Below, piece by piece: positions 1 to 64,000 of a DNA stretch of 64,000 nt. A model generated the notes under the pieces. The model was not told the origin of the DNA and did not search any database. It saw only the letters and a list, made by a program, of their open reading frames with translations. Location of the stretch: NCBI GenBank assembly GCA_038203255.1, contig JBBREE010000001.1, positions 31,882 to 95,881 of the forward strand. Direction: 5' to 3'. Every line of letters starts with the position of its first letter. The first letter of the stretch is position 1. The stretch is from Candidatus Moraniibacteriota bacterium (lineage in GTDB: Bacteria; Patescibacteriota; Minisyncoccia; Moranbacterales; UBA2206). The translations under genes were made by a program, and so were the position numbers.

Positions 1-331
1 CAATGTGATATCTCACACCCGGAAGATCTTTCACTCTTCCTCCGCGCAGTACCACAATGGAATGTTCTTGCAAATTGTGTCCGACACCAGGGATATAAGC
101 AGTTACTTCCATTCCATTGGTGAGGCGTACACGGGCAATTTTTCGTAAAGCTGAGTTAGGTTTCTTTGGAGTAGTCGTAGAAACTTTCAAACACACTCCT
201 CGTTTAAAAGGGCTATTAGTATCAATCGGCTTATTCTGCAAGGTGTTAAAAACATATTTAAAAGCAGGAGTTTTTGATTTAGCGACTCCGCTTGTGCGTG
301 GTTTTCTTTTGAGTTGGTTAATTGTTGGCAT
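1..331 (-). CDS. rpsL: 30S ribosomal protein S12, partial (C-terminus runs off the window edge)
   Basis: Minus-strand translation from the ATG at 329-331 gives [24 protein letters not shown]...[49 protein letters not shown], a classic S12 sequence. It is absent from the ORF track because no stop lies inside the window. Confidence 0.85.
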
Positions 332-442
332 GGGTAAAGTTCTTTAAAGTTAAATAAAAATAAGCCAGTTGCCTAGCAAAATAATAATATAGGATATATT
401 ATAAGCTGTCAATACTTCACTAATAATTCCTTCAGCACCTCC

Positions 443-1132
443 CTACAACGTCACCCTCAAAAACAGATTCAAAACCGCGTTCAAAAAGACGCCCAGCGGA
501 GCGGAAAAAAACAAGATAAAAATCAAAAGAAAGAAAAAACCGAATTGCTCAAGCATAATCATTGTTTCAGTTTTTAATTGAAAAACGGAAAAAAGAATTT
601 TTGAGCCGTCCAAGGGAGGAATAGGGATTAGGTTGAAAAAAGCCAAGATGACATTGATAATAATGATCACTACTAAAAGTTCAAAAAAGATTGAACCAGC
701 CGAACCGGCGATAAGCTCTGCTGCCCCGGTCGGGTTCAAGGCATTGGCCACAATCCCTTGCTTCACTGCTAATGGCAGGAAAATAAAACTGGCTAAAATC
801 GCTGAAACGGTAGCGATTAAGATATTGGAAAGTGGTCCCGCCACAGACACCAAGGCTGGTCCCCATTTTTGATCTTTCAAATTATACGGATTATACGGCA
901 CCGGCTTAGCCCAACCAAAAGCAAACCCGAGAGAAAGAAACATCAAAAGTGGCACCAAAAAAGAGCCCCAAAAATCCAAATGCTTCAAAGGATTAAGATT
1001 AAGCCGATCAGCATATTTAGCGGTCGAGTCTCCTAAAAGAAGCGCCATGGCGCCATGGGACACTTCGTGAATGATGACCGAATACAGAAGGATTATGATA
1101 TAAAAGACAATTAAGACAATTTCATTAAGCAT
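443..1132 (-). CDS. M50 family metallopeptidase (site-2 protease-like membrane protease)
   Basis: HExxH motif (HEVSHG) in an N-terminal transmembrane helix, a C-terminal NLIPIPPLDG S2P signature, and a polytopic membrane profile. Confidence 0.7.
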   Translation of the reverse strand: MLNEIVLIVFYIIILLYSVIIHEVSHGAMALLLGDSTAKYADRLNLNPLKHLDFWGSFLVPLLMFLSLGFAFGWAKPVPYNPYNLKDQKWGPALVSVAGPLSNILIATVSAILASFIFLPLAVKQGIVANALNPTGAAELIAGSAGSIFFELLVVIIIINVILAFFNLIPIPPLDGSKILFSVFQLKTETMIMLEQFGFFFLLIFILFFSAPLGVFLNAVLNLFLRVTL

Positions 1133-1198
1133 AAATTTATATTAGGACTTGCTATTATTACTTTCTTATGCTAACTTATATTCTGTAATAAATCAACA

Positions 1199-1381
1199 AT
1201 GAAAATTATGAGTCGAGTATGTGATATCTGTGGACGCGGTCCCCAAACCGGAAACAAAGTCAGTCATTCCCAAGTTAAAACGCCTCGAAAATATCAAATC
1301 AATCTTCAGTCTAAAAAGATAGACGGCATGGGCAAAAAGGTTTGCACCAAATGCATAAAAACCATGAACAAGACTGATTAA
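1199..1381 (+). CDS. rpmB: 50S ribosomal protein L28
   Basis: 60-aa protein MSRVCDICGRGPQTGNKVSHSQVKTPR... matches the L28 family N-terminus (MSRVCxxxGKxPxxGNxxSH). Confidence 0.8.
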   Translation: MKIMSRVCDICGRGPQTGNKVSHSQVKTPRKYQINLQSKKIDGMGKKVCTKCIKTMNKTD

Positions 1382-1395
1382 GCCCACTTCAAACA

Positions 1396-1434
1396 AAAAA
1401 ATCCCTCGATTAATTCGGGGGATTTTTTGTTTTG
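1396..1434 (+). terminator. rho-independent terminator after rpmB
   Basis: Hairpin aatccctcg-attaatt-cgggggatt followed by a T-run. Confidence 0.6.
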
Positions 1435-1477
1435 AAAGTGTTACTGAACATGTTACTGAACAAATTCGATAACAGAA

Positions 1478-2086
1478 TTATTCCAAGATACCGTCTAAGT
1501 TTACGTCGTATAAAATTTCATCTTGCACCAAGCGGTAATCGATGATTTCTTCTTTTTTAAACCAATGATTAATTTCCATTTCGGCTTCTTCGACTGATCC
1601 GGAAGCGTGAATTAAATTTCGCACACTTCGGTTGTCATCATCTGACATCTGGTATGAATCCAGAACGTAGTCTCCGCGAATTGTCCCGGGATCTGAAGTT
1701 AGGGGTTCAGTTCCACCAGTGATTTTGCGGATGATTTTGACTGAGTGAGCCCCTTGCCAAATCATAGCGATAACCGGACCGCTCGTCATATATTTTTTCA
1801 GATTAGCTAAAATTTTAGCCGTAATTTCCAATGGATCTTCAGAAGGAGGAGTTAGCCCTTTTTTCTTGTAACTTTCAATGGTCTTTTCTCCGGTCACGCG
1901 TCTCCAGTTTGGATCAAGGGTATAATGTTTTTCGATAAAATCAGTATCAGTCACCAACATTTTCATCGCCACTAATTTAAGCCCCAATCTTTCATAACGA
2001 TTAATGATTTCTCCGACCAAGGTTCTTTGCAGACCGTCCGGTTTTACGACCACTAGCGTTCTTTCTTTGGAATGATGCTTTTGCAT
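1478..2086 (-). CDS. ndk: nucleoside-diphosphate kinase (long form)
   Basis: RTLVVVKPDG N-terminal motif and NLIHASGSVEEAEMEINHWF (the NxxHGSDS active-site His region). An extended insert is typical of long Ndk variants. Confidence 0.8.
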   Translation of the reverse strand: MQKHHSKERTLVVVKPDGLQRTLVGEIINRYERLGLKLVAMKMLVTDTDFIEKHYTLDPNWRRVTGEKTIESYKKKGLTPPSEDPLEITAKILANLKKYMTSGPVIAMIWQGAHSVKIIRKITGGTEPLTSDPGTIRGDYVLDSYQMSDDDNRSVRNLIHASGSVEEAEMEINHWFKKEEIIDYRLVQDEILYDVNLDGILE

Positions 2087-2175
2087 AAAATTTCTTTTCT
2101 TAAAATAATTTAATTAAAAACCTCTTGAGAAGGTTACAAAAAAAATTATACTCCCAAATTCCAACTCACGCAAGC

Positions 2176-2206
2176 AAAAGCCCGAAAAAAATTCCGGGCT
2201 TTTTTC
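2176..2206 (-). terminator. rho-independent terminator downstream of recA (hairpin gcccg/cgggc plus T-run)
   Basis: aaagcccgaaaaaaattccgggctttttt lies immediately 3' of the recA stop on the minus strand. Confidence 0.5.
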
Positions 2207-2224
2207 ATCTTCTTTTTTTGTCCT

Positions 2225-3271
2225 CTATTTTTTCTCGACTTCCTTTTCAACCTCTTTCGTAACTTCTTTTTCGCTTTCCTGTTCTTTTTCTTTTAATTTC
2301 TTATACACTTCTTTCGTTATTTCTTTAATCAATTTTTGATCAGCTTTTAAAGTGGCTTTGGCGGCTTCTCGTCCGACACCTAATTTAATTTCCCCGAAAG
2401 AATAGGAATTGCCCTTCTTATCAATTACTTCATATTTAGCTCCAGTGTCCAAAATATCCCCGGACGCACTGATGCCTTCATTATACATAATGTCAAATTC
2501 AGTGGTGCGGAAAGGTGGAGCTACTTTGTTTTTCACAATCTTTATTTTCGTGCGGTTCCCTACAATCTCATCACCTTTTTTAATTTGCGCAGAGCGACGC
2601 ACTTCGATTCTCACTGAGCAATAGAATTTCAAAGCATTACCACCGGTAGTGGTTTCTGGATTGCCAAACACCACTCCGATTTTCATTCTGATCTGATTAA
2701 TGAAAATAACCGTACAATTACTTTTGGCCACAATAGCCGTGAGCTTGCGGAGAGCCTGCGACATGAGTCTGGCTTGCCGTCCCATATGGGAATCACCCAT
2801 TTCTCCTTCAATTTCAGCTTTGGGCACCAGCGCCGCTACTGAGTCCACTACAATCACACTAATTTGGCCGGAATTAACCAAGGTCTCCACGATGTCCAGA
2901 GCCTGCTCACCATTATCCGGTTGAGAAATGAGCAGATCATTAATGTTCACTCCAATCTTTTTAGCATATTCCGGATCCAGGGCATGCTCTGCGTCAATGA
3001 AAGCCGCTGTGCCCCCGGCGCGTTGTGCATTAGCAATAATATGAAGCGTCAAGGTAGTTTTCCCGGAAGACTCCGGACCATACACTTCAATCACTCGTCC
3101 GCGCGGAATGCCTCCGATCCCAAGTGCAATGTCCAAAGAAATCGAGCCAGTCGGGATAGATTCTACGTCCACTCTTTTAATGTCCCCCAATTTCATGATA
3201 ATCCCTTCTCCGAATTTTTCTCTGATTTCGTCTACCACTCCATCTATCCCTTTGCTTTTTTCTTCTTTCAT
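2225..3271 (-). CDS. recA: recombinase RecA with a repetitive acidic/lysine C-terminal tail
   Basis: Walker [10 protein letters not shown]. RecA core IDAEHALDP...VDSVAAL...[24 protein letters not shown]-terminus [22 protein letters not shown]. Confidence 0.95.
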
Positions 3272-3426
3272 AATGTTTCCTCTTAGCCTATTAACCTATT
3301 TATCAGTTAATATTGTTAAGAATTTTAATATTATTTTTATTAGAATGTTAACATGCTAATATTGCAACATGCTACCACTAGTGATATTTTATCATTGGTT
3401 CAAAAATCACGCAAGCCCTTCTTTTG

Positions 3427-4515
3427 TTATTTCTTTTTATCCGTTTTTTTAGGGGGGTCTGCGACGACAGGAGCGTCAACTGCCTCGTTAGTATTAAGAT
3501 TATCACCACTTGCACTTTTAGTGTTTTTAGTGAAAGTCACTTCCCGTACGGCACCGGCGTCCGTGCTTAAAGCTCCGACTTCTTGACCATTAAGTTTAAT
3601 GAAAGTGGCTTTGCCATTACCAGAACTAATCACTATTTTTTCTTTAGCCGTAAAAGATTGCACCGTTCCACTGAGCATTGTGCCAGAAAACGCCGAGCTT
3701 CCATCCGTTTCCACATTAAGCCACACCGGCCCCGGATCAACTCGCAAATCCAATTGCACACCTTGTTCTTGCGACGCCACGTCGCTCCCAGAAACCTCTG
3801 CCCCGCTTGTGTCAGCACTCGCTCCAGCATTTTCAGTTGGATAATCCGCTCTAACCACCACAGTTTCAGAAATTTCTTTTTTAAATTTATTCACCGCTCG
3901 CACTGTGATATTATTGAGCCCTGATTGCAAAGTCAGATTTTCTCCAAATTTTCCATCATCTCCAACTAGGATTGGTTGACCATTAATAAACAAGGCTGCC
4001 TCCTTATCAGTTGAACCTTTCACATAAACCGAGTTGCCTTTGACCTCGCTGTTGTTGTCCGGGCTCAAGATAAGTAAGTTGGGTGCACTAGCAAAAGAAT
4101 CCACTTCGCGATAAAGAAAAAACAAACCTAAAATGACCACGACTACGACAGCCACAGCTACAATTTTTTGCGGGGTGAAAACGAAAGAAGAAATGTTAAT
4201 CGGCTTGATTTTTTCCGTTTTAGGTTTAAAGTCTTTCTCTAGGTTTCTCTTAATGCCCTTTTCCTTGTCATAAAGGCGGATAAGGATAGTTTCATCCACT
4301 CCTAAAAAATCAGCGTAGCTTCGTAAAAATCCTTTAGTGTAAACATCCGCCGGCAATTTATCATAATTTCCTTCTTCTAGGCATTCTAAATAACCCACCT
4401 GAATTTTTGTGGCTTTGGAAACTTCCCCTAAAGAAATACGCTTATCACTTCGAAGCTTTCTCAGCTTTTCACCCAAAGTCATCGTCCCGACACTTTTTTT
4501 AGTAAAACCATTCAT
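3427..4515 (-). CDS. rodZ: RodZ-like cytoskeleton protein (HTH_XRE + TM + DUF4115-like C-terminal domain)
   Basis: N-terminal HTH LGEKLRKLRSDKRISLGEVSKATKIQVGYLECLEEG...YTKGFLRSYADFLGVD (RodZ signature), a single TM (VAVAVVVVVILGLFFLY), and a beta-rich C-terminal domain. Confidence 0.7.
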   Translation of the reverse strand: MNGFTKKSVGTMTLGEKLRKLRSDKRISLGEVSKATKIQVGYLECLEEGNYDKLPADVYTKGFLRSYADFLGVDETILIRLYDKEKGIKRNLEKDFKPKTEKIKPINISSFVFTPQKIVAVAVVVVVILGLFFLYREVDSFASAPNLLILSPDNNSEVKGNSVYVKGSTDKEAALFINGQPILVGDDGKFGENLTLQSGLNNITVRAVNKFKKEISETVVVRADYPTENAGASADTSGAEVSGSDVASQEQGVQLDLRVDPGPVWLNVETDGSSAFSGTMLSGTVQSFTAKEKIVISSGNGKATFIKLNGQEVGALSTDAGAVREVTFTKNTKSASGDNLNTNEAVDAPVVADPPKKTDKKK

Positions 4516-4524
4516 AGATAGAAT

Positions 4525-6963
4525 TTATAACTCCCACTTATCCCTCTTCTCTTGATCTCCAATCTTATCAGTATAACCAATGTTTTTTTCATCATTACCA
4601 ATATAAATTTCCCGTGGCTTAGCCCCATCAGCCGGCCCGACAATCCCCTGCTCCTCCAAAATATCCAGAAGTCTGGCCGCGCGCGCATATCCGATGCGCA
4701 AACGTCTTTGCAAAAAAGAGGCCGAGGCTTTTCTAGATTTCATAATCTCCAGTTTGGCCGCTGCCACCAGGGCGTCGTCCGATCCTTCCGTGGCACTATC
4801 TTTAAATTCCAAAATTTCTTTTTTTGATTTTTCCGTAACTTCTGCTGTTTCCTCTTTTTCTTTTATCCTTTGTCCGCAGATAAATTTCACCACGCGCTTC
4901 ACTTCCGATTCTCCCACAAAAACACCTTGGACTCTTCTAGGTTTTGGAGAGCTAGCTGAAAGATACAGCATATCTCCCTTACCCAAAAGTTTCTCCGCTC
5001 CGCCCATATCCAAAATTGTACGTGAATCAATCTGACTACCCACCTGAAAAGCAATTCGGGTAGTGATGTTGGCCTTAATAAGACCGGTAATCACTTCTAC
5101 GCTTGGACGCTGAGTAGAAACAATTAAGTGAATACCCACAGCTCGCGCCATCTGTGCCAGCCTCACCACAGCTCCCTCTACTTCCTTACCATGTGTTCCC
5201 ATGAGGTCAGCTAACTCATCAATCACAATAACAATGTATGGCAAATTTTTCAATTCCTCCTCTGTTGTTTCATTAGTTTCCGGGTCGGTTCTTTTTATCG
5301 TCTCGCCCGCTTTCATTTTTTCCCGATATGACCCAATGTCTCGCGAACCAGTGTCTTGCAATAAACGATAGCGTCTCTCCATTTCGCTGACCGCCCATTT
5401 TAAAGCGTTAATCACTTTGGAGTTTTCCACCACCACCTCCGTCAAGAGATGTGGGATACCATTATATAGAGAAAGTTCCACACGTTTAGGATCAACCATA
5501 ATAAATTTCAGATCTTCCGGCGAATTCTGATAAAGCAAAGTGGTGATGATAGAGTTTATCCCCACTGATTTTCCAGTCCCGGTCGCTCCGGCAATCATAA
5601 GATGAGGCATCTTGCTGAGATCGGCAAAAATATTTTCTCCGCCCACATCCTCTCCTAGCGCCACCATCAGGTTAGAACTTCTTTTTCTAAATTGCGAATC
5701 CTCCACCATATCTCGCAGTCTCACTACCATAGAATCCTTATTAGGGATTTCAATCCCAATGAGAGATTGTCCCGGGATAGGTGCCTCGATTCTGATTGGA
5801 TGAGCCGCCAAGGCTAAAGCCAAATCATTTTGCAAGGAAAGTATCTTGGAAATCTTCACCCCGACCGCCGGACGAAAACTATATTGCGTCACAGCCGGAC
5901 CGGTTTTGGCTGTCCCTCTCTCCACTTGAATCCCAAAATCTTTTAAAGTTTTTTCAATAATGGCAAAATTCTTTTCGATGTCTCCGCCCTTGGCCACGCC
6001 AAAACTTTTTTCCAAAAGATCTGCCGGAGGCAAAACCCATTTTGAACCTTTTAACATTTTGGCATATCCAGTTTCCTCGTCTTTTTTGTCATGCCTCGTG
6101 TGATCATTAATGTCTAAAGATTTCCTTTCCATCACTATTCTATTCGCATCCTCCTCGGCATTATGCTCAAATTTATCCGACACTTCCGGCGAAACAAATT
6201 GATCGCGCCCTTCGACAAATTTGATGTGAGAAATGTTTTCCTCTACTTGCGCGTCTTCGGCCGATATACACTCCGCGACTGAAATTCCTTCTGTACCGCT
6301 AGTGACATCAGCCTGAATTTCAGTCTCGTCTTTCTCTTCTGGCATATCACCCCCTTCATTGGACTCTAGTAAATCTTCAGCCTCTTGCGTTTCATTTTTT
6401 CCCTTTTTAAGTTTCATAAAAAAATGCGCGATGGAAAAATCAAAAATCAAAATTATTCCTAAAAACATCATTGCTAAAATAATAACAAAACTCCCAGCAC
6501 TACCCAGATATTTCACCAACGGATAATCGATAGCATAACCCAAATATCCGCCACCTTGCCCGGAAGAAGCCGCTTTCAACATTTTAGACGGATCGAAAAA
6601 CCAATGAGTCAACCCAACAAAGCTAAAAAGAGTAATGAAAAGACCAGCGGATTTAGTTACATAAAAAAAAGTTTCTTTTCTAAAAAGAAGAATTATTCCG
6701 CCCCCAATCAGAAAAAACGGGAAGATGAATTTCACCAGCCCCACTGAGGTAGCAATCAGACTATTTAAAAGTGCGCCCAGAGTCCCCGCTTTACCAAAAA
6801 AACCCAGAACTAAAATCAAAGCCAGTGCAAAAAGAAGAACAGCTACGATACTGCGCTTGACGTCTCCGGCCAAACTTCTTTTCGGCCGGCTCTCCATTTC
6901 TTCTTCCTCAATTTCTATTGCCTCCTGCGGTTTTCTTTTTTTTGTATATTTTTTTCTAGCCAT
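4525..6963 (-). CDS. ftsK: DNA translocase FtsK/SpoIIIE
   Basis: N-terminal TM helices, an acidic linker, a motor domain with Walker A GATGTGKSVGINS and Walker B IVIVIDELADL, and a C-terminal gamma winged helix (SASFLQRRLRIGYARAARLLDILEE). The ORF-track start at 6969 is TTG; the first ATG is at 6963. Confidence 0.9.
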   Translation of the reverse strand: MARKKYTKKRKPQEAIEIEEEEMESRPKRSLAGDVKRSIVAVLLFALALILVLGFFGKAGTLGALLNSLIATSVGLVKFIFPFFLIGGGIILLFRKETFFYVTKSAGLFITLFSFVGLTHWFFDPSKMLKAASSGQGGGYLGYAIDYPLVKYLGSAGSFVIILAMMFLGIILIFDFSIAHFFMKLKKGKNETQEAEDLLESNEGGDMPEEKDETEIQADVTSGTEGISVAECISAEDAQVEENISHIKFVEGRDQFVSPEVSDKFEHNAEEDANRIVMERKSLDINDHTRHDKKDEETGYAKMLKGSKWVLPPADLLEKSFGVAKGGDIEKNFAIIEKTLKDFGIQVERGTAKTGPAVTQYSFRPAVGVKISKILSLQNDLALALAAHPIRIEAPIPGQSLIGIEIPNKDSMVVRLRDMVEDSQFRKRSSNLMVALGEDVGGENIFADLSKMPHLMIAGATGTGKSVGINSIITTLLYQNSPEDLKFIMVDPKRVELSLYNGIPHLLTEVVVENSKVINALKWAVSEMERRYRLLQDTGSRDIGSYREKMKAGETIKRTDPETNETTEEELKNLPYIVIVIDELADLMGTHGKEVEGAVVRLAQMARAVGIHLIVSTQRPSVEVITGLIKANITTRIAFQVGSQIDSRTILDMGGAEKLLGKGDMLYLSASSPKPRRVQGVFVGESEVKRVVKFICGQRIKEKEETAEVTEKSKKEILEFKDSATEGSDDALVAAAKLEIMKSRKASASFLQRRLRIGYARAARLLDILEEQGIVGPADGAKPREIYIGNDEKNIGYTDKIGDQEKRDKWEL

Positions 6964-7158
6964 ATGCAACTATATTATCATAAATAGACCAATCTTCCAA
7001 AAGATGCCTCTTCTTATGCCATCCTTTGAAAGCTGATACTTTTTAAATGCTGTTTTTTCTTTATTTATCAGGGCTTATCCACCCAGTCGGCGGATTTAAA
7101 AAGAGATCCCCTAGTGATCCCTTTTTATTGCCTATATTAATTTGTGTAGCTTATCGGA

Positions 7159-7380
7159 TTATAAAAGTCCGATATTACCAAAAAGTGTAAGAGTCATAAT
7201 TGGCATAAGAGCGATAAGGACTGCAAGTCCAAACTCTTCCGCCGCTTGATGCTCCGCCTCCCTTTTTTGACACTCAGGGCATTGGCACACGTCCTGTTTT
7301 TTTTCCAGTTCGTTTTCCATTTTGTTTTTGTTTTTATCAATTTTTTTCTTCTGTCTCACGACACAGGAAAAAAATGACAT
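7159..7380 (-). CDS. small membrane-anchored protein with CQCPEC motif (hypothetical)
   Basis: 73 aa. Lys-rich N-terminus, a CxCxxC motif, and a C-terminal hydrophobic helix (LAVLIALMPIMTLTLFGNIGLL). Confidence 0.35.
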   Translation of the reverse strand: MSFFSCVVRQKKKIDKNKNKMENELEKKQDVCQCPECQKREAEHQAAEEFGLAVLIALMPIMTLTLFGNIGLL

Positions 7381-7481
7381 TTTTTAATTAATTATTAACC
7401 TATTTAGCCCCCTAAAACACAAAAAACGGGACTCATCACCCGTTCTTTATAATATAAGTATAGCGCATTTCGAGAGAAAAG

Positions 7482-8870
7482 TCAAGGGGTGTTTTCTTCT
7501 CGGTTATCTATCTTTATCCCAGGAGGAACAAGGCCTGCCCTCTCCCATCTTTTAAATTGATCCCTAGAAACATATTTGATATTTTTTGACCTCGTCCTAA
7601 CTCGCAATAAAAAGTTATCCACAATATGCTTTTTTATTTCTCCTTTTTCCAGCCCGCTCGCCTCACTTGCTTCCTGACATATTAAATCCAAATATTTTTC
7701 ATTAAAAGAGCCAAACAGGCGGGTGTAGAGCGACAACTTTTGAATTCTTTTATAGATCTTGTTTTGCGCAAGACCAGTTTCATTCTTATTATTAGTCAAA
7801 ACAACTTGGACTTCAAAATTTCTCGTGATAGTCATTTTCCCTTCTTCTCCATTCTTTGGAACTTTAATCTCTCCAGAAAATTTAGCCACTTTAAAATTTT
7901 CATTGGATGATTCGTTTTTTTCAAACGGCACTGAATTAATTCCCTGTTCTCTAAGTTTACCTCGCAGTGATTCATCTTCTTCATTACCAAAAAGATTAAC
8001 ATTCTCAAAGACAATTTTACCAGTCTCAAAATTATCCCTTAACGTTTCAGCCATGAATAAAAATAATTTGCTTGCTTCTTTTCCATTAGCAACTTCAAAC
8101 TTAAATCCTATTCCATCCCGTATTCTCTCTTCCATTGAAAAATCGGGCTTTTTAGCCAGCTTAGCTGTTACGCTTTCTTGAGTTTTTCCACGAAAACTAA
8201 ATTTAGCATCAGTCCATGAATTTTCGCCTGTCATTATACCAACGCGATTCCAATCTTCATCTTCTTCCTTGACAGTATGAAACCTCACGATGCCATCCTT
8301 GTCTTCTTTAAAAAGCTGCTCTGATAAATATTTACTTTCATTGAATAAATCCCCGAATTCCTCTGCGTCATATTCACGCTCGGCTATCATTAGACTAAAA
8401 AGAGCGCAGTAGCTCGGGCTCAATCCCAGATTGTCTCCTTTCTTCAAGAGAGTGGCTTTGTCTAGATATTTTTCCAAATCATGTAGGTTGTTAAATCCAT
8501 CCAAGTTTTCAATTTCACGCGGGAAAGCAGCTTTAGGATCAGCGCCAGAAACCAAGAATTTTTTGTAAAAATCTTTAGCCTCTCGCCAATATCTAGAAAT
8601 ATCAGGCAATTTATTTTCTAAGTCCTTTTTATCAATCTGCATGTTTTTGGAAATAACTTCCATTTTTTCATCACTGGTCAAGCCCACCGGGATAGAAAAC
8701 AAATCAATCGGCGTTATATTTTCTCCTTCTACTGAAAGGCCCCTGTCGAAAAGCACCTCCTTAGCAACTTCCGGTTTTTGGACCTTGGTGTAAAATTCCT
8801 TTTTTAGTCCAGAAGACATATCCTTAAATCCAAATTCTCCCATAAATTTAAAATAATTTAACTTATACAT
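7482..8870 (-). CDS. hypothetical 462-aa protein; C-terminal half may carry a divergent RelA/SpoT-like nucleotidyltransferase fold (tentative)
   Basis: RGKTQESVTAKLAKK...ERIRDGIGFKFEV resembles the R.K..S...K / D.xG.R strands of synthetase-type nucleotidyltransferases. ITRNFEVQVVLTN...AQNKIYK resembles ExQIRT...YK. No GYxSxH motif was seen, so the assignment is weak. Confidence 0.4.
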   Translation of the reverse strand: MYKLNYFKFMGEFGFKDMSSGLKKEFYTKVQKPEVAKEVLFDRGLSVEGENITPIDLFSIPVGLTSDEKMEVISKNMQIDKKDLENKLPDISRYWREAKDFYKKFLVSGADPKAAFPREIENLDGFNNLHDLEKYLDKATLLKKGDNLGLSPSYCALFSLMIAEREYDAEEFGDLFNESKYLSEQLFKEDKDGIVRFHTVKEEDEDWNRVGIMTGENSWTDAKFSFRGKTQESVTAKLAKKPDFSMEERIRDGIGFKFEVANGKEASKLFLFMAETLRDNFETGKIVFENVNLFGNEEDESLRGKLREQGINSVPFEKNESSNENFKVAKFSGEIKVPKNGEEGKMTITRNFEVQVVLTNNKNETGLAQNKIYKRIQKLSLYTRLFGSFNEKYLDLICQEASEASGLEKGEIKKHIVDNFLLRVRTRSKNIKYVSRDQFKRWERAGLVPPGIKIDNREENTP

Positions 8871-8999
8871 TTATTATAGCACATAGAAAGACTGACTCTT
8901 GCCTTTTTTTATAGATTTGCTATAATCAATTTGTTTTGTAGATTCTAAATAGTCCTTGACCGGGCTATTTAAAAAACAACAAAATTAACAACTGAATAT

Positions 9000-9071
9000 T
9001 CCGCGATAGCTCAATGGTAGAGCAATTGACTGTTAATCAATTGGTTCCAGGTTCGAGTCCTGGTCGCGGAG
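9000..9071 (+). tRNA. tRNA-Asn (GTT)
   Basis: Cloverleaf: acceptor TCCGCGA/TCGCGGA, D-stem GCTC/GAGC, anticodon stem ATTGA/TCAAT with loop CTGTTAA (anticodon GTT), T-arm CCAGG-TTCGAGT-CCTGG, discriminator G. CCA is not encoded. Confidence 0.85.
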
Positions 9072-9081
9072 CTAGTGCAAT

Positions 9082-9108
9082 TTAAGGCTTTTTAAAGCCT
9101 TTTTTTGT
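9082..9108 (+). terminator. rho-independent terminator after tRNA-Asn
   Basis: aaggcttttt aaagcctt hairpin followed by TTTTTT. Confidence 0.6.
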
Positions 9109-9213
9109 TGACAATCCTTGACTAAAAATAAATAGTGCGTTAATCTATATTGTTGCATTTATAAATTGAATAAAGCAATTTTAAAGTACCTTTTCAACTA
9201 TTGGAGGCATGCC

Positions 9214-10257
9214 ATGGATTTTACTAATGAACTTGAAAAAGCCAGGAAGATGGGTTGCGGAGACATCCGCAAGATATACCTTAATTTTATAGAAGTGTTA
9301 AGAGATTATATCAAAATCAGAAGTGTGTCGCTTCCCTTTCCATCAAGCAACCTAGTTCTTATTGGTGGAGGCTCTGGAATATCAACGGTCGGGAGATCTC
9401 TTTATGAAGTAGGCATCTCAAATTTTACATCTATAGCAAGCGTCATGGATGTTGGTGGTGGGAGTGGGGTCATTCAAGATAGATTTTGCATTCCTCACAT
9501 GAATGATGTAATGCAACACCTCATAAATATGAATCCCAGAAAAAATAAGTTTTCTGAATTTATGTCGCTACGAACATCTGACGAATGGAAGCAGGATGGA
9601 TATATCATGATAGCGGCGGCAGTTAACCTATTTGGCGTAGAAAGAGGAATTGACCTTATCGGTTGTCTATTAGAAAATGACCACAGAGCGCTTCCTGTTA
9701 CAAGCCAGCCGTGTGAGCCGATTTTTACTTACCGTGGCAGAGAGTATAAAACGTATGAATTCGCCTTTCTTCCCGATAAAATTGGCGTGGCGGATCATGT
9801 CAAACTTAATGTTTCAGCGAGCCTTCTGCCATCTGTGAGTAAATCTATACAAAACGCGAATGTAGCTGTAATTGGTCCGGGAGATATTCATTTTTCTATT
9901 CTTCCTCCAATGCTCGTGCCAGGAATGTATGAGGCCTTATGTCATGTAAGAAAGATAATTCTTATTGCTAATTTGACGGCGCGTAGAATTGACATCCCTG
10001 GCTTTACGCTCAAGGACTATATTGCCTTTTGGAAGAAAAAGTTACCACAAAAACCGAAATGCAATATTTTGGTTAATTCATTTCAAAACATCAATCAAGA
10101 AGATCCTCCCCTGAAAGATGACATTCACGGCGACTACTACATGGATTGCCACATTCATCGAGCTAACATCGCTGGACACAGCTTAAGCAGAAATAAACAA
10201 CCCCTTCATGATAAACATGCACTGGGGAAATCGCTTAAGTATATTCTAAATATATAG
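9214..10257 (+). CDS. CofD/YvcK (UPF0052) family protein, divergent
   Basis: LIGGGSGISTVGRSL...IASVMDVGGGSGVIQDRF aligns with the YvcK/CofD motifs (GGGTGLS..R.L / DDGGSSG). A later VAVIGPGDIHFSILPPMLVPGM matches the (V/I)IGPGSLYTS(I/V)LPNLLVPG motif. The ORF-track start at 9166 is TTG; an ATG at 9214 follows a GGAGG ribosome-binding site. Confidence 0.65.
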   Translation: MDFTNELEKARKMGCGDIRKIYLNFIEVLRDYIKIRSVSLPFPSSNLVLIGGGSGISTVGRSLYEVGISNFTSIASVMDVGGGSGVIQDRFCIPHMNDVMQHLINMNPRKNKFSEFMSLRTSDEWKQDGYIMIAAAVNLFGVERGIDLIGCLLENDHRALPVTSQPCEPIFTYRGREYKTYEFAFLPDKIGVADHVKLNVSASLLPSVSKSIQNANVAVIGPGDIHFSILPPMLVPGMYEALCHVRKIILIANLTARRIDIPGFTLKDYIAFWKKKLPQKPKCNILVNSFQNINQEDPPLKDDIHGDYYMDCHIHRANIAGHSLSRNKQPLHDKHALGKSLKYILNI

Positions 10258-10374
10258 TCCAGAAATAAAATTATCTAAACCCCTTACGCTGCCAAAGGAC
10301 AGCATAGGGGTTTTCTTTTTTGTATAAAAAAAGCGAGCTGGTGATTCAGCTCGCTTACTCGAAATTAATTTCAC

Positions 10375-11415
10375 TTAACGCTCTCTAGGTATCCAATAAA
10401 AAGTATACGAGGTATCCTCTATTGGATATTTGGTGAAATGCTTAAACTCCAAAGCGTTTATCATGATCGGCAGATACTCTAGCGGCTGTTCCTCTATTCG
10501 ATATTCCGGAACGATTGCTATAGAATACTTCCCAGTCCCTTTGGGAGAAGTAAGAATTGAAGCGCCATGCTGAGGAAGTGTATTGTTCCACGGCTTTGGA
10601 CAAAAACGATCTTTTTCCGTGAATGCAGCATCGATGTATAGGGATGTCCCAAAGATGTTATCAAAAAACCCCAACTCTTTTCGCATACGCCCAATCTTAT
10701 TTGCTTTCGCAACTACCCGACACGCTTCATCCCAAATTTCTGATGAGATTTTATTTCTAATCCAACTCCAGTTTTTAGCTTGTCGCTTACTATAAAGCAA
10801 ATCGAAAACTTCGCGAGGTATTGAATCATATGGCAACGATGTAGCTATTGCCAGTATTTCATCCATAGAGGATGCAGAAATATCAGAGCTATCAACAATA
10901 ACATCATAATCAGGAATCGCAATGATTCTTATGAAGTCAAAATGTTGCTCGGCCAAATTTTTCATTATCTCATGTTTTCGGACAATATCTCTATATGCCC
11001 AGCCAAGAGCATGAAAATGAGGCACCTCATCCCCAATAATGAGATCTATTCCTGGTTCATAATGATGTTTGATTTTCCTGTTGAGAATATCAAACCACCA
11101 GATTCCCCATAGATCACCTTTTCGTGGATAATTCAGCCTCTCGCGTAATTTCATAGTTGAAAGAGCCCCTCCGGAACATCCCCACGTCAGTCCAATTGGG
11201 ATTCTTGTCTCACTACTAATGGCCGTTTCGATGGAATTACGAATCTTTTGCTCTTCGAGCTCAGATATCGCTGTACGTGAATGCCTTTTGAGAATTCTTA
11301 TAATGGAGCTAGTTATATCCTTATCCCTCTTGGGGTTGTACCCGTCCATTTTTGCATCAATTGCCTGATTCATATTGTCAATTTGATCACTCAATTTTGT
11401 TACTAAATGCTCCAT
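10375..11415 (-). CDS. hypothetical 346-aa protein (no recognisable family), convergent with the CofD-like gene
   Basis: Long ORF with a GGAG ribosome-binding site before the ATG at 11415 (the ORF-track start at 11427 is GTG). Motifs GLTWGCSGGALS and PHFHALGW; no match recognised. Confidence 0.5.
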   Translation of the reverse strand: MEHLVTKLSDQIDNMNQAIDAKMDGYNPKRDKDITSSIIRILKRHSRTAISELEEQKIRNSIETAISSETRIPIGLTWGCSGGALSTMKLRERLNYPRKGDLWGIWWFDILNRKIKHHYEPGIDLIIGDEVPHFHALGWAYRDIVRKHEIMKNLAEQHFDFIRIIAIPDYDVIVDSSDISASSMDEILAIATSLPYDSIPREVFDLLYSKRQAKNWSWIRNKISSEIWDEACRVVAKANKIGRMRKELGFFDNIFGTSLYIDAAFTEKDRFCPKPWNNTLPQHGASILTSPKGTGKYSIAIVPEYRIEEQPLEYLPIMINALEFKHFTKYPIEDTSYTFYWIPRER

Positions 11416-11630
11416 ATTTATCTCCACGGTTTAGGATTTAGATGCATTTATATATTTATTAAAGAACAAGACATCGTACAATTAATATCACTTTATGTCA
11501 ATTTTTTTAATTTCTGGGAAGCTCTTATGTATAGAATTCCCAGAGATGTTTTATTTCAGCATTCTTGAAGCTATAAACATTAAGTGTTATAGTTATAATA
11601 TTATTTATTATTTTTTTATCATTCACCCAT

Positions 11631-12473
11631 ATGCCAAACTTCAAATTATCTTTCGTTATTGAAAAAAAACTCTTTGCTTTTTTGGATACCCCGGAAGATT
11701 CACTGATTGATTCCGTCCATTTAATTACTGAAAAATATGCGGACAAATATATTGTTAAAAACATAGAACTTCGCAATGATTCCTGCCCCGAAGAAGCTTA
11801 CCAAAAAATTATAGACCGCTTCAAGCCAGAAATAGAACAATTGCAAAAAGATGGATTTGATTTCACCTTGCACGCCGCGCGAGCTATCCAAGACTCGGAC
11901 AATCTAGATTATAAAATTCTTACTGTTTTGAAAAAAGATGTCGCTCTGGCAGAAACTCTCGGGATAGCAACTATAGTCACCCATGCTTCATTTAGCGTAC
12001 GCTCTCCCGAAGGAAAAAACTACTATTCCATAATGCACCTTTTGCCAGAATTGGATACTCTTAGCAAAGAAACAGGAGTAACAATAGCCATAGAAAACAT
12101 TTCACTTAAAAACGGCATCCTCCAAAATACGAACGATCATTTTTTCGTCCTAGATTTTATTAATAAGAATAATCTCCAGAATCTTGGAATCGCAATTGAT
12201 TTTGGCCATGCTCTTTCCTGTGGATTCAGTACTGATTACATTCTCAATGTCATTGAAAAAGCTAAGGAAAAACTTTTTCACATTCATGCGCATGAAACTA
12301 CTTTCGGTGAAGACTTGCATGCACCTCTTGCTGGAAAACTTGACTGGGGAAAAATTCTTCAGTCTTTAGAAGGCATAACTTATTCCGGAGTTTTCGTGCT
12401 AGAAATGCGCTCCCCTAGCCTTCCTAGTAGCCTAGAATATTTGCAAAGCATTGACGCCACATTTAAAAACTAG
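11631..12473 (+). CDS. sugar phosphate isomerase/epimerase (xylose isomerase-like TIM barrel / AP endonuclease 2 family)
   Basis: Motifs IVTHAS, IAIEN, IDFGHA and HIHAHE, typical metal-ligand strands of this TIM-barrel family. Confidence 0.65.
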   Translation: MPNFKLSFVIEKKLFAFLDTPEDSLIDSVHLITEKYADKYIVKNIELRNDSCPEEAYQKIIDRFKPEIEQLQKDGFDFTLHAARAIQDSDNLDYKILTVLKKDVALAETLGIATIVTHASFSVRSPEGKNYYSIMHLLPELDTLSKETGVTIAIENISLKNGILQNTNDHFFVLDFINKNNLQNLGIAIDFGHALSCGFSTDYILNVIEKAKEKLFHIHAHETTFGEDLHAPLAGKLDWGKILQSLEGITYSGVFVLEMRSPSLPSSLEYLQSIDATFKN

Positions 12474-12758
12474 CCTTTCACTCCTACAGTAAAAGCTAAT
12501 AAATCTAACTCCAATTTCATCTCTGCTATATTCAAGTGGCGTAACATATCCGTTAGGGGGAGCCACGAAAAATTCAAAAAAGACTAACCTAAACGGTATG
12601 GTCTTTTTTTCGTCTCGTGGCGCCGCCATCACTGAAAGCCTTTTATGTTAATCTTTTTTGTAAGTTTTTCGTGGTCGCGCGACGAACGATAGTGAGTTTT
12701 GCGCGACAACATTTTTGAGTGTTGTATAATAAAAACATAACCCAAAAACAAAATCATT

Positions 12759-12887
12759 ATGTTTTATGTTTATCTATTGGAATGTCAGGAAGCTGATGCA
12801 GTTGTAAGAGAAAAATTTCTCAAGGGCGGATCTGGTCGGACGTATCTTAAAAAACAGTTGAAATATTATTTAGAAGAAAAAATTTGA
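12759..12887 (+). pseudogene. GIY-YIG nuclease-like remnant (42 aa)
   Basis: MFYVYLLECQEADAVVREKFLKGGSGRTYLKKQL: a YVYLLEC start and a GxxGRTYLKK segment resemble the short GIY-YIG (YhbQ-like) family, but the middle is missing. Confidence 0.3.
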
Positions 12888-12959
12888 TTTTTAATAAGCT
12901 TTGCACGATAATCAAGGTAAAGTGCCATGGTACGTTACTAAAAATTAAATTAATATAAA

Positions 12960-13127
12960 ATGGAAAACAAAAAAGAAACAAGAAAATTAACCAAGACTGG
13001 GCGTGGGAGTATGTATGTGATTTTACCCAAAGAATTGATTGCTCACTTTGGCTGGCGCGAAAAACAAAAACTGACGGTGGAAAAAGTGAAGGGTGGGATT
13101 TTGATTAAGGATTGGAGGAAGAGATAA
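12960..13127 (+). CDS. AbrB/MazE/SpoVT-like small DNA-binding protein (55 aa), paralog copy 1
   Basis: MENKKETRKLTKTGRGSMYVILPKELIAHFGWREKQKLTVEKVKGGILIKDWRKR shows the swapped-hairpin pattern (TRKxTKxGGSxxVxLPKExxxxLG). A second copy lies at 19384-19551. Confidence 0.55.
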   Translation: MENKKETRKLTKTGRGSMYVILPKELIAHFGWREKQKLTVEKVKGGILIKDWRKR

Positions 13128-13193
13128 AAAAAGCCTCCAGTCCGCATTGCGAACCTTTGGCTTCTTGTGAAAAGAAAAAATGTTTTGAAATTA

Positions 13194-14075
13194 TTAGAGG
13201 CTTCCACCGGATTCTCGGATTTGATTATTTAATTCCTGAGCTTTAACTGCGGCCGCTTCTGCATAGTCTTCTCCGGAACTGGCGAATATAATGCCCGAAG
13301 ATGAGTTGATTGCAATCGAACCTGGTCCACTAAGGGACGCATGCACTGTCTGTTCGATAAACCCTCCTTGAGTTCCAATACCCGGAATGAGAAACCACAA
13401 CTTATCTCCTACCAGCTCTCGAACTCTTTTAAGATGAAAAGAAAAAATATCGCCCGAACTCTTGGGATACTCATGAGCAGCTGCCATAACCAGTCCGGCA
13501 TCTTCGGCAACACCAAGCTCTTCCGCCCATTTAAGAGTTGTCTTGGCAATAAATTCCCAATAAAGATCGCCAGATTCCAGCCGCACATCTTGGACTTCTC
13601 TTGCTGAAGAGTTGCTCGTATAACAAAGACCAACAATGGCTCTGCCGGGATTTTTAGGATCGACGAGCGATTGCATGCAATCTTTGCCCATATAGGGGCT
13701 AAAGTTCATGCCATCCACACCATCTAGATCAAACTGAGCGATCCTATAGCATGCTTGGGTTCTTCCGATATCCCCTCGCTTACAATCAAGAAAAACAGGA
13801 ATGTCTTCATGTTGTTTGTGAATATGCTGGACGATTTTACGAAGAGCCTTTTCTCCATCTGAAATTGCTTCGTAATGCGCCCGCTGAGGCTTAAACAATG
13901 AAGCAAACGGCGCCGTTTCATCAACAATCCTACACATCCAATGAGCCACTTTTTCCCAATCATGTTCGAACCCAACAATTGATGATGGAAGTTTCTCGAG
14001 CAATGGGTCAAGTCCCACACAGACCAGTGAATTTACTTTCTGTTGCCTTTGCGAAAGTTTCTGCCTGAATCCCAT
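13194..14075 (-). CDS. pyrF: orotidine 5'-phosphate decarboxylase, type 2
   Basis: LVCVGLDP and FLDCKRGDIG active-site motifs. Start placed at the Met of MGFRQKL (14075) because the ORF-track start at 14180 overlaps the upstream gene. Confidence 0.7.
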   Translation of the reverse strand: MGFRQKLSQRQQKVNSLVCVGLDPLLEKLPSSIVGFEHDWEKVAHWMCRIVDETAPFASLFKPQRAHYEAISDGEKALRKIVQHIHKQHEDIPVFLDCKRGDIGRTQACYRIAQFDLDGVDGMNFSPYMGKDCMQSLVDPKNPGRAIVGLCYTSNSSAREVQDVRLESGDLYWEFIAKTTLKWAEELGVAEDAGLVMAAAHEYPKSSGDIFSFHLKRVRELVGDKLWFLIPGIGTQGGFIEQTVHASLSGPGSIAINSSSGIIFASSGEDYAEAAAVKAQELNNQIRESGGSL

Positions 14076-14106
14076 AATTCTTCTCCTCTTCTGATTATTA
14101 TTTTTT

Positions 14107-14838
14107 TCACATCGTTGCCACAAGTTCATCCCAGTTTTCTTTAGCTGGAAGAGCGCGTGATCCTTTTTTACAGAACTCACATTCTTCCTCAGCCGGATTG
14201 ACTACGTATGTATTGTAATGCAAACGCCAGATCAATCGGCTACCGTCGATTATTTCGGGCGCGTCTTTGTCAGGCCTATGCACCAGAAGCGGAATGAAGG
14301 GAATGAAATCAACCTGACTTGGATTCCCCTTTCTGATTCCATCTCGGACAGCTTGAGTGGTGAGGCTAGTGGTCAAAAGTTCCTCCACATGTAGCACTCG
14401 CTCGCCCGGAGAAATCACGGCTTTTCCCCAAACCTGCGACTTATTAGATCCTTTTTGCATCGGGTGCCATTTTGCTTTCAAAATATTGGCCACATCTTTC
14501 GAAAGTCCCAACGCGGAAGAATCCGAACCGGTTACCCAGTCTATCGGACCCTTATAGAAAGATTCTAATAAATATACCAGTTGCTGAGCCATGATCTGAC
14601 AAAGATTGCTCCGTTGCAAAACCTTGGGGCAGTTGATATAAATATTACTATGCTTGCCACTTGTGAGAATTACGTGAGGAGCGGTTGGATTTTCCTGACC
14701 CGGATGATGCCAAAAGGCACCGCAAGCTTTGAAAATCATTTCAAGCTCTTCCTTAAGCAATATCCTCTTACAATCACGAGGATCGAGTCGCAAAATATCT
14801 TCATTGGTCAATCCTTGAAGCATTACCGGTATTGGCAT
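14107..14838 (-). CDS. pyrE: orotate phosphoribosyltransferase-like type I PRTase with N- and C-terminal extensions
   Basis: VILTSGKHSNIYIN (compare FTLKSGRKSPYFFN) and the PRPP-binding VLHVEELLTTSLTTQAVRDGIR (compare VMLVDDVITAGTAIRE). Adjacent to pyrF. Confidence 0.55.
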   Translation of the reverse strand: MPIPVMLQGLTNEDILRLDPRDCKRILLKEELEMIFKACGAFWHHPGQENPTAPHVILTSGKHSNIYINCPKVLQRSNLCQIMAQQLVYLLESFYKGPIDWVTGSDSSALGLSKDVANILKAKWHPMQKGSNKSQVWGKAVISPGERVLHVEELLTTSLTTQAVRDGIRKGNPSQVDFIPFIPLLVHRPDKDAPEIIDGSRLIWRLHYNTYVVNPAEEECEFCKKGSRALPAKENWDELVATM

Positions 14839-15002
14839 AATAACCTCCTATCTATTTTATTGTAATAATGTACAAAAAAGTTAGACCCCAAGTCTAACCT
14901 TCCTCATCTGAGTTGATGGTAGTAAATTTATGGATAAAAAGCAAGTATTTTAGGCTGAATGACTATTCGCAATATTTTTAACTTAAATCATGCTGAGGCC
15001 TT

Positions 15003-15038
15003 CATCAAGGTTCGAACTTCTTCCATCGCGCGGAGCCA
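15003..15038. repeat. 36-nt repeat catcaaggttcgaacttcttccatcgcgcggagcca, copy 1
   Basis: Identical 36-mer at 17656-17691. It ends in GGAGCCA, resembling a tRNA 3' end. Confidence 0.7.
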
Positions 15039-15046
15039 GATTACAA

Positions 15047-15072
15047 AAGAGCCCTTTCAAGGCTCTTTTGTG
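15047..15072 (-). terminator. hairpin/T-run terminator downstream of ddl (bidirectional-looking)
   Basis: agagccctttcaaggctctttt. Confidence 0.45.
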
Positions 15073-15138
15073 CTATTATGTCGGTTCGAATATTTCATAC
15101 CCCGCATTAGACGTTCGAACCAGTAAACTGTAAATTTT

Positions 15139-16203
15139 TTAATTCTTTTTGATCCTTTGGCGTTTCAGCGCTCCTTCAATAATTTTATCCAAAAAAACCG
15201 GAAAGCTCATCCCGTACGCAGCAGCGGCTTGGGGCGCAAGGCTAGTAGCGGTCATCCCAGGAATAGTGTTAATTTCAAGAAAATATAATTTATCATCATC
15301 TGCACTCCAAATGAAATCAGCTCGGGCCAGATCAATACACCCGACAGCCTTGAAAATTTTGACTGCATAACGTTGAATTTTTCTTTTAACGTCATCCGAA
15401 ATTTCGGCTGGACAGACTTCTTCCGATCCGCCTGTTTCATATTTCGCCCGATAATCAAACCACCCAGAAACTTTAGGGATAATTTCAATAACCGGAAGCG
15501 CCTTCGGAGCTTTGTCTCCTATTACTGCCACTGTAAGTTCTCTGCCTTTCACAAATTGTTCCAAAAGAACTTCGTTGCCATATTTTAAAGCCTCCTCTAT
15601 TCCAGAAATTAATTTTTCCTTAGAGGTAACCAAGCTTATCCCAACTGAAGATCCAAGCTCTGTTGGTTTTATAACGATTGGAAAATTTAATTTAGCAATT
15701 ATACTCACCGCGCTATATTTTTTATCCCGAGAAATCACTTCATCTTTAGCAATTTTTAATCCCGATGCCTTAGCAATAATTTTAGTCTTGCGTTTATGCA
15801 TAGCCAAAGCGCTAGCCAACGTTCCTGAAAAAACATACGGCAATCCGAGCATTTCCAGTGCGCCTTGCAACTTTCCATCCTCCCCAAAAGTTCCGTGGAT
15901 AATTGGCAAAACCAAATCAATTGGTGGAAATTTTTCCGGAAATTTATTCCTGTCTTCAAAAGAACTCCCGTTCCCCACTCCGCCCTCTCGACTAGCTCCT
16001 TCCAAATTTTCATCTAAATATTTTTGTCCCTCCTCACCCACTAGCCAATGTCCGGACTTAGTAATGGCAATAGGGATAATCTCATACTTATTCTTATCAA
16101 GCGCACTCATGACTTGATTAGCTGATCTCAAAGAAACTTCGTGTTCACCGGATTGTCCGCCAAAGATAACCGCTAATTGTTTTTTTGCGATAGTTTTTTT
16201 CAT
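15139..16203 (-). CDS. ddl: D-alanine--D-alanine ligase
   Basis: N-terminus KKQLAVIFGGQSGEHEVSLRSA plus the ATP-grasp body (EQFVKGRELTVAVIG...). Canonical Ddl. Confidence 0.9.
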   Translation of the reverse strand: MKKTIAKKQLAVIFGGQSGEHEVSLRSANQVMSALDKNKYEIIPIAITKSGHWLVGEEGQKYLDENLEGASREGGVGNGSSFEDRNKFPEKFPPIDLVLPIIHGTFGEDGKLQGALEMLGLPYVFSGTLASALAMHKRKTKIIAKASGLKIAKDEVISRDKKYSAVSIIAKLNFPIVIKPTELGSSVGISLVTSKEKLISGIEEALKYGNEVLLEQFVKGRELTVAVIGDKAPKALPVIEIIPKVSGWFDYRAKYETGGSEEVCPAEISDDVKRKIQRYAVKIFKAVGCIDLARADFIWSADDDKLYFLEINTIPGMTATSLAPQAAAAYGMSFPVFLDKIIEGALKRQRIKKN

Positions 16204-16342
16204 AAAATTAAAGTTAATATTTATACAAATGGTAGCTTGAATTGTTAATTATTGCAACAATATAACAGATTTTACTAAAAAAATAAAGCGGCTATCGAAA
16301 AACGACAACCGCCTGCTTCTGCCTTTGATGGAAAATTTTCCA

Positions 16343-17125
16343 TCAAGGTTCTATGTATGAGTAACAAGCAATCCCTCCCTTAACCAAGGCGTCCATCTGA
16401 TTACCAAAATTAAAATGCCACACCTCCGGGCCATAACAGGTAAATCCAGCCTTTACCATAGACCTAAGAAGAATGTTCCGATTCCGACATATTTTGGCAT
16501 CATTACCAGGAAATCTTTTTCTCTTAATTTTGAGATGATAGAAGGCTCCAGCATCATCTTTCATCCAATCAAATGGCACTCCGAGATTCTCAGCTTCCCC
16601 TTCCCTATAAAGCCACACGTCCACCGATCCTCCTGTCAAATGAGGGCTAGGGGAAGAAATTTCTTTCGTAGGCCAACTTACGTATGTACGATTAGCTTCG
16701 AAAATAACCTTTCTCTTTTCTGGAGAAAGACCATCAAAACACTCCTTAATGTTTTCAACAGAGACTAGTTTATCAAACTGTTCCTTAAGGCCAAACTTTT
16801 CCACTGTAAACAGTTTCATGTAATACCAAAAAAGATTCTCTTGAAGTTCCACCGATCTCCACCCATCATAAACCCTGAGATCAAAGCCCTGATTTTTTAA
16901 GGTTTCACGAACCGCTAAAGTCTTATGCAAAACCTCTTCTCGCAGATACAGCTTCTCGTTTTTTGCTATTTTTAATACGTGATAATAAAAAGAAAAAACG
17001 ATTTCTTCAGGAACCTCAATGAGTGGTTGATTATTTTCCTCGATCGGAATCTTTCTCCAATCACCCCGCCTATACGCCATCAATGTGACATACCTGACCA
17101 TTTGCAACTTGAGATAATTCAACAT
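16343..17125 (-). CDS. D-alanyl-D-alanine dipeptidase (VanX/DdpX, peptidase M15D)-like
   Basis: SPHLTGGSVDV (SxHxxGxAxD zinc motif) and EVWHFNFG (ExxH). The ORF-track start at 17143 is TTG; an ATG at 17125 follows a GGAGG ribosome-binding site. Confidence 0.65.
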   Translation of the reverse strand: MLNYLKLQMVRYVTLMAYRRGDWRKIPIEENNQPLIEVPEEIVFSFYYHVLKIAKNEKLYLREEVLHKTLAVRETLKNQGFDLRVYDGWRSVELQENLFWYYMKLFTVEKFGLKEQFDKLVSVENIKECFDGLSPEKRKVIFEANRTYVSWPTKEISSPSPHLTGGSVDVWLYREGEAENLGVPFDWMKDDAGAFYHLKIKRKRFPGNDAKICRNRNILLRSMVKAGFTCYGPEVWHFNFGNQMDALVKGGIACYSYIEP

Positions 17126-17486
17126 TTTGACCTCCTGTCCCAATTTTGAAGAATTGTTCTTCCTTTATCTGCTCCACTATTCTTTTCTTATCCATATATC
17201 TTATAACATCGAATGCACGACATGTTGTGTTGCGGCAAATATTAGGACGGTTATCATAATCAGTACACAATCCCGTTTTTACATTGAAATTGGTACAGAT
17301 ATATTGTTTAAGTCTAACTGTATCCGGATTTGATTCAGGGGCTAATATTCCTTCCAACTCTACAAAAGGAAGATTATCTCTTTCCGGATCTATAAGCCTC
17401 CTGCTGTTTATTTTCACAGGATTGCAGCACATACTACATCCAAACAACAGACAAACATTCGTTTTTTCTCCAATACATCCTTTCAT
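17070..17486 (-). CDS. Cys-rich protein with CxxxxCxxCC motif (YkgJ/UPF0153-like putative Fe-S/Zn chelating domain)
   Basis: CLLFGCSMCC near the N-terminus plus further Cys residues (CTNF, CTDY, CRNTTC). Overlaps the dipeptidase gene 5' end in another frame. Confidence 0.45.
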   Translation of the reverse strand: MKGCIGEKTNVCLLFGCSMCCNPVKINSRRLIDPERDNLPFVELEGILAPESNPDTVRLKQYICTNFNVKTGLCTDYDNRPNICRNTTCRAFDVIRYMDKKRIVEQIKEEQFFKIGTGGQNVELSQVANGQVCHIDGV

Positions 17487-17655
17487 GGCTACTCCTCCTA
17501 TAATAATATTGAGTTATGGGTCTTAGCTATGCTTTTGTCAAAGGACTTATTTAACTGTTTTCTCTATCAATTCTGTTCATATCCTGAGCATATTAGTCTA
17601 TCATCTTTTTGCAAGAAGTCAAAATTTATAATCCGCACTCTACTTGCGGTTACAG

Positions 17656-17711
17656 CATCAAGGTTCGAACTTCTTCCATCGCGCGGAGCCACAAAAAACT
17701 CAAAAAAGATT
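17656..17711. repeat. 36-nt repeat copy 2 (17656-17691), followed by a 20-nt right arm caaaaaactcaaaaaagatt that also occurs near 12574-12593
   Basis: The left arm is identical to 15003-15038. The right arm ggagccac[a/g]aaaaa[c/t]tcaaaaaaga[t/c]t is shared with 12566-12595. Confidence 0.7.
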
Positions 17712-17812
17712 GGAGATTAGTTGTTTTTGTATCATTTTCTAAAAGCATACTTGACTTTTTGTATCATAAATGATACAATTAAATCATAATTTAGCTATAT
17801 AATGATACAATT

Positions 17813-18895
17813 ATGCTAACTTACTCTAATTTAAACGCCAGACAACAATCTATCATAGACTTCGCAAAAGAAAAGCCGTCATTTCAAACGAAGGATGTTT
17901 TTTTGGCTGTCAAAGGAAAATTCGATGTCTCCCGCCTAACGGTTGTTCGCGATCTTTCATTTTTGGAAAAAAATGATGTCTTGAAAAAGCAAGGAGCCGG
18001 AAGAGCCGTGACTTATGCAATAACAAAAAAATATCTATCTCTCGAAAAAATTGACGTAGAAAAATATTTCTCAATTCCTTCTTCAAAAAGAAAGGCCGAC
18101 CCGCTATTCAACAATGATGTTTTTTCCATCTTAAACGAAAATCTTTTTTCAGAAGAAGAAATGAAAAAACTAAATTTAGCCAACGAAAAATATCTAAAAG
18201 CAAAAAATAAATTAGAAAAAGAAAGCCCCACGATTCTCAGAAAAGAATGGCAACGCTTAGTGATAGAACTATCCTGGAAATCATCTGAAATCGAAGGAAA
18301 CACCTACTCTCTTTTGGAAACCGAAGCGCTTCTTCGTGAGATGCGTTTTGCAAAAGGGAAAGATAGAGCAGAGGCGCAAATGATACTCAATCACAAAAAT
18401 TCCCTTGATTTTATCTTGTCCGACAAAAATTATTTTAAAAATATCAACCTTGATAAAATCAAAAAAATTCATGAGCTACTGACGGAAAATATAGACATCA
18501 AAAAAGATTTCCGAGATCATCCGGTCGGGATTACCGGAACAATCTATCGGCCTCTTCCAAGAAAAAAAGACATTACTTCGGCTATGGAAAAATTGAACGA
18601 CACTTTCTCACAAATTTCAAATCCTTTTGTGAAAGCCTTTGTTTCTTTGATTATGATTGCCTACATACAACCGTTCGAGGACGGAAACAAACGCACTTCG
18701 CGAATCATTGCCAACGCCATTTTGCACTCCCATGATAAATCGATTTTGTCCTATCGTGATGTCGATTCTATTGAATACAAAAAGGCTATGATATTGTTTT
18801 ATGAGAAAAATAACATTTCCTATGTAAAAGAAATATTCATTGCTCAAGTTGAATTTGCAACAGATAATTATTTTTCACAAAGTCAAAGTGGATGA
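17813..18895 (+). CDS. Fic-family protein with N-terminal winged-helix/HTH and a degenerate Fic motif
   Basis: The Fic core motif reads IQPFEDGNKRTSR; the canonical form is HPFx(D/E)GNGRxxR. An S-S-E-I-E-G-N segment matches the (S/T)xxxE(G/N) inhibitory-helix motif, and an N-terminal HTH is present. Confidence 0.7.
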   Translation: MLTYSNLNARQQSIIDFAKEKPSFQTKDVFLAVKGKFDVSRLTVVRDLSFLEKNDVLKKQGAGRAVTYAITKKYLSLEKIDVEKYFSIPSSKRKADPLFNNDVFSILNENLFSEEEMKKLNLANEKYLKAKNKLEKESPTILRKEWQRLVIELSWKSSEIEGNTYSLLETEALLREMRFAKGKDRAEAQMILNHKNSLDFILSDKNYFKNINLDKIKKIHELLTENIDIKKDFRDHPVGITGTIYRPLPRKKDITSAMEKLNDTFSQISNPFVKAFVSLIMIAYIQPFEDGNKRTSRIIANAILHSHDKSILSYRDVDSIEYKKAMILFYEKNNISYVKEIFIAQVEFATDNYFSQSQSG

Positions 18896-19199
18896 GGCAG
18901 ATATTGCTAAACCGTTTTAGATAGTATTAAAAATGATTTCCAAAGCCTTTTTTTGCTTCTCATCATTGACATCCCCTTTTCAAAATGCTACGATACAAAA
19001 TCGAAAAACGTTTCGATTTTAAGAGAAAGAGCAATCAAGCACATGAACAATTTCATAAAATGTTAATTGAAACAGGCTGAAGTTTTAGCTGAAACCAAAG
19101 ACAGGAAGACTTTGAAGCTTTCATATGTCATGGTTCGTGCCCTTTCTCTCGTTGAGACATCGGGAATCGGAATAACTCCAGGCATCTAATTTTACACAC

Positions 19200-19244
19200 A
19201 GAGCCGCACTCACAGAAATATGTGAGTTGCGGTTCTTTTTTTAT
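19200..19244 (+). terminator. hairpin + T9 terminator in the Fic/AbrB-like intergenic region
   Basis: agccgcactcacagaaatatgtgagttgcggtt followed by cttttttttatt. Confidence 0.5.
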
Positions 19245-19383
19245 TATTAACTAACGACTTCCCCATTCGCCTCTTACCCCATCCTGATTGATAATAGAAC
19301 TGACCCCGTAAAGGCTTGCGCCAACGGGGTAAACGTTAGGGATAACTTTAGGCTAACGTTAGTAAGAAATAATTTTAAAACAT

Positions 19384-19551
19384 ATGCAAAAGCAAAAAGA
19401 AACTCGAAAACTTACTAGAAACGGCGGCGGAACGATGTATGTTTCTTTGCCGAAAGAATTTGTGAAAGATTTAGGATGGCGTGAACGGCAAAAATTAGTT
19501 GTTGAAAGAGTGAAGAGTGGGATTTTGATTAAGGATTGGAGGAAAAGATAA
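19384..19551 (+). CDS. AbrB/MazE/SpoVT-like small DNA-binding protein (55 aa), paralog copy 2
   Basis: MQKQKETRKLTRNGGGTMYVSLPKEFVKDLGWRERQKLVVERVKSGILIKDWRKR. About 65% identical to the copy at 12960 and shares the identical C-terminus ILIKDWRKR. Confidence 0.55.
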   Translation: MQKQKETRKLTRNGGGTMYVSLPKEFVKDLGWRERQKLVVERVKSGILIKDWRKR

Positions 19552-19666
19552 ATTTCACAACCTATTTTTCCATATTAGTAAAATGTTCGGTCGAGGACGG
19601 TCCTCGATCTTTCCTCAATCTTTCAAGTAGAACTAAAAAATGGCCTTTTTCTATACACAAGGCTCT

Positions 19667-19846
19667 TTAACAAATAGTGTGTTGAATTAATATAAAGAGT
19701 GGTACGAAAGCGAGCATAACTTTAGCTATATAGTTATCAATATTTCTGAATCCAAATGATATTCTTTTAATCATTTTAATCTTGGTGTGTACTCCTTCGG
19801 TAAAAGCATTGGTAGAATAGTTGTCGAAATAATTTAGAATATTTTC
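19667..19846 (-). mobile_element. ISL3-family transposase C-terminal remnant (about 59 aa, no N-terminus)
   Basis: Minus-strand frame ENILNYFDNYSTNAFTEGVHTKIKMIKRISFGFRNIDNYIAKVMLAFVPLFILIQHTIC* matches the conserved ISL3 C-terminus (TNAxxEGxNNKIKxIKRxxYGFRNFxNF...). It has no start codon and no upstream transposase body. Confidence 0.6.
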
Positions 19847-19849
19847 TTT

Positions 19850-19943
19850 CCATCACCTGATTGGATGATCTTAAGGAAACTTCATGCTCACCAGATTGTC
19901 CGCCAAAGATGACAGCCAGTTGTTTTTTATTATTATTTTTCAT
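19850..19943 (-). pseudogene. duplicated 5' fragment of ddl fused out of frame to the IS remnant
   Basis: atgaaaaataataataaaaaacaactggctgtcatctttggcggacaatctggtgagcatgaagtttcc encodes MKNNNKKQLAVIFGGQSGEHEVS, nearly identical to the N-terminus of ddl at 16203. It runs into the transposase fragment in a +1 frame. Confidence 0.65.
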
Positions 19944-19992
19944 AAATATTTTTTAGCCTTATTTATAACTACCTTAAGGATATCAACTTGTC

Positions 19993-20030
19993 GCCTTTTT
20001 GCAAGAAGTTAGAAGTTATATCCCGAATTC
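19993..20030. repeat. second repeat family ctttttgcaagaagt[c/t]a[a/g]aa[t/g]ttata (copies at 17604-17640 and 19993-20030)
   Basis: About 28 of 38 nt are shared; each copy sits beside one of the other repeat or fragment elements. Confidence 0.4.
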
Positions 20031-20124
20031 TATTAAGGCAATAAATCATTCCCGTACCCGTAGTAAGAAAGAAAAACCCATCGCTCAATTGAGCGATGGG
20101 TTTTTTGAGAATTTTTTATATTTT

Positions 20125-20883
20125 CTATTTACACGTATAGCCACCATCAATGACCAACTCACTTCCAGTGACAAATTTTGATTCATCTGATATTAGGTAG
20201 AGAATACCATAAGCAATATCTATTGGTTCGCCGACATGGCCGATTGGGTGCAAACTATCGAGATGTTCTCTGAAACCTGGAGTTTCTTCACCAAGTTTTT
20301 CAACAAGCGGAGTCCAGATGAAACCTGGATGTACAGAATTAACTCGTATGCCATCCTTGGCATAAATCAAAGCGTCATTTTTAGACATCAATCTAACTGC
20401 TCCTTTTGAAGCATGATAAGGTGGAATGTCACCCGCCCCAATCATTCCATAGATGGAGGAAAGATTCACGATACTTCCCTTGCCTGCTTTTTGCATATAC
20501 GGAATTGCGTGCTTTGTGCAAAAGAAAACTCCTTTCACATTCACGTTCATCACTGCGTCCCATTCTGCCTCTGTTAGTTCGTGCGTTGGCTTGTCAGCAC
20601 CTGCGATTCCTGCATTATTCACCGTAGCGTCAAGTTTCCCAAATGTTTCAACAACTTCAGCATAAATTTTTTTTACTTCATCTTCACTGGCTACATCAAG
20701 ATGCCAAAATTTTGCCACTCCGCCAAATTCTTCAATCTCCTGAACCAATGCCTGACCTTCTTGGTCTAAGATATCAGTCACGGCAACTTTTGCACCTTCT
20801 TTGGCTAAGAGGATACATGTTTCACGTCCAATGCCCAGTGCACCGCCAGTCACAACAACAACTTTTTCTTCTGCTCTTTTCAT
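20125..20883 (-). CDS. SDR-family oxidoreductase (3-oxoacyl-ACP reductase-like)
   Basis: TGGALGIGRE Rossmann motif, YHASKGAV catalytic YxxxK and an NNAG motif. Confidence 0.8.
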   Translation of the reverse strand: MKRAEEKVVVVTGGALGIGRETCILLAKEGAKVAVTDILDQEGQALVQEIEEFGGVAKFWHLDVASEDEVKKIYAEVVETFGKLDATVNNAGIAGADKPTHELTEAEWDAVMNVNVKGVFFCTKHAIPYMQKAGKGSIVNLSSIYGMIGAGDIPPYHASKGAVRLMSKNDALIYAKDGIRVNSVHPGFIWTPLVEKLGEETPGFREHLDSLHPIGHVGEPIDIAYGILYLISDESKFVTGSELVIDGGYTCK

Positions 20884-21072
20884 ATTTTTATTTTTTATTT
20901 CTTACTTATTCATTATAACAGAATATCATTTTTTATTAAATAGCAAAGCATTATACCCTGTCGCCTTTGGAGGGGTGCGCTACTAAAAAATAAAAAAACA
21001 AATTCAAGACGCTCCCATTGGGAGCGTCTCTACGATTGAAACTATTCAGTTGTAATTTCGGCTGATTGATAA

Positions 21073-21561
21073 TTATTTACCAAATCCTCCACCTTTTTGA
21101 CCACCTCGCATTCCACCTTGATGTCCTCCAAGGTATTGTTGGTCAATGCCATTTTCTGTTAACCATGCGGTCATCTCTTCTTGATGAGCTTTTCTGTCGA
21201 CTTGCTTCTCTTCTTGTGTTAGATCTTTAGAAGCTCCTCGATTCGCGTCTCTTTCGGTTTTAAGCTCCGCCATTTTATCAATGATTAATTGCTTCTGCTC
21301 TTGAGAAAGCTTCCCTTCGCTCACTGCTTGAGCTAGACGCTCTTCTTGTTTTTCTTGCATCTGAGTCTGACGCGCCTCTTGATTTTCCTTAAATACCGTT
21401 TGAACTTCATCAGTATTTAAATTAAATTTTTCGACAAGCTTTTGAATGATTGTGCTTTGGCCATTCCCACTCGCCGAAACAGAAGCTGAACTGACTCCAT
21501 AGAGTCCAGTAAAAGCGATTGCTCCGAGAATAAGTGACGGAATGATTACTTTTTTCTTCAT
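21073..21561 (-). CDS. secreted LTXXQ-motif protein (CpxP/Spy-like periplasmic stress protein), tentative
   Basis: Signal peptide, LSQEQKQ and LTQEEKQ repeats, and a Gly-rich tail. Lies beside the ECF sigma module. Confidence 0.35.
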   Translation of the reverse strand: MKKKVIIPSLILGAIAFTGLYGVSSASVSASGNGQSTIIQKLVEKFNLNTDEVQTVFKENQEARQTQMQEKQEERLAQAVSEGKLSQEQKQLIIDKMAELKTERDANRGASKDLTQEEKQVDRKAHQEEMTAWLTENGIDQQYLGGHQGGMRGGQKGGGFGK

Positions 21562-21666
21562 TATTTTTTTTAATTAATTATTAATGCCCTTTGAGCGCTA
21601 GCTTGATCATTGGGCTTCATAGTAGTTATACGTGAACCGACAGAAATGTTTGCAAAAAAAGCGTTG

Positions 21667-22383
21667 TTATTTTTGCATACCTCTGGCGCGAGGTCCACCC
21701 AAAGGTGCTTGTCTTATCGCAGAAGCCCCGAAAACATATTCACCTTTTTTCTCACCCACGATATCAACCATCTCCCCTTCTTTCATTTCTACCCTCCTTT
21801 TGATTTCAGTGTCCGCTGAATAAAAAACCTTCCAATTATCTCCCTTTTGTGTTTTTAGCAAGAATGACTGGGCTGATTCAATTTTGATAATTTCTCCTCC
21901 CAAAAGACCGTCTTCCGGTCTTTGCCAACGTCCCACTATTGGTCGAACTAAATTATTCGGGCCTGGAATATCCATCTCCAAGCGACTATTTATTTTTGAA
22001 AAATTAACCAAGACGCCAATAGCAAAAACAGACAACGCGATGATGCTTGCGATAAAAAGAAGGCTGTATCGATAGCCTCTTTTTGTTTTTCGAAAAACCA
22101 TAAAGCCGGAGAAAATTGCTACTGCCAAAAGGACCATCCACAAGTAAGGCATCGTAACAAAAAATAAAAAGAAAAAATTTCTCAATTTTAAACTTCTTAT
22201 AATTTCCGGGCTCAAGTCGGAAACATTTAAAATGATTAAGGAGAAAAACAAGGCTCCTAACAAAATAATCAAAGAAAATAAGACCCAGAAAGCATAATTT
22301 CTCCAATGAGTTTTCAATTTAGAATCAGGGAGAATATGCTCCTCCTTGATCTTTTCGGTAATTTTTTTTGAGAAATCTTCCAT
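21667..22383 (-). CDS. membrane protein, putative anti-sigma factor (by position)
   Basis: Multi-TM protein encoded 4 nt downstream of the ECF sigma gene. Confidence 0.35.
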   Translation of the reverse strand: MEDFSKKITEKIKEEHILPDSKLKTHWRNYAFWVLFSLIILLGALFFSLIILNVSDLSPEIIRSLKLRNFFFLFFVTMPYLWMVLLAVAIFSGFMVFRKTKRGYRYSLLFIASIIALSVFAIGVLVNFSKINSRLEMDIPGPNNLVRPIVGRWQRPEDGLLGGEIIKIESAQSFLLKTQKGDNWKVFYSADTEIKRRVEMKEGEMVDIVGEKKGEYVFGASAIRQAPLGGPRARGMQK

Positions 22384-22387
22384 ACAA

Positions 22388-22975
22388 TTATTTTGGATTA
22401 ATTAAAAAATGTTTGGCCTCTAGTTTTTCTAAAATCATTTTTCTTCCCCTGGCAATCAGAGCCGCCACTGTTCCCTTTGGTTTTTCAACGATGTCCATAA
22501 TTTCTTCATAAGTTTTTTCTTCTAGAAATCTCAAGACCATTATTTCTTTATATTTATAAGGTAATTCATTCATTATCGCTAAAATTTCATCCACATGTTC
22601 TTTAATTTCCAGCTCATTTTTGATATCCACGTTTGATCTGAAAATCTTGAGTGAATCATCTTCTTCGAGTTGCACTGATTGAGGACGAACTTGTTTTTTT
22701 CGAATGGCATCAATTGTCGTGTTTCTGGAAATTTGATATATCCAAGTTGAAAAAGCCAAATCACAATCAAAACCGTTTAGATTTTTATAAACTTTTATAA
22801 AAATTTCCTGGATAATATCTTCAATGTCCTCATTTCCAAAATATGAAATTCTTTTAATATAGTGAAAAAGGCGATTTTGATATCGCGACACAAGCTCCCC
22901 GAAAACATCTGAATCCGTCTTTGAAAGTTCCACCAACTGATTGTCGGTTAACTTGCCTTCAATAGATTTTTCCAT
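22388..22975 (-). CDS. RNA polymerase sigma-70 factor, ECF subfamily
   Basis: Region 2 (ELVSRYQNRLFHYIKRI...DIIQEIFIKVYKNLNGF) and region 4 HTH (TYEEIMDIVEKPKGTVAALIARGRKMILEKL). Confidence 0.8.
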   Translation of the reverse strand: MEKSIEGKLTDNQLVELSKTDSDVFGELVSRYQNRLFHYIKRISYFGNEDIEDIIQEIFIKVYKNLNGFDCDLAFSTWIYQISRNTTIDAIRKKQVRPQSVQLEEDDSLKIFRSNVDIKNELEIKEHVDEILAIMNELPYKYKEIMVLRFLEEKTYEEIMDIVEKPKGTVAALIARGRKMILEKLEAKHFLINPK

Positions 22976-23096
22976 CCCTAATTTGAATTTTTATTTATTA
23001 CCTATATTATACGTTATAATTTTAATTTGTTTGCATTCTCGAATAAATATCCGCCTGAGGTAATATATCTACTGGGATATTTTTTAATTTATTTTC

Positions 23097-26000
23097 TTAA
23101 AACCTTTCGTTCTTGTCTATAAATGTCATATAGAGTGCCGGAACGATAAAGAGAGTGAAAAATGACGAGATTGAAAGCCCGAAAATAACAGCGGATCCAA
23201 GTGCGGTCCAAGTAGCATTGGACAATGTTATGGGGATAATACCTGCAATAGTTACAACTGATGTGATAACGATGGCTTCCAGTCTGGATTTTCCTGCGTC
23301 CACGATAGCATTTTCAAAAGGTATCCCCACTTTGATATTGATATTAATTTTATCAATCAAAATAATGGCATTTTTAACCACAATACCAAAAAGCGCTAAA
23401 ATGCCGATGAGTCCGGGAAAGCTCAAGCTCACATGGAAAAGAGCCATACCAATGAATACTCCGATAAGCGCCAATGGCAATGTCACCAAAACTATGATGG
23501 CTTTTTTGAAAGAGTTAAATTGAATAACAAGAGTTGAAATGATAAGCAAAGCCGCAATCAGCATGGCGCGCACAATTGAAAGCACGGACTCGGTGTTTTG
23601 TTCATTTTCACCGCCATAAGTTATGTCATATCCATCAGGAAGGGAATAGCTACTTGCAACTTTGTCTTGAAATTCTTTGAGGACTTGGGAAGCATTAGTG
23701 GTTCCTGTGACATCGGAAGTAAGTAGGACGGTTCTTTTTTGGTTGATTCGTGAAATTGAATCAACTGACGGAACCAGCTTAACGGTTGCGACATCTCGCA
23801 TAAAAACGGGTTGATTTTTGGTGTTTAAAATTTGAAGATTTTGAATATCCTCCAAGGTTGGAATTTTTTCTTTGCCAAACCTGGCGATAACATCGATGTT
23901 TTTATTGTCACGGATAACCGTGGTTACTGTCGTGCCGGAAATAGCACTGCGCAAAGCTGATCCCACCAACAATCCATTCAAATTATAGAGTTCCATTTTG
24001 GCATTATCCAAAACGAAGGTATATTCTGCGGGAGCATCTTTCAGGGATATATCCGAATTAATAGTGCCTGGAACTGAATCTATGATGGGTTTTAATTCTT
24101 GGGCTATTTTATCAAGTGCTTGTAAGTTTTCTCCACTTATTTGAGCTTGAAAAGCGCTTCCCGATGGTGGTCCACCGCGCGGAGAAGACACCGTGATAGT
24201 GGCGTCTTGAATATCTGCGAGTGAGTTGCGAATTTCATCTGAAATATCATAGGCTTTTATATCCCGACTCTCTTGGGGGGTAAGCTTAACCGAAATCGAA
24301 GCTGAATTTGATTCAGAACCTCCAACTATGGTGGAAAAATTTACGATATTAGAGTTTTTAAGCAGTCGCTGTTCTACTTTCTGGACAATCTTGTCAGTTT
24401 GATTGAGAGTTAATCCTACTGGGCCACGCATAGCAATAGTGAGTGTATCAGAGTCAGCTGCCGGGAAAAACTCTGTCTTTACAACCCCTGCAATTGGTAA
24501 GGACATAGCCAACAGAAAAAGAACCAACGTAGAAATAAGCGTGACGAGTCTGCGTTTGCGAGTGCCGGTTACCATTCTAAGATATTTTTCATATACAGGC
24601 AGGATAAGATCAAAGTGGATTATGCCATGTAAAAGTTTTTGCCAGAATGTTGCATCCTTACGATTTCCTTGCGCAAGCAATTTTCGCTTAATTAGATCAT
24701 CATCAGTAGTTTCTTTTTCAGCCAAGATTTTATTTTCCTCAAGCTGATTTTTGCCCGTGCCAAAATACCAAATTGTCATCCATACAGTTACGGCCAAAGA
24801 AAGCGCCACCAAAAAGTATCCAAGTATCGAATGAAGTGTTGCGGAAAATAAACCCCCGCCCAGTACGGTAATGAGTATCATTAAGAAAAACTTTTTTGTC
24901 ATTCTGACTCTCTCCAGCACTGCGGCCAGTGGATGGTTGATCATCAGCGCCACAAGAAGCGAAGCAGTGAGAGTAACAGAAACAGTGATCGGAATTGATT
25001 TAATGAATTGTCCAATTATTCCTGAGGCCATTAGTAATGGAAGAAATGCCCAAACAGTGGCAAGCGTTGTGGAAACTAAGACCACCTTGAAATCATTCAA
25101 AACAAGGAGAACCGCTTCTTCCGGAGTATATTTGCCCGTTTTTAGATATTGCTTCGTGGCTGAAACAACCACAATAGCATCATCTACTAAAAGACCAAGC
25201 GAAAGCAGGAGCGCAAAAATAGAAAGGAAATTAAGCGAAATTCCGGTGAATTGCATAACTCCAAACGTGATAAAGAAAACTAATGGAATCGCTATGCCAG
25301 CCACAAAAGCTTCTTTGAGTCCAACGATAAGAAAAAGTAGGCCTACCACTAGTGCCAAAGTGAGTAGGAAATCATGAGTCAATTGATCAAAGTCCTTACG
25401 AATACGATCAGCTTGGTTAACCGTATCATCATAGGAGATGCCTTCCGGAAAAGTTTTTATGAGAGCGTCGATTTTGTTATGCGCACTATCCACAGTGTCA
25501 ACAACTGAGCCACCAGTGCTTTTAACCACTTGCAGTGTCACGGAATTTTGCGGATCTTGACCGCCTAAGGAAATACGCGAGTAGGTTGTTTTCTCTATCG
25601 CCTTTTCTTTCACTTCCGCAATATCTCTGAGGAAAACAACGGCGCCTTCAGTTGTGTGCATGATTGGAACATTTCCAAGAGCTTTTTCATCATAAAAACG
25701 TCCCTCAGTACGAACCGGGTAATTAAATTCAGCTCCTTCAAAATTTCCCGCAGGAGTCGCAATGTTGGTTGCAGAGATAGCCTGATTGGCTTGGTTGGCG
25801 GTGATGTTGTATAGCACAAGCTTATGAGGATCATAGGCTACTTCAAATTCCGTTTCATCTCCTCCGGAAATATTCACTTCACGAATTCCGGGAATTTTTT
25901 CCAGTTCGTCTTGAATTTTTTCTCCATATGTCCGCAGGGTAAAGCCGTCATATGGACCGGTGAGGGCAAAGGTTATTATAGGAGTATCATCCAAAGAAAT

Positions 26001-26468
26001 TTCTGAAACAATAGGATCTTTGGCCTCAGTAGGAATATCTTTTCTGATATTTTGAATTTTATCCCTAATCTTTCTTACCGAATCGTTCAAATCTTGGTTG
26101 GCATCAAATTCAACTATGAGGTTAGAAAATGAATTTGCTGAGGTGGAGGTGACTTTTTTTATTCCGGTTATTCCGGAAATATCCGTTTCGATTTTTTTAG
26201 TAACGAGCTCTTCCATATCAGAAGGAGATGCGCCCGGATAGGTGACGCTGATAGTGGCAATAGCAATTTTTACTTCCGGATTTGATTCCAGAGGCAATTG
26301 CAGGAATGAATAAATTCCCCACCCTGAAATTAGCATGATAAGTAGGATTACCACTCTAAAATTGGAAACAAAAAAGTTCAGCCAAGTCTTACGAAGCTCC
26401 GGAGAAAATTCAAGTTTATCCAAATACGCCGAATCACTGGATTTATGGTTGTTATTTTTTGGTTCCAT
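23097..26468 (-). CDS. RND efflux transporter permease (AcrB/HAE1-like)
   Basis: 1123 aa with 12 TM and two large periplasmic loops; typical RND architecture. Confidence 0.85.
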   Translation of the reverse strand: MEPKNNNHKSSDSAYLDKLEFSPELRKTWLNFFVSNFRVVILLIMLISGWGIYSFLQLPLESNPEVKIAIATISVTYPGASPSDMEELVTKKIETDISGITGIKKVTSTSANSFSNLIVEFDANQDLNDSVRKIRDKIQNIRKDIPTEAKDPIVSEISLDDTPIITFALTGPYDGFTLRTYGEKIQDELEKIPGIREVNISGGDETEFEVAYDPHKLVLYNITANQANQAISATNIATPAGNFEGAEFNYPVRTEGRFYDEKALGNVPIMHTTEGAVVFLRDIAEVKEKAIEKTTYSRISLGGQDPQNSVTLQVVKSTGGSVVDTVDSAHNKIDALIKTFPEGISYDDTVNQADRIRKDFDQLTHDFLLTLALVVGLLFLIVGLKEAFVAGIAIPLVFFITFGVMQFTGISLNFLSIFALLLSLGLLVDDAIVVVSATKQYLKTGKYTPEEAVLLVLNDFKVVLVSTTLATVWAFLPLLMASGIIGQFIKSIPITVSVTLTASLLVALMINHPLAAVLERVRMTKKFFLMILITVLGGGLFSATLHSILGYFLVALSLAVTVWMTIWYFGTGKNQLEENKILAEKETTDDDLIKRKLLAQGNRKDATFWQKLLHGIIHFDLILPVYEKYLRMVTGTRKRRLVTLISTLVLFLLAMSLPIAGVVKTEFFPAADSDTLTIAMRGPVGLTLNQTDKIVQKVEQRLLKNSNIVNFSTIVGGSESNSASISVKLTPQESRDIKAYDISDEIRNSLADIQDATITVSSPRGGPPSGSAFQAQISGENLQALDKIAQELKPIIDSVPGTINSDISLKDAPAEYTFVLDNAKMELYNLNGLLVGSALRSAISGTTVTTVIRDNKNIDVIARFGKEKIPTLEDIQNLQILNTKNQPVFMRDVATVKLVPSVDSISRINQKRTVLLTSDVTGTTNASQVLKEFQDKVASSYSLPDGYDITYGGENEQNTESVLSIVRAMLIAALLIISTLVIQFNSFKKAIIVLVTLPLALIGVFIGMALFHVSLSFPGLIGILALFGIVVKNAIILIDKININIKVGIPFENAIVDAGKSRLEAIVITSVVTIAGIIPITLSNATWTALGSAVIFGLSISSFFTLFIVPALYMTFIDKNERF

Positions 26469-26474
26469 AAGGTT

Positions 26475-27578
26475 TTAGTCTTGTATTAAAATGGCTTCAC
26501 CATCATGCACAAGTTTATTATTATCGGTGATAATGCGTGTTTCGGGAGAAATATCAGTGGAAATTTCAGCCACTTCTCCAGTTACCTTGATGACAGTCAC
26601 CTCTTTCTTTTTAGCTATATTATTTTCCACAACATAGATTGAACTATTATTCTGGCTAATACTTAAAGCTGACAGGGGCAAAAGAAAATTGGCGGAAGTT
26701 GTCGGCTCCAGAGTGCTTTCGATAAAAACAGTTGCGATTGTCCCCGACAAAAAAGCGGTTGTGTGTTTTTTCGGGCAAGCTTCAATCAAAAAACTTTTAG
26801 TTACCGGATCCGCTGCTGCCGATATGTTTTGGATATTAAGTTGCACCGTGTTGCCTTCGCTGTCAACGGTTGAGATTATCTGACCACGAGTCAAAGCAGC
26901 CCGCTGATCCTGATTGACGTAGAATTGAAATTCAATAAGGGAAGATTTACTGACAATGGCGATTAATTGTCCGACAGAAACAGAATCTCCGACAGAAACT
27001 GCTTTGTTTATGATTGCTCCGGAAATAGGACTGGTGATCGAATGGTTGTCAATTATGCCGTCGAGTCCAAGCATCGCACTTTCATATTGCAACTTCGCAA
27101 TATCGCGCTGAGTTTTTGCATTGTCTTTTTCAGCTCTCGTGGCAGTGTCGGATTTTTTTAAATTACTATAATTATCCTTTGCCAAACTGTACGCTTTTTT
27201 CGCTTGGTCAACCGAATTTTGAGCTTGCTGCACTTGAAGATTTCTCAGTCCATTGTCCCCCACATCCAAAGCTCCGGTATCATCTATCTTTGCCAATAGT
27301 GAACCCACACTCACCGGAGTACCTATGTTTCCGGGAGCAACCATAATCGTTCCGGCTGATTTTGCGGTTATCCTAACTTCTTGCTCACCAACAATACTGG
27401 CCGGGAATTGACTTTTTTCAATAAAAGATTTACTGTCGGAAGCTAATTTAACAGAAACTGCAATGGGTTGTTTTGCTAATTCTTGCATGACAGGAGCTTT
27501 TTTTTCAGGAAGCTTCATCGCAATCACAAAAAGTACCAAGATCACCCCGATTGATATACTAATTTTTTTTATATTCAT
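26475..27578 (-). CDS. RND efflux periplasmic adaptor (HlyD/MFP family)
   Basis: N-terminal TM anchor, coiled-coil, biotinyl-like and beta-barrel segments. Immediately upstream of the RND pump. Confidence 0.75.
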   Translation of the reverse strand: MNIKKISISIGVILVLFVIAMKLPEKKAPVMQELAKQPIAVSVKLASDSKSFIEKSQFPASIVGEQEVRITAKSAGTIMVAPGNIGTPVSVGSLLAKIDDTGALDVGDNGLRNLQVQQAQNSVDQAKKAYSLAKDNYSNLKKSDTATRAEKDNAKTQRDIAKLQYESAMLGLDGIIDNHSITSPISGAIINKAVSVGDSVSVGQLIAIVSKSSLIEFQFYVNQDQRAALTRGQIISTVDSEGNTVQLNIQNISAAADPVTKSFLIEACPKKHTTAFLSGTIATVFIESTLEPTTSANFLLPLSALSISQNNSSIYVVENNIAKKKEVTVIKVTGEVAEISTDISPETRIITDNNKLVHDGEAILIQD

Positions 27579-27601
27579 AAGCTTAATTATGCACTTAATT
27601 T

Positions 27602-28045
27602 TTAGACGATTAATTTATTCGGCAAGTTATCAATTATTTTTTTCTGAATCTTCTCTAAGTGTAAGAGCTCTGCATCAGTCAAAGAAGCAAAAAGTCGCGT
27701 CGTGATTTCCAGTTGTTGTTTTTTTGCAATGGTGATAATTTTTTTTCCTTCTGGGGTTATTTTAAGATAAATTTTGCGTCTGTCATTCACGTCTTCTATC
27801 CTTATTAACAAGGAATCTCTTACTAAGCTGTTAACCGATTGAGTAATGGCGCTGGAAGTTGCATGAATTCTCTCTGCTAATTCTTTTATACTTTGATGGT
27901 TATGATAAAAAACCATAAAAAGAATCCTTAGTTGAGCATGTGTAGGCATATTAACCCCGAGTGTCTCAATTTTGCAGTTAAGCATAGACTTACTCATCGT
28001 TTCCATATGCCCTAAAAATGCTCGGATTGTTTGTTGTCTATTCAT
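27602..28045 (-). CDS. MarR-family transcriptional regulator
   Basis: wHTH pattern ...ELAERIHATSSAITQSVNSLVRDSLLIRIEDVNDRRKIYLKITPEG. First gene of the efflux operon. Confidence 0.75.
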   Translation of the reverse strand: MNRQQTIRAFLGHMETMSKSMLNCKIETLGVNMPTHAQLRILFMVFYHNHQSIKELAERIHATSSAITQSVNSLVRDSLLIRIEDVNDRRKIYLKITPEGKKIITIAKKQQLEITTRLFASLTDAELLHLEKIQKKIIDNLPNKLIV

Positions 28046-28119
28046 AAATAATATATTAGAGTGTTAACAGTTTAGCACCTTACTTATATTTGTCAAGGCG
28101 CTATTCAGAAACCTACCCC

Positions 28120-28148
28120 TTGACTTTTAATTGAAAATATGCTAAAAT
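28120..28148 (+). promoter_or_regulatory. sigma70-like promoter with extended -10 (TTGACT-17-TGcTAAAAT) for the 28254 gene pair
   Basis: ttgacttttaattgaaaatatgctaaaat. Followed by the inverted repeat tattgtcaa(28153-28161)...ttgacaata(28185-28193) in the 5' UTR. Confidence 0.45.
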
Positions 28149-28253
28149 ACTATATTGTCAAGAAGATGGAAGAAACGGGCAAAGTTGACAATAACCGCCC
28201 TTTAAAAATTGAATAATTCAAACAATCCCACGACTGTGGGGAAAGGAGCTGTT

Positions 28254-28982
28254 ATGGCTGATAAAAATGATCACCGAACGGATAATAGGAATTCTACTGA
28301 TCAAACCGCCAAGAAAAGTAAAGGCGTGATCGGGAGAGTATTAGGAGAGGTTGGCGAGATGGTAGGAACGGGTGTTTCAGTGGCCACCTTCATGGCACTC
28401 TTTAAAAAGGGGGCGAGCTTCCTAATTGAAAATAAAGAGTTTAGGGAGGCGGCAAGTAATTATGCCGTCAAGACTCTTAAGGGAGGAAGGGGCAGGGAAG
28501 ATGAGTTACTTTGCTATGCATCCTTAATTGGAGTTTCCGGTATTGATGAAGATGCAAAAATACTCTTTATGGATAAGCATTTCGAAATGCTTAATCCAGA
28601 CCTTGCCGGGAAAACACCAGCCGAGCTAGATCGTCTCAAGATGTTACGGGAAAGAGCTAAGGGATTGGTGTTTTTGATTGCGACGGATAATGAAAACGCC
28701 AAGAGTCCCAAAAAGGCAGAGCGCTTCATTCTCGCGAATGAAATTTGGCATGGCATCTTCTTGGGAATAAACAACCCATTAATTTGTCCTGACAGAGCTG
28801 CCAAAATGAACCTCCTGGAAAAAAGAATCATCCATTATGGAAAGAATGAGCAGGAGGGTACGACCCTTATAGAGGCAGTGCAGCCTGCAAAAAAACTTTT
28901 TACAGGATTATTCAATCCTGCATCTGTCGATGCAGCCAAAGAAAATCTTCGGTTGGCCAAAATAGAAAGAAGGAGGAAGTGA
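28254..28982 (+). CDS. hypothetical soluble protein
   Basis: The ORF-track start at 28209 is TTG. An ATG at 28254 follows the ribosome-binding site GGAAAGGAG. No family recognised. Confidence 0.5.
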   Translation: MADKNDHRTDNRNSTDQTAKKSKGVIGRVLGEVGEMVGTGVSVATFMALFKKGASFLIENKEFREAASNYAVKTLKGGRGREDELLCYASLIGVSGIDEDAKILFMDKHFEMLNPDLAGKTPAELDRLKMLRERAKGLVFLIATDNENAKSPKKAERFILANEIWHGIFLGINNPLICPDRAAKMNLLEKRIIHYGKNEQEGTTLIEAVQPAKKLFTGLFNPASVDAAKENLRLAKIERRRK

Positions 28983-28983
28983 T

Positions 28984-29949
28984 ATGTTACCGATATTTAT
29001 TATTGTCGCAGTAGTTATTATTATGTTGTGCATACCGGGTATTCAAGCCGGGCTAATAAATGTGTGGGCGTTCCGCGTGAGATATTTACCAAGCACGCTG
29101 ACACTTATTCTCATTGCAGTTGCGATTATCGCCCTTCCGGCTGCCATAGTCTGGAGCATTTATGGCCTAGTGACACTGATAGTTTTATCCGTGTTGGCCG
29201 TAATATCGATCTGGTCACCTAAGGCCAGGGTGATTACTACTTTCATATTGATTGTTGGGGTACTGGTGGCATTTTTTTACCCGCCGGCTAAGAATTTTGT
29301 TGTTGAAAACTATTCTTCCATTCCTGGATGGATAGAAACCAACAAGGAATTAACCAATATCAAAATCGAGGAGAGTTCTCTCTCGATGAAAAGTACCATC
29401 AAAAAATCCCCAGTCACTCGAGGAATTTTCGGGAAGATTTCGGAAGACACAGCGTGTTATGACTATTTTGGGGAAATGATTAAAATCCTCAAAAAAGGTC
29501 AACCGGTCAAGACGATGGACGGTGTTAGACCCCAAAATCCCAAGACCGGAGATGAAGGGACAGAAAATGTTGTTCTCCCCAACAAGTATGGAAATTTTAT
29601 ATTTGTAGGAGAACCGGATGTTGTTCGGATCCCAATTGGAAAAGTATATTGGGAAAAACCCAAAAAAGAAGAGGTGGCAAAAAAAGAGCTACCTCCACCT
29701 CAAAAAACAATCGCTTCGACTTCAGCGAAGGTTGAACATCCTGCCCCGGTTTTCAATCAACCGGCGCCTGTGGTTCAGCCAGTGCAACAGTCGAACCTTG
29801 ATTATTCATCTTACCGGAACCTTCAACACACGCCCGATCAAGGAGGGATAATCTTCTATAACCCGGGTGAAGAACCCTTGGTAAAAGTAGAAGGTGTTGA
29901 TTATCGAGAATACGGGAAGTTTTACCCGGAGAGGAAATCCTATCCTTAA
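28984..29949 (+). CDS. hypothetical membrane protein (3 N-terminal TM, P/Q-rich C-terminal region)
   Basis: Start overlaps the upstream stop (GTGATATG). Hydrophobic N-terminus; PAPVFNQPAPVVQPVQQ low-complexity segment. Confidence 0.5.
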   Translation: MLPIFIIVAVVIIMLCIPGIQAGLINVWAFRVRYLPSTLTLILIAVAIIALPAAIVWSIYGLVTLIVLSVLAVISIWSPKARVITTFILIVGVLVAFFYPPAKNFVVENYSSIPGWIETNKELTNIKIEESSLSMKSTIKKSPVTRGIFGKISEDTACYDYFGEMIKILKKGQPVKTMDGVRPQNPKTGDEGTENVVLPNKYGNFIFVGEPDVVRIPIGKVYWEKPKKEEVAKKELPPPQKTIASTSAKVEHPAPVFNQPAPVVQPVQQSNLDYSSYRNLQHTPDQGGIIFYNPGEEPLVKVEGVDYREYGKFYPERKSYP

Positions 29950-30079
29950 GGACTGAGAAGAATGCTTCTTCAATAGCTCTGCTAGATACATTTATCTAGT
30001 AGAGCTTTTTTTTAATTTTAAATCTTAAAAATATCTGCTTTTGTGCTATAATTGGACTATAAATAAATTATAAAAAAAT

Positions 30080-30613
30080 ATGCATCCAATTAAAGATTTA
30101 GTCAAAGAACACGCCTTAGTCAAACTTGCACTTCGCGTCTTGGAAAAGGCCTGCGACCAAATCGAAGCAGGAAAAGATATGAACCAAGAGGATATGCGAA
30201 ATGTCGTTTTGTTTATTCGTGAATTTGCGGACAAGTGTCACCACGGCAAAGAAGAAGCCTTGCTCTTTCCAGCCATTAAAGAAAATAACATTCCTGAAGA
30301 AGTGGCGCTCGTTGATATCTTCATCGAAGAACATAAAATCAGTAGGGGTTTCGTGAAAAATATGGCAGATGCGATTGAAGCAAGCCTATCCCCTATTTTT
30401 ATCGAAAACGCCAGAAAATACATCCAACTACTCGACCAGCACATAGATCGAGAAAATCAATTCCTTTTCCCAATGGCTGAAAAATCTCTTTCAGAAGATA
30501 AGCTGAAAGAATTGGAAGTTGGGTTTGAAAATGTGGAAAAAAATATTATTGGAGAAAAAAGACATCAGGAATTATTTGGTCTTATCCAGAACCTAAAAGA
30601 AATCTACTTGTGA
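30080..30613 (+). CDS. hemerythrin HHE cation-binding domain protein
   Basis: Repeated H/E ligand patterns (KEHALVKLAL, CHHGKEE, EEHKISRG, DQHIDRENQFLFP). Confidence 0.6.
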   Translation: MHPIKDLVKEHALVKLALRVLEKACDQIEAGKDMNQEDMRNVVLFIREFADKCHHGKEEALLFPAIKENNIPEEVALVDIFIEEHKISRGFVKNMADAIEASLSPIFIENARKYIQLLDQHIDRENQFLFPMAEKSLSEDKLKELEVGFENVEKNIIGEKRHQELFGLIQNLKEIYL

Positions 30614-30638
30614 ACATGCCTAACTGAAAAGTAAACCC

Positions 30639-30687
30639 TTGACAGACCGAGACGCCTAGGATACTATTCTAATGTAAATTAGAATAG
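30639..30687 (+). promoter_or_regulatory. promoter (TTGACA-17-TACTAT) overlapped by a perfect 10-4-10 palindrome ctattctaat-gtaa-attagaatag; putative ArsR operator
   Basis: The palindrome at 30664-30687 lies immediately upstream of the arsR-like gene. Confidence 0.55.
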
Positions 30688-30694
30688 TTTTTTT

Positions 30695-31006
30695 ATGCAA
30701 TTTCAATGTTGCGCCAAAAATTCAAAAGAGCAAAAAGAAGTCGAAAAGACGTATGCCTTTTTACGGGCGGTCTCAGATCCCAATAGACTGAAAATTATTT
30801 GCGTCCTTCAGACTGGGCCCAAGTGTGTATGTGAAATTGTGCCAGTAGTAGGCATCTCGGACAAGCTCGCCTCTCATCATCTGAAGCAATTAAAAAATAT
30901 CGGAATCTTAGCTGAAAAGCGCGAAGGAAATTTCATTCGTTATAGCTTAAATAAAAAAATAATTAAAGAGTACAAGAAAATTTTTAACCAAGTAATCACC
31001 GCCTAA
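30695..31006 (+). CDS. arsR: ArsR/SmtB-family transcriptional repressor
   Basis: LRAVSDPNRLKIICVLQTGPKCVCEIVPVVGISDKLASHHLKQLKNIGIL: the wHTH of the ArsR family with a CVC metal(loid)-binding site. Confidence 0.8.
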   Translation: MQFQCCAKNSKEQKEVEKTYAFLRAVSDPNRLKIICVLQTGPKCVCEIVPVVGISDKLASHHLKQLKNIGILAEKREGNFIRYSLNKKIIKEYKKIFNQVITA

Positions 31007-31114
31007 AGCCGAGCTTTGGATGATGGTCTTTTCTATTTTTCAAAAAGCTTGGCTTTAGGGAAGGTGGTCTTAAAAAGGTTCTAAAAAAATTTTAATCAAC
31101 TAACAACAAAATAT

Positions 31115-31402
31115 ATGAAAATCAAAATTCTAGGCACAGGTTGCCCAAATTGTAAAAAATTAGAACAAAATACTAAAGATGCTATTTCAAGCTTAGGACA
31201 AGAAATTGAAATTGAGAAAATAACGGGGATAGAAGATATTATGAAATATAATGTGATGAGTATGCCGGCCCTAGTGATAGACGAAACAGTGGCCATTTCT
31301 GGGAGAGTGCCAAGCGCTGAAGAGATTAAGAAATTGTTATCAAAAAATGAAATTTCTTCTGCAAAAACCACCGGGTGTTCTTCTTGCGGAGATAAATACT
31401 AA
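31115..31402 (+). CDS. thioredoxin-fold small redox protein (thioredoxin_3 / redox-active disulfide protein 2-like)
   Basis: MKIKILGTGCPNCKKLE... with a CPNC dithiol and a C-terminal CSSCGDKY. Confidence 0.65.
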   Translation: MKIKILGTGCPNCKKLEQNTKDAISSLGQEIEIEKITGIEDIMKYNVMSMPALVIDETVAISGRVPSAEEIKKLLSKNEISSAKTTGCSSCGDKY

Positions 31403-31408
31403 AAACTT

Positions 31409-32383
31409 ATGGATAATCTTTTTTACCCTACAAAATTATTCGCCGATTGGTTTTCGTTTAGCCTACTAAAGCTAACTCCCAAAACATTAGCTGGCGAAGC
31501 GGTCAATTTTTTTGTCTTTGATACGGTCAAAGTTTTTCTTCTTTTGATTGTAATCATTTATGCAGTTTCACTCATACGCACCTATCTACCGGCGGAAAAA
31601 ATCAGAAGCATCTTGTCACATAAAAACAAATTTATGAGCCATATCCTAGCTTCAGTTTTTGGTATCATCACCCCTTTTTGCTCTTGTAGCGCCGTGCCAC
31701 TTTTTTTAGGATTCGTAGAAGCGGGAGTGCCACTCGGTGTGACCTTTTCTTTTTTGGTTTCTTCCCCGATGATTAATGAAGTGGCCTTGGTGCTTTTGCT
31801 TGGAATGTTCGGCTGGAAAATTGCCGGCATCTATATCTTCAGCGGACTTTTGATTGCCATTTTTTCCGGATTCATTATTGGCGCTTTGAAGGTGGAAAAT
31901 TTATTAGCAGATTTTATTAATGCCAATCGAATTGATCCAAATGCCACGCCCCTTTTGCAAATGACCGGCCAAGAGCGCCGCGCATACGCCTGGAATTATA
32001 CGAAAGATATCCTCAAAAAAGTTTGGCCGTATATTATTATCGGAATTGGCCTGGGCGCTTGGATCCATGGTTATGTGCCCACTGATTTACTCGCTAAATA
32101 TGCCGGCAACGGAAAATGGTACTCGGTTCCTCTAGCCGTTCTCATCGGCATCCCGCTCTATTCCAACGCGGCCGGAGTTATTCCCCTGGTCTCAGCCCTC
32201 ACCGAAAAAGGCGTCTCGATGGGCACCACCTTGGCTTTTATGATGGCGGTGACTGGCCTGTCTCTTCCGGAATTTATGATCCTTAAAAAAGTTATGAAAA
32301 CCAAACTCATCCTTATTTTTGCCGGAGTGGTGGGAGCGGGCATCATCTTCACTGGATATTTATTCAATTTTATTTTACAATAA
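31409..32383 (+). CDS. arsP: ArsP-like permease (DUF318 permease with TPFCSCS motif)
   Basis: ITPFCSCSAVPLF matches the ArsP organoarsenical permease signature. Eight or more TM. Co-operonic with arsR. Confidence 0.6.
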   Translation: MDNLFYPTKLFADWFSFSLLKLTPKTLAGEAVNFFVFDTVKVFLLLIVIIYAVSLIRTYLPAEKIRSILSHKNKFMSHILASVFGIITPFCSCSAVPLFLGFVEAGVPLGVTFSFLVSSPMINEVALVLLLGMFGWKIAGIYIFSGLLIAIFSGFIIGALKVENLLADFINANRIDPNATPLLQMTGQERRAYAWNYTKDILKKVWPYIIIGIGLGAWIHGYVPTDLLAKYAGNGKWYSVPLAVLIGIPLYSNAAGVIPLVSALTEKGVSMGTTLAFMMAVTGLSLPEFMILKKVMKTKLILIFAGVVGAGIIFTGYLFNFILQ

Positions 32384-32586
32384 CTTTTCGGGTAACATAC
32401 CCCCTCCAGAGGTGGGCGGGCATGGTACGTCTTGACTAAACAAGCCTTTTATGCTAAACTCCATCATTAGTTCTTTCTAAATTCAACTTCACACGAACTA
32501 ACCACTAAGTCATTAATTTTTTGATTGTTTGGTTGTTAGTTTGTGTATTAACCAATCAAAACCAAAAAAATTAGAGGAGAACGGGG

Positions 32587-33165
32587 ATGAAAATGCGGAA
32601 AACAATCGCGCTTGGACTTATTTTACTGGCACTTTTTATTACTTCTTGTGCAAAAAAACAACAGAATGATGTGGCGTTGGCTCCGAGAAAAGATTTGTCT
32701 GTTCAATTACAGACAAAAGATGAAGTCAAAAAAGAGAATCAAGATAAAGAGAGAATTAAGCTCGATGTTGGGCTCTATGCTTTCAGCATAGAAGACTATC
32801 ATAATGCGATCCTGTTACTTTCCCAAGTTGAAGGAATATATCAAGATCCTTCCGGCCTCTGCTTTATTGGAATCTCTTTTTTTCAAGTAGGAGAAACTGA
32901 CCTAGCCAGAGATGGGTTTGATGAGGTAATTAGCCAGGTTAAGTTACACCCATCCCTGCCTGGAAAAAATTTTATCCTCTCAATTACATACAGATACAAA
33001 GCCGAGATTGCTTTTCGAGAAGATAATTACCCGAAAGCGCTAGAGTATTGCAAGATAGGAATACCCTTAGCAAAAAAAGCAGTTGAGTTTAAGGAAGGAG
33101 CTAGCGCAGAACAAATGCTAGAGGATCTCGAAAATTTGAAATCTCGGATTGAGATTAAAATTTAG
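32587..33165 (+). CDS. lipoprotein with TPR-like repeats (hypothetical)
   Basis: Lipobox LFITSC after a signal peptide; helical repeat body. Confidence 0.45.
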   Translation: MKMRKTIALGLILLALFITSCAKKQQNDVALAPRKDLSVQLQTKDEVKKENQDKERIKLDVGLYAFSIEDYHNAILLLSQVEGIYQDPSGLCFIGISFFQVGETDLARDGFDEVISQVKLHPSLPGKNFILSITYRYKAEIAFREDNYPKALEYCKIGIPLAKKAVEFKEGASAEQMLEDLENLKSRIEIKI

Positions 33166-33212
33166 AGAAGGTCTTAATTTAAAGACTAACTCACTAATTT
33201 CACAAACTGTCC

Positions 33213-33270
33213 TTATGCAAACCCGAAAAATCGGGCCAAGCATGCGGACAGTTTTTTATTTGTAAAAATA
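33213..33270 (+). terminator. compound hairpin terminator
   Basis: aaactgtcc...cccgaaaaatcggg...ggacagtttttt. Confidence 0.5.
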
Positions 33271-33332
33271 ACCTGTGCTACAATAGACTAATCAACCACT
33301 TAAGCTAAGTACTTACTACTAAAACTTTTCCT

Positions 33333-34253
33333 ATGATTAAAATTTATTACAAATCCGTTAAAAGTTCCGGACTCACTGCTTTGGACAATTTCAAAATTGG
33401 CGCCTGGGTGGACGTTTGTGATCCAAACAAAGAAGAGTTGGAAAAACTGGAAAATATGCTAGGCGTAGAAAAAAGTCTTTTGCATGATGCCTTAGATCCC
33501 TATGAGGTGCCTCGAATGGAACAAGAAGATGGCATTACTTATGTTTTCACTCGCGTGCCACAATACCAAGAGAAAGAAGTCCTTACCCTGCCTATCCTCG
33601 TCGCCTTAGGGGAAAATTTTCTCCTGACAGTTTCCAAAGAAAAACTGAATTTTCTAGAAAAATTTTCCCGAGGACAAATTGCTTTTTCAACAACTCAAAA
33701 AACCAAATTACTCTTAGAGATATTTTTCCACATTAACAAACAATACGATTTCTTTTTGGTTGATATCGGGAAAAAAATTCGCGGTTTAAAAATTAAATTG
33801 GAAAAAATAAGTAACCGTGAACTTATTCAATTCGTGGACCTGGAAAGCGTGCTTAATGACTTTCTGTCTTCCCTTACTCCAACCAATGCAGTTTTACGAA
33901 AAATCTTGGACGGACGAAGCTTGCATCTCTATGAAGAAGATCGCGATCTCGTGGAAGATATCTTCCTGGGCAACGGTCAGATTATTGAGATGGCCAGTTC
34001 AACACTGAACCAGGTGGTCAACATCAGAAACACATCTTCCAGCATCATTACTCATGAATTGAATCGTGTGATGAAAATCCTCACCGTTTTAACAATTCTT
34101 CTCACTATTCCAACTATGGTTTTTAGTTTTTATGGTATGAATGTCGCCCTTCCCGCGATGAATAATCCCACTACCTACATCTCCATTCTTTTTTACACCT
34201 TCACTTTTTCCTTGCTCGCCATGGTTCTTTTTAAGAAAAATCGTTGGCTCTAA
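33333..34253 (+). CDS. corA: magnesium/cobalt transporter CorA
   Basis: C-terminal two TM helices with the YGMNVALPAMN (GMN) signature. Confidence 0.85.
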   Translation: MIKIYYKSVKSSGLTALDNFKIGAWVDVCDPNKEELEKLENMLGVEKSLLHDALDPYEVPRMEQEDGITYVFTRVPQYQEKEVLTLPILVALGENFLLTVSKEKLNFLEKFSRGQIAFSTTQKTKLLLEIFFHINKQYDFFLVDIGKKIRGLKIKLEKISNRELIQFVDLESVLNDFLSSLTPTNAVLRKILDGRSLHLYEEDRDLVEDIFLGNGQIIEMASSTLNQVVNIRNTSSSIITHELNRVMKILTVLTILLTIPTMVFSFYGMNVALPAMNNPTTYISILFYTFTFSLLAMVLFKKNRWL

Positions 34254-34317
34254 CCCACATTAGAAGATTGTTTTTTTCTGTGCTAGACTGAAAGCACTTA
34301 ATTTTAAAAAAATATTT

Positions 34318-35091
34318 ATGCTGAATCTATTTCACGCCATAATCTTAGGCATCGTCGAAGGAGTGACTGAATTTTTGCCCATTTCCTCCACAGCTCATCT
34401 CATCTTGACCGCTGATCTCTTAAAAATTCCTCAGACAGAATATATTAAATCTTTTGAAATCATTATCCAGCTCGGTGCTATTCTAGCAGTCGTAGTTTTA
34501 TATTGGAAGAAATTTCTGGATTTTGAATTTCTGAAAAAATTAATTATTGCCTTTATCCCGACCGGAATTTTAGGATTGCTTTTTTATAAAATTATTAAGA
34601 CTTATCTTTTAGGCAATATCAACGTGGTCTTATGGTCATTGGCCTTGGGCGGTCTCGCTCTTATTCTCTTTGAAAAATATTTTACCAAAAAAGATGAGGC
34701 GCGCGAACTGGATGTCAGAGATATCAGCTATAAGCATTGTATCTTTTTGGGACTTTTTCAAAGCATCGCTATGATTCCGGGAGTGTCACGCTCAGCCGCC
34801 ACCATCATTGGTGGGCTCACTCTTGGCATTCCTAAGCGTACCATCGTGGAATTTTCTTTCCTTCTGGCCGTGCCCACAATGGCAGCAGCCACCGGGTTAG
34901 ATCTCTTGAAAAATGCCAGCTCTTTCAGCGCCTCCCAAGCCAACTCCCTCGCCTTAGGTTTTATCGTCTCTTTTGTGATGGCTATCATTTCTATCCGTTG
35001 GCTTTTGGGTTACATTAAAAATCATACCTTTACGGCCTTTGGGGTGTATCGTATCGCCCTAGTCATTTTGTTTTTAATCTATCTATTCTAA
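34318..35091 (+). CDS. uppP: undecaprenyl-diphosphate phosphatase
   Basis: N-terminus LGIVEGVTEFLPISSTAHLIL and GxSRSAATI are BacA/UppP signatures. Confidence 0.85.
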   Translation: MLNLFHAIILGIVEGVTEFLPISSTAHLILTADLLKIPQTEYIKSFEIIIQLGAILAVVVLYWKKFLDFEFLKKLIIAFIPTGILGLLFYKIIKTYLLGNINVVLWSLALGGLALILFEKYFTKKDEARELDVRDISYKHCIFLGLFQSIAMIPGVSRSAATIIGGLTLGIPKRTIVEFSFLLAVPTMAAATGLDLLKNASSFSASQANSLALGFIVSFVMAIISIRWLLGYIKNHTFTAFGVYRIALVILFLIYLF

Positions 35092-35150
35092 AACAAAAAA
35101 ACTCCTTATCTTAAAGAGCTTTTAAAAAAAGAGAATACCCTTCTCTTTTT

Positions 35151-35903
35151 TTATCTCCTGGTCAAAGCTAACCTAAAACGATTAAAAAGAAGGGCGATGA
35201 AAATAAGCCCGGTGATGTAATAAATAACCAACATAAAAATACTACGCGAATCAGTCCCTATAAAAAGACCGTGTAAAAGCGCCAGGATAAAAAGTGGGTA
35301 AACTAAAAAATGCAATTTACGCCACCAAGAAGAGCGCTGAAAACGCGAGATGAGCGAACTCAACATAATAATCAAAACCAAATAGAAACCCACTCTGCCA
35401 AAAGCCAAGGCTACCGGTTGATAGCCGGAATTGAGAGGAAGAAAAATATCCCCTATACCAAACGGCAAAAAACTATCAAACGTCAAGGATATAATATGCA
35501 CCAAAAGAGCTAGCCCAAAAGAAACTCCTAAATACTTATGAATGAGCCAAGCGTGCGGAGGAGTGATGAATTGATAAGTTAAACCCGTAGCCATATTTTC
35601 TCCCATCACGATTAAAAAAAACAAAAGTATGTAGGCCGTAATAGCCGCCGAGCGTGTAATATACCACGGCATCGAGCTAGGTCTTGCCGAAGGGATATTA
35701 GTAACCACGTCACTATTAGTGGGGGTGGTGCTCAGAGCTATTGTCTTATTCTTATTGGCAGTTTCAGTAGATTGAATCAAGGGCGCGCTAGAAATTTCTT
35801 GAGATGCATCTTCTTCCGCCTTGGCAGAAAAAGAGAAAACTAAAAATAAAGCCACAACAAAAAGAAGAATTATTTTACGCTTATTTTTTTGATACTTTTT
35901 CAT
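35151..35903 (-). CDS. ferric-reductase-like transmembrane heme domain protein
   Basis: Signal/TM and a Ser/Thr-rich linker, then helices carrying paired His residues (AWLIHKYLG / LLVHIISL; KLHFLVYP / LLHGLF), consistent with bis-heme ligation in FRD/NOX/MsrQ-type domains. Confidence 0.5.
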   Translation of the reverse strand: MKKYQKNKRKIILLFVVALFLVFSFSAKAEEDASQEISSAPLIQSTETANKNKTIALSTTPTNSDVVTNIPSARPSSMPWYITRSAAITAYILLFFLIVMGENMATGLTYQFITPPHAWLIHKYLGVSFGLALLVHIISLTFDSFLPFGIGDIFLPLNSGYQPVALAFGRVGFYLVLIIMLSSLISRFQRSSWWRKLHFLVYPLFILALLHGLFIGTDSRSIFMLVIYYITGLIFIALLFNRFRLALTRR

Positions 35904-35939
35904 AAGTTATTAATTAACCTATATTTTTAGTATACCCCA

Positions 35940-36965
35940 TTAAGAAGTTCTCGTCTTGGCTGATGGAGTAGGCGCGGAAACTTTTTTCGAAGCAGTAGGA
36001 ATAGGAGCCACTGTCACAGCCGAGGAATCAGCCTTTACACTACTATCAACATTTTGGGAAGAAACACTTCCACTTGAAGTGGCCGTAGAAGAGGTTGCTT
36101 CAATCTCAGGGGATACAGTTCCTGTTATAATTGGCTTGATGGCTGATTTGTAAATAAAATAGAAAGGTAAAAGAAAAACAGCCATTGCAAAACTAAGGGC
36201 ATAAAAAGTATTGCGAATTTTGGGCCAGATTCCTTCATCCTCAATCATAGAAAAACCCTCAGTTTCGATTTGAAAATCTTGCACCCCAATCTTTTTGAGA
36301 TTTTCCTTCATCGCCTCCATAAATTTTTGCGGTCCGCAAAGAAAAAAAGTTTTTCCATGAGTATGCCCGATAAAGTTTTTTATAATCTCAGGACTCAAGC
36401 GTTTATTGATAAAACCCGTTGCCTTATATGGAAACTTTTCATCGGTCACACTGAGGAGTGTCCGCAAATTTTTATTTTTTTTCTCCAATTCTAAAATCTC
36501 CTCCAGAAACAACGCACTCTCGAATGTACGATTACTATAAAGTAGCGTCATTTTATTAGGCAATTGATGTAAAGTCGCATAGCGTAAGGCACTTATAAAA
36601 GGTGTGATGCCCACTCCCCCAGCCAAAAAAACCAAGTCGTGATGTTTTTCTTTTTTGAAAGTGAAATTACCATATGGTCCATCCACAAAAATCTCGTCCC
36701 CCTCTTTCATTTTTGAGAGACCCCTAGTAAAAGGGCCAGTCACCCTGATACCTAATTGAATAGAACCATTCTCCAAGGGGGAGCTGGCAATGGAAAAGGT
36801 GTGCTTTTGTTCGATTTCTCCTTTAGCATTTTTATAATAAATCATGACATATTGTCCGCTTTGAAAATCAAAAACCGGGATTCCTCTCAAATCTCCCAGC
36901 TCTAAAACAATTGTATCATCTCCCTTTTTGTTTATTTTTTTAATATAATACCTATATTCTTTCAT
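35940..36965 (-). CDS. FNR-like FAD/NAD(P)-binding oxidoreductase with C-terminal membrane anchor
   Basis: HTFSIASSP (RxYS-type FAD site), LAGGVGITPF NAD(P) site, a CGP motif, and a C-terminal TM plus Ser/Thr-rich tail. Confidence 0.65.
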   Translation of the reverse strand: MKEYRYYIKKINKKGDDTIVLELGDLRGIPVFDFQSGQYVMIYYKNAKGEIEQKHTFSIASSPLENGSIQLGIRVTGPFTRGLSKMKEGDEIFVDGPYGNFTFKKEKHHDLVFLAGGVGITPFISALRYATLHQLPNKMTLLYSNRTFESALFLEEILELEKKNKNLRTLLSVTDEKFPYKATGFINKRLSPEIIKNFIGHTHGKTFFLCGPQKFMEAMKENLKKIGVQDFQIETEGFSMIEDEGIWPKIRNTFYALSFAMAVFLLPFYFIYKSAIKPIITGTVSPEIEATSSTATSSGSVSSQNVDSSVKADSSAVTVAPIPTASKKVSAPTPSAKTRTS

Positions 36966-37254
36966 AAAATAGTTATTTTTTGTTATTTATACTCACACAT
37001 CACTATAATACACCCTATCACAAAAAAATAATTCATTCGAGTCGCCAAAATTATTCTTAAAAATGGGCAACCTCTCAAAAGGTCTAAAAACCGCCTAAAT
37101 CAACCATTTCTGCGTTTCTCGTTCCTCCTATTGACAAATCCCTGAAATAAGCATACAATTTAGACAAGTCCCAGAGAGCGTGCAGCCAAAGATTAGTCGA
37201 ACTTTTTTGCAAAGCTTCAAATGGTACTAATTTAAATTACTATCAACATCAATC

Positions 37255-37458
37255 ATGGAACAAGGAATTGTCAAGAAAAAAGTTGATGACCGAGGATTCG
37301 GATTCATTTCTCGTGAGGGAAATGACAAGGACCTTTTCTTCCACTCAAAAGAACTTCAAGGTGTAACCTTTGAAGAACTTAGAGAAGGAGACAAAGTTCA
37401 ATTCGAAGTTAGCGAAAGCCCGAAAGGACCTTGCGCTACCAACGTCTCAAAAATGTAA
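37255..37458 (+). CDS. cold-shock protein (CspA family)
   Basis: GIVKKKVDDRGFGFISREGNDKDLFFH shows the RNP1/RNP2 motifs. Confidence 0.9.
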   Translation: MEQGIVKKKVDDRGFGFISREGNDKDLFFHSKELQGVTFEELREGDKVQFEVSESPKGPCATNVSKM

Positions 37459-37482
37459 TACTTTAAAAAGTATTCGAATAAA

Positions 37483-37520
37483 AATCACTGGCTTAGCTAG
37501 TGATTTTTATTTGCCCCTTT
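37483..37520 (+). terminator. rho-independent terminator after csp
   Basis: aaatcactggcttagctagtgatttttattt. Confidence 0.5.
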
Positions 37521-37575
37521 CTTTTTTCCCGTTTTTCTGGTAGAATAAATTTTTATAATAACCCCAAAAAAAATT

Positions 37576-39027
37576 ATGTCCAGCGATAATCTAGCTATCA
37601 GATTTAATAAAGTTTCTTTTGAATACAACCGCGACAAGCCCATTTTAGATGAAACTTCTTTTGCCATCAGAGCCGGTTCCAAATTCACTATTATGGGTCA
37701 AAATGGTGCCGGTAAAAGTACTATTCTGGGTCTCATTATGGGAGAATTAAAGCCGACCGAAGGATCAATTTTTGTTGATCCAGATTTGACTGTGGCCATT
37801 GCCAAACAAGTCATCCCCCGAGAAGATATCAATCTCACCACACGCGAATTTTTTGCCAAATGTTTTTCAGAAAAAAAGTATGACATCGACCGCAAAATCG
37901 ACAAAGTAATGGAAATTGTGCACTTGAAAGCGGACTATGAAAAAAAGATTGAGAAATATTCCGGTGGTCAGCAGGCTAGATTGCTTTTAGCTTCAGCTCT
38001 CATCCAAGATCCAGACCTCTTGATTCTCGACGAGCCGACTAATAATCTTGACTCGGATGGCATCGGACACCTCATGACATACCTCATGGGATGCGAAAAA
38101 ACTTGCATCGTCATTTCCCATGACGCCGACTTTTTAAATTGCTTCACTGACGGAGTGCTCTATTTAGATGTTTTCACTAAAAAAATTCACCAGCACATCG
38201 GAGATTACTATACCGTATTAGAAGAAATCGCGGCGGAAATCAAAAGAGAGGAACGCAAAAATGCCCAGTACGAAAAAGAAATTTTGGCCAATAAAGAAAA
38301 AGCTAATTTTTTCGCTAATAAAGGTGGCAAGATGAGATTGGTGGCCAGAAAAATGAGAAACAAAGCGGAAGAAATGGAAGAAGCTAAAGTGGCCGTCCGA
38401 AAAGAAGACAAGGCCATTCGCGACTTTGAAATTCCAATGCAAGAGGGTCTTATTGGAGAAATAATCAATATCGCGTCTCTGACTGTGATGAAAAATTATG
38501 AACCCCAAGAGAAAAAAGTGCGCGTGTCACTCAAAAAAAATCAGCACCTGCTTTTAAAGGGACCTAACGGCATCGGTAAAACAACTCTCTTAGAATCTCT
38601 TGCTTCCGGAACGGCTAAAGGCGCTAAAATTATTGACGGCGTGAAAGTCGGATACTATCGCCAGGATTTTTCTAATCTCGATTTTGAAAAAACAGTTTTT
38701 GAAACTCTAGAATCCGCTATGCCCGGACCAGATGAAGAACGTCTGAGGAGTGTCGCCGCCGGATTTCTTCTCACTAAAGACACAGTCTATGCCAAAATCG
38801 GCTCTCTTTCCGAAGGACAAAAGGGTCTCGTGGCTTTTGCGCGTTTGATGCTAGAAGAGCCGGGACTTTTGATTCTGGACGAACCAACCAACCACATCAA
38901 CTTCCGCCATCTTCCCGTCATTGCGAAAACCTTGGACAATTATAAAGGCGCTATGATTCTCGTCTCCCACGTCCCGGAATTCGTTTCGCAAATTAGGATC
39001 GATGAGACTTTGGATTTAGAGAATTAA
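37576..39027 (+). CDS. ABC-F family ATPase (tandem nucleotide-binding domains, no transmembrane domain)
   Basis: Two Walker A sites (GQNGAGKST; GPNGIGKTT), two LSGGQ-type signatures (YSGGQQARL; LSEGQKGLV) and a charged inter-domain linker. Confidence 0.8.
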   Translation: MSSDNLAIRFNKVSFEYNRDKPILDETSFAIRAGSKFTIMGQNGAGKSTILGLIMGELKPTEGSIFVDPDLTVAIAKQVIPREDINLTTREFFAKCFSEKKYDIDRKIDKVMEIVHLKADYEKKIEKYSGGQQARLLLASALIQDPDLLILDEPTNNLDSDGIGHLMTYLMGCEKTCIVISHDADFLNCFTDGVLYLDVFTKKIHQHIGDYYTVLEEIAAEIKREERKNAQYEKEILANKEKANFFANKGGKMRLVARKMRNKAEEMEEAKVAVRKEDKAIRDFEIPMQEGLIGEIINIASLTVMKNYEPQEKKVRVSLKKNQHLLLKGPNGIGKTTLLESLASGTAKGAKIIDGVKVGYYRQDFSNLDFEKTVFETLESAMPGPDEERLRSVAAGFLLTKDTVYAKIGSLSEGQKGLVAFARLMLEEPGLLILDEPTNHINFRHLPVIAKTLDNYKGAMILVSHVPEFVSQIRIDETLDLEN

Positions 39028-39033
39028 AAAAAT

Positions 39034-40278
39034 ATGCCACAGCATTTTGATACAATCGTCGTTGGAGGCGGACCATCGGGTATGATGGCCGCCCTGACCG
39101 CCAGTGAGAATGGCCAAAAAGTGGCCATCATTGAAAAAAATTCCTCACTCGGAAAGAAGTTGCTTCTCACCGGGAACGGTAGATGTAATTTGACCAATAT
39201 TTCCAATACTAATACCGAGTTTATGGAAAAGATTGGAAAGAGCGGTCGCTTTCTTTTTTCGTCTCTTTCTGATTTTGGGCCGAAAGAAACGATGGATTTT
39301 TTTGAGCAATCCGGTGTGCCCTTGAAAATTGAAAATAATGGGCGAGTTTTCCCAGTGAGTGATAAATCTCAAGATATCCTTAACGCACTCACTAAACTTT
39401 TACGAAAAAATAATGTAAGTATCCTGACCGGTCAAAATGTCACCGGTTTCGAAATGGAAAAAAATCTCATCGAGTGCGTGAAAGTCGGCGACCAAAAATT
39501 CTCCGCGAAAAATTTCATCTTGACCACCGGCGGAAAATCATTTCCGATGACTGGTTCAGCCGGCGAAAGTTATTTCTGGCTGGAAAAATTAGGGCATACC
39601 ATTAACCCTCCAACGCCAGCTTTAGTGCCCATTAAAACAAAAGAAGCTTGGGTTAAAAATTTACAAGGTATCAGCCTGGAAAAGGCAGAACTAAATCTTA
39701 TCCAGAAGAAGAAAAAGATTAAACTAGGCACCGGAGACATTGTCTTCACACATTTTGGTCTTTCCGGACCTACTGCTATAAATGCCAGTAAAGTTGTCGG
39801 GGAGTATCTTAAAAAAGGAGAAGTTTTTTTAAGTCTCGATCTCTTCCCTACTCTTAGTAAAGATGAATTGGAAGAAAAAATGAAAAAAGATTTTGGAACA
39901 TATCAAAAACTCAATTTGAAAACTTATTTAACCAAAAGTCTTCCGCAAAAAATGGCAGAGGAAATTTTAAAATTAGCCAAAATAGCGCCTGACGCAAAAA
40001 TCCAAACTATAACCAAAATAGAAAGAAGAGCTCTCAGCGAAATTCTTAAGAACTTGCGCTTGGAAGTATTTTCTCTCTTGGATTTTAACTCCGCCATGGT
40101 CACTAGTGGTGGCGTAAGCCTTAAAGAAGTCGACCCGAAAACTATGTGTTCGAAAATAGTGCCGAATTTGTTTTTCGCCGGTGAAATACTTGACCTCGAC
40201 GGCCCGACTGGTGGATACAATTTGCAAATTGCTTGGAGCACCGGAAGATTGGCTGGCGCAAAAACTTTAGCAAAATAA
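39034..40278 (+). CDS. HI0933-like FAD-dependent oxidoreductase (aminoacetone oxidase family flavoprotein)
   Basis: Dinucleotide fold DTIVVGGGPSGMMAAL...VAIIEKN and a C-terminal GEILDLDGPTGGYNLQ. Confidence 0.7.
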   Translation: MPQHFDTIVVGGGPSGMMAALTASENGQKVAIIEKNSSLGKKLLLTGNGRCNLTNISNTNTEFMEKIGKSGRFLFSSLSDFGPKETMDFFEQSGVPLKIENNGRVFPVSDKSQDILNALTKLLRKNNVSILTGQNVTGFEMEKNLIECVKVGDQKFSAKNFILTTGGKSFPMTGSAGESYFWLEKLGHTINPPTPALVPIKTKEAWVKNLQGISLEKAELNLIQKKKKIKLGTGDIVFTHFGLSGPTAINASKVVGEYLKKGEVFLSLDLFPTLSKDELEEKMKKDFGTYQKLNLKTYLTKSLPQKMAEEILKLAKIAPDAKIQTITKIERRALSEILKNLRLEVFSLLDFNSAMVTSGGVSLKEVDPKTMCSKIVPNLFFAGEILDLDGPTGGYNLQIAWSTGRLAGAKTLAK

Positions 40279-40398
40279 ACTTTCAACTTTGCAAACAAAA
40301 AACACCTCCTTTCTGGATGTGTTTTTTATATAAAAGAATAATACCTCGCTTCAGAATGTTTATGCTATACTTAGAAAGTAATTTTTAGAAACTTTTTT

Positions 40399-41583
40399 AT
40401 GTCCGTACATCACAACAGCCACCACATGCATCATTTTCTAAAAAACAAGGAAATGAACGAGATGTATCTATCTTATGGTATTTTCAATTTCGCCCTTGGT
40501 CTCATTTCTGTTTTCATCCCAATCTATCTGTATAAAATTGGATATTCTATCCCGATGATTTTATTTTTCTTTTTCCTTAATTCCGTGGCTTTCGTAGCCT
40601 TTTCCTATGTGGGCGTGAAAATTGTTTCTCGCATCGGCGTGAAACACTCAATGCTTCTAGCCAGTCCAATGCTCATTCTCTTTCTTTTGGGCATGCAATT
40701 CATCGAAGCTTGGCCGATTTTATTTTATATTTTGCCAATCCTGCGCGCTTTCAAAATGATCCTTTATAATTATAGTTTTCATTTAAATTTTCTCCGCCAC
40801 TCAGATAAGAAAGATCGTGGCAAGGAAGTTTCTATGATCCAAGCCAGCGCAGTCATCGCCGGCATCTGCTCTCCTTTTATTGGCGGACTAATTTTGCACT
40901 TCGCCAATTTTTCTGCCCTTTTCATCGTTGGCGCCGTATGTATTTTTTTGGCTATGATTCCCCTTTTCCTGACCAAAGATATTTATGAACCGATTTCTTT
41001 TGGCAAAGGCAATCTTTTCTCCGGAATTTTCAAAAGAAAAAACCTACCCCTTATCGCCACCTTCTCCGGTTATGCTATTGAATCCTGGATCGGCATCATC
41101 ATCTGGCCAATTTTCCTTTATCTCCTTTTTTCAAATTTCGAAGCGGTCGGCAACATTACCTCACTGACTGCTTTTATCACGCTCCTTATATTCTACTTTG
41201 TTGGAAAAATAACAGACAAGAAAGACAGGCGCTCTCTTTTGCTCTTTGGAACAATACTCTATTTTTTCGGCTGGATAGGTAGAATTTTTATCACCGGACT
41301 AAGCTCGGTGCTCATTATAGATTCATATAAAAATGTTACCCAACAAATTCTTTTTGTTCCTTGGTCGGCCTATTCCTATGATCTGGCAGCTCAGCGCGAT
41401 TATTTCAAATTCATTGTGAGACGCGAAGTAGTTTTTAACTTAAGTCGAGTTTTAGTCTTGCCTATTTTATCCCTAATCTTCTATATAAATTTCCACGCCT
41501 TCACTCTCTCCTTTATTCTTGCCGCTCTCTCAAGCCTTTTCTACATCTCCCTAGGAGAAAAAAGTCTCATCCGAGAAACTTAA
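40399..41583 (+). CDS. MFS transporter
   Basis: About 12 predicted TM helices in a 6+6 arrangement. Confidence 0.6.
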   Translation: MSVHHNSHHMHHFLKNKEMNEMYLSYGIFNFALGLISVFIPIYLYKIGYSIPMILFFFFLNSVAFVAFSYVGVKIVSRIGVKHSMLLASPMLILFLLGMQFIEAWPILFYILPILRAFKMILYNYSFHLNFLRHSDKKDRGKEVSMIQASAVIAGICSPFIGGLILHFANFSALFIVGAVCIFLAMIPLFLTKDIYEPISFGKGNLFSGIFKRKNLPLIATFSGYAIESWIGIIIWPIFLYLLFSNFEAVGNITSLTAFITLLIFYFVGKITDKKDRRSLLLFGTILYFFGWIGRIFITGLSSVLIIDSYKNVTQQILFVPWSAYSYDLAAQRDYFKFIVRREVVFNLSRVLVLPILSLIFYINFHAFTLSFILAALSSLFYISLGEKSLIRET

Positions 41584-41606
41584 TTTTAAAATATCACTTG
41601 TTATTT

Positions 41607-42002
41607 TTACTTCTGACAAGCCTCACATCGACAGCCATAAGGTTTGATATATTCATCAAAATATTCTTTGCCATAATTATAATTCAATTCTTCCCCAGCT
41701 CGGATGCGTTTTTTAGCGTAGATAAAAATCCTTTGCCCTCCGATTCTCGCCTCGCAATTCGGTCGACAACTATGATTAATGTAACGACTTATATTTGTTC
41801 GCTTAGACCCGTCAATACTAAAACGAGAGTTAAGCGCAAAGATATATTTGCTATTCTTTTGATCGGCAATTGAGTTAGGTAATTTTTCTCCAGTATACTC
41901 AATTACTAAATCGCCCTTTTTAAAATCCACCGCAGAAAACAAACCTAACCCACTCCCCGACCTTTTCACTAAAAATTTTTTCTTCTCCATATTTTTTCTC
42001 AT
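41607..42002 (-). CDS. SET-domain protein (putative protein lysine methyltransferase)
   Basis: GLGLFS, the NHSCRPNC SET signature, ELNYNYG, and a post-SET Cys cluster CRCEAC. Confidence 0.75.
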   Translation of the reverse strand: MRKNMEKKKFLVKRSGSGLGLFSAVDFKKGDLVIEYTGEKLPNSIADQKNSKYIFALNSRFSIDGSKRTNISRYINHSCRPNCEARIGGQRIFIYAKKRIRAGEELNYNYGKEYFDEYIKPYGCRCEACQK

Positions 42003-42126
42003 TCTATGATTAAATAGCGTTTTTCTAGTCTATAGACCTTTTTGTCATCAGTCAAATCTGAATTTAACACATCTATTTTTTTGGACTATAATGTAGATAT
42101 AATAGAAAATTTTATTCCTCAATAAT

Positions 42127-44493
42127 ATGATCTACCCGGAACTAAGCTCCCAAGAAGCAAAAAAACGTTTGGAAAAATTCGGCTTCAATGAAATTAAGGA
42201 AAAAAAACCAAATGCTGCCCTTAAATTTTTTCGCTGGTTAATTTCACCCATCGCCCTGATGCTTCTAGCCGCGGCCCTCCTTTCACTTTTTATCGGAAAA
42301 GATTTTGATTTCTATTTCATTCTAACTCTGATGCTGATTAATTTTTTCGTAGGGTTTTGGCAAGAAAAAAAAGCTGACAATGCCATTAAAAAATTACGCG
42401 AGAAACTGGCCGTACAAGTAACAGTTTTGCGAGACGGTCATTGGCATTTCATCGCTTCACGCCTCATTGTTCCGGGCGACGTCATCGAACTCAATTTGGG
42501 TGACATCATCCCAGCCGACATCAAAATTCTGGAAGGGAAAAATCTCAGTATTAATGAAGCCGCCTTGACTGGAGAATCTCTGCCGAAAGATAAAAATGTC
42601 GGAGACGGATGTTATTCCGGATCTTTTATCGCTTCCGGCTGGGGACGCGCAAGTGTTGAAAAAACCGGCAGTGAAACGTATTTTGGACATATTCTCATTT
42701 CTATGGACACCAGTTATAAACGCAGTATCCTAGAACAAGATATCTTAAATATCTCTAAATTTCTTTCTATTTTAAGCTTTATTTCTGTCCTTCTTTTAAC
42801 TATTATTTTCCTTATCCAAGGGAAGCCCTTCTTAGAGCTTTTAACTCTTGACCTCAGCCTTATTATCGCCGGCATTCCGATTAGCCTTCCAACTATTATG
42901 ACTCTCATTATTAGTTTTGGCGTCCTTGGATTAGCTAAGAAAAAAACTGTCGTGCGCCGCCTTTCTGCCCTGGAAGATCTGGCCAACGTCACAATGTTGC
43001 TTTCAGATAAGACAGGTACGCTTACTAAAAATGAAATCGGCATTGAAAAAATAGTCTCTTACAATAATTATACTGAAAATGATATCGTAAATTTCTCTGC
43101 CTTAACCACCCGAAGGCACGACAAAAACGCCATTAGCCAAGCTATTTTGCAAAAAAGAAAGAGTCTCAAGTTGGAAAATGATTATACCGTCATTGATTTT
43201 CTGCCTTTCAACTCTAATCGTAAAAGAAGTACTACCTTGGCTGAAAATTCTTCCGGTAGAATACTCATCTCCGCCGGAGCCGCCCAAATCATTGAAAGTT
43301 TTTGCCAAATTGATGAGAACACTAAGAAAAAACTAGACCAGGATGTCCGTGATGCAGCGCAAGGAGGATACCGCACTATTATGGTCGCGGTCAAAAAAAC
43401 TGACAGAGAAAATGACGAGAGCGATATGACTTTGGCCGGGATGCTACTTTTCTCAGACACTTTGGAAAAAGGCGTCAAGAGCACTATAGAATTCATCAAA
43501 AAAAATGGCATCGAGGTAAAAATGCTCACTGGAGATAATCATGCTATCGCCGAAAGAGTAGCTCATGATTTAGGCCTCAATGGAAACGTGGTTAGTCGGG
43601 CGTCCGCTCCCGGTGGAGATTATAAACATTTAACCCCGGAGGAATTTAGACGTATTGGAGTGTTTTCTGAAATTTTGCCAGAGGACAAAGCCGATTTGGT
43701 TTTAGCCGCGAAAAATAGTGGCTACATCGTGGCAGTGACCGGCGACGGCGTTAATGACTTGCCGGCTCTCAAAACCGCCAACGTCGGTATTGCTGTTAAA
43801 AACGCCGTAGACACCTTGAAAAGTGCCGCAGATCTTACCCTCTTTTCCAGTGGAATTTCTGTCATTCAGGATGCTATTTTAGAATCGCGCAAAATCTTTG
43901 CCAGGCTCTATGCCTATTCAGTTTACCGTATCTCGGAAAGTTTCCGTGTCATTGTAACCATTACTCTTTTAGGCTTAGTATATAACACCTATCCCCTCAC
44001 CCCCATTCAACTCATCATTCTAGCTCTTCTTAATGATATTCCCATCATCTCTTTGGCTTTTAATCGCGTACGCGTCGCCACTAAACCGTCTGCCATCGAC
44101 GCTAAAGAACGAATAAAATATAGCCTTGCTTTCGGGATGGTCGGAGTGGTGAACAGTTTCCTCTTTTTCTTTTTAGCTAAAAATATTTTCCATTTGGATT
44201 GGGAAGTTTTGCAAACACTTTTCTTTTTAAAGCTAACCATCTCCGGCCATATGCTCATCTACGTCGCCCACACCAAAGAGCGCTGGTGGAAATTTTTGCC
44301 AAGCCGAGAAGTTATCTGGGCCACCTCCACCACTCAACTCGTCGGGACTGCTATGGCATATTTCGGACTACTTATGAACAAAGCTCCGCTCTCTTGGATA
44401 ATTTTTATCTGGATCTGGGCTTTAGCCTGGACGCAAGTCTCAGAACTGATGAAATTCATACTAGAGAAAAAATTCGCGCCAAAATCCAACTAA
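42127..44493 (+). CDS. cation-transporting P-type ATPase (P2/P3-type, H+/Mg2+-like)
   Basis: DKTGTLT phosphorylation motif, TGES actuator, VTGDGVNDLPALKTANVGIAV hinge, and 10 TM. Confidence 0.8.
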   Translation: MIYPELSSQEAKKRLEKFGFNEIKEKKPNAALKFFRWLISPIALMLLAAALLSLFIGKDFDFYFILTLMLINFFVGFWQEKKADNAIKKLREKLAVQVTVLRDGHWHFIASRLIVPGDVIELNLGDIIPADIKILEGKNLSINEAALTGESLPKDKNVGDGCYSGSFIASGWGRASVEKTGSETYFGHILISMDTSYKRSILEQDILNISKFLSILSFISVLLLTIIFLIQGKPFLELLTLDLSLIIAGIPISLPTIMTLIISFGVLGLAKKKTVVRRLSALEDLANVTMLLSDKTGTLTKNEIGIEKIVSYNNYTENDIVNFSALTTRRHDKNAISQAILQKRKSLKLENDYTVIDFLPFNSNRKRSTTLAENSSGRILISAGAAQIIESFCQIDENTKKKLDQDVRDAAQGGYRTIMVAVKKTDRENDESDMTLAGMLLFSDTLEKGVKSTIEFIKKNGIEVKMLTGDNHAIAERVAHDLGLNGNVVSRASAPGGDYKHLTPEEFRRIGVFSEILPEDKADLVLAAKNSGYIVAVTGDGVNDLPALKTANVGIAVKNAVDTLKSAADLTLFSSGISVIQDAILESRKIFARLYAYSVYRISESFRVIVTITLLGLVYNTYPLTPIQLIILALLNDIPIISLAFNRVRVATKPSAIDAKERIKYSLAFGMVGVVNSFLFFFLAKNIFHLDWEVLQTLFFLKLTISGHMLIYVAHTKERWWKFLPSREVIWATSTTQLVGTAMAYFGLLMNKAPLSWIIFIWIWALAWTQVSELMKFILEKKFAPKSN

Positions 44494-44556
44494 GCACTTG
44501 CATTTTAGCAAAAAATATGCTATAATGGATATATAGTAGAAATTAGAAAACGGGTG

Positions 44557-44588
44557 ATTTCCCGTTTTTTTGTTTTAATAAAAGGATA
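44557..44588 (+). terminator. rho-independent terminator
   Basis: aaaacgggtgatttcccgtttttttg. Confidence 0.6.
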
Positions 44589-44615
44589 ATAAGCCTATAA
44601 TTCAGGCTAAAAAGT

Positions 44616-45206
44616 ATGTTTTCTCTCACTTATATCAAAAATACTCGCTTTTCATTACATTCCAGAAAAATGTTCCTTTTGGGGCTTATCGCCTTTGTTT
44701 TTATGTTAGATCTTTCCGTGATGAATTCTGATATGAAATTTTCCAAAGATATGTCCCACTCCGTTATGGTTAAATACGCCCCTCAAGTTTCTTGGGTCAA
44801 AAAAGCGCGCGCGATGGTCAAAGACACCCCAATGGAAAAAATGGTGCCTTATCTTTCTTCTCAAAATGAAGATACGACAGCTTTCCTCGTGAGTGTCGCC
44901 AAAAAAGAAAGCAATTGGGGCAAACGTTCTCCCAAATTGGACGGACGCGACTGTTATAATTACTGGGGATATATGGGTCACACCGGAAGCGAAACTCCCA
45001 GTGGTTTCACTTGTTTTGACACACCTCAAGAGGCCATTAGGATAGTGGGGGCTCGTTTCGACAATTTAATTAATGAGCAAGAACTAGATACCCCGCAAAA
45101 AATGGTGGTTTGGAAATGTGGCTTCGATTGTTCCTGGGACAATCCGGTGGCCGTTAAAAAATGGATCAAAGACGTCAATCACTATTACCAAAAATTTTAC
45201 GAATAA
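44616..45206 (+). CDS. hypothetical secreted/membrane-anchored protein (possible lysozyme-like fold, weak)
   Basis: N-terminal TM/signal. SVAKKESNWGK is vaguely like the ESGWG segment of glucosaminidase-type domains; several conserved Cys and Trp residues. Confidence 0.3.
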   Translation: MFSLTYIKNTRFSLHSRKMFLLGLIAFVFMLDLSVMNSDMKFSKDMSHSVMVKYAPQVSWVKKARAMVKDTPMEKMVPYLSSQNEDTTAFLVSVAKKESNWGKRSPKLDGRDCYNYWGYMGHTGSETPSGFTCFDTPQEAIRIVGARFDNLINEQELDTPQKMVVWKCGFDCSWDNPVAVKKWIKDVNHYYQKFYE

Positions 45207-45221
45207 AAATAGATCATAAAA

Positions 45222-45264
45222 AAACTGTCCTGACAAAATCAGGACAGTTTTTTATTGAAAAAAT
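45222..45264. terminator. bidirectional terminator between convergent genes
   Basis: aaaaaaactgtcctgacaaaatcaggacagttttttatt. Confidence 0.6.
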
Positions 45265-45269
45265 AAAAA

Positions 45270-47486
45270 TCATCTCCAATTAATCCTGAGACTATTCAAA
45301 ACCACCGACACCGAGCTAAAGGCCATGGCTCCGGCGGCGATTTCCGGACTGAGGAGTCCGAAAGCGGCCAAGGGAATGGCGATGATGTTGTAGAAAAAAG
45401 CCCAGAATAAGTTTTGCCTAATAGTCTTAAAAGTAAGCTTGGAAAGCTTAATGGCTTCCAGAACTTTCTCCAAATTGTTTTGCATCAAAATTATTTGCCC
45501 GGCGTCTTTGGCGATATCCGCGGCGCTCCCCATAGCAATGCCGAGATCAGCTTGCACGAGAGACGGTGCGTCGTTGATTCCATCGCCCACAAAAACAATT
45601 TTTTCTCCTTCGTCCTGAAGTTTTTTAATCGCCTCCGCCTTTCCGCCAGGCAAAATTTCCGCCAAGACTTTTTCAATTCCCAATTCTTTCCCCACTGCTT
45701 CGGCCGTACGCATATTGTCTCCGCTAATCATAGCCACTTTTAGTCCCATTTTCTTAAGCCCTTGAATGACGGACACGGATTCCTTCCTGATTTGGTCGGC
45801 AATAATTAAAACACCCACTACCTCTTGACCATGAGAAACAAAGAGTCTGGTGCCACCTCGAAGGGATTCATCTTCCAAGATAGATTGAGCCCAGACAGTA
45901 TCTAGTTTATTCTTTTTTAACATTTTTATATTACCTACAACAATTCTGGTTTTATGTGTGGCGCAAACCGCTCGCATTCCCATCCCGCGTACTTCTTCAA
46001 AATCATTCAAACTAGCCAACTCTATTTTCTTATCTTTAGCACGTTTTCCAACTGCTTGAGAAAGTGGGTGTTCTGAATATATAGCTAAAGAAGCGGCTAA
46101 TTTAAGTATCTTCTCTTTCTTAAAATCAAACTTTGGGTTCACGATAATCTCCTCCACTTCCGGCTTCCCTTCGGTTAAAGTCCCGGTTTTATCAAAGGCA
46201 ACTAAGGTGATATTTTTCGCTCTTTCAAAACTCTCTCCGTTTTTAAACAAAATTCCATTTTTGGCGCCACGTCCGGTTCCTACCATAATAGCGGTAGGCG
46301 TAGCCAGACCCAGTGCGCAAGGGCAAGCAATTACCAAAACCGCCACTGCATTAATAATTGACACGGAAAAATTTTGCGAAAAAAGATAGGTCAAAACGAA
46401 AGTTACAAAAGCAATCGCAATAACAACCGGCACGAAAACTCCGGAAATCCTATCTGCCAATTTTTGAATAGGGGCTTTTGAACCTTGCGCCTCCTCTACG
46501 GCACGGATAATTTGAGCCAAAGCCGTCTCTTCTCCAACCTGCGTCACCTTAATTTTTATAATTCCATCAAGACTCAGCGTGGCACCATACGCTTTTGCAC
46601 CCACGCTCTTTTCTACTGGCATTGATTCGCCAGTAAGCATTGCTTCGTCCACCATCGATCGACCTTCAACCACTTCACCGTCTAAAGGAATTTTTTCACC
46701 AGGCTTCACTAGAAGAATATCCCCTACTCTTACCTTATCTAGCTCTATCTCTTTTTCTCCTTGTCCCGAAACCAAGCGCGCTTTTTTCACGGAAAGTTCC
46801 ATGAGTTTTTGCATCGCTTCTCCGGCGCGCCCGGTACTCAGCGCCTCAAAATATTTTCCCAGAAGAATGAGAGTTACAATCAGCGCCGAAGACTCAAAAT
46901 AGGACGCTTCACCGTGAAAAACGGCCCATAGACTGTAAAAATAGGCGATGAGAGTGCCCATTGAGACCAAAGTGTCCATATTGGCCCTTATTCTTTTAAG
47001 TTGCTTAAAAGCCATTTTGTGGAAGCGAGCACCAAAGTAGAAAACCACAATTGTGGCCAAAATAATATTCAGCCACGTGGACGATTCCAGCCCAAAAATC
47101 ATAAAGCCAAAGCTAAATTTAAAAAACATCCCCAGAAAAAGTGGCAAACTCAAAACCCCCGACCACACAAAATCTCTTAAGTTTTTACTCGCCTCTCCCG
47201 CTTCGTGATGATGATTATGCATTTCAGCATCATCAGTGTCATTTGAAATTTGTAATTTGGATTTTGAAATTTCTTCTTCTATATCATACCCATTATCCAC
47301 CACCACTTTTTTAACCTGCTCCTCGCTCAATTTTTCAGCATCATATTCCACATACGCTTTTTTAGACGCAAAATTAACCGTTGCCGAAACAATCCCTTCG
47401 GATTTTGTCAGAGCTTTTTCATTATTCAAGGCACAACTGGCACAAGTCATCCCGGTTATTTTGAAAATTATTTTTTGCTTATGCAT
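45270..47486 (-). CDS. copA: copper-translocating P1B-type ATPase
   Basis: N-terminal HMA domain GMTCASCA, His-rich stretch, CPC motif ([11 protein letters not shown]), DKTGTLT, and [10 protein letters not shown]. Confidence 0.9.
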
Positions 47487-47490
47487 AAAA

Positions 47491-47757
47491 TTATTTACTC
47501 AATTTATTTATTTCCAAAATTTCACCAATCATTTCTTTTTTTCGCCTTTCATTAGTGCCTCGCATTGCCGCCGCAAAGCAACTATTAAGATGACCTTCTA
47601 AAATCCTAGCGTTAGCCGCCTTTAAAAGTCCCATCACCGCCAAGTTTTGTTGCAAAATATCGATGCAATACTCCTGATTCGTAGCCATCCCAATCACCCG
47701 CCCCAAATGACTATGAGCTTTTTTTAACGCTATAATAGTCTTTTTATCCTCTCCCAT
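47491..47757 (-). CDS. csoR: CsoR/RcnR-family metal-sensing repressor
   Basis: 88 aa four-helix protein with conserved C...H...C positions (YCIDIL...GHLNSC). Immediately upstream of copA. Confidence 0.75.
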
Positions 47758-47821
47758 ATTTTTTTAAAATTTATTATTTATAATTTTTGACATTTGAAAT
47801 TTGGATTTTGATATTTATAAC

Positions 47822-47840
47822 ATACCTCCCCCCCAGGTAT
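47822..47840 (-). promoter_or_regulatory. CsoR-type operator ATACCT-C7-AGGTAT upstream of the csoR-copA operon
   Basis: A pseudo-palindrome with a central poly-C/G tract is the hallmark of CsoR operators. Located about 65 nt upstream of the csoR start. Confidence 0.5.
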
Positions 47841-47950
47841 ACCCATTTTACTCTCCCCTTAAAAAATTGTCAAACAAAAATAAAAAGCCTTCCGAAAAAG
47901 GCTTAGCGGGAACTTAAAATCTTAAGTTGCTACTTAAAATTTTAAATTTG

Positions 47951-47990
47951 GCAGAAGCAAAAATATAACGTGGCATATTTTTGCTTCTGC
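47951..47990 (-). terminator. 15-bp stem hairpin terminator (gcagaagcaaaaata/tatttttgcttctgc)
   Basis: Perfect inverted repeat, followed on the minus strand by an A/T-rich run, directly 3' of the small minus-strand ORF ending at 48013. Confidence 0.55.
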
Positions 47991-48012
47991 ATTTTCGAAA
48001 CCTATCGGGTAG

Positions 48013-48188
48013 CTAAAATCCTGAATCGCTCCTCCGTCTAGCCTCCGCTCTTTGTTTTTGTCCCTGTAATTCATACCATTCAGCCGTATATGGCCTAGGT
48101 GTCTTGTTCTGCGGAGTTACTATCACGGCTCTTGTTTCTCCATCAGCCATCTTGACGACGATAGTAGTTCCTTTCTTTCCAGCATTCA
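48013..48188 (-). CDS. hypothetical small protein (58 aa)
   Basis: MNAGKKGTTIVVKMADGETRAVIVTPQNKTPRPYTAEWYELQGQKQRAEARRRSDSGF. Ribosome-binding site GAGGTGA 5 nt before the ATG; terminator hairpin downstream. Below the ORF-track size cutoff. Confidence 0.35.
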
Positions 48189-48450
48189 TATCTCACCTCA
48201 TCTTGTTTGTGTTTTTAATTATTCATTTGAATAATCATTGAAAGAACAAAAAAAACCAGCCCCTTATGAGACCGGTTTATTTTTATCAAGAAGATTTACA
48301 TATTCTTAGCAAAAACAAAGCGACCTCGCTGGCTAAACCAGAAAGTAAAGCTATAATAGAATGTTTTTGTTACGTTTTTTATCATACATCCATTTTAAAC
48401 TACGAGTTGAAAAGTGTCAAATCATAGGCTAAAAAAATGTCTACACCAAG

Positions 48451-48486
48451 CTAAGGTTCAGCTTGGTGTAGGAAAAAATTTATCTT
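48451..48486 (-). terminator. 12-bp perfect hairpin + T-run terminator
   Basis: ctacaccaagct-aaggttc-agcttggtgtag. On the minus strand it is followed by attttttt. Confidence 0.55.
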
Positions 48487-48701
48487 TCAGACAATACGGT
48501 GTTAACATCGACAATATCACCTGGAAGATTCATTACAGAGAGAGCAGTAACGCCATTATCATTACAGCGAGTCTTAGCGGAGCTGGAAAATTCTCCCTCA
48601 AGAGGACATCTTCCGACTGCTTTTCTATTCCTGCATCTACGGCTTGATTCTACTCTATTACAATTATATCGGCTTCCTTTCATTTCTTTCCCTCTCGCTA
48701 T

Positions 48702-48962
48702 CTAAATATTTAGGTAAAGTTTTGCCTTCTCCTCTGTTACGGCATAAAATTCACAGAAGAAGACTCTTGCGCCAGATACCGCCACTACTTTGACAAGCCC
48801 GCTTTCAGATAAGCGAATATCCACATTTCTCGCAGATATTTCCTTATTCGTGATTTTTTCACGAAAAGAACTGACCCCAATTTCATTCCAGTTACAAAAT
48901 CTCTTTACGCATTGTTTAGAAATTTTCTCTAATAAATGCATAATTTTTTTCAAAAAAGACAC
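48702..48962 (-). CDS. hypothetical small protein (86 aa)
   Basis: ORF between the 49038 gene and the terminator at 48451; no family recognised. An overlapping plus-strand ORF, 48790-49092, cannot be excluded. Confidence 0.25.
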   Translation of the reverse strand: MSFLKKIMHLLEKISKQCVKRFCNWNEIGVSSFREKITNKEISARNVDIRLSESGLVKVVAVSGARVFFCEFYAVTEEKAKLYLNI

Positions 48963-49037
48963 TTTCCCCTCCTTTTATTTAGAGCTTTCTTCAAAAAATT
49001 ATTTATATGCTTACGACATCTTACCTTTTCTTTTATC

Positions 49038-49298
49038 CTATTTTGATTTTTTTCTGACAACTGTGTATCCGCAAGAACCGCACTTTTTGTGAAGTTCAAA
49101 GAACACTCTCGTCCTACCTATATAAGCTCCATAAATCCCGTCCTCAATTTTTATCGCTCCAGTCTTGAAAATACTAGTGTGTAATTCAATGATTGACGCG
49201 TAATAGGATATGGAAGTTTTTCCGTCATCAGTGACGAAAAAGGCTCTTCCGGCTTCTTTCTCTATGTCATGAGTTTTTCCAAATTCTATTTTTCTAGA
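49038..49298 (-). CDS. hypothetical small protein with C-terminal CGSCG zinc-ribbon-like motif (86 aa)
   Basis: ATG at 49298 preceded by AAAGAGG. MSRKIEFGKTHDIEKEAGRAFFVTDDGK...HKKCGSCGYTVVRKKSK. Confidence 0.4.
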   Translation of the reverse strand, partial: SRKIEFGKTHDIEKEAGRAFFVTDDGKTSISYYASIIELHTSIFKTGAIKIEDGIYGAYIGRTRVFFELHKKCGSCGYTVVRKKSK

Positions 49299-49607
49299 CA
49301 TAATCAACCTCTTTATTATAGTTGTTACCAAAATTAAGAGATAAGCACCGAATAAAATTGTTTTATAAAAGAACAAAAAACGATAAAAAAAGACCGGCTA
49401 CCCTGGGGTGACCGGCTCGTTGTTGTTGGTAATTTTTTCTCCTTAAGCCCTATTACCCGCAAAAACAAACTGGCCACCTTGACGCAAGGTCAAGACCAGC
49501 TTATTAATCAAAACGAAAGTTTTGCGAGTAACGTTATTATTCATAGCCTCATCCTAAGCCATTATCTGTTTTTTGTCAATAAGCCAAAATTTGAGCTGTG
49601 GATAACT

Positions 49608-50981
49608 CTAATAATCCCTCAGTTTTTTAATCGTAGCGTGATCACGAATTTTTTCCAAAGCCTTGGCTTCAATCTGACGGATGCGCTCGCGCGTCACGCC
49701 AAATTCCTGTCCCACTTCTTCCAAAGTATGCGTCACTCCATCTTCCAATCCAAAACGAATCTTTAAAATCTTTTGTTCGCGTGGAGTCAGATCTTTCAAA
49801 ATTTCGCTCACGTGTTCTTTAAGCATTTTGCGAGAAGCAATTTGATTGGGCATAATCGTTTCGGTGTCTTCGATGAAATCTCCCAAAACACTATCATCAT
49901 CAGAATCCCCCACTGAAGTTTCCAAAGAAACCGTTTCTTGAGAAATTTTTTGGATGTGTCTGATTTTTTCCACTTCCAAATCCATTTCTACCGCAATTTC
50001 TTCCGGCAATGGTTCGCGTCCAAGATCCTGAACCAGGCGACGAGTGATTTGAGTATATTTATTAATCGTTTCCACCATATGCACCGGGATTCTGATTGTT
50101 CTGGATTGATCAGCTAAGGCGCGCGTTACCGCTTGGCGAATCCACCAAGTGGCGTAGGTGGAAAATTTATAACCCTTGCGATAATCAAATTTTTCCACTG
50201 CGCGAAAAAGTCCAATGTTGCCTTCTTGGATAAGATCAAGGAGGGACAGGTTATGTGAACGTCCGACATATTTTTTAGCAATTGAAACTACCAAACGCAA
50301 ATTCGCCTCAGTCAATCTTTGCTTGGCTGCTAAATCTCCTTTTTCGATTCTTTTAGCCAGGCTCACCTCGTCTTCGGTTGTGAGCAAACTCACTCTTCCA
50401 ATTTCTCGCAAATACATTTGTACCAGATCAGAAGAAGAATCATCAGAAGAAGTCATCCCGGAAGTTTTTCGTTCCTTCTTTTTCTTGCTATCTTTTTCCT
50501 TATCCAAATCATCTGAAATCTTATCCGTTTCCATCTTAATGATTTCATCTGAACTGGCCACGCGAACGCTTTTTTGCTCGAGCGCGTCATAAAGCTCCTC
50601 CAGCATCTCAATGTCTTTTTCCGCATCCGGAATAATGTGTAAAATTTCATCCTCAGTCACAAAACCACGTTGTTTTCCTCGATAAACCAAATCCTTAATC
50701 TGGTCGGACTTCCGCTGATTTGCCTCCTCTTTTTTAGTTAATTTTTTTTCGATGACTTTTTTCTCTTTTTTAACTACAGCCTTCTTCGTATTTTTCGCGC
50801 CTTTTTTAATTTGTTTTTTACCCACTTTCTTAACTGTTTTTTTAATTATTTTTTTCAAAACATTTTTAGTTTTACTCTTGGACTTTTTTAAAATATTCTT
50901 ACCAACATTTTTTACTGCCTTTTTCAGCGCAGTTTTTTTTATTTGAGAATCTTTCTTTTTTTGACTTTTGTCTTTCGCCAT
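49608..50981 (-). CDS. rpoD: RNA polymerase primary sigma factor with a 100-aa lysine-rich N-terminal extension
   Basis: Regions 1.2-4 are conserved ([72 protein letters not shown]). N-terminus [22 protein letters not shown]... Confidence 0.95.
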
Positions 50982-51027
50982 AATAATATAATAATTTTCT
51001 ACGGAAAAATAAATTAAAGATAATTTT

Positions 51028-52827
51028 TTATTCCAATGGATTCGATACTTCTTTGGAAAGTTTATTAAACTCTTCCCGTAAGAAAATAATCGCCGCTTCG
51101 TCTTTTTTCTCTTCTGCTATTTTCAAATCCCCCGCCAAGCGGATCAGGTTATTTTTCCTATTTTCCTTTTTCATTTCATTAAAACAATTTTCTAAATCTT
51201 CAAATGGTTTTTCATCCGCAATTTCTTCCGGATTATTATTAAGTCCAATCCGATATTTTTTTTGAAAAAAAATTCTTTCAATCCGACCCTTCTCTTTGGA
51301 ATCATTTATCTCAGACAATAATTTATCAAAATCAAAAGCTAATTCAGTCCCCCTAAGTATCATTATGTTTAGAAGGCTATCTTTTGAAAAAGAAAGGATA
51401 AAATCCTCTTTCTTTTTGGCCTCCTCCCAAACATCTTTAAAAACAAGCATCAACCCGATAAGCTCCTCTTCTAGAATCTCCATCTTAGTCTTTAAAACGA
51501 TTGCTTCCGGTTCCTTTTCTGTTGGGTGATTATAGCTTACTCTATCTTTAAGACTAATCTTTTTGAAGCTATCCGTCAATGCCGACTCGGCTATTTTTAA
51601 ATCCTGGGAAATCTTTTTGATCCAATGACTTTTCTCCACCGAATTTTCAAAACTGGCAAGAATATCCACACATTCTTCGGCAATCTTTCTTTTATCTTCA
51701 ACTTTTTGACGGTCAAATTTGGCATAAAGTTTTTGCAAAAAATAATCCATCACATTTTGCGATTCATCCACCGCCTTTATCAATTTTTTTGGATCTTCTT
51801 GGACTGTGTCAGCTGCATCTTTTCCGCTAGGTAAAGTCACCACTTCCACCGCTACATCTTTTTCCAAGCAAAGTTTCACACTTTTTTTTGTAGCGGCCTC
51901 CCCAGCCGCATCCATATCAAAAAACATTTTTATCTTCGGCGCGTATCTTTTCACAATATCAATTTGTTCTCCTGTGAGTGCCGTCCCACTGACTGCCACA
52001 ACATTTTTGAGTCCCGCTTGGCTCGCGGCAATTACATCCATATTTCCCTCTACTAAAAGAGTAAAGTTGCTTTTCTTGATAGCCTCTTTCGCCCTATCGA
52101 TTCCATAGAGAATTTTGCTTTTATGATAGACTTGTGTTTCGGGAGTATTAACATATTTAGCTTGCGATTCGTCTCCTCCCGGCTCTACGCGAGCGCTATA
52201 GCCAACTACGCGCCCCATGTAGTCTCTGACTGGGAACATCACTCGTTCTCTGAAGCGATCGTAATAATCAGACGTATTTTCCTTTTTTATAATTAGCCCG
52301 GTAGCTAAAATTTCTTGATTGGAAAAGCCCCGTTCATTCAAAAAATCCACCATATTCCGCCAACCCTTCGGGGCATACCCCAGGCGGAATTCTTTACTTG
52401 TTTCATCTTTTATTCCGCGTTCCTGCAAGTATTTAACAATTTTATTTTTTCCCGCACCATTCCACAATTGATGTTCATACCATTTAGTCGCTAGTTCTAA
52501 AATCTCCAGCGTTCGATCTTTTTTCTTGGATGCTTCCGGATCATAATCGGCCAATTTTACTCCGGCTTTTTCGGCTAAAATCTTTAAAGCCTCCCGAAAA
52601 TCCAGCCCATCCATTTCCATCACAAAAGCAAAAATGTCTCCACTTTTTTGACAACCGAAACAATGCCACATCTGCCGTTCTTCGCTGACCATAAAAGACG
52701 GGCTTTTTTCATTGTGAAAAGGACAAAGCGCCCGGAAATTATTCCCGGCCTTTTCCAAGCGGATATAATCACCTAAAACATCGACAATGTTGAGGCGACT
52801 TTTTATCTCATGAGTGTCGTTATTCAA
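51028..52827 (-). CDS. dnaG: DNA primase
   Basis: Zinc finger [11 protein letters not shown]...CFGC, a TOPRIM domain (EGNMDV...DMDAAG), and a C-terminal helicase-interaction region. Confidence 0.9.
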
Positions 52828-52999
52828 ATTGGTATTGGGCTATTTTTGATTAATCTTTCTCACACCTTAATCGTACTATAATACAGAAAAACAAGCAAAA
52901 TATTGCAAAAAATGACTTTCCTCTCCCTGATTTTATCAAAAAACGCTCCTTGCAACCGCGAAGCGTTTTTTGTATCTCAGTTATAATCTGTCTAATAAA

Positions 53000-55900
53000 C
53001 TAGCCCTTATACCCAGTTCCCGCCGGGATAAGACGACCGATAATCACATTTTCTTTGAGACCTCGCAGTTTATCTTCCTTGCCTTTGACAGCGGCGTTAA
53101 TAAGTACGCGAGCTGTTTCTTGGAAAGACGCTGCAGAAAGGAAACTATCAGTTGAAAGAGCCACCTTAGTGATACCCAAAAGAAGAGTTTCCCCTTCGGC
53201 TGCTTCCTGACCGGCTTCTTTCATCTTAAGGTTACTTTCAAGGAAATCATCTTTTTCCACAATATCCCCCATCGAGAATAAACTGTCGCCTTCCGTCAGG
53301 ATTTGCACTCGGCTAAACATCTGGCGCACAATCACTTCAATGTGTTTATCATTGATAGCTTCACCTTGAGAGGCATACACTTCCTGAATTTCTCGAATGA
53401 TATAGCGGTAAACTGCTTCCCAACCCATAGTTTTGTAAAGTTTTCTTAAATCCACATGACCTTCTGAAAGCTGAGAACCCATTCCAACCAATTCTCCTTC
53501 CGCCACTTTCAAAGTACTGCCAGTAGGAATTTGATATTCTTTGATGGTCTTTTCTTTATCCTCCGCTTCAATTTTAACAATCACATTCTTATCTTGATTT
53601 TCAATCGCAAGCACTTTGCCGGAAACTTCCGTGATGATAGCTTCACCTTTCGGAGGACGTGCCTCAAAAATTTCTTCCACACGCGGGAGTCCCTGGGTAA
53701 TGTCAGAACCAGCGATTCCTCCAATATGGAAAGTACGCATAGTCAGCTGTGTTCCCGGCTCTCCAATAGCTTGAGCCGCCACAATTCCGACTGCCTGCCC
53801 GATTTCCACTAGGTTTCCTCGTCCAAGGTCTGCTCCATAGCATTTCTGGCAAACTCCACGCACAGTCTTACAAGTCACAACACTTCTAATCTTAGCTTTT
53901 TCCACGCCGGATTTTTCAATTATATCTCCCTGCTTCTTATTCACTAAGGTTCCCTTTTCTACAATCACTTCTCCGCTTTTTGGATCAATCAAATCCTCCA
54001 CCAAAACTCGGCCCACTACTCGAGAGGAAAAGATTTGTCCAATACGATCGGAGTCTTCTTTAAAAATATAAATTCCTTCCTTATCCTTACAGTCATTTTC
54101 TTTCACAATCACATCTTGAGAAACATCAACCAAACGACGAGTCAAATATCCGGCCGTCGCGGTTCGAAGAGCGGTGTCCGCCATACCTTTTCTGGCTCCA
54201 TGAGTAGAAATGAAATATTCCAAAACATTCAAACCTTCTTTGAAGGAACTCTTAATTGGCAGTTCAATGGTTTCTCCGGTTGGTCCGGCCATAAGACCTT
54301 TCATACCAGCCATCTGCACTACCACTGATTCCGATCCACGAGCTTTAGAATAGACCATAGAATAAACCGGGCCTTCCTTATCCATCGAAGCTCGCACTTC
54401 ATCTGTAATTTTATTTTTGGCATTATTCCAAATTTCAATCACTTTGCTTTTTCTTTCTTCTTCGGTCAAAAGTCCCATATTAAATTGTTTCTTGATCACT
54501 TCCACTTCTTCCTCAGCTTTGTCCATGATAGCTGGTTTATTTTTCGGCACTTCCAAGTCGCCCATTCCCCAACTAATTCCAGACTTAGTTACTGACTCAA
54601 AACCGAGGTCCTTTATTTTATCCACAAAAATAGCTGTTTCTTCGCGACCGCAAACTTCAAGCACAGTAGCTACTAATCCCTTCAATTCCTTTTTGGTCAT
54701 CTCCATATTAATGTATCCCAATTCATCAGGAATGATGAAATTCAATTTAATTCTACCGATAGAAGTTTCCAGTAACTCTCCCTTATACGAAACCTTAATT
54801 TTAGCTCGAATGTCAACATATCCCAATTCGCTAGCCAACACGGCTTCATCAAAGCTGGAAAAAATCTTTCCTTCTCCTTTTGCTCCGGGCAAGATATGGG
54901 AAATGTAATAGCATCCCAAAACCATGTCCAAAGTTGGAGTGGTAATCGGCTCTCCACTGGCCGGCTTCAAAAGATTTTTAGAACTTAACATTAAATTTTC
55001 AGATTCCCAACGAGCTTTATCAGTGAGTGGCACATGCACTGCCATCTGGTCACCATCGAAGTCAGCGTTAAAGGCGGAGCATACCATCGGGTGAACCTGA
55101 ATAGCTTTTCCTTCAATCAAAATCGGCTGGAAAGCCTGAATAGAAAGACGATGTAAGGTCGGAGCGCGATTCAAAAGGACATAGTGATGAGAAATAATTT
55201 CATCCAAAATATCATAAGCCTCTTCTGACTCAGCTTCTACCATTTTTCCGGCAGATCTCACATTATACGCCAATTCTCTTTCGATTAATTTATTGATAAT
55301 GAAAGGCTTGAAAAGCTCCAAAGCCATTCTTTTTGGCAAACCGCATTGATTGAGTTTCAATTTTGGTCCAACTACGATAACTGAACGTCCGGAATAGTCT
55401 ACGCGTTTTCCGAGCAAGTTCTGACGAAAGCGTCCTTGTTTACCTTTCAACGTATCAGCTAAAGACCTCAGAGCTCGACGTTGTCCGGTTGAAGCTGCTA
55501 CGCTCACCTGAGAGCGTCTAGCGCTATTGTCGAACAAGGCGTCCACTGCTTCTTGAAGCATACGCTTTTCATTTCGAGTAATCACTTCCGGTGCACCAAT
55601 TTCAATCAACTTTTTAAGACGATTATTGCGGTTGATGATTCGACGATACAGGTCATTAAGGTCACTTGTAGCATAACGGCCACCATCAAGCGCCACCATC
55701 GGACGAAGGTCCGGTGGGATAATCGGGATAATAGTGCAAAGCATCCACTCCATCTTCATTCCAGCTGATTGAAAACCTTGGAATAATTTTATCCGTTTAA
55801 AAACCTTTTTTCTGTCTTGAACCTCTTCGCTATCCAAAAGTTTTTTTAGTTTCTCGATTTCTTCTGCAAGATCCATTTTTTCCAAAATGTTCCGGATAGC

Positions 55901-56584
55901 TTCTGCTCCGATTCCAGCTGAAAAAACCTGCGCATATTTCATCGATAGATTAAAATATTCTATCTCGGAAATAATCTGCAATTTGTGAATACTTTTCAAT
56001 TCGTCTTTGGAAGTTTTATAAATACTTTTCAGCTCTTCTATCTTGTCTTTCGCTTCGCCATTACCATCCCCAAAATTCTTACTGATTTCTTTTTGTTTAC
56101 TTCTATATTCTTGTTCCAGACTAGCTAGGGCTTTTTCCCTCTCATTTTCATCCACACTTAAAACTATGTAGCTAGAAAAATATACTACCTTTTCCAAGCT
56201 TTGCACACCGATACCAAGCGCCAAGCCAATTTTAGAAGGCACACCACGTAAAAACCAAATATGAGAAACAGGTACAGCTAATTTAATGTGTCCCATTCTC
56301 TCTCGACGAACAATCGAGCGTGTCACTTCAACTCCGCATTTGTCGCAAACGATACCTTTATAGCGAATACGCTTATATTTTCCACAATAACATTCCCAGT
56401 CTTTGGAAGGACCAAAAATCTTCTCGTCGAAAAGCCCTTCGCGTTCATAACGCTGGGTGCGGTAATTTATTGTCTCCGGCTTCGTCACTTCACCATGAGA
56501 CCATTCCAATAAGTTCTCCGGACTAGCGATACTCAGTCTGACGCTACTGAAATCGCTTATTTTGGTTGTAGAAAAAGAATCCAT
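53000..56584 (-). CDS. rpoC: DNA-directed RNA polymerase subunit beta'
   Basis: Zinc-binding [29 protein letters not shown] catalytic motif, 1194 aa. Confidence 0.97.
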
Positions 56585-56621
56585 AGAAGTAGATATACTA
56601 AGTTATTTAAAAAATTTATAC

Positions 56622-59600
56622 TTATGCATTATTTTGCTCTTCTTTCTTCACATCCTCATCATCTTCTGTAATTTCTTTTTTCGCTCCTGTCAGTTCTACA
56701 TTAAGCCCGAGTCCTTTAAGTTCACTCACCAGTACATGGAAAGAAGCAGGGATATTGGGGCTCTTAATCACTTCACCTTTAATGATTGACTCATAAGCCT
56801 TACTTCGGCCCATTACATCATCGGATTTAATGGTCAACATTTCTTGCAAGGTATAGGCAGCTCCATAACCTTCCAAGGCCCACACTTCCATTTCTCCAAA
56901 CCGCTGCCCTCCAAATTGCGCTTTTCCTCCAAGAGGTTGCTGGGTAATTAAGGAATATGGTCCGATTGAACGCATATGAATCTTGTCGTCCACCAAATGA
57001 TGGAGCTTCATCACATACATCACACCCACAGTTGACTCGTTATCGAAAAATTCACCAGATCTACCGTTAATCAATTTGATCTTACCTTTTTCCGGTAGCC
57101 CAGCCTTTATCAGCTCTTCACGAATCTGAACTTCAGTCACTCCATCAAGTGGGGCTGTCGCCGCCTTATAACCAAGTTTTAAAGCTGCCCAACCAAGATG
57201 AGTTTCCAAAATCTGACCGATATTCATACGACTAGCCACACCCAACGGATTTAAAATCATATCCACTGGTGTACCGTCCGGCAAATATGGCATATCTTCC
57301 ACTGGAGCCACGCGAGAAATCACACCTTTGTTTCCATGTCGTCCAGCCAACTTGTCTCCCACGGAGATTTTCTTAAGTTGAGCCACACTAACTTGAATTT
57401 GTTGAATCACGCCGGTTGAAAGCTTGTCTCCCTGTTCTCTGGAAAAAATCTTAATATCCACCACTTTGCCATATTCTCCATGTGGTAAATATAGGGAACT
57501 GTCCTTCACGTCTCTAGATTTTTCTCCAAAAATAGCACGCAGTAATCGTTCTTCACTCGTCAAATCACCTTCGCCTTTCGGAGAAATTTTTCCCACCAAA
57601 ATATCACCACTCGCCACTTCCGCTCCAATGCGGATAATCCCTGTTTCATCCAGATTTTTTAGTCTATCTTCTCCGATATTTGGGATATCACGAGTCACAA
57701 CCTCCGGTCCAAGTTTAGTATCACGTACATCGATAGAAAAATCCTCAATATGAATGGAGCTATAACGATCATCTTGCACTAATTTTTCAGAAATGATGAT
57801 TGCATCTTCATAGTTGGATCCTTCCCATGGAATAAAAGCTACTAGAATATTTTGTCCTAAAGACAATTCTCCATTATCTGTCGAAGCACCATCCGCCAAA
57901 AGTTGACCTCTTTTCACCGTCTGTCCTTTGTCTACTCGCGGAATCTGATTCATTGAAGTGAAAGCATTGGATTTTACAAAAGTTTGCAAACGATATTCTC
58001 TTTTGATAAATGGTTTTTTTGCACCGACTGGAGCCGCTTCTTTGACAATAATATGATCAGCGTCCACTTCGATGACTTCTCCGTCTGCTTTAGAAATAAC
58101 CACTTGTCCGCTGTCAGCCGCTGCTTTGTCTTCAATACCTGTACCAACTAATGGGGCCTCAGGTTTGACACAAGACACTGCCTGGCGTTGCATATTTGAA
58201 CCCATAAGAGCACGGTTAGCATCATCATGTTCCAAAAATGGGATAAGAGCTGTGGCTACTGAGATACATTGTTTAGCACTCACATCAATATAATCAAGTT
58301 TAGAAGCCTCAATTTCTGTGGCCTGACTTTTCACTCTCGCTCCCAAAATTTCCGCCACAATGTTGCCGTCATCATCCACATCAATGCCGCTATGCGCGAT
58401 AGTTTTTCGGTCTTCTTTAGTCGCATTTAAATAATCAATTTCTTGGCTTATCCAAGGTTTGATTTGAATAGTTTTTTTACCTTTAATTTTGGAAATTTCT
58501 TTAGCCATTTCCTCTGTTATTTTCGTTCCAGCGGTATATTTTTCGACGTTTTCTTTAAGAATTTTTCCAACTAATAATTCCTCCTTGTTTTCCATTTCAT
58601 GGTAAATTTTAAGATAAGGAGTTTCTAAAAATCCATAATCATTCACTTTGGTATAAGTTGCCAAATGGCCGACCAGTCCAATATTTGGTCCTTCCGGAGT
58701 TTCTACCGGACAAATTCTACCATAGTGAGAAGGATGCACATCGCGCACTTCAAATCCGGCTCTCTCACGAGTCAGACCTCCTGGTCCCATAGCACTAATA
58801 CGACGCTTATGTTCCAACTCGGCCAAAGGATTAACCTGGTCCATAAATTGAGATAACTGTGAAGAGGAAAAAAATTCTTTAATGGAAGCTGCAATTGGAC
58901 GAGAATTGACCAATTGTCCCGGGACAACAGTGATAATGTCGCAAGTACTCATGCGATCTTTGATGTTTCTGGCAGTTCTGGCAAAACCCACTCTTAATTT
59001 ATTTTGAATAAGTTCACCAACTGAGCGGACACGGCGATTCCCCAAATGGTCAATATCATCCGCCACTGCTGTCGGATCATTGTTCAGACGAATAATTTCC
59101 TTAATGATAAGGATTAAATCTTCTCGAGTCAGAATTCGATGAGCTTCATCATCCGGGCTTTCCACTTCCAATCTCTGATTTAAGCGGTAACGTCCCACTC
59201 CACCAAAGTCGTATTTCTCAAAACCGAAAAACATCGAGTCCACCACTTGTTTAGCGTTCGATTCAGTCGCCAAGTCTCCTGGACGAATTCTCTTATATAC
59301 TTCTTTATACCCTTCTCCTTGATTTTTAGTGACGTCTTTTTCAATGGTCTTTTCAATATAGCTTATTTCACCATTATCCGTATCCTTAAAGAGGGCCAAA
59401 ATTTCCTTATCAGTTGAATAACCAAAAGCCCGCAAAAGAGAGGTAATGGCAATTTTTCTCTTACGGTCAATTTTCACAAAAATCGCTCCATCAAAATCGG
59501 TTTCAAGTTCCAGCCAAGCTCCGCGATTAGGAATGATTTTAGCTCCAAAAAGTTTTTTACTTTTCAGATAGTTCATCATGAAAAAAACGCCCGGGGATCG

Positions 59601-60044
59601 GATGATCTGGCTAACCACAACTCTTTCTACTCCATTTATAATAAAGGTTCCTCTTTCAGTCATCAAAGGAAAATCTCCCAAATAGACTTCTTGTTCCTTC
59701 ACTTCGCCGGTTTTTTTAATCGTCAATTTCACTTTGCATCGAAGCGGGGCTTCAAAGGAAATATTTTTGTTCTTAGCCATCACTTCGTCATATTTCGGTT
59801 CGTCTAAATAGTACTCTCCAAAAGTCAATTCCAAGTCTTTTTCGGTAAAGTCGGTGATTGGGTTAACTTCCTGCAAAAGATCCTTGAGTCCTTTTTCCAA
59901 GAACCAATCGTACGAATCTGTTTGCGATTCGATCAGATTTGGCAAAGAAACCATATTCATGGTTTTGAAAAACTTTCTTTTCGAGAGAGACGACCCAGAG
60001 CTGAAGACCTTTTTGACTTTTAACTGCTTTTCGATTTTAGTCAT
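56622..60044 (-). CDS. rpoB: DNA-directed RNA polymerase subunit beta
   Basis: Canonical beta-subunit blocks (GRHGNKGV, PFGGQRFGEMEVWALEGYGAA...). The ORF-track start at 60059 is GTG; the ATG of MTKIEKQ at 60044 is preferred. Confidence 0.97.
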   Translation of the reverse strand: MTKIEKQLKVKKVFSSGSSLSKRKFFKTMNMVSLPNLIESQTDSYDWFLEKGLKDLLQEVNPITDFTEKDLELTFGEYYLDEPKYDEVMAKNKNISFEAPLRCKVKLTIKKTGEVKEQEVYLGDFPLMTERGTFIINGVERVVVSQIIRSPGVFFMMNYLKSKKLFGAKIIPNRGAWLELETDFDGAIFVKIDRKRKIAITSLLRAFGYSTDKEILALFKDTDNGEISYIEKTIEKDVTKNQGEGYKEVYKRIRPGDLATESNAKQVVDSMFFGFEKYDFGGVGRYRLNQRLEVESPDDEAHRILTREDLILIIKEIIRLNNDPTAVADDIDHLGNRRVRSVGELIQNKLRVGFARTARNIKDRMSTCDIITVVPGQLVNSRPIAASIKEFFSSSQLSQFMDQVNPLAELEHKRRISAMGPGGLTRERAGFEVRDVHPSHYGRICPVETPEGPNIGLVGHLATYTKVNDYGFLETPYLKIYHEMENKEELLVGKILKENVEKYTAGTKITEEMAKEISKIKGKKTIQIKPWISQEIDYLNATKEDRKTIAHSGIDVDDDGNIVAEILGARVKSQATEIEASKLDYIDVSAKQCISVATALIPFLEHDDANRALMGSNMQRQAVSCVKPEAPLVGTGIEDKAAADSGQVVISKADGEVIEVDADHIIVKEAAPVGAKKPFIKREYRLQTFVKSNAFTSMNQIPRVDKGQTVKRGQLLADGASTDNGELSLGQNILVAFIPWEGSNYEDAIIISEKLVQDDRYSSIHIEDFSIDVRDTKLGPEVVTRDIPNIGEDRLKNLDETGIIRIGAEVASGDILVGKISPKGEGDLTSEERLLRAIFGEKSRDVKDSSLYLPHGEYGKVVDIKIFSREQGDKLSTGVIQQIQVSVAQLKKISVGDKLAGRHGNKGVISRVAPVEDMPYLPDGTPVDMILNPLGVASRMNIGQILETHLGWAALKLGYKAATAPLDGVTEVQIREELIKAGLPEKGKIKLINGRSGEFFDNESTVGVMYVMKLHHLVDDKIHMRSIGPYSLITQQPLGGKAQFGGQRFGEMEVWALEGYGAAYTLQEMLTIKSDDVMGRSKAYESIIKGEVIKSPNIPASFHVLVSELKGLGLNVELTGAKKEITEDDEDVKKEEQNNA

Positions 60045-60364
60045 AAAAATAACGCCCACTTTGCATGTCTTCGGTGAATTTTACCCTAAAGACAAAGCAA
60101 CGCGATTGGGATTATGAAAAAGTATTTAATTATTTGACTTTATTATTCAGAATTTTGCAATCCTAGGATTCACATCCCAAGACATAAAAAGCTATAATTT
60201 TGATGTATTGCCATTATACACGAACCGAAAAATAATGCAAGTGCCTTGCAGTCCAGATTCACCCGTTAAATTGTATTTACTGTTTTTATGAGAGTTTTTC
60301 GTCACTTTCTACTCTCTTATCCCTATTTTACCCCCCTCAAAAAAATCTGTCAAGCCGTTTTTTC

Positions 60365-60625
60365 TTAAAATTTAGCGTTCCACGCGTTAGCTACCGCTTT
60401 AGCCAATCGAGTGGTGGTAAAAGCATCACTCTCATCACTTTCAACCCGCACCTTTTTTGCATCCTGCGAGGCTAGTTTATTTCTTTTGAGCAACTTATCA
60501 ATTTCCGGCAAAAGTTTTTGGGACAAACTATGCTCTTCCACGATTTCCAGCGTGTCTTTTTCCATCTTCTTGTCCCAAAGCGCCACCTTCACCTTTTTTT
60601 CCTTAATTGTAATCAATATTTCCAT
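60365..60625 (-). CDS. short TsaB/YeaZ N-terminal-domain-like protein (86 aa), tentative
   Basis: MEILITIKEKKVKVALWDKK...EHSLSQKLLPEIDKLLKRNKL...DAFTTTRLAKAVANAWN parallels TsaB (MRILAIDTAT..VALL...HSERLLPMIDELL...GPGSFTGVRIGIAxAKGLA), but the GPGS loop is replaced by ESDES and the C-terminal half is missing. Confidence 0.35.
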   Translation of the reverse strand: MEILITIKEKKVKVALWDKKMEKDTLEIVEEHSLSQKLLPEIDKLLKRNKLASQDAKKVRVESDESDAFTTTRLAKAVANAWNAKF

Positions 60626-60650
60626 AGCCGAATCAAATTTACCCAATTAA

Positions 60651-61442
60651 CTAATCAACTTTTCCCCCGACTTTTCCCCAATCAAACCCCCAAGAATCTG
60701 TTTTTCTCCCCGGAGCAATGTCAGAGTGGCCCAGGACATATTTTATCTTATACTCACTCTTCAAATAATTCAAGAGACTTTTGAGAGCCGAGTATTGAGC
60801 GCTATTCGGACTTTCACTTTCTGTTTCCACAATTTCAATGCCCAGTGAAAAATCATTGACGTTCGTCCGACCGTCCGGCACTTTGGAAACTCCGGCGTGA
60901 TAGGCGATATTTTGATCTTTCACTAGGCGGCTTACTTTCCCGGCTCTATCAATGATATAGTGAGGAGAAACCCCGGCCGGTTTGTATTCTTTGTTAATGA
61001 TATCATCCAAATTATGCTCGTCACTCCCAACGGCATTATACGATGAATGAATGATAATTGTGTCAATCTTCCTCCCACTGGACGTCGCAAACCCCCAACT
61101 AACCAGGCGGTCGGTTATTTTTAATTTTGCAGGCTCTGTAGGTGCTGTAGATGTTGTAGGTGTTTTGAGTTGGGCGGATGTGCTACCTGCAATGCTTTGT
61201 GCTTTAGAGGTCTCTGTAGAGGACTCTATGGGGTCCTCTATTTTTTGCACATTATCAATTTTTTGTTCATTATTATTAGTATTATTGTTCATATCGTTCG
61301 CCTGTTCGTTCGCATTATTCACATCATTTCCGCTGTTAAGACTAATTTCAGTTTTTTTAGAAGCACCCCCTAAAGAACAGCCGGAAAAAAGCAGAGTGAT
61401 TAAAATAATGACCAGAAATTTAAGTTTAAAATATTTTTGCAT
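60651..61442 (-). CDS. N-acetylmuramoyl-L-alanine amidase (Amidase_2/PGRP domain) lipoprotein
   Basis: Lipobox LLFSGCS, low-complexity N/T-rich linker, then IIIHSS...IAYHAG...LGIEIV...YVLGHSDIAPGRKTD. Confidence 0.75.
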   Translation of the reverse strand: MQKYFKLKFLVIILITLLFSGCSLGGASKKTEISLNSGNDVNNANEQANDMNNNTNNNEQKIDNVQKIEDPIESSTETSKAQSIAGSTSAQLKTPTTSTAPTEPAKLKITDRLVSWGFATSSGRKIDTIIIHSSYNAVGSDEHNLDDIINKEYKPAGVSPHYIIDRAGKVSRLVKDQNIAYHAGVSKVPDGRTNVNDFSLGIEIVETESESPNSAQYSALKSLLNYLKSEYKIKYVLGHSDIAPGRKTDSWGFDWGKVGGKVD

Positions 61443-61492
61443 AGTTCTATTCTAGCATAAAAAATTATCCCCGACATTTTTAATCTTCCCAT

Positions 61493-61525
61493 AAGAAAAA
61501 GCTTCCAATTTGGAAGCTTTTTCTT
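61493..61525 (-). terminator. hairpin terminator 3' of tRNA-Gly
   Basis: aagcttccaa-at-ttggaagctt with flanking A/T runs. Confidence 0.5.
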
Positions 61526-61527
61526 TT

Positions 61528-61602
61528 TGGAGCGGGTAGGGGGAATCGAACCCCCCTCCTCAGCTTGGAAGGCTGATATAATAGCCACTATACGACACCC
61601 GC
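61528..61602 (-). tRNA. tRNA-Gly (TCC), CCA encoded
   Basis: Minus-strand cloverleaf: acceptor GCGGGTG/TACCCGC (G-U at 7), anticodon stem TCAGC/GCTGA with loop CTTCCAA (anticodon TCC), T-arm GGGGG-TTCGATT-CCCCC, discriminator T, then CCA. Confidence 0.85.
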
Positions 61603-61693
61603 ATATTTTCTTTACTTCTAGAATTCTAAACGAGAAACAAAAAATTGTCCAGCGCTGAAAAATCAGGACAACTTTTGGCTAAAATTTTATCCA

Positions 61694-62092
61694 CTATTCC
61701 TTTTCTTCAAACCTCAGCGCCACGCCGTTCATACAATATCTTTTGCCGGTCGGAGGCGGACCATCAGGGAAGACATGCCCGAGATGAGAGTCACAGCGAG
61801 CACAAAGAACTTCTGTCCTCAAAGTCCCGGCGCTCCAATCCTCTTTTTCCTCCAAATTTTCCTCGGCGTATGGTTCATTAAAACTCGGCCAGCCGGTGCC
61901 GGAATCAAATTTTTTGCCGAATTTGAAAAGTGGCAAATCGCACGCCGCGCAATGATACGTGCCTTCACCCTTATCTTGTTTCAGCTCGCAAGAAAAAGGA
62001 TGCTCCGTATTTTTCTCGCGCATAACGGAAAACTGCTCCGGCATCAAAATCTCTTCCCACTCTTTTTCAGTTTTTTTAATTTTCTTAATCAT
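61694..62092 (-). CDS. msrB: peptide-methionine (R)-S-oxide reductase
   Basis: CxxC...CxxC zinc site, HLGHVF, and the RYCMNG catalytic Cys motif. Confidence 0.9.
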   Translation of the reverse strand: MIKKIKKTEKEWEEILMPEQFSVMREKNTEHPFSCELKQDKGEGTYHCAACDLPLFKFGKKFDSGTGWPSFNEPYAEENLEEKEDWSAGTLRTEVLCARCDSHLGHVFPDGPPPTGKRYCMNGVALRFEEKE

Positions 62093-62146
62093 AAAATTAC
62101 CATTCTATACTCACAGTTTAGTAACAAAATTATATTTGATTTATTA

Positions 62147-62677
62147 TTACTTCAAAAAATTCTGAAAATTTTCGCGCAACTTTTTCAATTTTGGATCAAT
62201 GATAATCTGACAATATGGGGCACTCTGATTCTTTTCATAATATTTCTCATGATAATCTTCAGCCGGATAAAATTCGTCCAACTTTTCTATTTCAGTCACG
62301 ACATTAATCCCATCTTTTTCCATAAGACTAGCGATACTTTCTTCTGCGGTTTTCTTCTGCTCCGGCGAAGTGTAAAAAATCACTGATCGATATTGCGTCC
62401 CCACGTCATTGCCTTGACGGTTTCTGGTCGTCGGATCATGCGTTCCGAAAAAGACGGCTAGGAGATCTGAAAAATCAATCTCGTTAAGATTATATTCAAT
62501 TTCCACGGACTCGGCGTGTCCTGTTTTCCCGCCGGACACTTGTTCATAAGTCGGGTTTTTTACATTTCCCCCGGCGTATCCTGGACGAGCGGACAAAACA
62601 CCCCTTAAGCCTAGAAAGATTGCTTCAGTGCACCAAAAACATCCTCCAGCAAAAACTATTTTTTCATTCTTTTCCAT
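62147..62677 (-). CDS. msrA: peptide-methionine (S)-S-oxide reductase
   Basis: FAGGCFWCTEA active-site motif. Confidence 0.9.
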   Translation of the reverse strand: MEKNEKIVFAGGCFWCTEAIFLGLRGVLSARPGYAGGNVKNPTYEQVSGGKTGHAESVEIEYNLNEIDFSDLLAVFFGTHDPTTRNRQGNDVGTQYRSVIFYTSPEQKKTAEESIASLMEKDGINVVTEIEKLDEFYPAEDYHEKYYEKNQSAPYCQIIIDPKLKKLRENFQNFLK

Positions 62678-62742
62678 AATCTTTTTACAACTTAAGACTT
62701 ACACATAATATAATACAAGTATTTTTAGAATTTATTTGAATT

Positions 62743-63465
62743 TTATTCTTGGCCTATCAAGGCGCCGCCATCTATCCAATCTGAAAGTGCTGATTTTGCT
62801 TGGACATAGCCCAGGATATTAATACTCGTTCCTTTATGAACTCCCAAATGAAGATGCTTCCTTTCGCCGTCTGTTTCCGGGCTGTCATTAGCTCCCAAAA
62901 TTCCCAGCTCGTCCCCAGCTGAAATTTTTTCTCCGACTTTAAAATTAATACTAGCCAGTTTCAAATGTCCATAAATTATCGTAACGGACGCTCCGTCCAA
63001 AGAACAACTCTCCACTGCCACCCCACCATAGCCCGAGGCATATTTTTTCAACGCTAATTTTCCATCACAAATAGCTGAAACCGGAACGTCGACATTAAGT
63101 TCCTCCGGAAAAATTTCAAAATCCGTGCCAGTATGATAACCATAAAATTTTTCCGGGCTCACTGGAGAATTTTGCGACGTTATAAAAATCCCAAAAGGTT
63201 TTTTAGTCACCCGTTCGGAAGCACGATTTAGCGGTGGCAGAAAACCACTGGCATTTTTTACCCCTGGATTATTTTGAACCTCCGGGGAAATTTGGGAAGA
63301 ATTATTTTTATCCGCACCGGGATTATTATTTAAATCACTTTGTGGAGGTGCGGGAGTTTGATGAAGAGCCGGCGATGCAGAAAAAAAATAGGCTTTTAAA
63401 ATAACCACTATCGCTAAAACGATCAATGGTAAAAAAAGAAATAGGAATATTTTTCTTTTTGTCAT
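62743..63465 (-). CDS. M23 family metallopeptidase (LytM domain)
   Basis: N-terminal TM and a P/N-rich linker. HTGTDF...(D) and HLHLGVH zinc-ligand motifs. Confidence 0.75.
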   Translation of the reverse strand: MTKRKIFLFLFLPLIVLAIVVILKAYFFSASPALHQTPAPPQSDLNNNPGADKNNSSQISPEVQNNPGVKNASGFLPPLNRASERVTKKPFGIFITSQNSPVSPEKFYGYHTGTDFEIFPEELNVDVPVSAICDGKLALKKYASGYGGVAVESCSLDGASVTIIYGHLKLASINFKVGEKISAGDELGILGANDSPETDGERKHLHLGVHKGTSINILGYVQAKSALSDWIDGGALIGQE

Positions 63466-63527
63466 GACTTTAAAGTGTTACATCTATAATACACTCCTTT
63501 TTACAAATAATTCTAAAAAGAAGAAAT

Positions 63528-63558
63528 AAAAATCAGCTTTCGCTGATTTTTATACAAA
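63528..63558. terminator. bidirectional hairpin terminator
   Basis: aaaaatcagctttcgctgattttta. Confidence 0.55.
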
Positions 63559-63568
63559 GATGATTTCT

Positions 63569-63642
63569 TGGTCGGAGTGCTGGGAATCGAACCCAGTCAA
63601 TATGCTCCCAAAGCATACGTACTACCGGTATACGACACTCCG
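63569..63642 (-). tRNA. tRNA-Pro (TGG), CCA encoded
   Basis: Acceptor CGGAGTG/CACTCCG, D-stem GTAT/GTAC (G-U), anticodon stem TATGC/GCATA with loop TTTGGGA (anticodon TGG), T-arm CTGGG-TTCGATT-CCCAG, discriminator A, then CCA. Confidence 0.85.
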
Positions 63643-63761
63643 TAACTAACTTAAGTATAATATATGTATTCAGCTCTTAAGTCAATAACTAAATTATTTT
63701 AACGGTTTTTATTATAAGTAATGTTACATATATTACCACGTAACAAAAGAATAACAAAATC

Positions 63762-63790
63762 CCGCTTTTAAACGGGATTTTATTACTGTC
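63762..63790 (-). terminator. hairpin terminator 3' of hup
   Basis: aaatcccgcttttaaacgggatttt. Confidence 0.55.
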
Positions 63791-63817
63791 TTTTATCTTC
63801 AAAAACAAATCTGAAAA

Positions 63818-64000
63818 TTATTTGATGGCTTCTTTTAAAGCTTTACCTGCTGTAAACTTAGGAATATTCATTGCCGGGATGGTAATTTTTTCCATAGTCT
63901 GAGGGTTAATTCCTATGCGTGGTGCCCTTTTGGAAACACGAAAAGTTCCGAAGCCTGTTAAGGTGACTTTCTCATCATTTTTAAGCGCCTTAGTAACTTC
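63818..64000 (-). CDS. hup: DNA-binding protein HU, partial (N-terminus beyond the window)
   Basis: The minus-strand frame ends ...EVTKALKNDEKVTLTGFGTFRVSKRAPRIGINPQTMEKITIPAMNIPKFTAGKALKEAIK*, which carries the HU/IHF arm signature (GFGxFxVxxRxxRxGRNPxTGExIxIPA). Confidence 0.85.
   Translation of the reverse strand, partial: EVTKALKNDEKVTLTGFGTFRVSKRAPRIGINPQTMEKITIPAMNIPKFTAGKALKEAIK

Follow-up and report, generated by a model that had tools for sequence, protein, structure and literature searches.

A 36-nt repeat with att-like modular arms and a probable pile-up of small cassettes downstream of tRNA-Asn in a Moranbacteria genome

Introduction

The ssrA islands of Dehalococcoides are arranged in tandem and bounded by repeats of the ssrA 3' end, and some of them carry no integration genes (PMC3146451). 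A conserved, element-derived motif without a match to ssrA is located just 5' of each repeat (PMC3146451), the cargo is strain-dependent, and the islands free of integration genes have been proposed to be cis-mobilizable (PMC3146451; McMurdie et al., 2011). Accretion of CIMEs has been documented in the ICESt1/ICESt3 family (reviewed in PMC5704250). Classical tRNA islands, following the Islander principle, are bounded by a regenerated tRNA on one side and by a displaced 3' fragment with the native flank on the other (PMC4383910), an arrangement that is also found in the locus described here.

CPR bacteria (Patescibacteria) have minimal genomes, and their mobile elements are poorly known; our literature search on tRNA islands in CPR returned nothing relevant. 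Here, we analyzed a 64-kb stretch of a Moranbacteria contig (64,000 nucleotides, hereafter the window), in which an initial annotation had pointed to a repeat with att-like arms. The Dehalococcoides ssrA islands and CIME accretion are the nearest parallels to this locus.

Results

The 36-mer CATCAAGGTTCGAACTTCTTCCATCGCGCGGAGCCA is present in exactly two identical copies in the window, at the positions given by the initial annotation and both on the forward strand (sites B and C; Table 1). No further copy was found in the window when up to three mismatches were allowed, and 100 shuffled sequences gave no match. The pair appears as repeat family D15 in the repeat listing of the window. The 20-nt right arm described for the 17656 copy is also present (site C), as is its diverged copy near 12.5 kb, which has three mismatches but lies at 12566-12585 rather than 12574-12593. 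As claimed, a different left sequence, gttagggggagccac, precedes this copy, and GGAGCCAC plus right arm matches at 24 of 27 positions between 12559-12585 and 17685-17711 (chance expectation, 0). An additional 17/20 match to the right arm at 673-692, within a housekeeping region and far from the hotspot, looks like an A-rich chance match. The proposed GGAGCCA core is real as a common core, but its final A is not conserved; because this A varies among related units, the core is best given as (C/T)GGAGC(C).

Table 1. Features of the tRNA-Asn hotspot, in window coordinates.
Feature	Position	Strand	Evidence
tRNA-Asn(GTT), hotspot anchor, 3' end ...GGTCGCGGAGC	9000-9072	+	ARAGORN; Rfam, 75 bits
Insert 1 (3.5 kb), between tRNA-Asn and native flank	9073-12558	.	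Pfam, comparison with 7 relatives
Hairpin arm TAGTG.., start of insert 1	9073-9125	.	Sequence; repeat family D17
CofD-like gene, insert 1	9166-10257	+	Pfam
350-aa ORF, no family named, insert 1	10375-11427	-	Pfam scan
Xylose-isomerase-like TIM barrel gene, insert 1	11631-12473	+	Pfam
Site A: core GGAGCCAC and full native tRNA-Asn downstream flank	12559-12720	+	Alignment with true tRNA-Asn flanks
GIY-YIG gene remnant, internal deletion	12759-12887	+	Pfam, comparison with relatives
AbrB/MazE-like gene	12960-13127	+	Pfam, comparison with relatives
OMP-decarboxylase-like gene	13194-14180	-	Pfam
OPRT-like 243-aa gene	14107-14838	-	Pfam, translation
Site B: 36-mer copy 1	15003-15038	+	Exact repeat match
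L-core unit of site B, GGTTCGAACTTCTTCCA-TCGCGC-GGAGCC	15009-15037	+	R1 profile match, E = 6e-8
Right arm of site B: hairpin ATTACAAAAGAGCC..GGCTCTTTTGTGC and second GGTTCGAA motif	15039-15121	+	Sequence, comparison with L022
ddl	15139-16203	-	Pfam
M15 VanX/VanY-like peptidase gene	16343-17143	-	Pfam
CxxCxxCC protein gene	17070-17486	-	Pfam
Promoter-region repeat D6	17580-17642	-	Repeat listing (D3/D6)
Site C: 36-mer copy 2	17656-17691	+	Exact repeat; R1 profile match
L-core unit of site C	17662-17690	+	R1 profile match
Right arm of site C: 20-nt truncated copy of native tRNA-Asn downstream flank (R)	17692-17711	+	Sequence comparison with relatives
Fic cassette, operator-like repeats at start	17725-18970	+	Pfam, repeats
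Fic gene	17813-18895	+	Pfam
TAGT-type hairpin arm after Fic	~18917-18970	+	Repeat comparison
AbrB paralogue, resident locus	19384-19551	+	Repeat/homology comparison
REP-like palindrome, resident locus	~19588-19606	.	Repeat comparison
ISL3 transposase C-terminal remnant	19667-19852	-	Homology scan
ddl N-terminal fragment	19851-19943	-	Homology scan
Promoter repeat D6'	19970-20032	.	Repeat listing

The tRNA-Asn 3' end quoted in the initial annotation matches the window's own tRNA-Asn(GTT), so that the full tRNA gene that the annotation suggested looking for elsewhere in the genome is found in the same window, with a 3.5-kb insert before its native flank. In seven contigs of related Moranbacteria (L007, L011, L013/L004, L014, L015, L016, and L027), the right arm is located directly 3' of a complete tRNA-Asn(GTT), and the 3' ends of the relatives' tRNA-Asn genes read GGAGCCAC or GGAGCTGC. 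Judged from these alignments, the GGAGC(CA) core is the 3' end of tRNA-Asn(GTT), corresponding to the discriminator plus CCA, and the right arm is the native flank of this gene (R). In the window, a foreign arm (TAGTGCAATTTAAGGC..) directly follows the tRNA-Asn and the native flank is displaced. Since the window's own tRNA-Asn lacks R, and the full R together with the GIY-YIG and AbrB genes is found 3.5 kb downstream, the window corresponds to a classic occupied tRNA site; because R abuts the tRNA in the seven relatives, insert 1 has an empty-site counterpart in them.

An intact target tRNA, as in tRNA islands, is thus present at one boundary of insert 1, and the other boundary, site A, carries the displaced tRNA 3' end and the native flank. 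This flank, which includes an A-rich stretch, a terminator hairpin (12581-12611), and CGTCTCGTGGCGCCGCC repeats, aligns over more than 150 nt with the flanks of true tRNA-Asn genes; to its left, other sequence occupies the place of the tRNA body. The gene order beyond site A, GIY-YIG and then AbrB, is that of L004, and on this comparison the GIY-YIG remnant and the AbrB/MazE-like gene (12759-13127) are the conserved chromosomal neighbourhood of tRNA-Asn. The 12.5-kb site is not a partner of the 36-mer pair but the old chromosomal junction of a different insert. Site A and the half-tRNA remnants of L008 and L010 are examples of displaced tRNA fragments.

The left arm, GGTTCGAACTTCWTCCA-N6-GGAGC, recurs as a pseudo-tRNA-tail unit (L-core unit, or L-unit) at 11 loci besides the window. 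A degenerate L-pattern search matched six metagenome contigs, and more L-units are present in independently fetched loci (L012, L010 at 6642, L011 at 2523, L022 at 8136, and L027 at 5425). Conservation of the 17-mer is partly imposed by the degenerate pattern used to find the contigs, and the sequences compared come from MAG or metagenome contigs throughout. A profile built from the L-units of other genomes, with the window sequence left out (R1), gave just two matches in the window, at 15009 and 17662 (E = 6e-8), with E rising to 0.29 for the next-best position. Site A and the post-Fic junction resemble L-units by eye and in MAFFT alignments; we dropped the claim that they are degenerate L-units because their R1 matches were not significant. 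Exact searches for the 22-nt 3' part of the 36-mer in genome and metagenome collections, and for the full 36-mer in a viral collection, returned no copy; neither did looser L-patterns in viral contigs, nor BLAST searches of the L-unit against phage and plasmid collections.

Sites B and C share with the resident tRNA-Asn the core and the T-loop-like GGTTCGAA, the identical stretch being only 8 nt (CGCGGAGC). The identity of the L-unit to a real tRNA is short (CGGAGC plus GGTTCGAA), and the unit differs from the resident tRNA tail in having a conserved sequence of its own and five extra nucleotides. At site B, the L-unit and its hairpin arm form a 113-nt unit (15009-15121) that is single-copy in the window and has a counterpart of equal length in L022 (5772-5884). 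This unit has 9-bp inverted ends (GGTTCGAAC/GTTCGAACC) and a central hairpin, and folds more stably than shuffled sequences (z = -3.1). A hairpin within the L-unit (TTCGAA/TTCGGA) was discarded as a general feature, being present in a subset of units only.

Several other assignments of the 36-mer were rejected. Neither copy gave an ARAGORN or Rfam call (gathering and E-value modes) as a real tRNA or other RNA end, and a tRNA-like gene was discarded as nothing upstream would pair as a 5' acceptor strand; the upstream flanks differ at each locus. The candidate acceptor partner TCCGCAC (17632-17638) is part of the D6 promoter repeat and is missing at copy 1. An integron cassette or attC site was rejected given that there is no integrase, that the consensus nGGTTCGAACTTCnTCCA-N6-GGAGC is without RYYYAAC/GTTRRRY cores, and that the cargo runs in the opposite direction with its own promoter; by inspection, the L-unit arms do not form an imperfect palindrome of the 11-6-11 type, unlike a Xer/dif-like site.

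Comparison with related genomes revealed arm-swapping, as the initial annotation had anticipated. Left arms (tRNA, tRNA half, or L-unit) are joined to right arms (R, two hairpin arms, and others) in numerous combinations, all of them with the breakpoint directly behind GGAGC. L-core-R junctions are present in the window, L012, and L027; L takes the place of the tRNA in the L-core-R junctions of three other genomes (L012, L010, and L027); an L-core-TAGTG arm is found in L011 and L022, a tRNA-TAGTG arm in the window, and an L-core-hairpin arm in the window and L022. The TAGTG-type arm of insert 1 has similar arms behind the L011 L-unit and behind the window Fic gene, and in L010 a single right arm of ~210 nt is found behind both a tRNA-Asn 3' half (1555) and an L-unit (6670). 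L-units are downstream of and co-oriented with tRNA-Asn in all five loci that have tRNA-Asn or a remnant in view (the window, L010, L011, L022, and L027), following the tRNA strand whatever the directions of neighbouring genes.

The R arms of L-core-R junctions are cut at differing lengths, and a full tRNA-R and a truncated L-core-R occur within one genome (L015/L012, L027, and window sites A and C), so that one-step integration at the tRNA is insufficient to explain them. Because the arms combine widely, with the breakpoint after GGAGC, we describe positions 9073 to ~19350 of the window as a tRNA-Asn-anchored pile-up of small islands. The proposal of att-like modular arms derived from the tRNA-Asn 3' end is thus supported by the module comparison; of the attB/attL/attR scheme, the att-like pattern stands, but the assignment of the three loci is more complex, and the array appears to be built in several layers, with three or more types of right arm.

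As direct repeats, the two 36-mers bracket a 2,617-bp operon that encodes Ddl, an M15 peptidase, and a CxxCxxCC protein, the only intact D-Ala-D-Ala ligase operon in the 64-kb window. Its gene order is also found in L006, and it is antisense to the L-units and has its own promoter. As in CIMEs, these three genes lie within perfect 36-bp direct repeats, and recombination and transfer genes are absent. No empty-site allele or circular junction for the ddl segment was found in the collections or in the synteny of Ddl and OPRT-like homologues, whose contexts are too variable, and no boundary of the segment is visible in base composition. Relatives carry the OMP-decarboxylase-like/OPRT-like gene pair in unrelated settings, and the L011 Fic homologue (68% amino acid identity) has an L-core unit directly 3'. 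The region 19384-20032 is the remains of a resident locus in which a second ddl was destroyed by an ISL3 element. Across genomes, the cargo varies and includes the ddl operon, Fic, RAYT, oxidoreductase, and other genes.

Searches of 37 window ORFs against Pfam identified no tyrosine or serine recombinase (Phage_integrase, Resolvase); islands of the tyrosine-integrase type have an integrase inside the island, usually near att, and none was found here. Nor was a recombinase found beside the L-units or remnants of L008-L012, L017, L019, L021, and L022; the sole one seen, and the only lead to an enzyme that might mobilise the cassettes, is a large serine recombinase (L020:2-1195) located 12 kb from the unit in L020.

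Discussion

Like the Dehalococcoides ssrA islands, the array is a tandem pile-up downstream of a single small-RNA gene, with 3'-end repeats and an upstream element motif. It differs in its host, a CPR bacterium, and in its target, tRNA-Asn instead of tmRNA. The sequence in common with the target spans ~6-8 nt (CGGAGC..) instead of 20 bp, and the cassettes, at 1-3.5 kb, are far smaller. No CcrB-like integration module was found in the arrays examined here, and a large serine recombinase was seen only on the distant contig L020. With CIMEs it shares att-flanked elements that lack integrase and transfer genes, lie in tandem at one target, and have hybrid att sites as internal junctions, although no cognate ICE or IME of the same att specificity was identified here. 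CPR bacteria are not known to harbour ICEs of the ICESt1/ICESt3 type.

The tRNA-Asn gene is a well-known integration target in Enterobacteria. Unlike in classical tRNA islands, no integrase adjoins the tRNA here, the displaced fragments are very short, and the L-unit does not reproduce the resident tRNA tail. Integron arrays and Acinetobacter pdif modules also consist of small cargo modules with co-oriented short sites and no recombinase of their own, and excision as circles is possible in principle. In contrast to integrons, there is no IntI, attI, RYYYAAC...GTTRRRY core, or paired attC structure, and the cassettes are found in either orientation with their own promoters.

Because neither the window nor the immediate surroundings of any unit yielded a recombinase, the mechanism is one that we infer. 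It is probable that the 36-mer is a pseudo-tRNA-Asn 3' tail and that small cassettes have piled up downstream of tRNA-Asn by site-specific recombination. The L-core unit would represent the element-side half of an attachment site, and the other half would be the chromosomal tRNA-Asn 3' end, with the same GGAGC(CA) core, plus the native downstream flank (R). Cassettes of ~1-3.5 kb without a recombinase of their own would accumulate downstream of tRNA-Asn as an enzyme acting in trans repeatedly carries out site-specific recombination at the core; every such event would link a tRNA or L-unit on the left to either R or a previous cassette's hairpin arm on the right. The participation of a recombinase, its type (tyrosine or large serine), its location, and the order of events are all inferred. 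The perfect 36-bp pair may correspond to the junctions of the latest, or a still reversible, event; recombination between the 36-mers would excise 2,653 bp as a circle, with a single L-core-R junction left behind. The bracketed ddl operon would replace the resident, ISL3-destroyed ddl 3.7 kb away.

These junctions could instead be passive scars of integrations that ended long ago, in which tRNA-Asn 3' fragments and copies of the flank persist without being active att sites, with an immobile ddl segment and a 36-bp pair generated by RecA-type or illegitimate recombination or gene conversion between scars. This is unlikely, though a recombinase is missing in cis, recA is present in the window (2225-3271), R arms end at varying lengths in the L-core-R junctions, and other rearrangements that are not site-specific are evident (the ISL3 remnant, the AbrB and ddl duplications with 72-83% identity, and the GIY-YIG deletions). 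Neutral decay of tRNA tails would not yield one and the same derived 17-mer (CTTCWTCCA insert) in 10 or more unrelated contexts whose neighbouring 6 nt are wholly different. Breakpoints also coincide just after GGAGC in many independent junctions, and 36 bp is short for efficient RecA recombination.

The inverted ends, central hairpin, folding stability, and L022 counterpart of the 113-nt unit would also fit a reading of this unit or of the L-core unit as a non-autonomous MITE/REP-like repeat or a terminator or regulatory module, spreading or conserved independently and with incidental proximity to tRNA-Asn, as RAYT/Y1 transposases and REP-like palindromes occur in the same hotspots and tRNA-Asn is out of view for L017-L021. 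We consider this improbable: there are only two units in the 64-kb window, both inside the tRNA-Asn hotspot, and ~150 kb of other Moranbacteria sequence contained one unit, again downstream of tRNA-Asn; site C, L012, and L017-L021 have only the 29-nt L-core part, and inverted ends are seen only in the 113-nt version; the strand follows the tRNA and not the adjacent genes, the ddl operon being antisense; and there is neither a target-site duplication nor an Rfam match. It is very improbable that the repeat arose by chance or that a chimeric assembly was fused at the 36-mer, even for a MAG contig whose exact 36-mer is missing from the public collections searched, as shuffling gave no match and separately assembled contigs of other samples contain identical module combinations. 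Current assemblers finish with k-mers longer than the 36-bp repeat, which also argues against a chimera.

Beyond the probable site-specific pile-up, a more speculative and rather doubtful extension is that Moranbacteria and related CPR bacteria possess an undescribed integron-like cassette system on tRNA-Asn, in which cargo ends in a ~29-nt decoy tail, GGTTCGAACTTCWTCCA-N6-GGAGC, and a dedicated recombinase acts in trans. Its cargo may consist of modules with their own promoters, such as the ddl operon, Fic, and nucleotide-metabolism and defence genes. If so, organisms with tiny genomes could swap and restore genes as essential as ddl, and here this flux appears to have replaced an essential cell-wall gene after its destruction by an IS. 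A tRNA-Asn-anchored array marked by decoy tails would provide a concrete, searchable signature of gene flux, with profile R1 as the search tool, and the tRNA-Asn tail and L-core unit would provide defined DNA substrates for finding the recombinase responsible. Short GGTTCGAA...GGAGC fragments in CPR genomes would then be read as island boundaries, and not as degenerate tRNA genes.

The repeat and the tRNA-Asn 3' end

The initial annotation had described an att-like, 36-nt repeat with exchangeable arms and a tail reminiscent of a tRNA 3' end. By its Ddl, Fic and OPRT-like proteins, the window belongs to Candidatus Moranbacteria/Moraniibacteriota, a lineage of the CPR. We found this 36-mer, CATCAAGGTTCGAACTTCTTCCATCGCGCGGAGCCA, to be identical at two positions (sites B and C in the table), and neither the window, searched at up to three mismatches, nor shuffled sequences yielded another copy. 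The 20-nt right arm (R) following the site C copy does recur in diverged form (17 of 20 positions), although about 8 nt away from the ~12574-12593 assigned previously; with the core GGAGCCAC included, 24 of 27 positions match between 12559-12585 and 17685-17711 (0 expected). A third, weak arm match at 673, in a housekeeping region distant from the hotspot, was treated as chance. ARAGORN and Rfam call no tRNA at either 36-mer; a genuine tRNA-Asn(GTT) is present, oriented like both. The ddl/M15-peptidase intergenic hairpin, within the repeat-flanked segment, contains a third exact copy of the 36-mer's initial 11 nt (CATCAAGGTTC; 0.02 expected in the window), perhaps as a remnant of another junction, perhaps by chance.

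Coordinates of the features discussed, in window numbering
Feature	Position	Strand	Remark
tRNA-Asn(GTT)	9000-9072	+	
Insert	9073-12558		CofD-like gene, gene without assigned family, TIM-barrel gene
Site A	12559 onward		
Relative of right arm	12566-12585		
Short repeats	12612-12720		
GIY-YIG gene	12759-12887	+	
AbrB/MazE-like gene	12932-13128		55 aa
OPRT-like gene	14107-14838	-	
Leader of OPRT-like gene	14839-14955		~110 nt
Site B, 36-mer copy 1	15003-15038	+	
ddl	15139-16203	-	between the 36-mers
11-mer, third copy	16341-16351		
M15 VanX/VanY-like peptidase gene	16343-17143	-	between the 36-mers
CxxCxxCC protein gene	17070-17486	-	between the 36-mers
Promoter region of ddl/M15/CxxCxxCC genes	17580-17642		
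Site C, 36-mer copy 2	17656-17691	+	
Right arm	17692-17711		
Operator-like repeats	17725-17812		upstream of HTH-Fic gene
Fic gene	17813-18895		
AbrB/MazE-like gene	19356-19552		55 aa
REP-like palindrome	~19588-19606		
Second, wrecked ddl	19667-19943	-	first 31 codons at 19851-19943
Second ddl promoter	19970-20032		

In the related loci L004 and L013 (GW2011_GWE2_35_2-), TG-CGAAAAACTCAAAAAAGACTACC directly abuts a complete tRNA-Asn(GTT) ending in ...CGTCGGAGC; beyond it come a terminator hairpin, short repeats of the type CGTCTCG(T/C)..., and the genes for a GIY-YIG and an AbrB/MazE-like protein. A scan of the genome collection with GGAGCNNCNAAAAANTCAAAAAAGA returned 10 loci, almost all from Moraniibacteriota or Parcubacteria MAGs; R lies directly 3' of a complete tRNA-Asn in six of them, locus L027 is a seventh case, and several of the adjoining tRNA genes encode CCA (...TCGCGGAGCCAC). 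The abutment of R and complete tRNA-Asn genes in relatives identifies GGAGC(CA) as the discriminator and CCA end of tRNA-Asn, and R as its native 3' flank. Site A can be aligned with these flanks over >150 nt, and beyond it a GIY-YIG remnant precedes an AbrB gene, the order seen in L004; the window tRNA-Asn, by contrast, continues into unrelated sequence, TAGTGCAATTTAAGGC.... The 3.5 kb of 9073-12558 are therefore inserted at the tRNA-Asn 3' end. A Pfam scan of its ORFs detected no integrase.

The window GIY-YIG gene carries an in-frame internal deletion (~50 codons vs the 96-aa L004 homologue), and intact genes adjoin tRNA-Asn in several relatives (L004, L008, and L027). The short repeats TTTTTCGTCTCGTGGCGCCGCC ... 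TTTTTTGTAAGTTTTTCGTGGNCNCG... between the tRNA-Asn terminator and this gene are kept across Moranbacteria (L004 19480-19700; flanks of L007, L014, and L015).

A conserved left arm

In L012, R is preceded by GGTTCGAACTTCATCCAGCTTTCGGAGCCAC, a motif equivalent to GGTTCGAACTTCTTCCATCGCGCGGAGCCAC of the window; L012, L015 (complete tRNA-Asn with R), and L006 (closest ddl operon, 84% aa) belong to one MAG. A metagenome scan with GGTTCGAACTTCWTCCANNNNNNGGAGCC added six contigs with this left arm, the L-unit (~29 nt: a conserved 17-mer, N6, and GGAGC), N6 differing in each and the flanks being unrelated on both sides, with conservation among these six partly imposed by the search pattern. Loci fetched for other purposes contained further L-units (L010 6642, L011 2523, L022 8136, and L027 5425). 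A profile (R1) of 10 L-units, none from the window, matched only 15009-15037 and 17662-17690 in the 64 kb (E=6e-8; next match E=0.29) and gave no score to the real tRNA-Asn tail. Compared with that tail, GGTTCGAATCCnnnTCGCGGAGC, the L-unit retains GGTTCGAA, which resembles a T-loop, together with the (C/T)GGAGC core; it differs by ~5 extra nt and a derived CTTCWTCCA. It is a distinct, conserved decoy tail rather than a decayed copy of the local tRNA. Site A and the junction after Fic resemble degenerate L-units by eye and were not significant with R1. A hairpin-rich sequence of ~110 nt is conserved upstream of the L-units of L010 (6523-6640) and L017 (505-622) and missing from all others; in one family of elements, it might serve as the arm region of the attachment site.

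Exchange of arms at a constant breakpoint

The left arms comprise the complete tRNA, its 3' half (L008 and L010), a short remnant, and the L-unit; the right arms comprise R, a TAGTG-type hairpin arm, a ATTACAAAAGAGCC hairpin arm with a second GGTTCGAA motif, a AAATTAAGAAAG arm, and others. They combine in many ways, and the breakpoint is always immediately 3' of GGAGC: tRNA-R (seven relatives), tRNA-TAGTG arm (window 9072), L-R (site C, L012, and L027), L-TAGTG/TAGCA arm (L011 and L022 unit 3), and L-ATTACAAAAGAGCC arm (site B and L022 unit 2, 113 nt in both). The clearest swap is in L010, where one ~210-nt right arm follows both a tRNA-Asn half (1555) and an L-unit (6670). A tRNA-Asn or remnant is visible in five loci (the window, L010, L011, L022, and L027), and in each of them the L-units lie downstream of it and on its strand, whichever way adjacent genes point. 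L022 holds a small array of tRNA-Asn, RAYT-like gene, degenerate unit, Fic, unit, two-gene cassette, and unit, in that order. The modular arms first noticed around a shared core thus hold across several junction types, the suspected tRNA-Asn origin of that core is borne out by the window tRNA-Asn and by GGAGC(CA) ending the relatives' genes, and the att-like reading is both supported and sharpened by the swapping and the flanks.

A REP-like palindrome, GTCGAGGACGGTCCTCGA(C), occurs in the window, L022 (3680-3698 and 4403-4420), and L010 (1816-1830). In L022, such palindromes flank the RAYT-like Y1 (IS200-type) transposase gene, inserted directly 3' of tRNA-Asn; Y1_Tnp genes adjoin tRNA-Asn or R in L010 and L027 too.

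The ddl cassette and its neighbors

About 3.7 kb to the right of the intact ddl lies a second, wrecked one. Its first 31 codons share 83% nt identity with the intact gene, its promoter shares 71% with the cassette promoter, and the final 61 aa of an ISL3-family transposase (Pfam E=1e-15) are joined to it. Since the second ddl is reduced to this fragment, the operon between the 36-mers is presumably a replacement copy. The pairing of ddl with a VanX/VanY-like M15 D-Ala-D-Ala peptidase in a mobile-looking cassette is reminiscent of van clusters; given its 78-84% identity to Ddl proteins from Moranbacteria relatives, the enzyme is probably a standard D-Ala-D-Ala ligase.

L011 encodes a homologue 68% identical to the window Fic; its gene begins ~350 nt past the tRNA-Asn flank, and an L-unit lies directly 3' of it. 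Operator-like repeats (TGTATCAT...TGTATCATAAATGATACAATTA...ATGATACAATTATG) precede Fic in the window and are kept upstream of it in L011, L027, L028, and L029, which suggests that Fic is autoregulated and that its promoter moves with the gene. The two AbrB/MazE-like copies (197 nt, 72% identity) enclose a 6.2-kb block with the pyrF/OPRT-like pair, the ddl cassette, and Fic. Among relatives, AbrB neighbors GIY-YIG in L004 and lies just 5' of ddl in L001. The OPRT-like leader is conserved with L023 and L026 homologues in otherwise unrelated contexts, which could reflect a cis-regulatory RNA. The window-wide Rfam scan gave no family at its gathering score, and an E-value scan of 14850-15200 gave chance-level matches only.

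Proposed mechanism and alternatives

The junction anatomy fits a history in which cassettes entered by site-specific integration at a tRNA 3' end and then accreted. Each event would leave a tRNA-core-P' left junction and a P-core-B' right junction (P being the L-unit and B' being R), and after repeated events the internal junctions would be of the form P-core-P' (as at site B) and the terminal one P-core-B' (as at site C). Because both 36-mers agree in the L-unit, in the otherwise hypervariable N6, and in 6 nt upstream, a single recent event probably gave rise to the pair, and neither is an independent unit; if they recombined with each other, the ddl operon would leave as a 2,653-bp circle. 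No tyrosine or serine recombinase was detected by Pfam among 37 window ORFs scanned, nor was either type seen beside units or remnants in nine related loci (L008-L012, L017, L019, L021, and L022); the single large serine recombinase seen is in L020, 12 kb from its unit. Cassettes would then be mobilized in trans. Full tRNA-R and truncated L-core-R coexist in the same genomes (all comparison data being MAG or metagenome contigs), with an R length of 20 nt in the window, ~34 in L012, and 10 in L027, which is not what one integration event at the tRNA would give. Either an R-like P' arm is part of the site that the element itself carries, or R itself is targeted by later insertions. R is present twice in the window (sites A and C), and so is AbrB, which implies further rearrangement, possibly connected with the ISL3 element.

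That the junctions are passive scars shuffled by general recombination would agree with the missing recombinase, yet it leaves unexplained both the constant breakpoint and a conserved, derived 17-mer beside a hypervariable hexamer, and we regard it as unlikely. The inverted ends and stable fold of the 113-nt unit recall a MITE/REP-like or regulatory unit; copy number, location, and strand behavior, and the fact that most instances are the 29-nt part only, make this quite improbable. With negative shuffles and recurrence in independent assemblies, chance or an assembly artefact is scarcely credible.

Integration and accretion at the tRNA has a close parallel, for the whole window architecture, in Dehalococcoides, where tandem islands downstream of ssrA are bounded by ssrA 3' repeats, each directly preceded by a conserved element-derived motif with no match to ssrA, and where mobilization in trans was proposed for some islands without an integration module (PMC3146451). 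Mobilization in trans has likewise been proposed for cis-mobilizable elements (CIMEs; PMC5704250), which the window cassettes would resemble in this. The array belongs to a known kind of tRNA/tmRNA-anchored island accretion with cis-mobilizable, integrase-less members; new here are the CPR host, the very small size of the cassettes, junctions formed by a conserved decoy tRNA-Asn tail, identity with the target of only ~6-8 nt, and the apparent rescue of an essential ddl gene.

What the first reader, a model, noticed from the sequence alone, without database searches (positions are those of the whole stretch)
17813..18895. Fic protein with catalytic His and motif Gly replaced (QPFEDGNKRTSR)
The canonical Fic motif is HPFx(D/E)GNGRxxR, in which the His is the catalytic base for AMPylation and related transfers. 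This gene has Gln in place of His and Lys in place of the second Gly, which is Doc-like. It keeps the N-terminal HTH and an (S/T)xxxE(G/N)-type inhibitory helix (SSEIEGN). That suggests either a non-canonical transferase or a DNA-binding and regulatory role with no AMPylation activity. It is embedded in the rearranged tRNA-adjacent tract.
Basis: seen in the sequence. Interest (0 to 1): 0.5.

Follow-up and report, generated by a model that had tools for sequence, protein, structure and literature searches.

The report
Self-repressing Fic protein lacking catalytic histidine
This gene encodes a DNA-binding protein fused to a Fic enzyme-like domain whose catalytic histidine is always glutamine; it belongs to a large, widespread, uncharacterised family that appears to shut off its own promoter, and its chemistry, if it has any, is unknown.

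Summary
ORF 17813-18895 (+) encodes a 360-aa protein with an N-terminal winged HTH, a class-II inhibitory helix (SSEIEGN) and a Fic domain whose motif is QPFEDGNKRTSR.

The Gln and Lys are not errors. Every full-length relative whose motif could be read has them: 120 + 80 + 116 sequences, down to about 31% identity. Both Gln codons and both Lys codons are used.

The family occurs in Patescibacteria, Acidobacteriota, Bacteroidota and on proteobacterial plasmids. A His-to-Gln, NKR-type clade ("D2") was already noted in 2015, with no function assigned.

New here: the gene stands alone, with no conserved neighbour, behind a strong promoter. That promoter is overlaid by a symmetric array of four half-sites (TGTATCAT/ATGATACA). 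The layout is kept across the family, while the half-site sequence changes together with the recognition-helix residues. This supports autorepression through the protein's own wHTH.

Whether the Fic(Q) domain catalyses anything cannot be decided by computation.

Verdict: a new member of a known but uncharacterised clade; moderate interest.

The parts
17813..18895 (+). Gene for a 360-aa wHTH-Fic(Q) protein (stop codon included)
   Evidence: ORF listed; Pfam Fic hit. The start codon and N-terminus (M-x-x-Y-x-x-L-N-x-R-Q) are shared with homologues.
17834..18028 (+). N-terminal winged helix-turn-helix domain, residues 8-72 (recognition helix residues 41-53 = 17933-17971)
   Evidence: Secondary structure of the AF2 model. 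Weak Pfam HTH_DeoR and Penicillinase_R hits. The family profile weakly matches the C-terminal wHTH of CbFic2, 8cil residues 300-370. T43 and R46 are invariant, while residues 41, 42 and 45 vary with the operator.
18281..18301 (+). Inhibitory-helix motif S157-S-E-I-E161-G-N, of the (S/T)xxxE(G/N) type (class II, in cis)
   Evidence: Aligned with FICD TVAIE234GN. S157, E161, G162 and N163 are invariant in 95 family members.
18443..18724 (+). Fic core as matched by Pfam PF02661 (residues 211-304), including the flap region residues 234-247 (18512-18553)
   Evidence: R234, G242 and P247 are invariant.
18668..18703 (+). Fic motif Q286-P-F-E-D-G-N-K293-R-T-S-R297. The Gln codon is CAA at 18668-18670; the Lys codon is AAA at 18689-18691.
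   Evidence: Sequence read. Q286, F288, D290, G291, N292, K293, R294 and R297 are invariant. Synonymous codon use at Q and K.
17751..17779 (+). Sigma-70-type promoter TTGACT-17 nt-TACAAT with TG extended -10
   Evidence: Best promoter-like site in 17500-19700, matching 10 of 12 positions. Conserved upstream of homologues.
17759..17778 (.). Central operator palindrome TTGTATCAT-AA-ATGATACAA, overlapping the promoter spacer and the -10 box
   Evidence: Unique in the 64-kb window even with 3 mismatches allowed; 0.01 matches expected by chance. 24 of 30 exact matches in 185,579 genomes lie just upstream of a family member.
17728..17735 (.). Distal half-site TGTATCAT, 32 bp upstream of the left inner half-site
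   Evidence: Present at the same position in many homologues.
17802..17809 (.). Proximal half-site ATGATACA, 32 bp downstream of the right inner half-site and 4 nt before the ATG
   Evidence: A third half-site just before the start codon is nearly universal in the family.

Best explanation
The gene is a stand-alone, self-repressing module.

The N-terminal winged HTH, probably acting as a dimer or a dimer of dimers, binds a symmetric array of four half-sites in the order <- (32 bp) <- (10 bp) -> (32 bp) ->. This array covers the spacer and -10 box of the gene's own promoter and its short 5' leader. Expression is thereby held low. This step is supported by comparative evidence.

The C-terminal part is a class-II Fic domain. 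It keeps the whole nucleotide/phosphate-binding apparatus: Asp for the metal, the Asn-Lys-Arg anion hole, the terminal Arg, the flap and the cis inhibitory Glu. It lacks the general-base His (Gln286) and carries the Doc-type Lys293.

My inference is that it cannot perform canonical His-dependent AMPylation. I think it acts as a nucleotide- or target-binding payload/sensor domain whose state is coupled to operator binding. Topologically it is a single chain made of an antitoxin-like part (DNA-binding domain plus inhibitory helix) fused to a toxin-like core. It is carried in accessory or mobile DNA.

Shown by computation: domain architecture, lineage-wide Q/K, operator conservation and co-variation, and the absence of a conserved partner gene. 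Inferred: actual DNA binding, repression, loss of AMPylation, and ligand sensing.
For: Architecture and fold.

Q and K are invariant under purifying selection.
- 120/120 best database relatives.
- 80/80 protein-selected metagenome loci.
- 116 of the 118 cluster representatives in which a motif was found.
- Both Gln codons and both Lys codons are used.

The rest of the active site and the inhibitory helix are invariant, while the wHTH and the linker are the most variable parts.

Promoter and operator.
- Best promoter at 17751-17779.
- Four half-sites in a symmetric array, 5 matches in the window against 1.3 expected, four of them here.
- The palindrome is unique in the window.
- It is conserved almost base for base upstream of relatives of 48-75% identity that were found by protein alone.
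- The exact 20-mer occurs in 30 places in 596 Gb, and 24 of these are directly upstream of a family gene.

Operator and protein change together.
- In the protein-selected loci the layout is kept but the half-site core differs by subclade. TGTATCA goes with S-R-[LI]-T-[VI]-[VI]-R-D; CCTATCA with T-L-N-R-D; GAGCTCA with S-Y-A-T-L-K-R; GACGCAAT with Y-S-R-E-T-I-T-R-D.
- Mutual information with the operator class at residues 41, 42 and 45 exceeds that of all entropy-matched control positions.
- Wing residue 64 and residues 41, 42 and 45 are among the top ten of 355 positions.

Distant members from other phyla, and plasmid-borne members, keep the N-terminal wHTH and repeated half-sites upstream.

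No neighbour is shared by more than 4 of about 100 loci. Contexts include transposases, integrases, AbiEii, ParDE, HipA and TraG.

Precedents: CccR is a Fic protein that represses its own promoter through a DNA-binding domain (PMC9755527). DNA binding by the HTH of CbFic2 switches its activity (PMC10628234).
Against: - No experiment exists for any member, and no structure of a Q-type member has been solved.
- The co-variation statistic does not fully remove shared ancestry. Several unrelated positions score similarly after normalisation, and each operator class may represent only one evolutionary event.
- Strict invariance of Asp290, Asn292, Lys293, Arg294, Arg297 and Glu161 is also what an active enzyme would show. 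'No catalysis' is therefore not demonstrated.
- A repressor that controls only itself needs a payload activity, and that activity remains unidentified.
- I could not inspect the model's coordinates, so active-site geometry was not checked.
Confidence: 0.5

Rival explanations
1. Active non-canonical enzyme. The Fic(Q) domain catalyses a His-independent reaction. Candidates are Doc-like phosphoryl transfer with inverted ATP (because of Lys293), transfer to an acceptor that needs no deprotonation, or NTP hydrolysis with Glu161/Gln286 positioning water. The wHTH would only keep expression low, as in an autoregulated toxin or effector.
For: Every phosphate/metal-binding residue, the flap and the inhibitory Glu are invariant across more than 200 clusters at 50% identity. 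The specific Q+K pair is fixed rather than drifting. Khater & Mohanty argued that the Q clade may not be catalytically dead (PMC4454073). Fido-fold proteins without the motif can have other chemistry: AvrB is a rhamnosyltransferase (PMC10866546). Tight autorepression and a mobile context fit a toxic payload.
Against: In all characterised Fic and Doc enzymes the His is essential, according to the cited literature (PMC4454073). No activity has been reported for any Q member in the papers searched. No conserved antitoxin or target gene was found.
Confidence: 0.3
2. Single-gene anti-phage or abortive-infection defence of the SoFic type, with the Fic domain as the effector released on infection.
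For: The PADLOC SoFic model hits at E 1.3e-21, and candidate system PDC-S04 at 2e-16. SoFic is a toxic Fic protein with a regulatory C-terminal domain (PMC12249575). The gene sits in variable, mobile neighbourhoods, sometimes with two paralogues per contig or MAG.
Against: The hits cover only the generic Fic core (model positions 25-215 of 361). SoFic works by AMPylation, which needs the His that is absent here. The NCBIfam SoFic equivalog scores 14 against a cut-off of 550. There is no consistent association with defence islands.
Confidence: 0.12
3. Ordinary one-component transcription factor. The Fic(Q) domain is purely a ligand sensor, and the main targets are other genes elsewhere in the genome.
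For: The wHTH plus ligand-binding-domain architecture fits. In one locus the same promoter/operator precedes a membrane-protein gene instead (L036). In Magasanikbacteria the gene is followed after 10 bp by three PEP-utilizer-domain genes.
Against: The palindrome is unique in the 64-kb window. In 185,579 genomes, exact copies lie almost only at the family's own genes. No neighbour is conserved.
Confidence: 0.06
4. Sequencing error or decaying pseudogene. A CAT/CAC His codon was misread as CAA, or the gene is inactivated.
For: CAA is one substitution away from CAT or CAC.
Against: Q and K are present in every full-length relative examined, with both synonymous codons in use. The reading frame is intact, the model is high-confidence and the promoter is conserved.
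Confidence: 0.01

Closest known systems
Clade 'D2' of Khater & Mohanty 2015 (Sci Rep 5:10804, PMC4454073): Fic/Doc proteins with the motif Qx[F|Y]x[D|E][G|V]NKR
   Same: The His-to-Gln and Gly-to-Lys replacements are the same, and the motif fits exactly. Distant relatives found here, on plasmids of Aromatoleum and Cereibacter and in Acidobacteriota, read QPFEDVNKR, which matches the [G|V] position. Function is unknown in both.
   Different: D2 was described as 45 mostly 'single-domain' Doc-like bacterial proteins. Here the clade is far larger: 211 clusters at 50% identity with E <= 1e-30. It has an N-terminal wHTH that Pfam mostly misses. By sequence it is closer to class-II Fic/FICD than to Doc. 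Identity of the two clades was not proven, because no accession list is held.
CccR of Yersinia pseudotuberculosis (PMC9755527; probably PDB 7xux, an identification made from memory and release date)
   Same: A Fic domain and a DNA-binding domain in one chain. The protein represses its own promoter through the DNA-binding domain.
   Different: CccR has the canonical His motif and AMPylates FtsZ. Its DNA-binding domain is C-terminal, and it is a secreted T6SS effector. Sequence similarity is only distant (E 1.5e-5 with the family profile).
SoFic / CbFic2-type class-II Fic proteins with a C-terminal wHTH (PDB 3eqx, 8cil; PMC10628234, PMC12249575)
   Same: Class-II inhibitory helix, Fic core and flap, plus a winged HTH. 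The family's wHTH weakly matches that of CbFic2. In CbFic2, DNA binding controls the Fic domain.
   Different: The domain order is swapped, with the wHTH at the N-terminus. His is replaced by Gln and Gly by Lys. The NCBIfam SoFic model scores 14.3 against a cut-off of 550.
FICD/HYPE (PDB 4u0z, 6i7k)
   Same: It is the best sequence and structure neighbour among solved structures: phmmer E 4e-8, profile E 9e-15, Foldseek E 3e-9. It has the same TxxxEGN-type inhibitory helix and the terminal ...RTSR.
   Different: FICD has His363 and GNGR. It has TPR domains instead of a wHTH, and it is a eukaryotic ER enzyme acting on BiP.
Doc toxin of the Phd/Doc module
   Same: Lys in the position of the second Gly (HxFxD[A/G]NKR). 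Doc also belongs to an autoregulated module in which a DNA-binding element and an inhibitory helix neutralise a Fic-fold core.
   Different: Doc keeps the catalytic His, lacks the terminal Arg and the flap, and is inhibited in trans by a separate antitoxin. The TIGR01550 model scores 16.9 against a cut-off of 38.65. No Doc structure was hit at E <= 1.

Membership tests
Fic/Fido superfamily (Pfam PF02661) | Score above the Pfam gathering threshold | tested here: met
   57.7 bits against a cut-off of 24, E 2.2e-15, residues 211-304.
Fic/Fido superfamily (Pfam PF02661) | All-helical Fic fold | tested here: met
   AF2 model with pLDDT 92.9. Foldseek to FICD, BT_2513 and SoFic gives probability 1.0, E 3e-9 to 1e-6.
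Canonical AMPylating Fic enzymes (HxFx[D/E]GNGRxxR) | Catalytic His at the first motif position | tested here: not met
   Gln286 (CAA, 18668-18670). It aligns with FICD His363.
Canonical AMPylating Fic enzymes (HxFx[D/E]GNGRxxR) | Second Gly of GNGR | tested here: not met
   Lys293.
Canonical AMPylating Fic enzymes (HxFx[D/E]GNGRxxR) | Acidic residue, Asn, Arg and terminal Arg of the motif | tested here: met
   D290, N292, R294 and R297 are present and invariant.
Canonical AMPylating Fic enzymes (HxFx[D/E]GNGRxxR) | AMP transfer to a target hydroxyl | not testable with these tools
   This needs biochemistry.
Class II Fic proteins (cis inhibitory helix N-terminal to the core) | (S/T)xxxE(G/N) motif on a helix preceding the Fic core in the same chain | tested here: met
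   S157-S-E-I-E161-G162 lies on helix 139-160/167-176 and aligns to FICD TVAIEGN. It is invariant in the family.
Doc toxins (Phd/Doc) | HxFx[D/N][A/G]NKR with the catalytic His and no terminal Arg | tested here: not met
   The Lys is present, but His is Gln and the terminal Arg297 is present. The definition is taken from PMC4454073.
Doc toxins (Phd/Doc) | NCBIfam TIGR01550 score above its cut-off | tested here: not met
   16.9 against 38.65 bits.
Doc toxins (Phd/Doc) | Adjacent antitoxin gene | tested here: not met
   The promoter lies about 30 nt from the ATG with no upstream ORF. No neighbour is conserved across about 100 loci.
His-to-Gln 'D2' clade (Khater & Mohanty 2015) | Motif Qx[F|Y]x[D|E][G|V]NKR | tested here: met
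   QPFEDGNKR here. Distant relatives read QPFEDVNKR.
His-to-Gln 'D2' clade (Khater & Mohanty 2015) | Falls in the same phylogenetic clade as the published 45 sequences | not tested
   No accession list is in the supplementary files held.
SoFic / CccR / CbFic2-type Fic-wHTH proteins | Fic core followed by a C-terminal wHTH or DNA-binding domain | tested here: not met
   The wHTH is N-terminal, residues 8-72.
SoFic / CccR / CbFic2-type Fic-wHTH proteins | Match to the family models (NCBIfam NF046030; PADLOC SoFic) | tested here: inconclusive
   NF046030 scores 14.3 against a cut-off of 550. PADLOC SoFic gives E 1.3e-21 but covers only model positions 25-215 of 361.
SoFic / CccR / CbFic2-type Fic-wHTH proteins | Anti-phage or toxic phenotype | not testable with these tools
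   This needs experiments.

The most novel reading that the evidence does not exclude
The wHTH-Fic(Q/K) clade may be a distinct catalytic or switching class of the Fido fold. In this reading Gln286, Lys293 and the inhibitory Glu161 carry out His-independent chemistry. Candidates are NTP hydrolysis with a Ras-like Gln-positioned water, or phosphoryl/nucleotidyl transfer to an anionic acceptor. The nucleotide state would gate binding to the protein's own operator. That would make it a single-chain, self-regulating toxin/antitoxin-like or defence switch spread across many phyla and plasmids.
Probability: 0.2. Interest if true: 0.7.

Novelty: new member of a known kind. Interest (0 to 1): 0.42.

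Why it matters
Fic enzymes are defined by a catalytic histidine. Here a large family, conserved from Patescibacteria to proteobacterial plasmids, has replaced it with Gln and has kept that Gln, together with a Doc-type Lys, under strict selection. Nobody knows what such proteins do.

The comparative data turn this into concrete experiments. There is a defined operator to footprint. There are defined point mutants to make: Q286H, K293G and E161G. Cultured, genetically tractable hosts carry homologues, namely Aromatoleum aromaticum EbN1 and Cereibacter.

If the domain proves active, the chemistry of the Fido fold is extended. If it proves inactive, it is a clear example of a Fic pseudoenzyme recruited as the sensor or payload of an autorepressor. 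For genome annotation, 'Fic family protein / protein adenylyltransferase' is probably a misleading name for this clade.

Tried and rejected
- Sequencing error or pseudogene: rejected on lineage-wide conservation and synonymous codon use.
- Doc membership: rejected.
- Partner gene (antitoxin, target or operon): none is conserved in about 100 loci. The MazE/AbrB-like ORF 490 bp downstream is not found next to homologues.
- tRNA integration site: ARAGORN and Rfam are negative, and the 36-nt repeat does not fold.
- Further operator copies in the window: none. The single extra 8-mer at 36912 is within chance expectation.
- Solved structure of a Q-type member: none.
- Literature on activity of His-to-Gln Fic proteins: only the 2015 in-silico note was found. 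Its supplements hold no accession list.
- Phage origin: only distant Fic hits of 34% identity or less in phage records.
- Exact look-up of the window's own protein on a public contig failed, so the source organism is inferred only from its nearest relatives, Moranbacteria/Parcubacteria.
Full report
**1. Observation**

- Pfam Fic (PF02661) matches residues 211-304 at 57.7 bits against a cut-off of 24.
- The motif is Y-I-Q286-P-F-E-D-G-N-K293-R-T-S-R297.
- In HMMER alignments to FICD, the Gln sits on the catalytic His and the Lys on the second Gly of GNGR. SSEIEGN (157-163) sits on the FICD inhibitory motif TVAIEGN.
- The AlphaFold2 model built on 77 relatives has mean pLDDT 92.9. It shows three helices and a two-strand wing (residues 9-70) ahead of an all-helical Fic domain.
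- Foldseek places the model next to FICD, BT_2513 and SoFic.

So the gene, the Q/K replacements, the N-terminal HTH and the inhibitory helix are all real.

There are two slips. The Gln codon is CAA at 18668-18670; positions 18680-18682 are Asp290. And there is no tRNA nearby. The nearest is at 9000-9072, Rfam is silent over 12-22 kb, and the 36-nt repeat with a GGTTCGAA box does not fold better than shuffles.

**2. Lineage-wide, not an error**

- All 120 best database relatives (47-76% identity, mostly Moranbacteria, Parcubacteria and Magasanikbacteria) read Q-x-F-x-D-G-N-K-R.
- An independent set of 80 metagenome loci, chosen only by protein similarity down to 42% identity, shows the same in 80 of 80.
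- A full HMMER scan of 1.84 billion cluster representatives gives 2811 hits at E <= 1e-3, 1050 at E <= 1e-10 and 211 at E <= 1e-30. Of the best 150, 116 carry Q...K, 31 are fragments or sequences in which the motif could not be found, one has Y...G and one has R...K.
- In 97 distinct coding stretches Gln is CAG 49 / CAA 48 and Lys is AAA 65 / AAG 32. The amino acids are selected, not the codons.
- Across 95 non-redundant members the inhibitory helix, the Fic motif and the C-terminal helices are the most conserved parts. The wHTH and the linker are the most variable.

**3. Distribution**

- More distant members of 420-540 aa read QPFEDVNKR and also carry an N-terminal wHTH that Pfam detects only weakly.
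- They occur in Acidobacteriota, in a 5.4-Mb genome, and on plasmids of cultured bacteria: Aromatoleum aromaticum EbN1, Cereibacter, Sulfitobacter and Bacteroides finegoldii. On these plasmids they lie next to integrases, ParDE and HipA.
- All are annotated simply as 'Fic family protein'.

**4. Surroundings and regulation**

The best sigma-70-type promoter in the region is TTGACT-17-TACAAT with a TG extension at 17751-17779. Over it lies the palindrome TTGTATCAT-AA-ATGATACAA (17759-17778). Two further half-sites lie exactly 32 bp outside each inner one, at 17728-17735 and 17802-17809. The last of these is 4 nt before the ATG. The 20-mer is unique in the window even with three mismatches allowed.

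Upstream regions of relatives that were found by protein alone carry the same promoter and half-sites almost base for base. This holds at 75, 70, 60 and 48% protein identity.

The exact 20-mer occurs in 30 places in 185,579 species genomes.
- 24 lie 35-70 bp upstream of a family gene.
- One is at a contig end.
- Two are in candidate-phyla-radiation (Patescibacteria-type) contigs with no family gene, one of them ahead of a membrane-protein gene.
- Three are in Firmicutes, two of them next to small XRE genes.

In the protein-selected set the layout persists: an inverted repeat over the promoter plus a third half-site before the ATG. The core sequence differs between subclades (TGTATCA, CGTATCA, TGTAACA, TGTTGCA, CCTATCA, GACGCAAT, GAGCTCA, CGTCTCA), and each class goes with its own recognition-helix sequence.

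Mutual information between operator class and residues 41, 42 and 45 exceeds that of every entropy-matched control position in residues 100-349. Wing residue 64 and residues 41, 42 and 45 rank in the top ten of 355 positions. This statistic does not fully correct for shared ancestry, so I treat it as supportive rather than decisive.

Distant members in other phyla also have 3-4 repeated half-sites upstream: ATGCGACA, ATCGCGACAT and GCGCGCCACATAAAA.

No neighbouring gene is shared by more than 4 of about 100 loci.

**5. Mechanism**

The best-supported part is that the protein represses its own promoter through its wHTH, binding a four-half-site operator as a dimer or dimer of dimers. This is inferred from comparative data. 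It has precedents in CccR (Fic plus a DNA-binding domain, autorepression; PMC9755527) and in CbFic2 (HTH-mediated DNA binding switches the activity of the Fic domain; PMC10628234).

For the Fic(Q) domain I commit to this reading. It retains nucleotide and phosphate binding: Asp290, Asn292, Lys293, Arg294 and Arg297, with Glu161 salt-bridging as in class II Fic proteins. It cannot perform canonical His-dependent AMPylation. It serves as the payload/sensor of a stand-alone, tightly self-limited module carried in accessory DNA.

In layout, a DNA-binding domain and an inhibitory helix are followed by a Fic-fold core bearing a Doc-type Lys. That resembles an antitoxin fused to its toxin.

The main rival is that the domain is an active enzyme with non-canonical chemistry. 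The invariance of the whole active site fits this equally well, and AvrB shows that Fido folds lacking the motif can be transferases of another kind (PMC10866546). Computation cannot separate the two.

**6. Comparison with what is known**

Khater & Mohanty (2015) reported a clade 'D2' of 45 bacterial Fic/Doc proteins with the motif Qx[F|Y]x[D|E][G|V]NKR. They argued it might not be catalytically dead but assigned no function (PMC4454073). The motif, including Val in the distant members found here, fits. I could not verify clade identity.

By sequence the family is nearer to FICD and class II Fic proteins than to Doc. It fails the Doc and SoFic NCBIfam cut-offs. The PADLOC SoFic and PDC-S04 hits cover only the generic core.

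No paper in the searched library reports an experiment on a Q-type Fic protein, and no structure has been solved.

**7. Verdict**

This gene is a new member of a previously noticed but uncharacterised clade. What I did not find reported in the papers searched is the clade's size and breadth, its constant wHTH-Fic(Q) architecture, and the conserved, co-varying autoregulatory operator.

Interest is moderate. It is not a surprise to a Fic specialist that degenerate motifs exist. But an invariant Q/K pair in a self-repressing, widely spread module, with homologues in cultured hosts, is a tractable open question.

Noticed in passing
window 15003-15038 and 17656-17691: Exact 36-nt direct repeat CATCAAGGTTCGAACTTCTTCCATCGCGCGGAGCCA, resembling a tRNA 3' end (T-loop-like box, ...GCCA). 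It is not called by ARAGORN or Rfam and does not fold better than shuffles. It brackets ddl, a VanX/M15-like dipeptidase gene and a CxxCxxCC gene.
   Followed up: partly
window 19779-19943 (-) versus 16108-16206: A second, truncated copy of the 5' end of the D-Ala-D-Ala ligase gene: 83% DNA identity over 78 nt, with a sub-threshold Pfam Dala_Dala_lig_N match on the first ~33 residues (32.3 against a 34.6-bit cut-off). It runs into unrelated sequence. This is evidence of a local rearrangement next to the Fic gene.
   Followed up: partly
window 18966-19245 (+): Candidate small RNA just downstream of the Fic gene. It has a strong promoter-like site (TTGACA-17-TACGAT with TG), an 8-bp inverted repeat AATCGAAA/TTTCGATT right after it, a stable fold (z -3.85) and a terminator-like hairpin followed by a T-run at about 19200-19245. 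There is no Rfam match.
   Followed up: partly
window 19384-19551 (+) and about 13011-13128: An orphan 55-aa MazE/AbrB-type antitoxin-like ORF (Pfam PF04014, 25.7 bits) with a 76%-identical DNA paralogue 6.4 kb upstream. No adjacent toxin gene was seen, and it is not found next to Fic homologues elsewhere.
   Followed up: partly
window 17580-17642 versus 19970-20032: A 63-nt stretch repeated at 71% identity, containing a promoter-like TTGCAA...TATAAT. One copy precedes the 36-nt repeat. The other precedes a perfect 17-bp hairpin terminator at 20072-20105.
   Followed up: no
L004-L006 (Magasanikbacteria homologue P0113): Here the wHTH-Fic(Q) gene is followed after 10 bp by three consecutive PEP-utilizers-domain genes and preceded by a TraG/VirD4-like coupling protein gene. 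This is the only case seen of a possible operon.
   Followed up: no
L036 5744-5763: The same promoter/operator, including the third half-site, sits in front of a predicted membrane-protein gene instead of a Fic gene. It may be promoter capture or a second regulated target.
   Followed up: no
L029, L035, L037 (Firmicutes/Mycoplasmatota contigs): The identical 20-bp palindrome occurs in all three contigs. In L035 and L037 it lies next to small XRE-type HTH genes; in L029 no such gene was seen. These contigs belong to unrelated bacteria and have no Fic homologue, so the match is presumably convergent or due to chance.
   Followed up: no
P0011 / P0014, JGI contig of 16,351 bp: Two paralogues, 80% identical, lie 2.2 kb apart beside DDE transposase, Pif1 helicase and GIY-YIG genes. 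One of them (P0014) has the inhibitory motif changed from SSEIEGN to SSEIEDN.
   Followed up: partly
P0253 and P0257: Two rare exceptions at the Gln position among the cluster representatives: YIYPFADGNGRVGR (Tyr, with GNGR) and YIRAFTDGNKRTAR (Arg). Each is a single sequence and neither was checked for errors.
   Followed up: no
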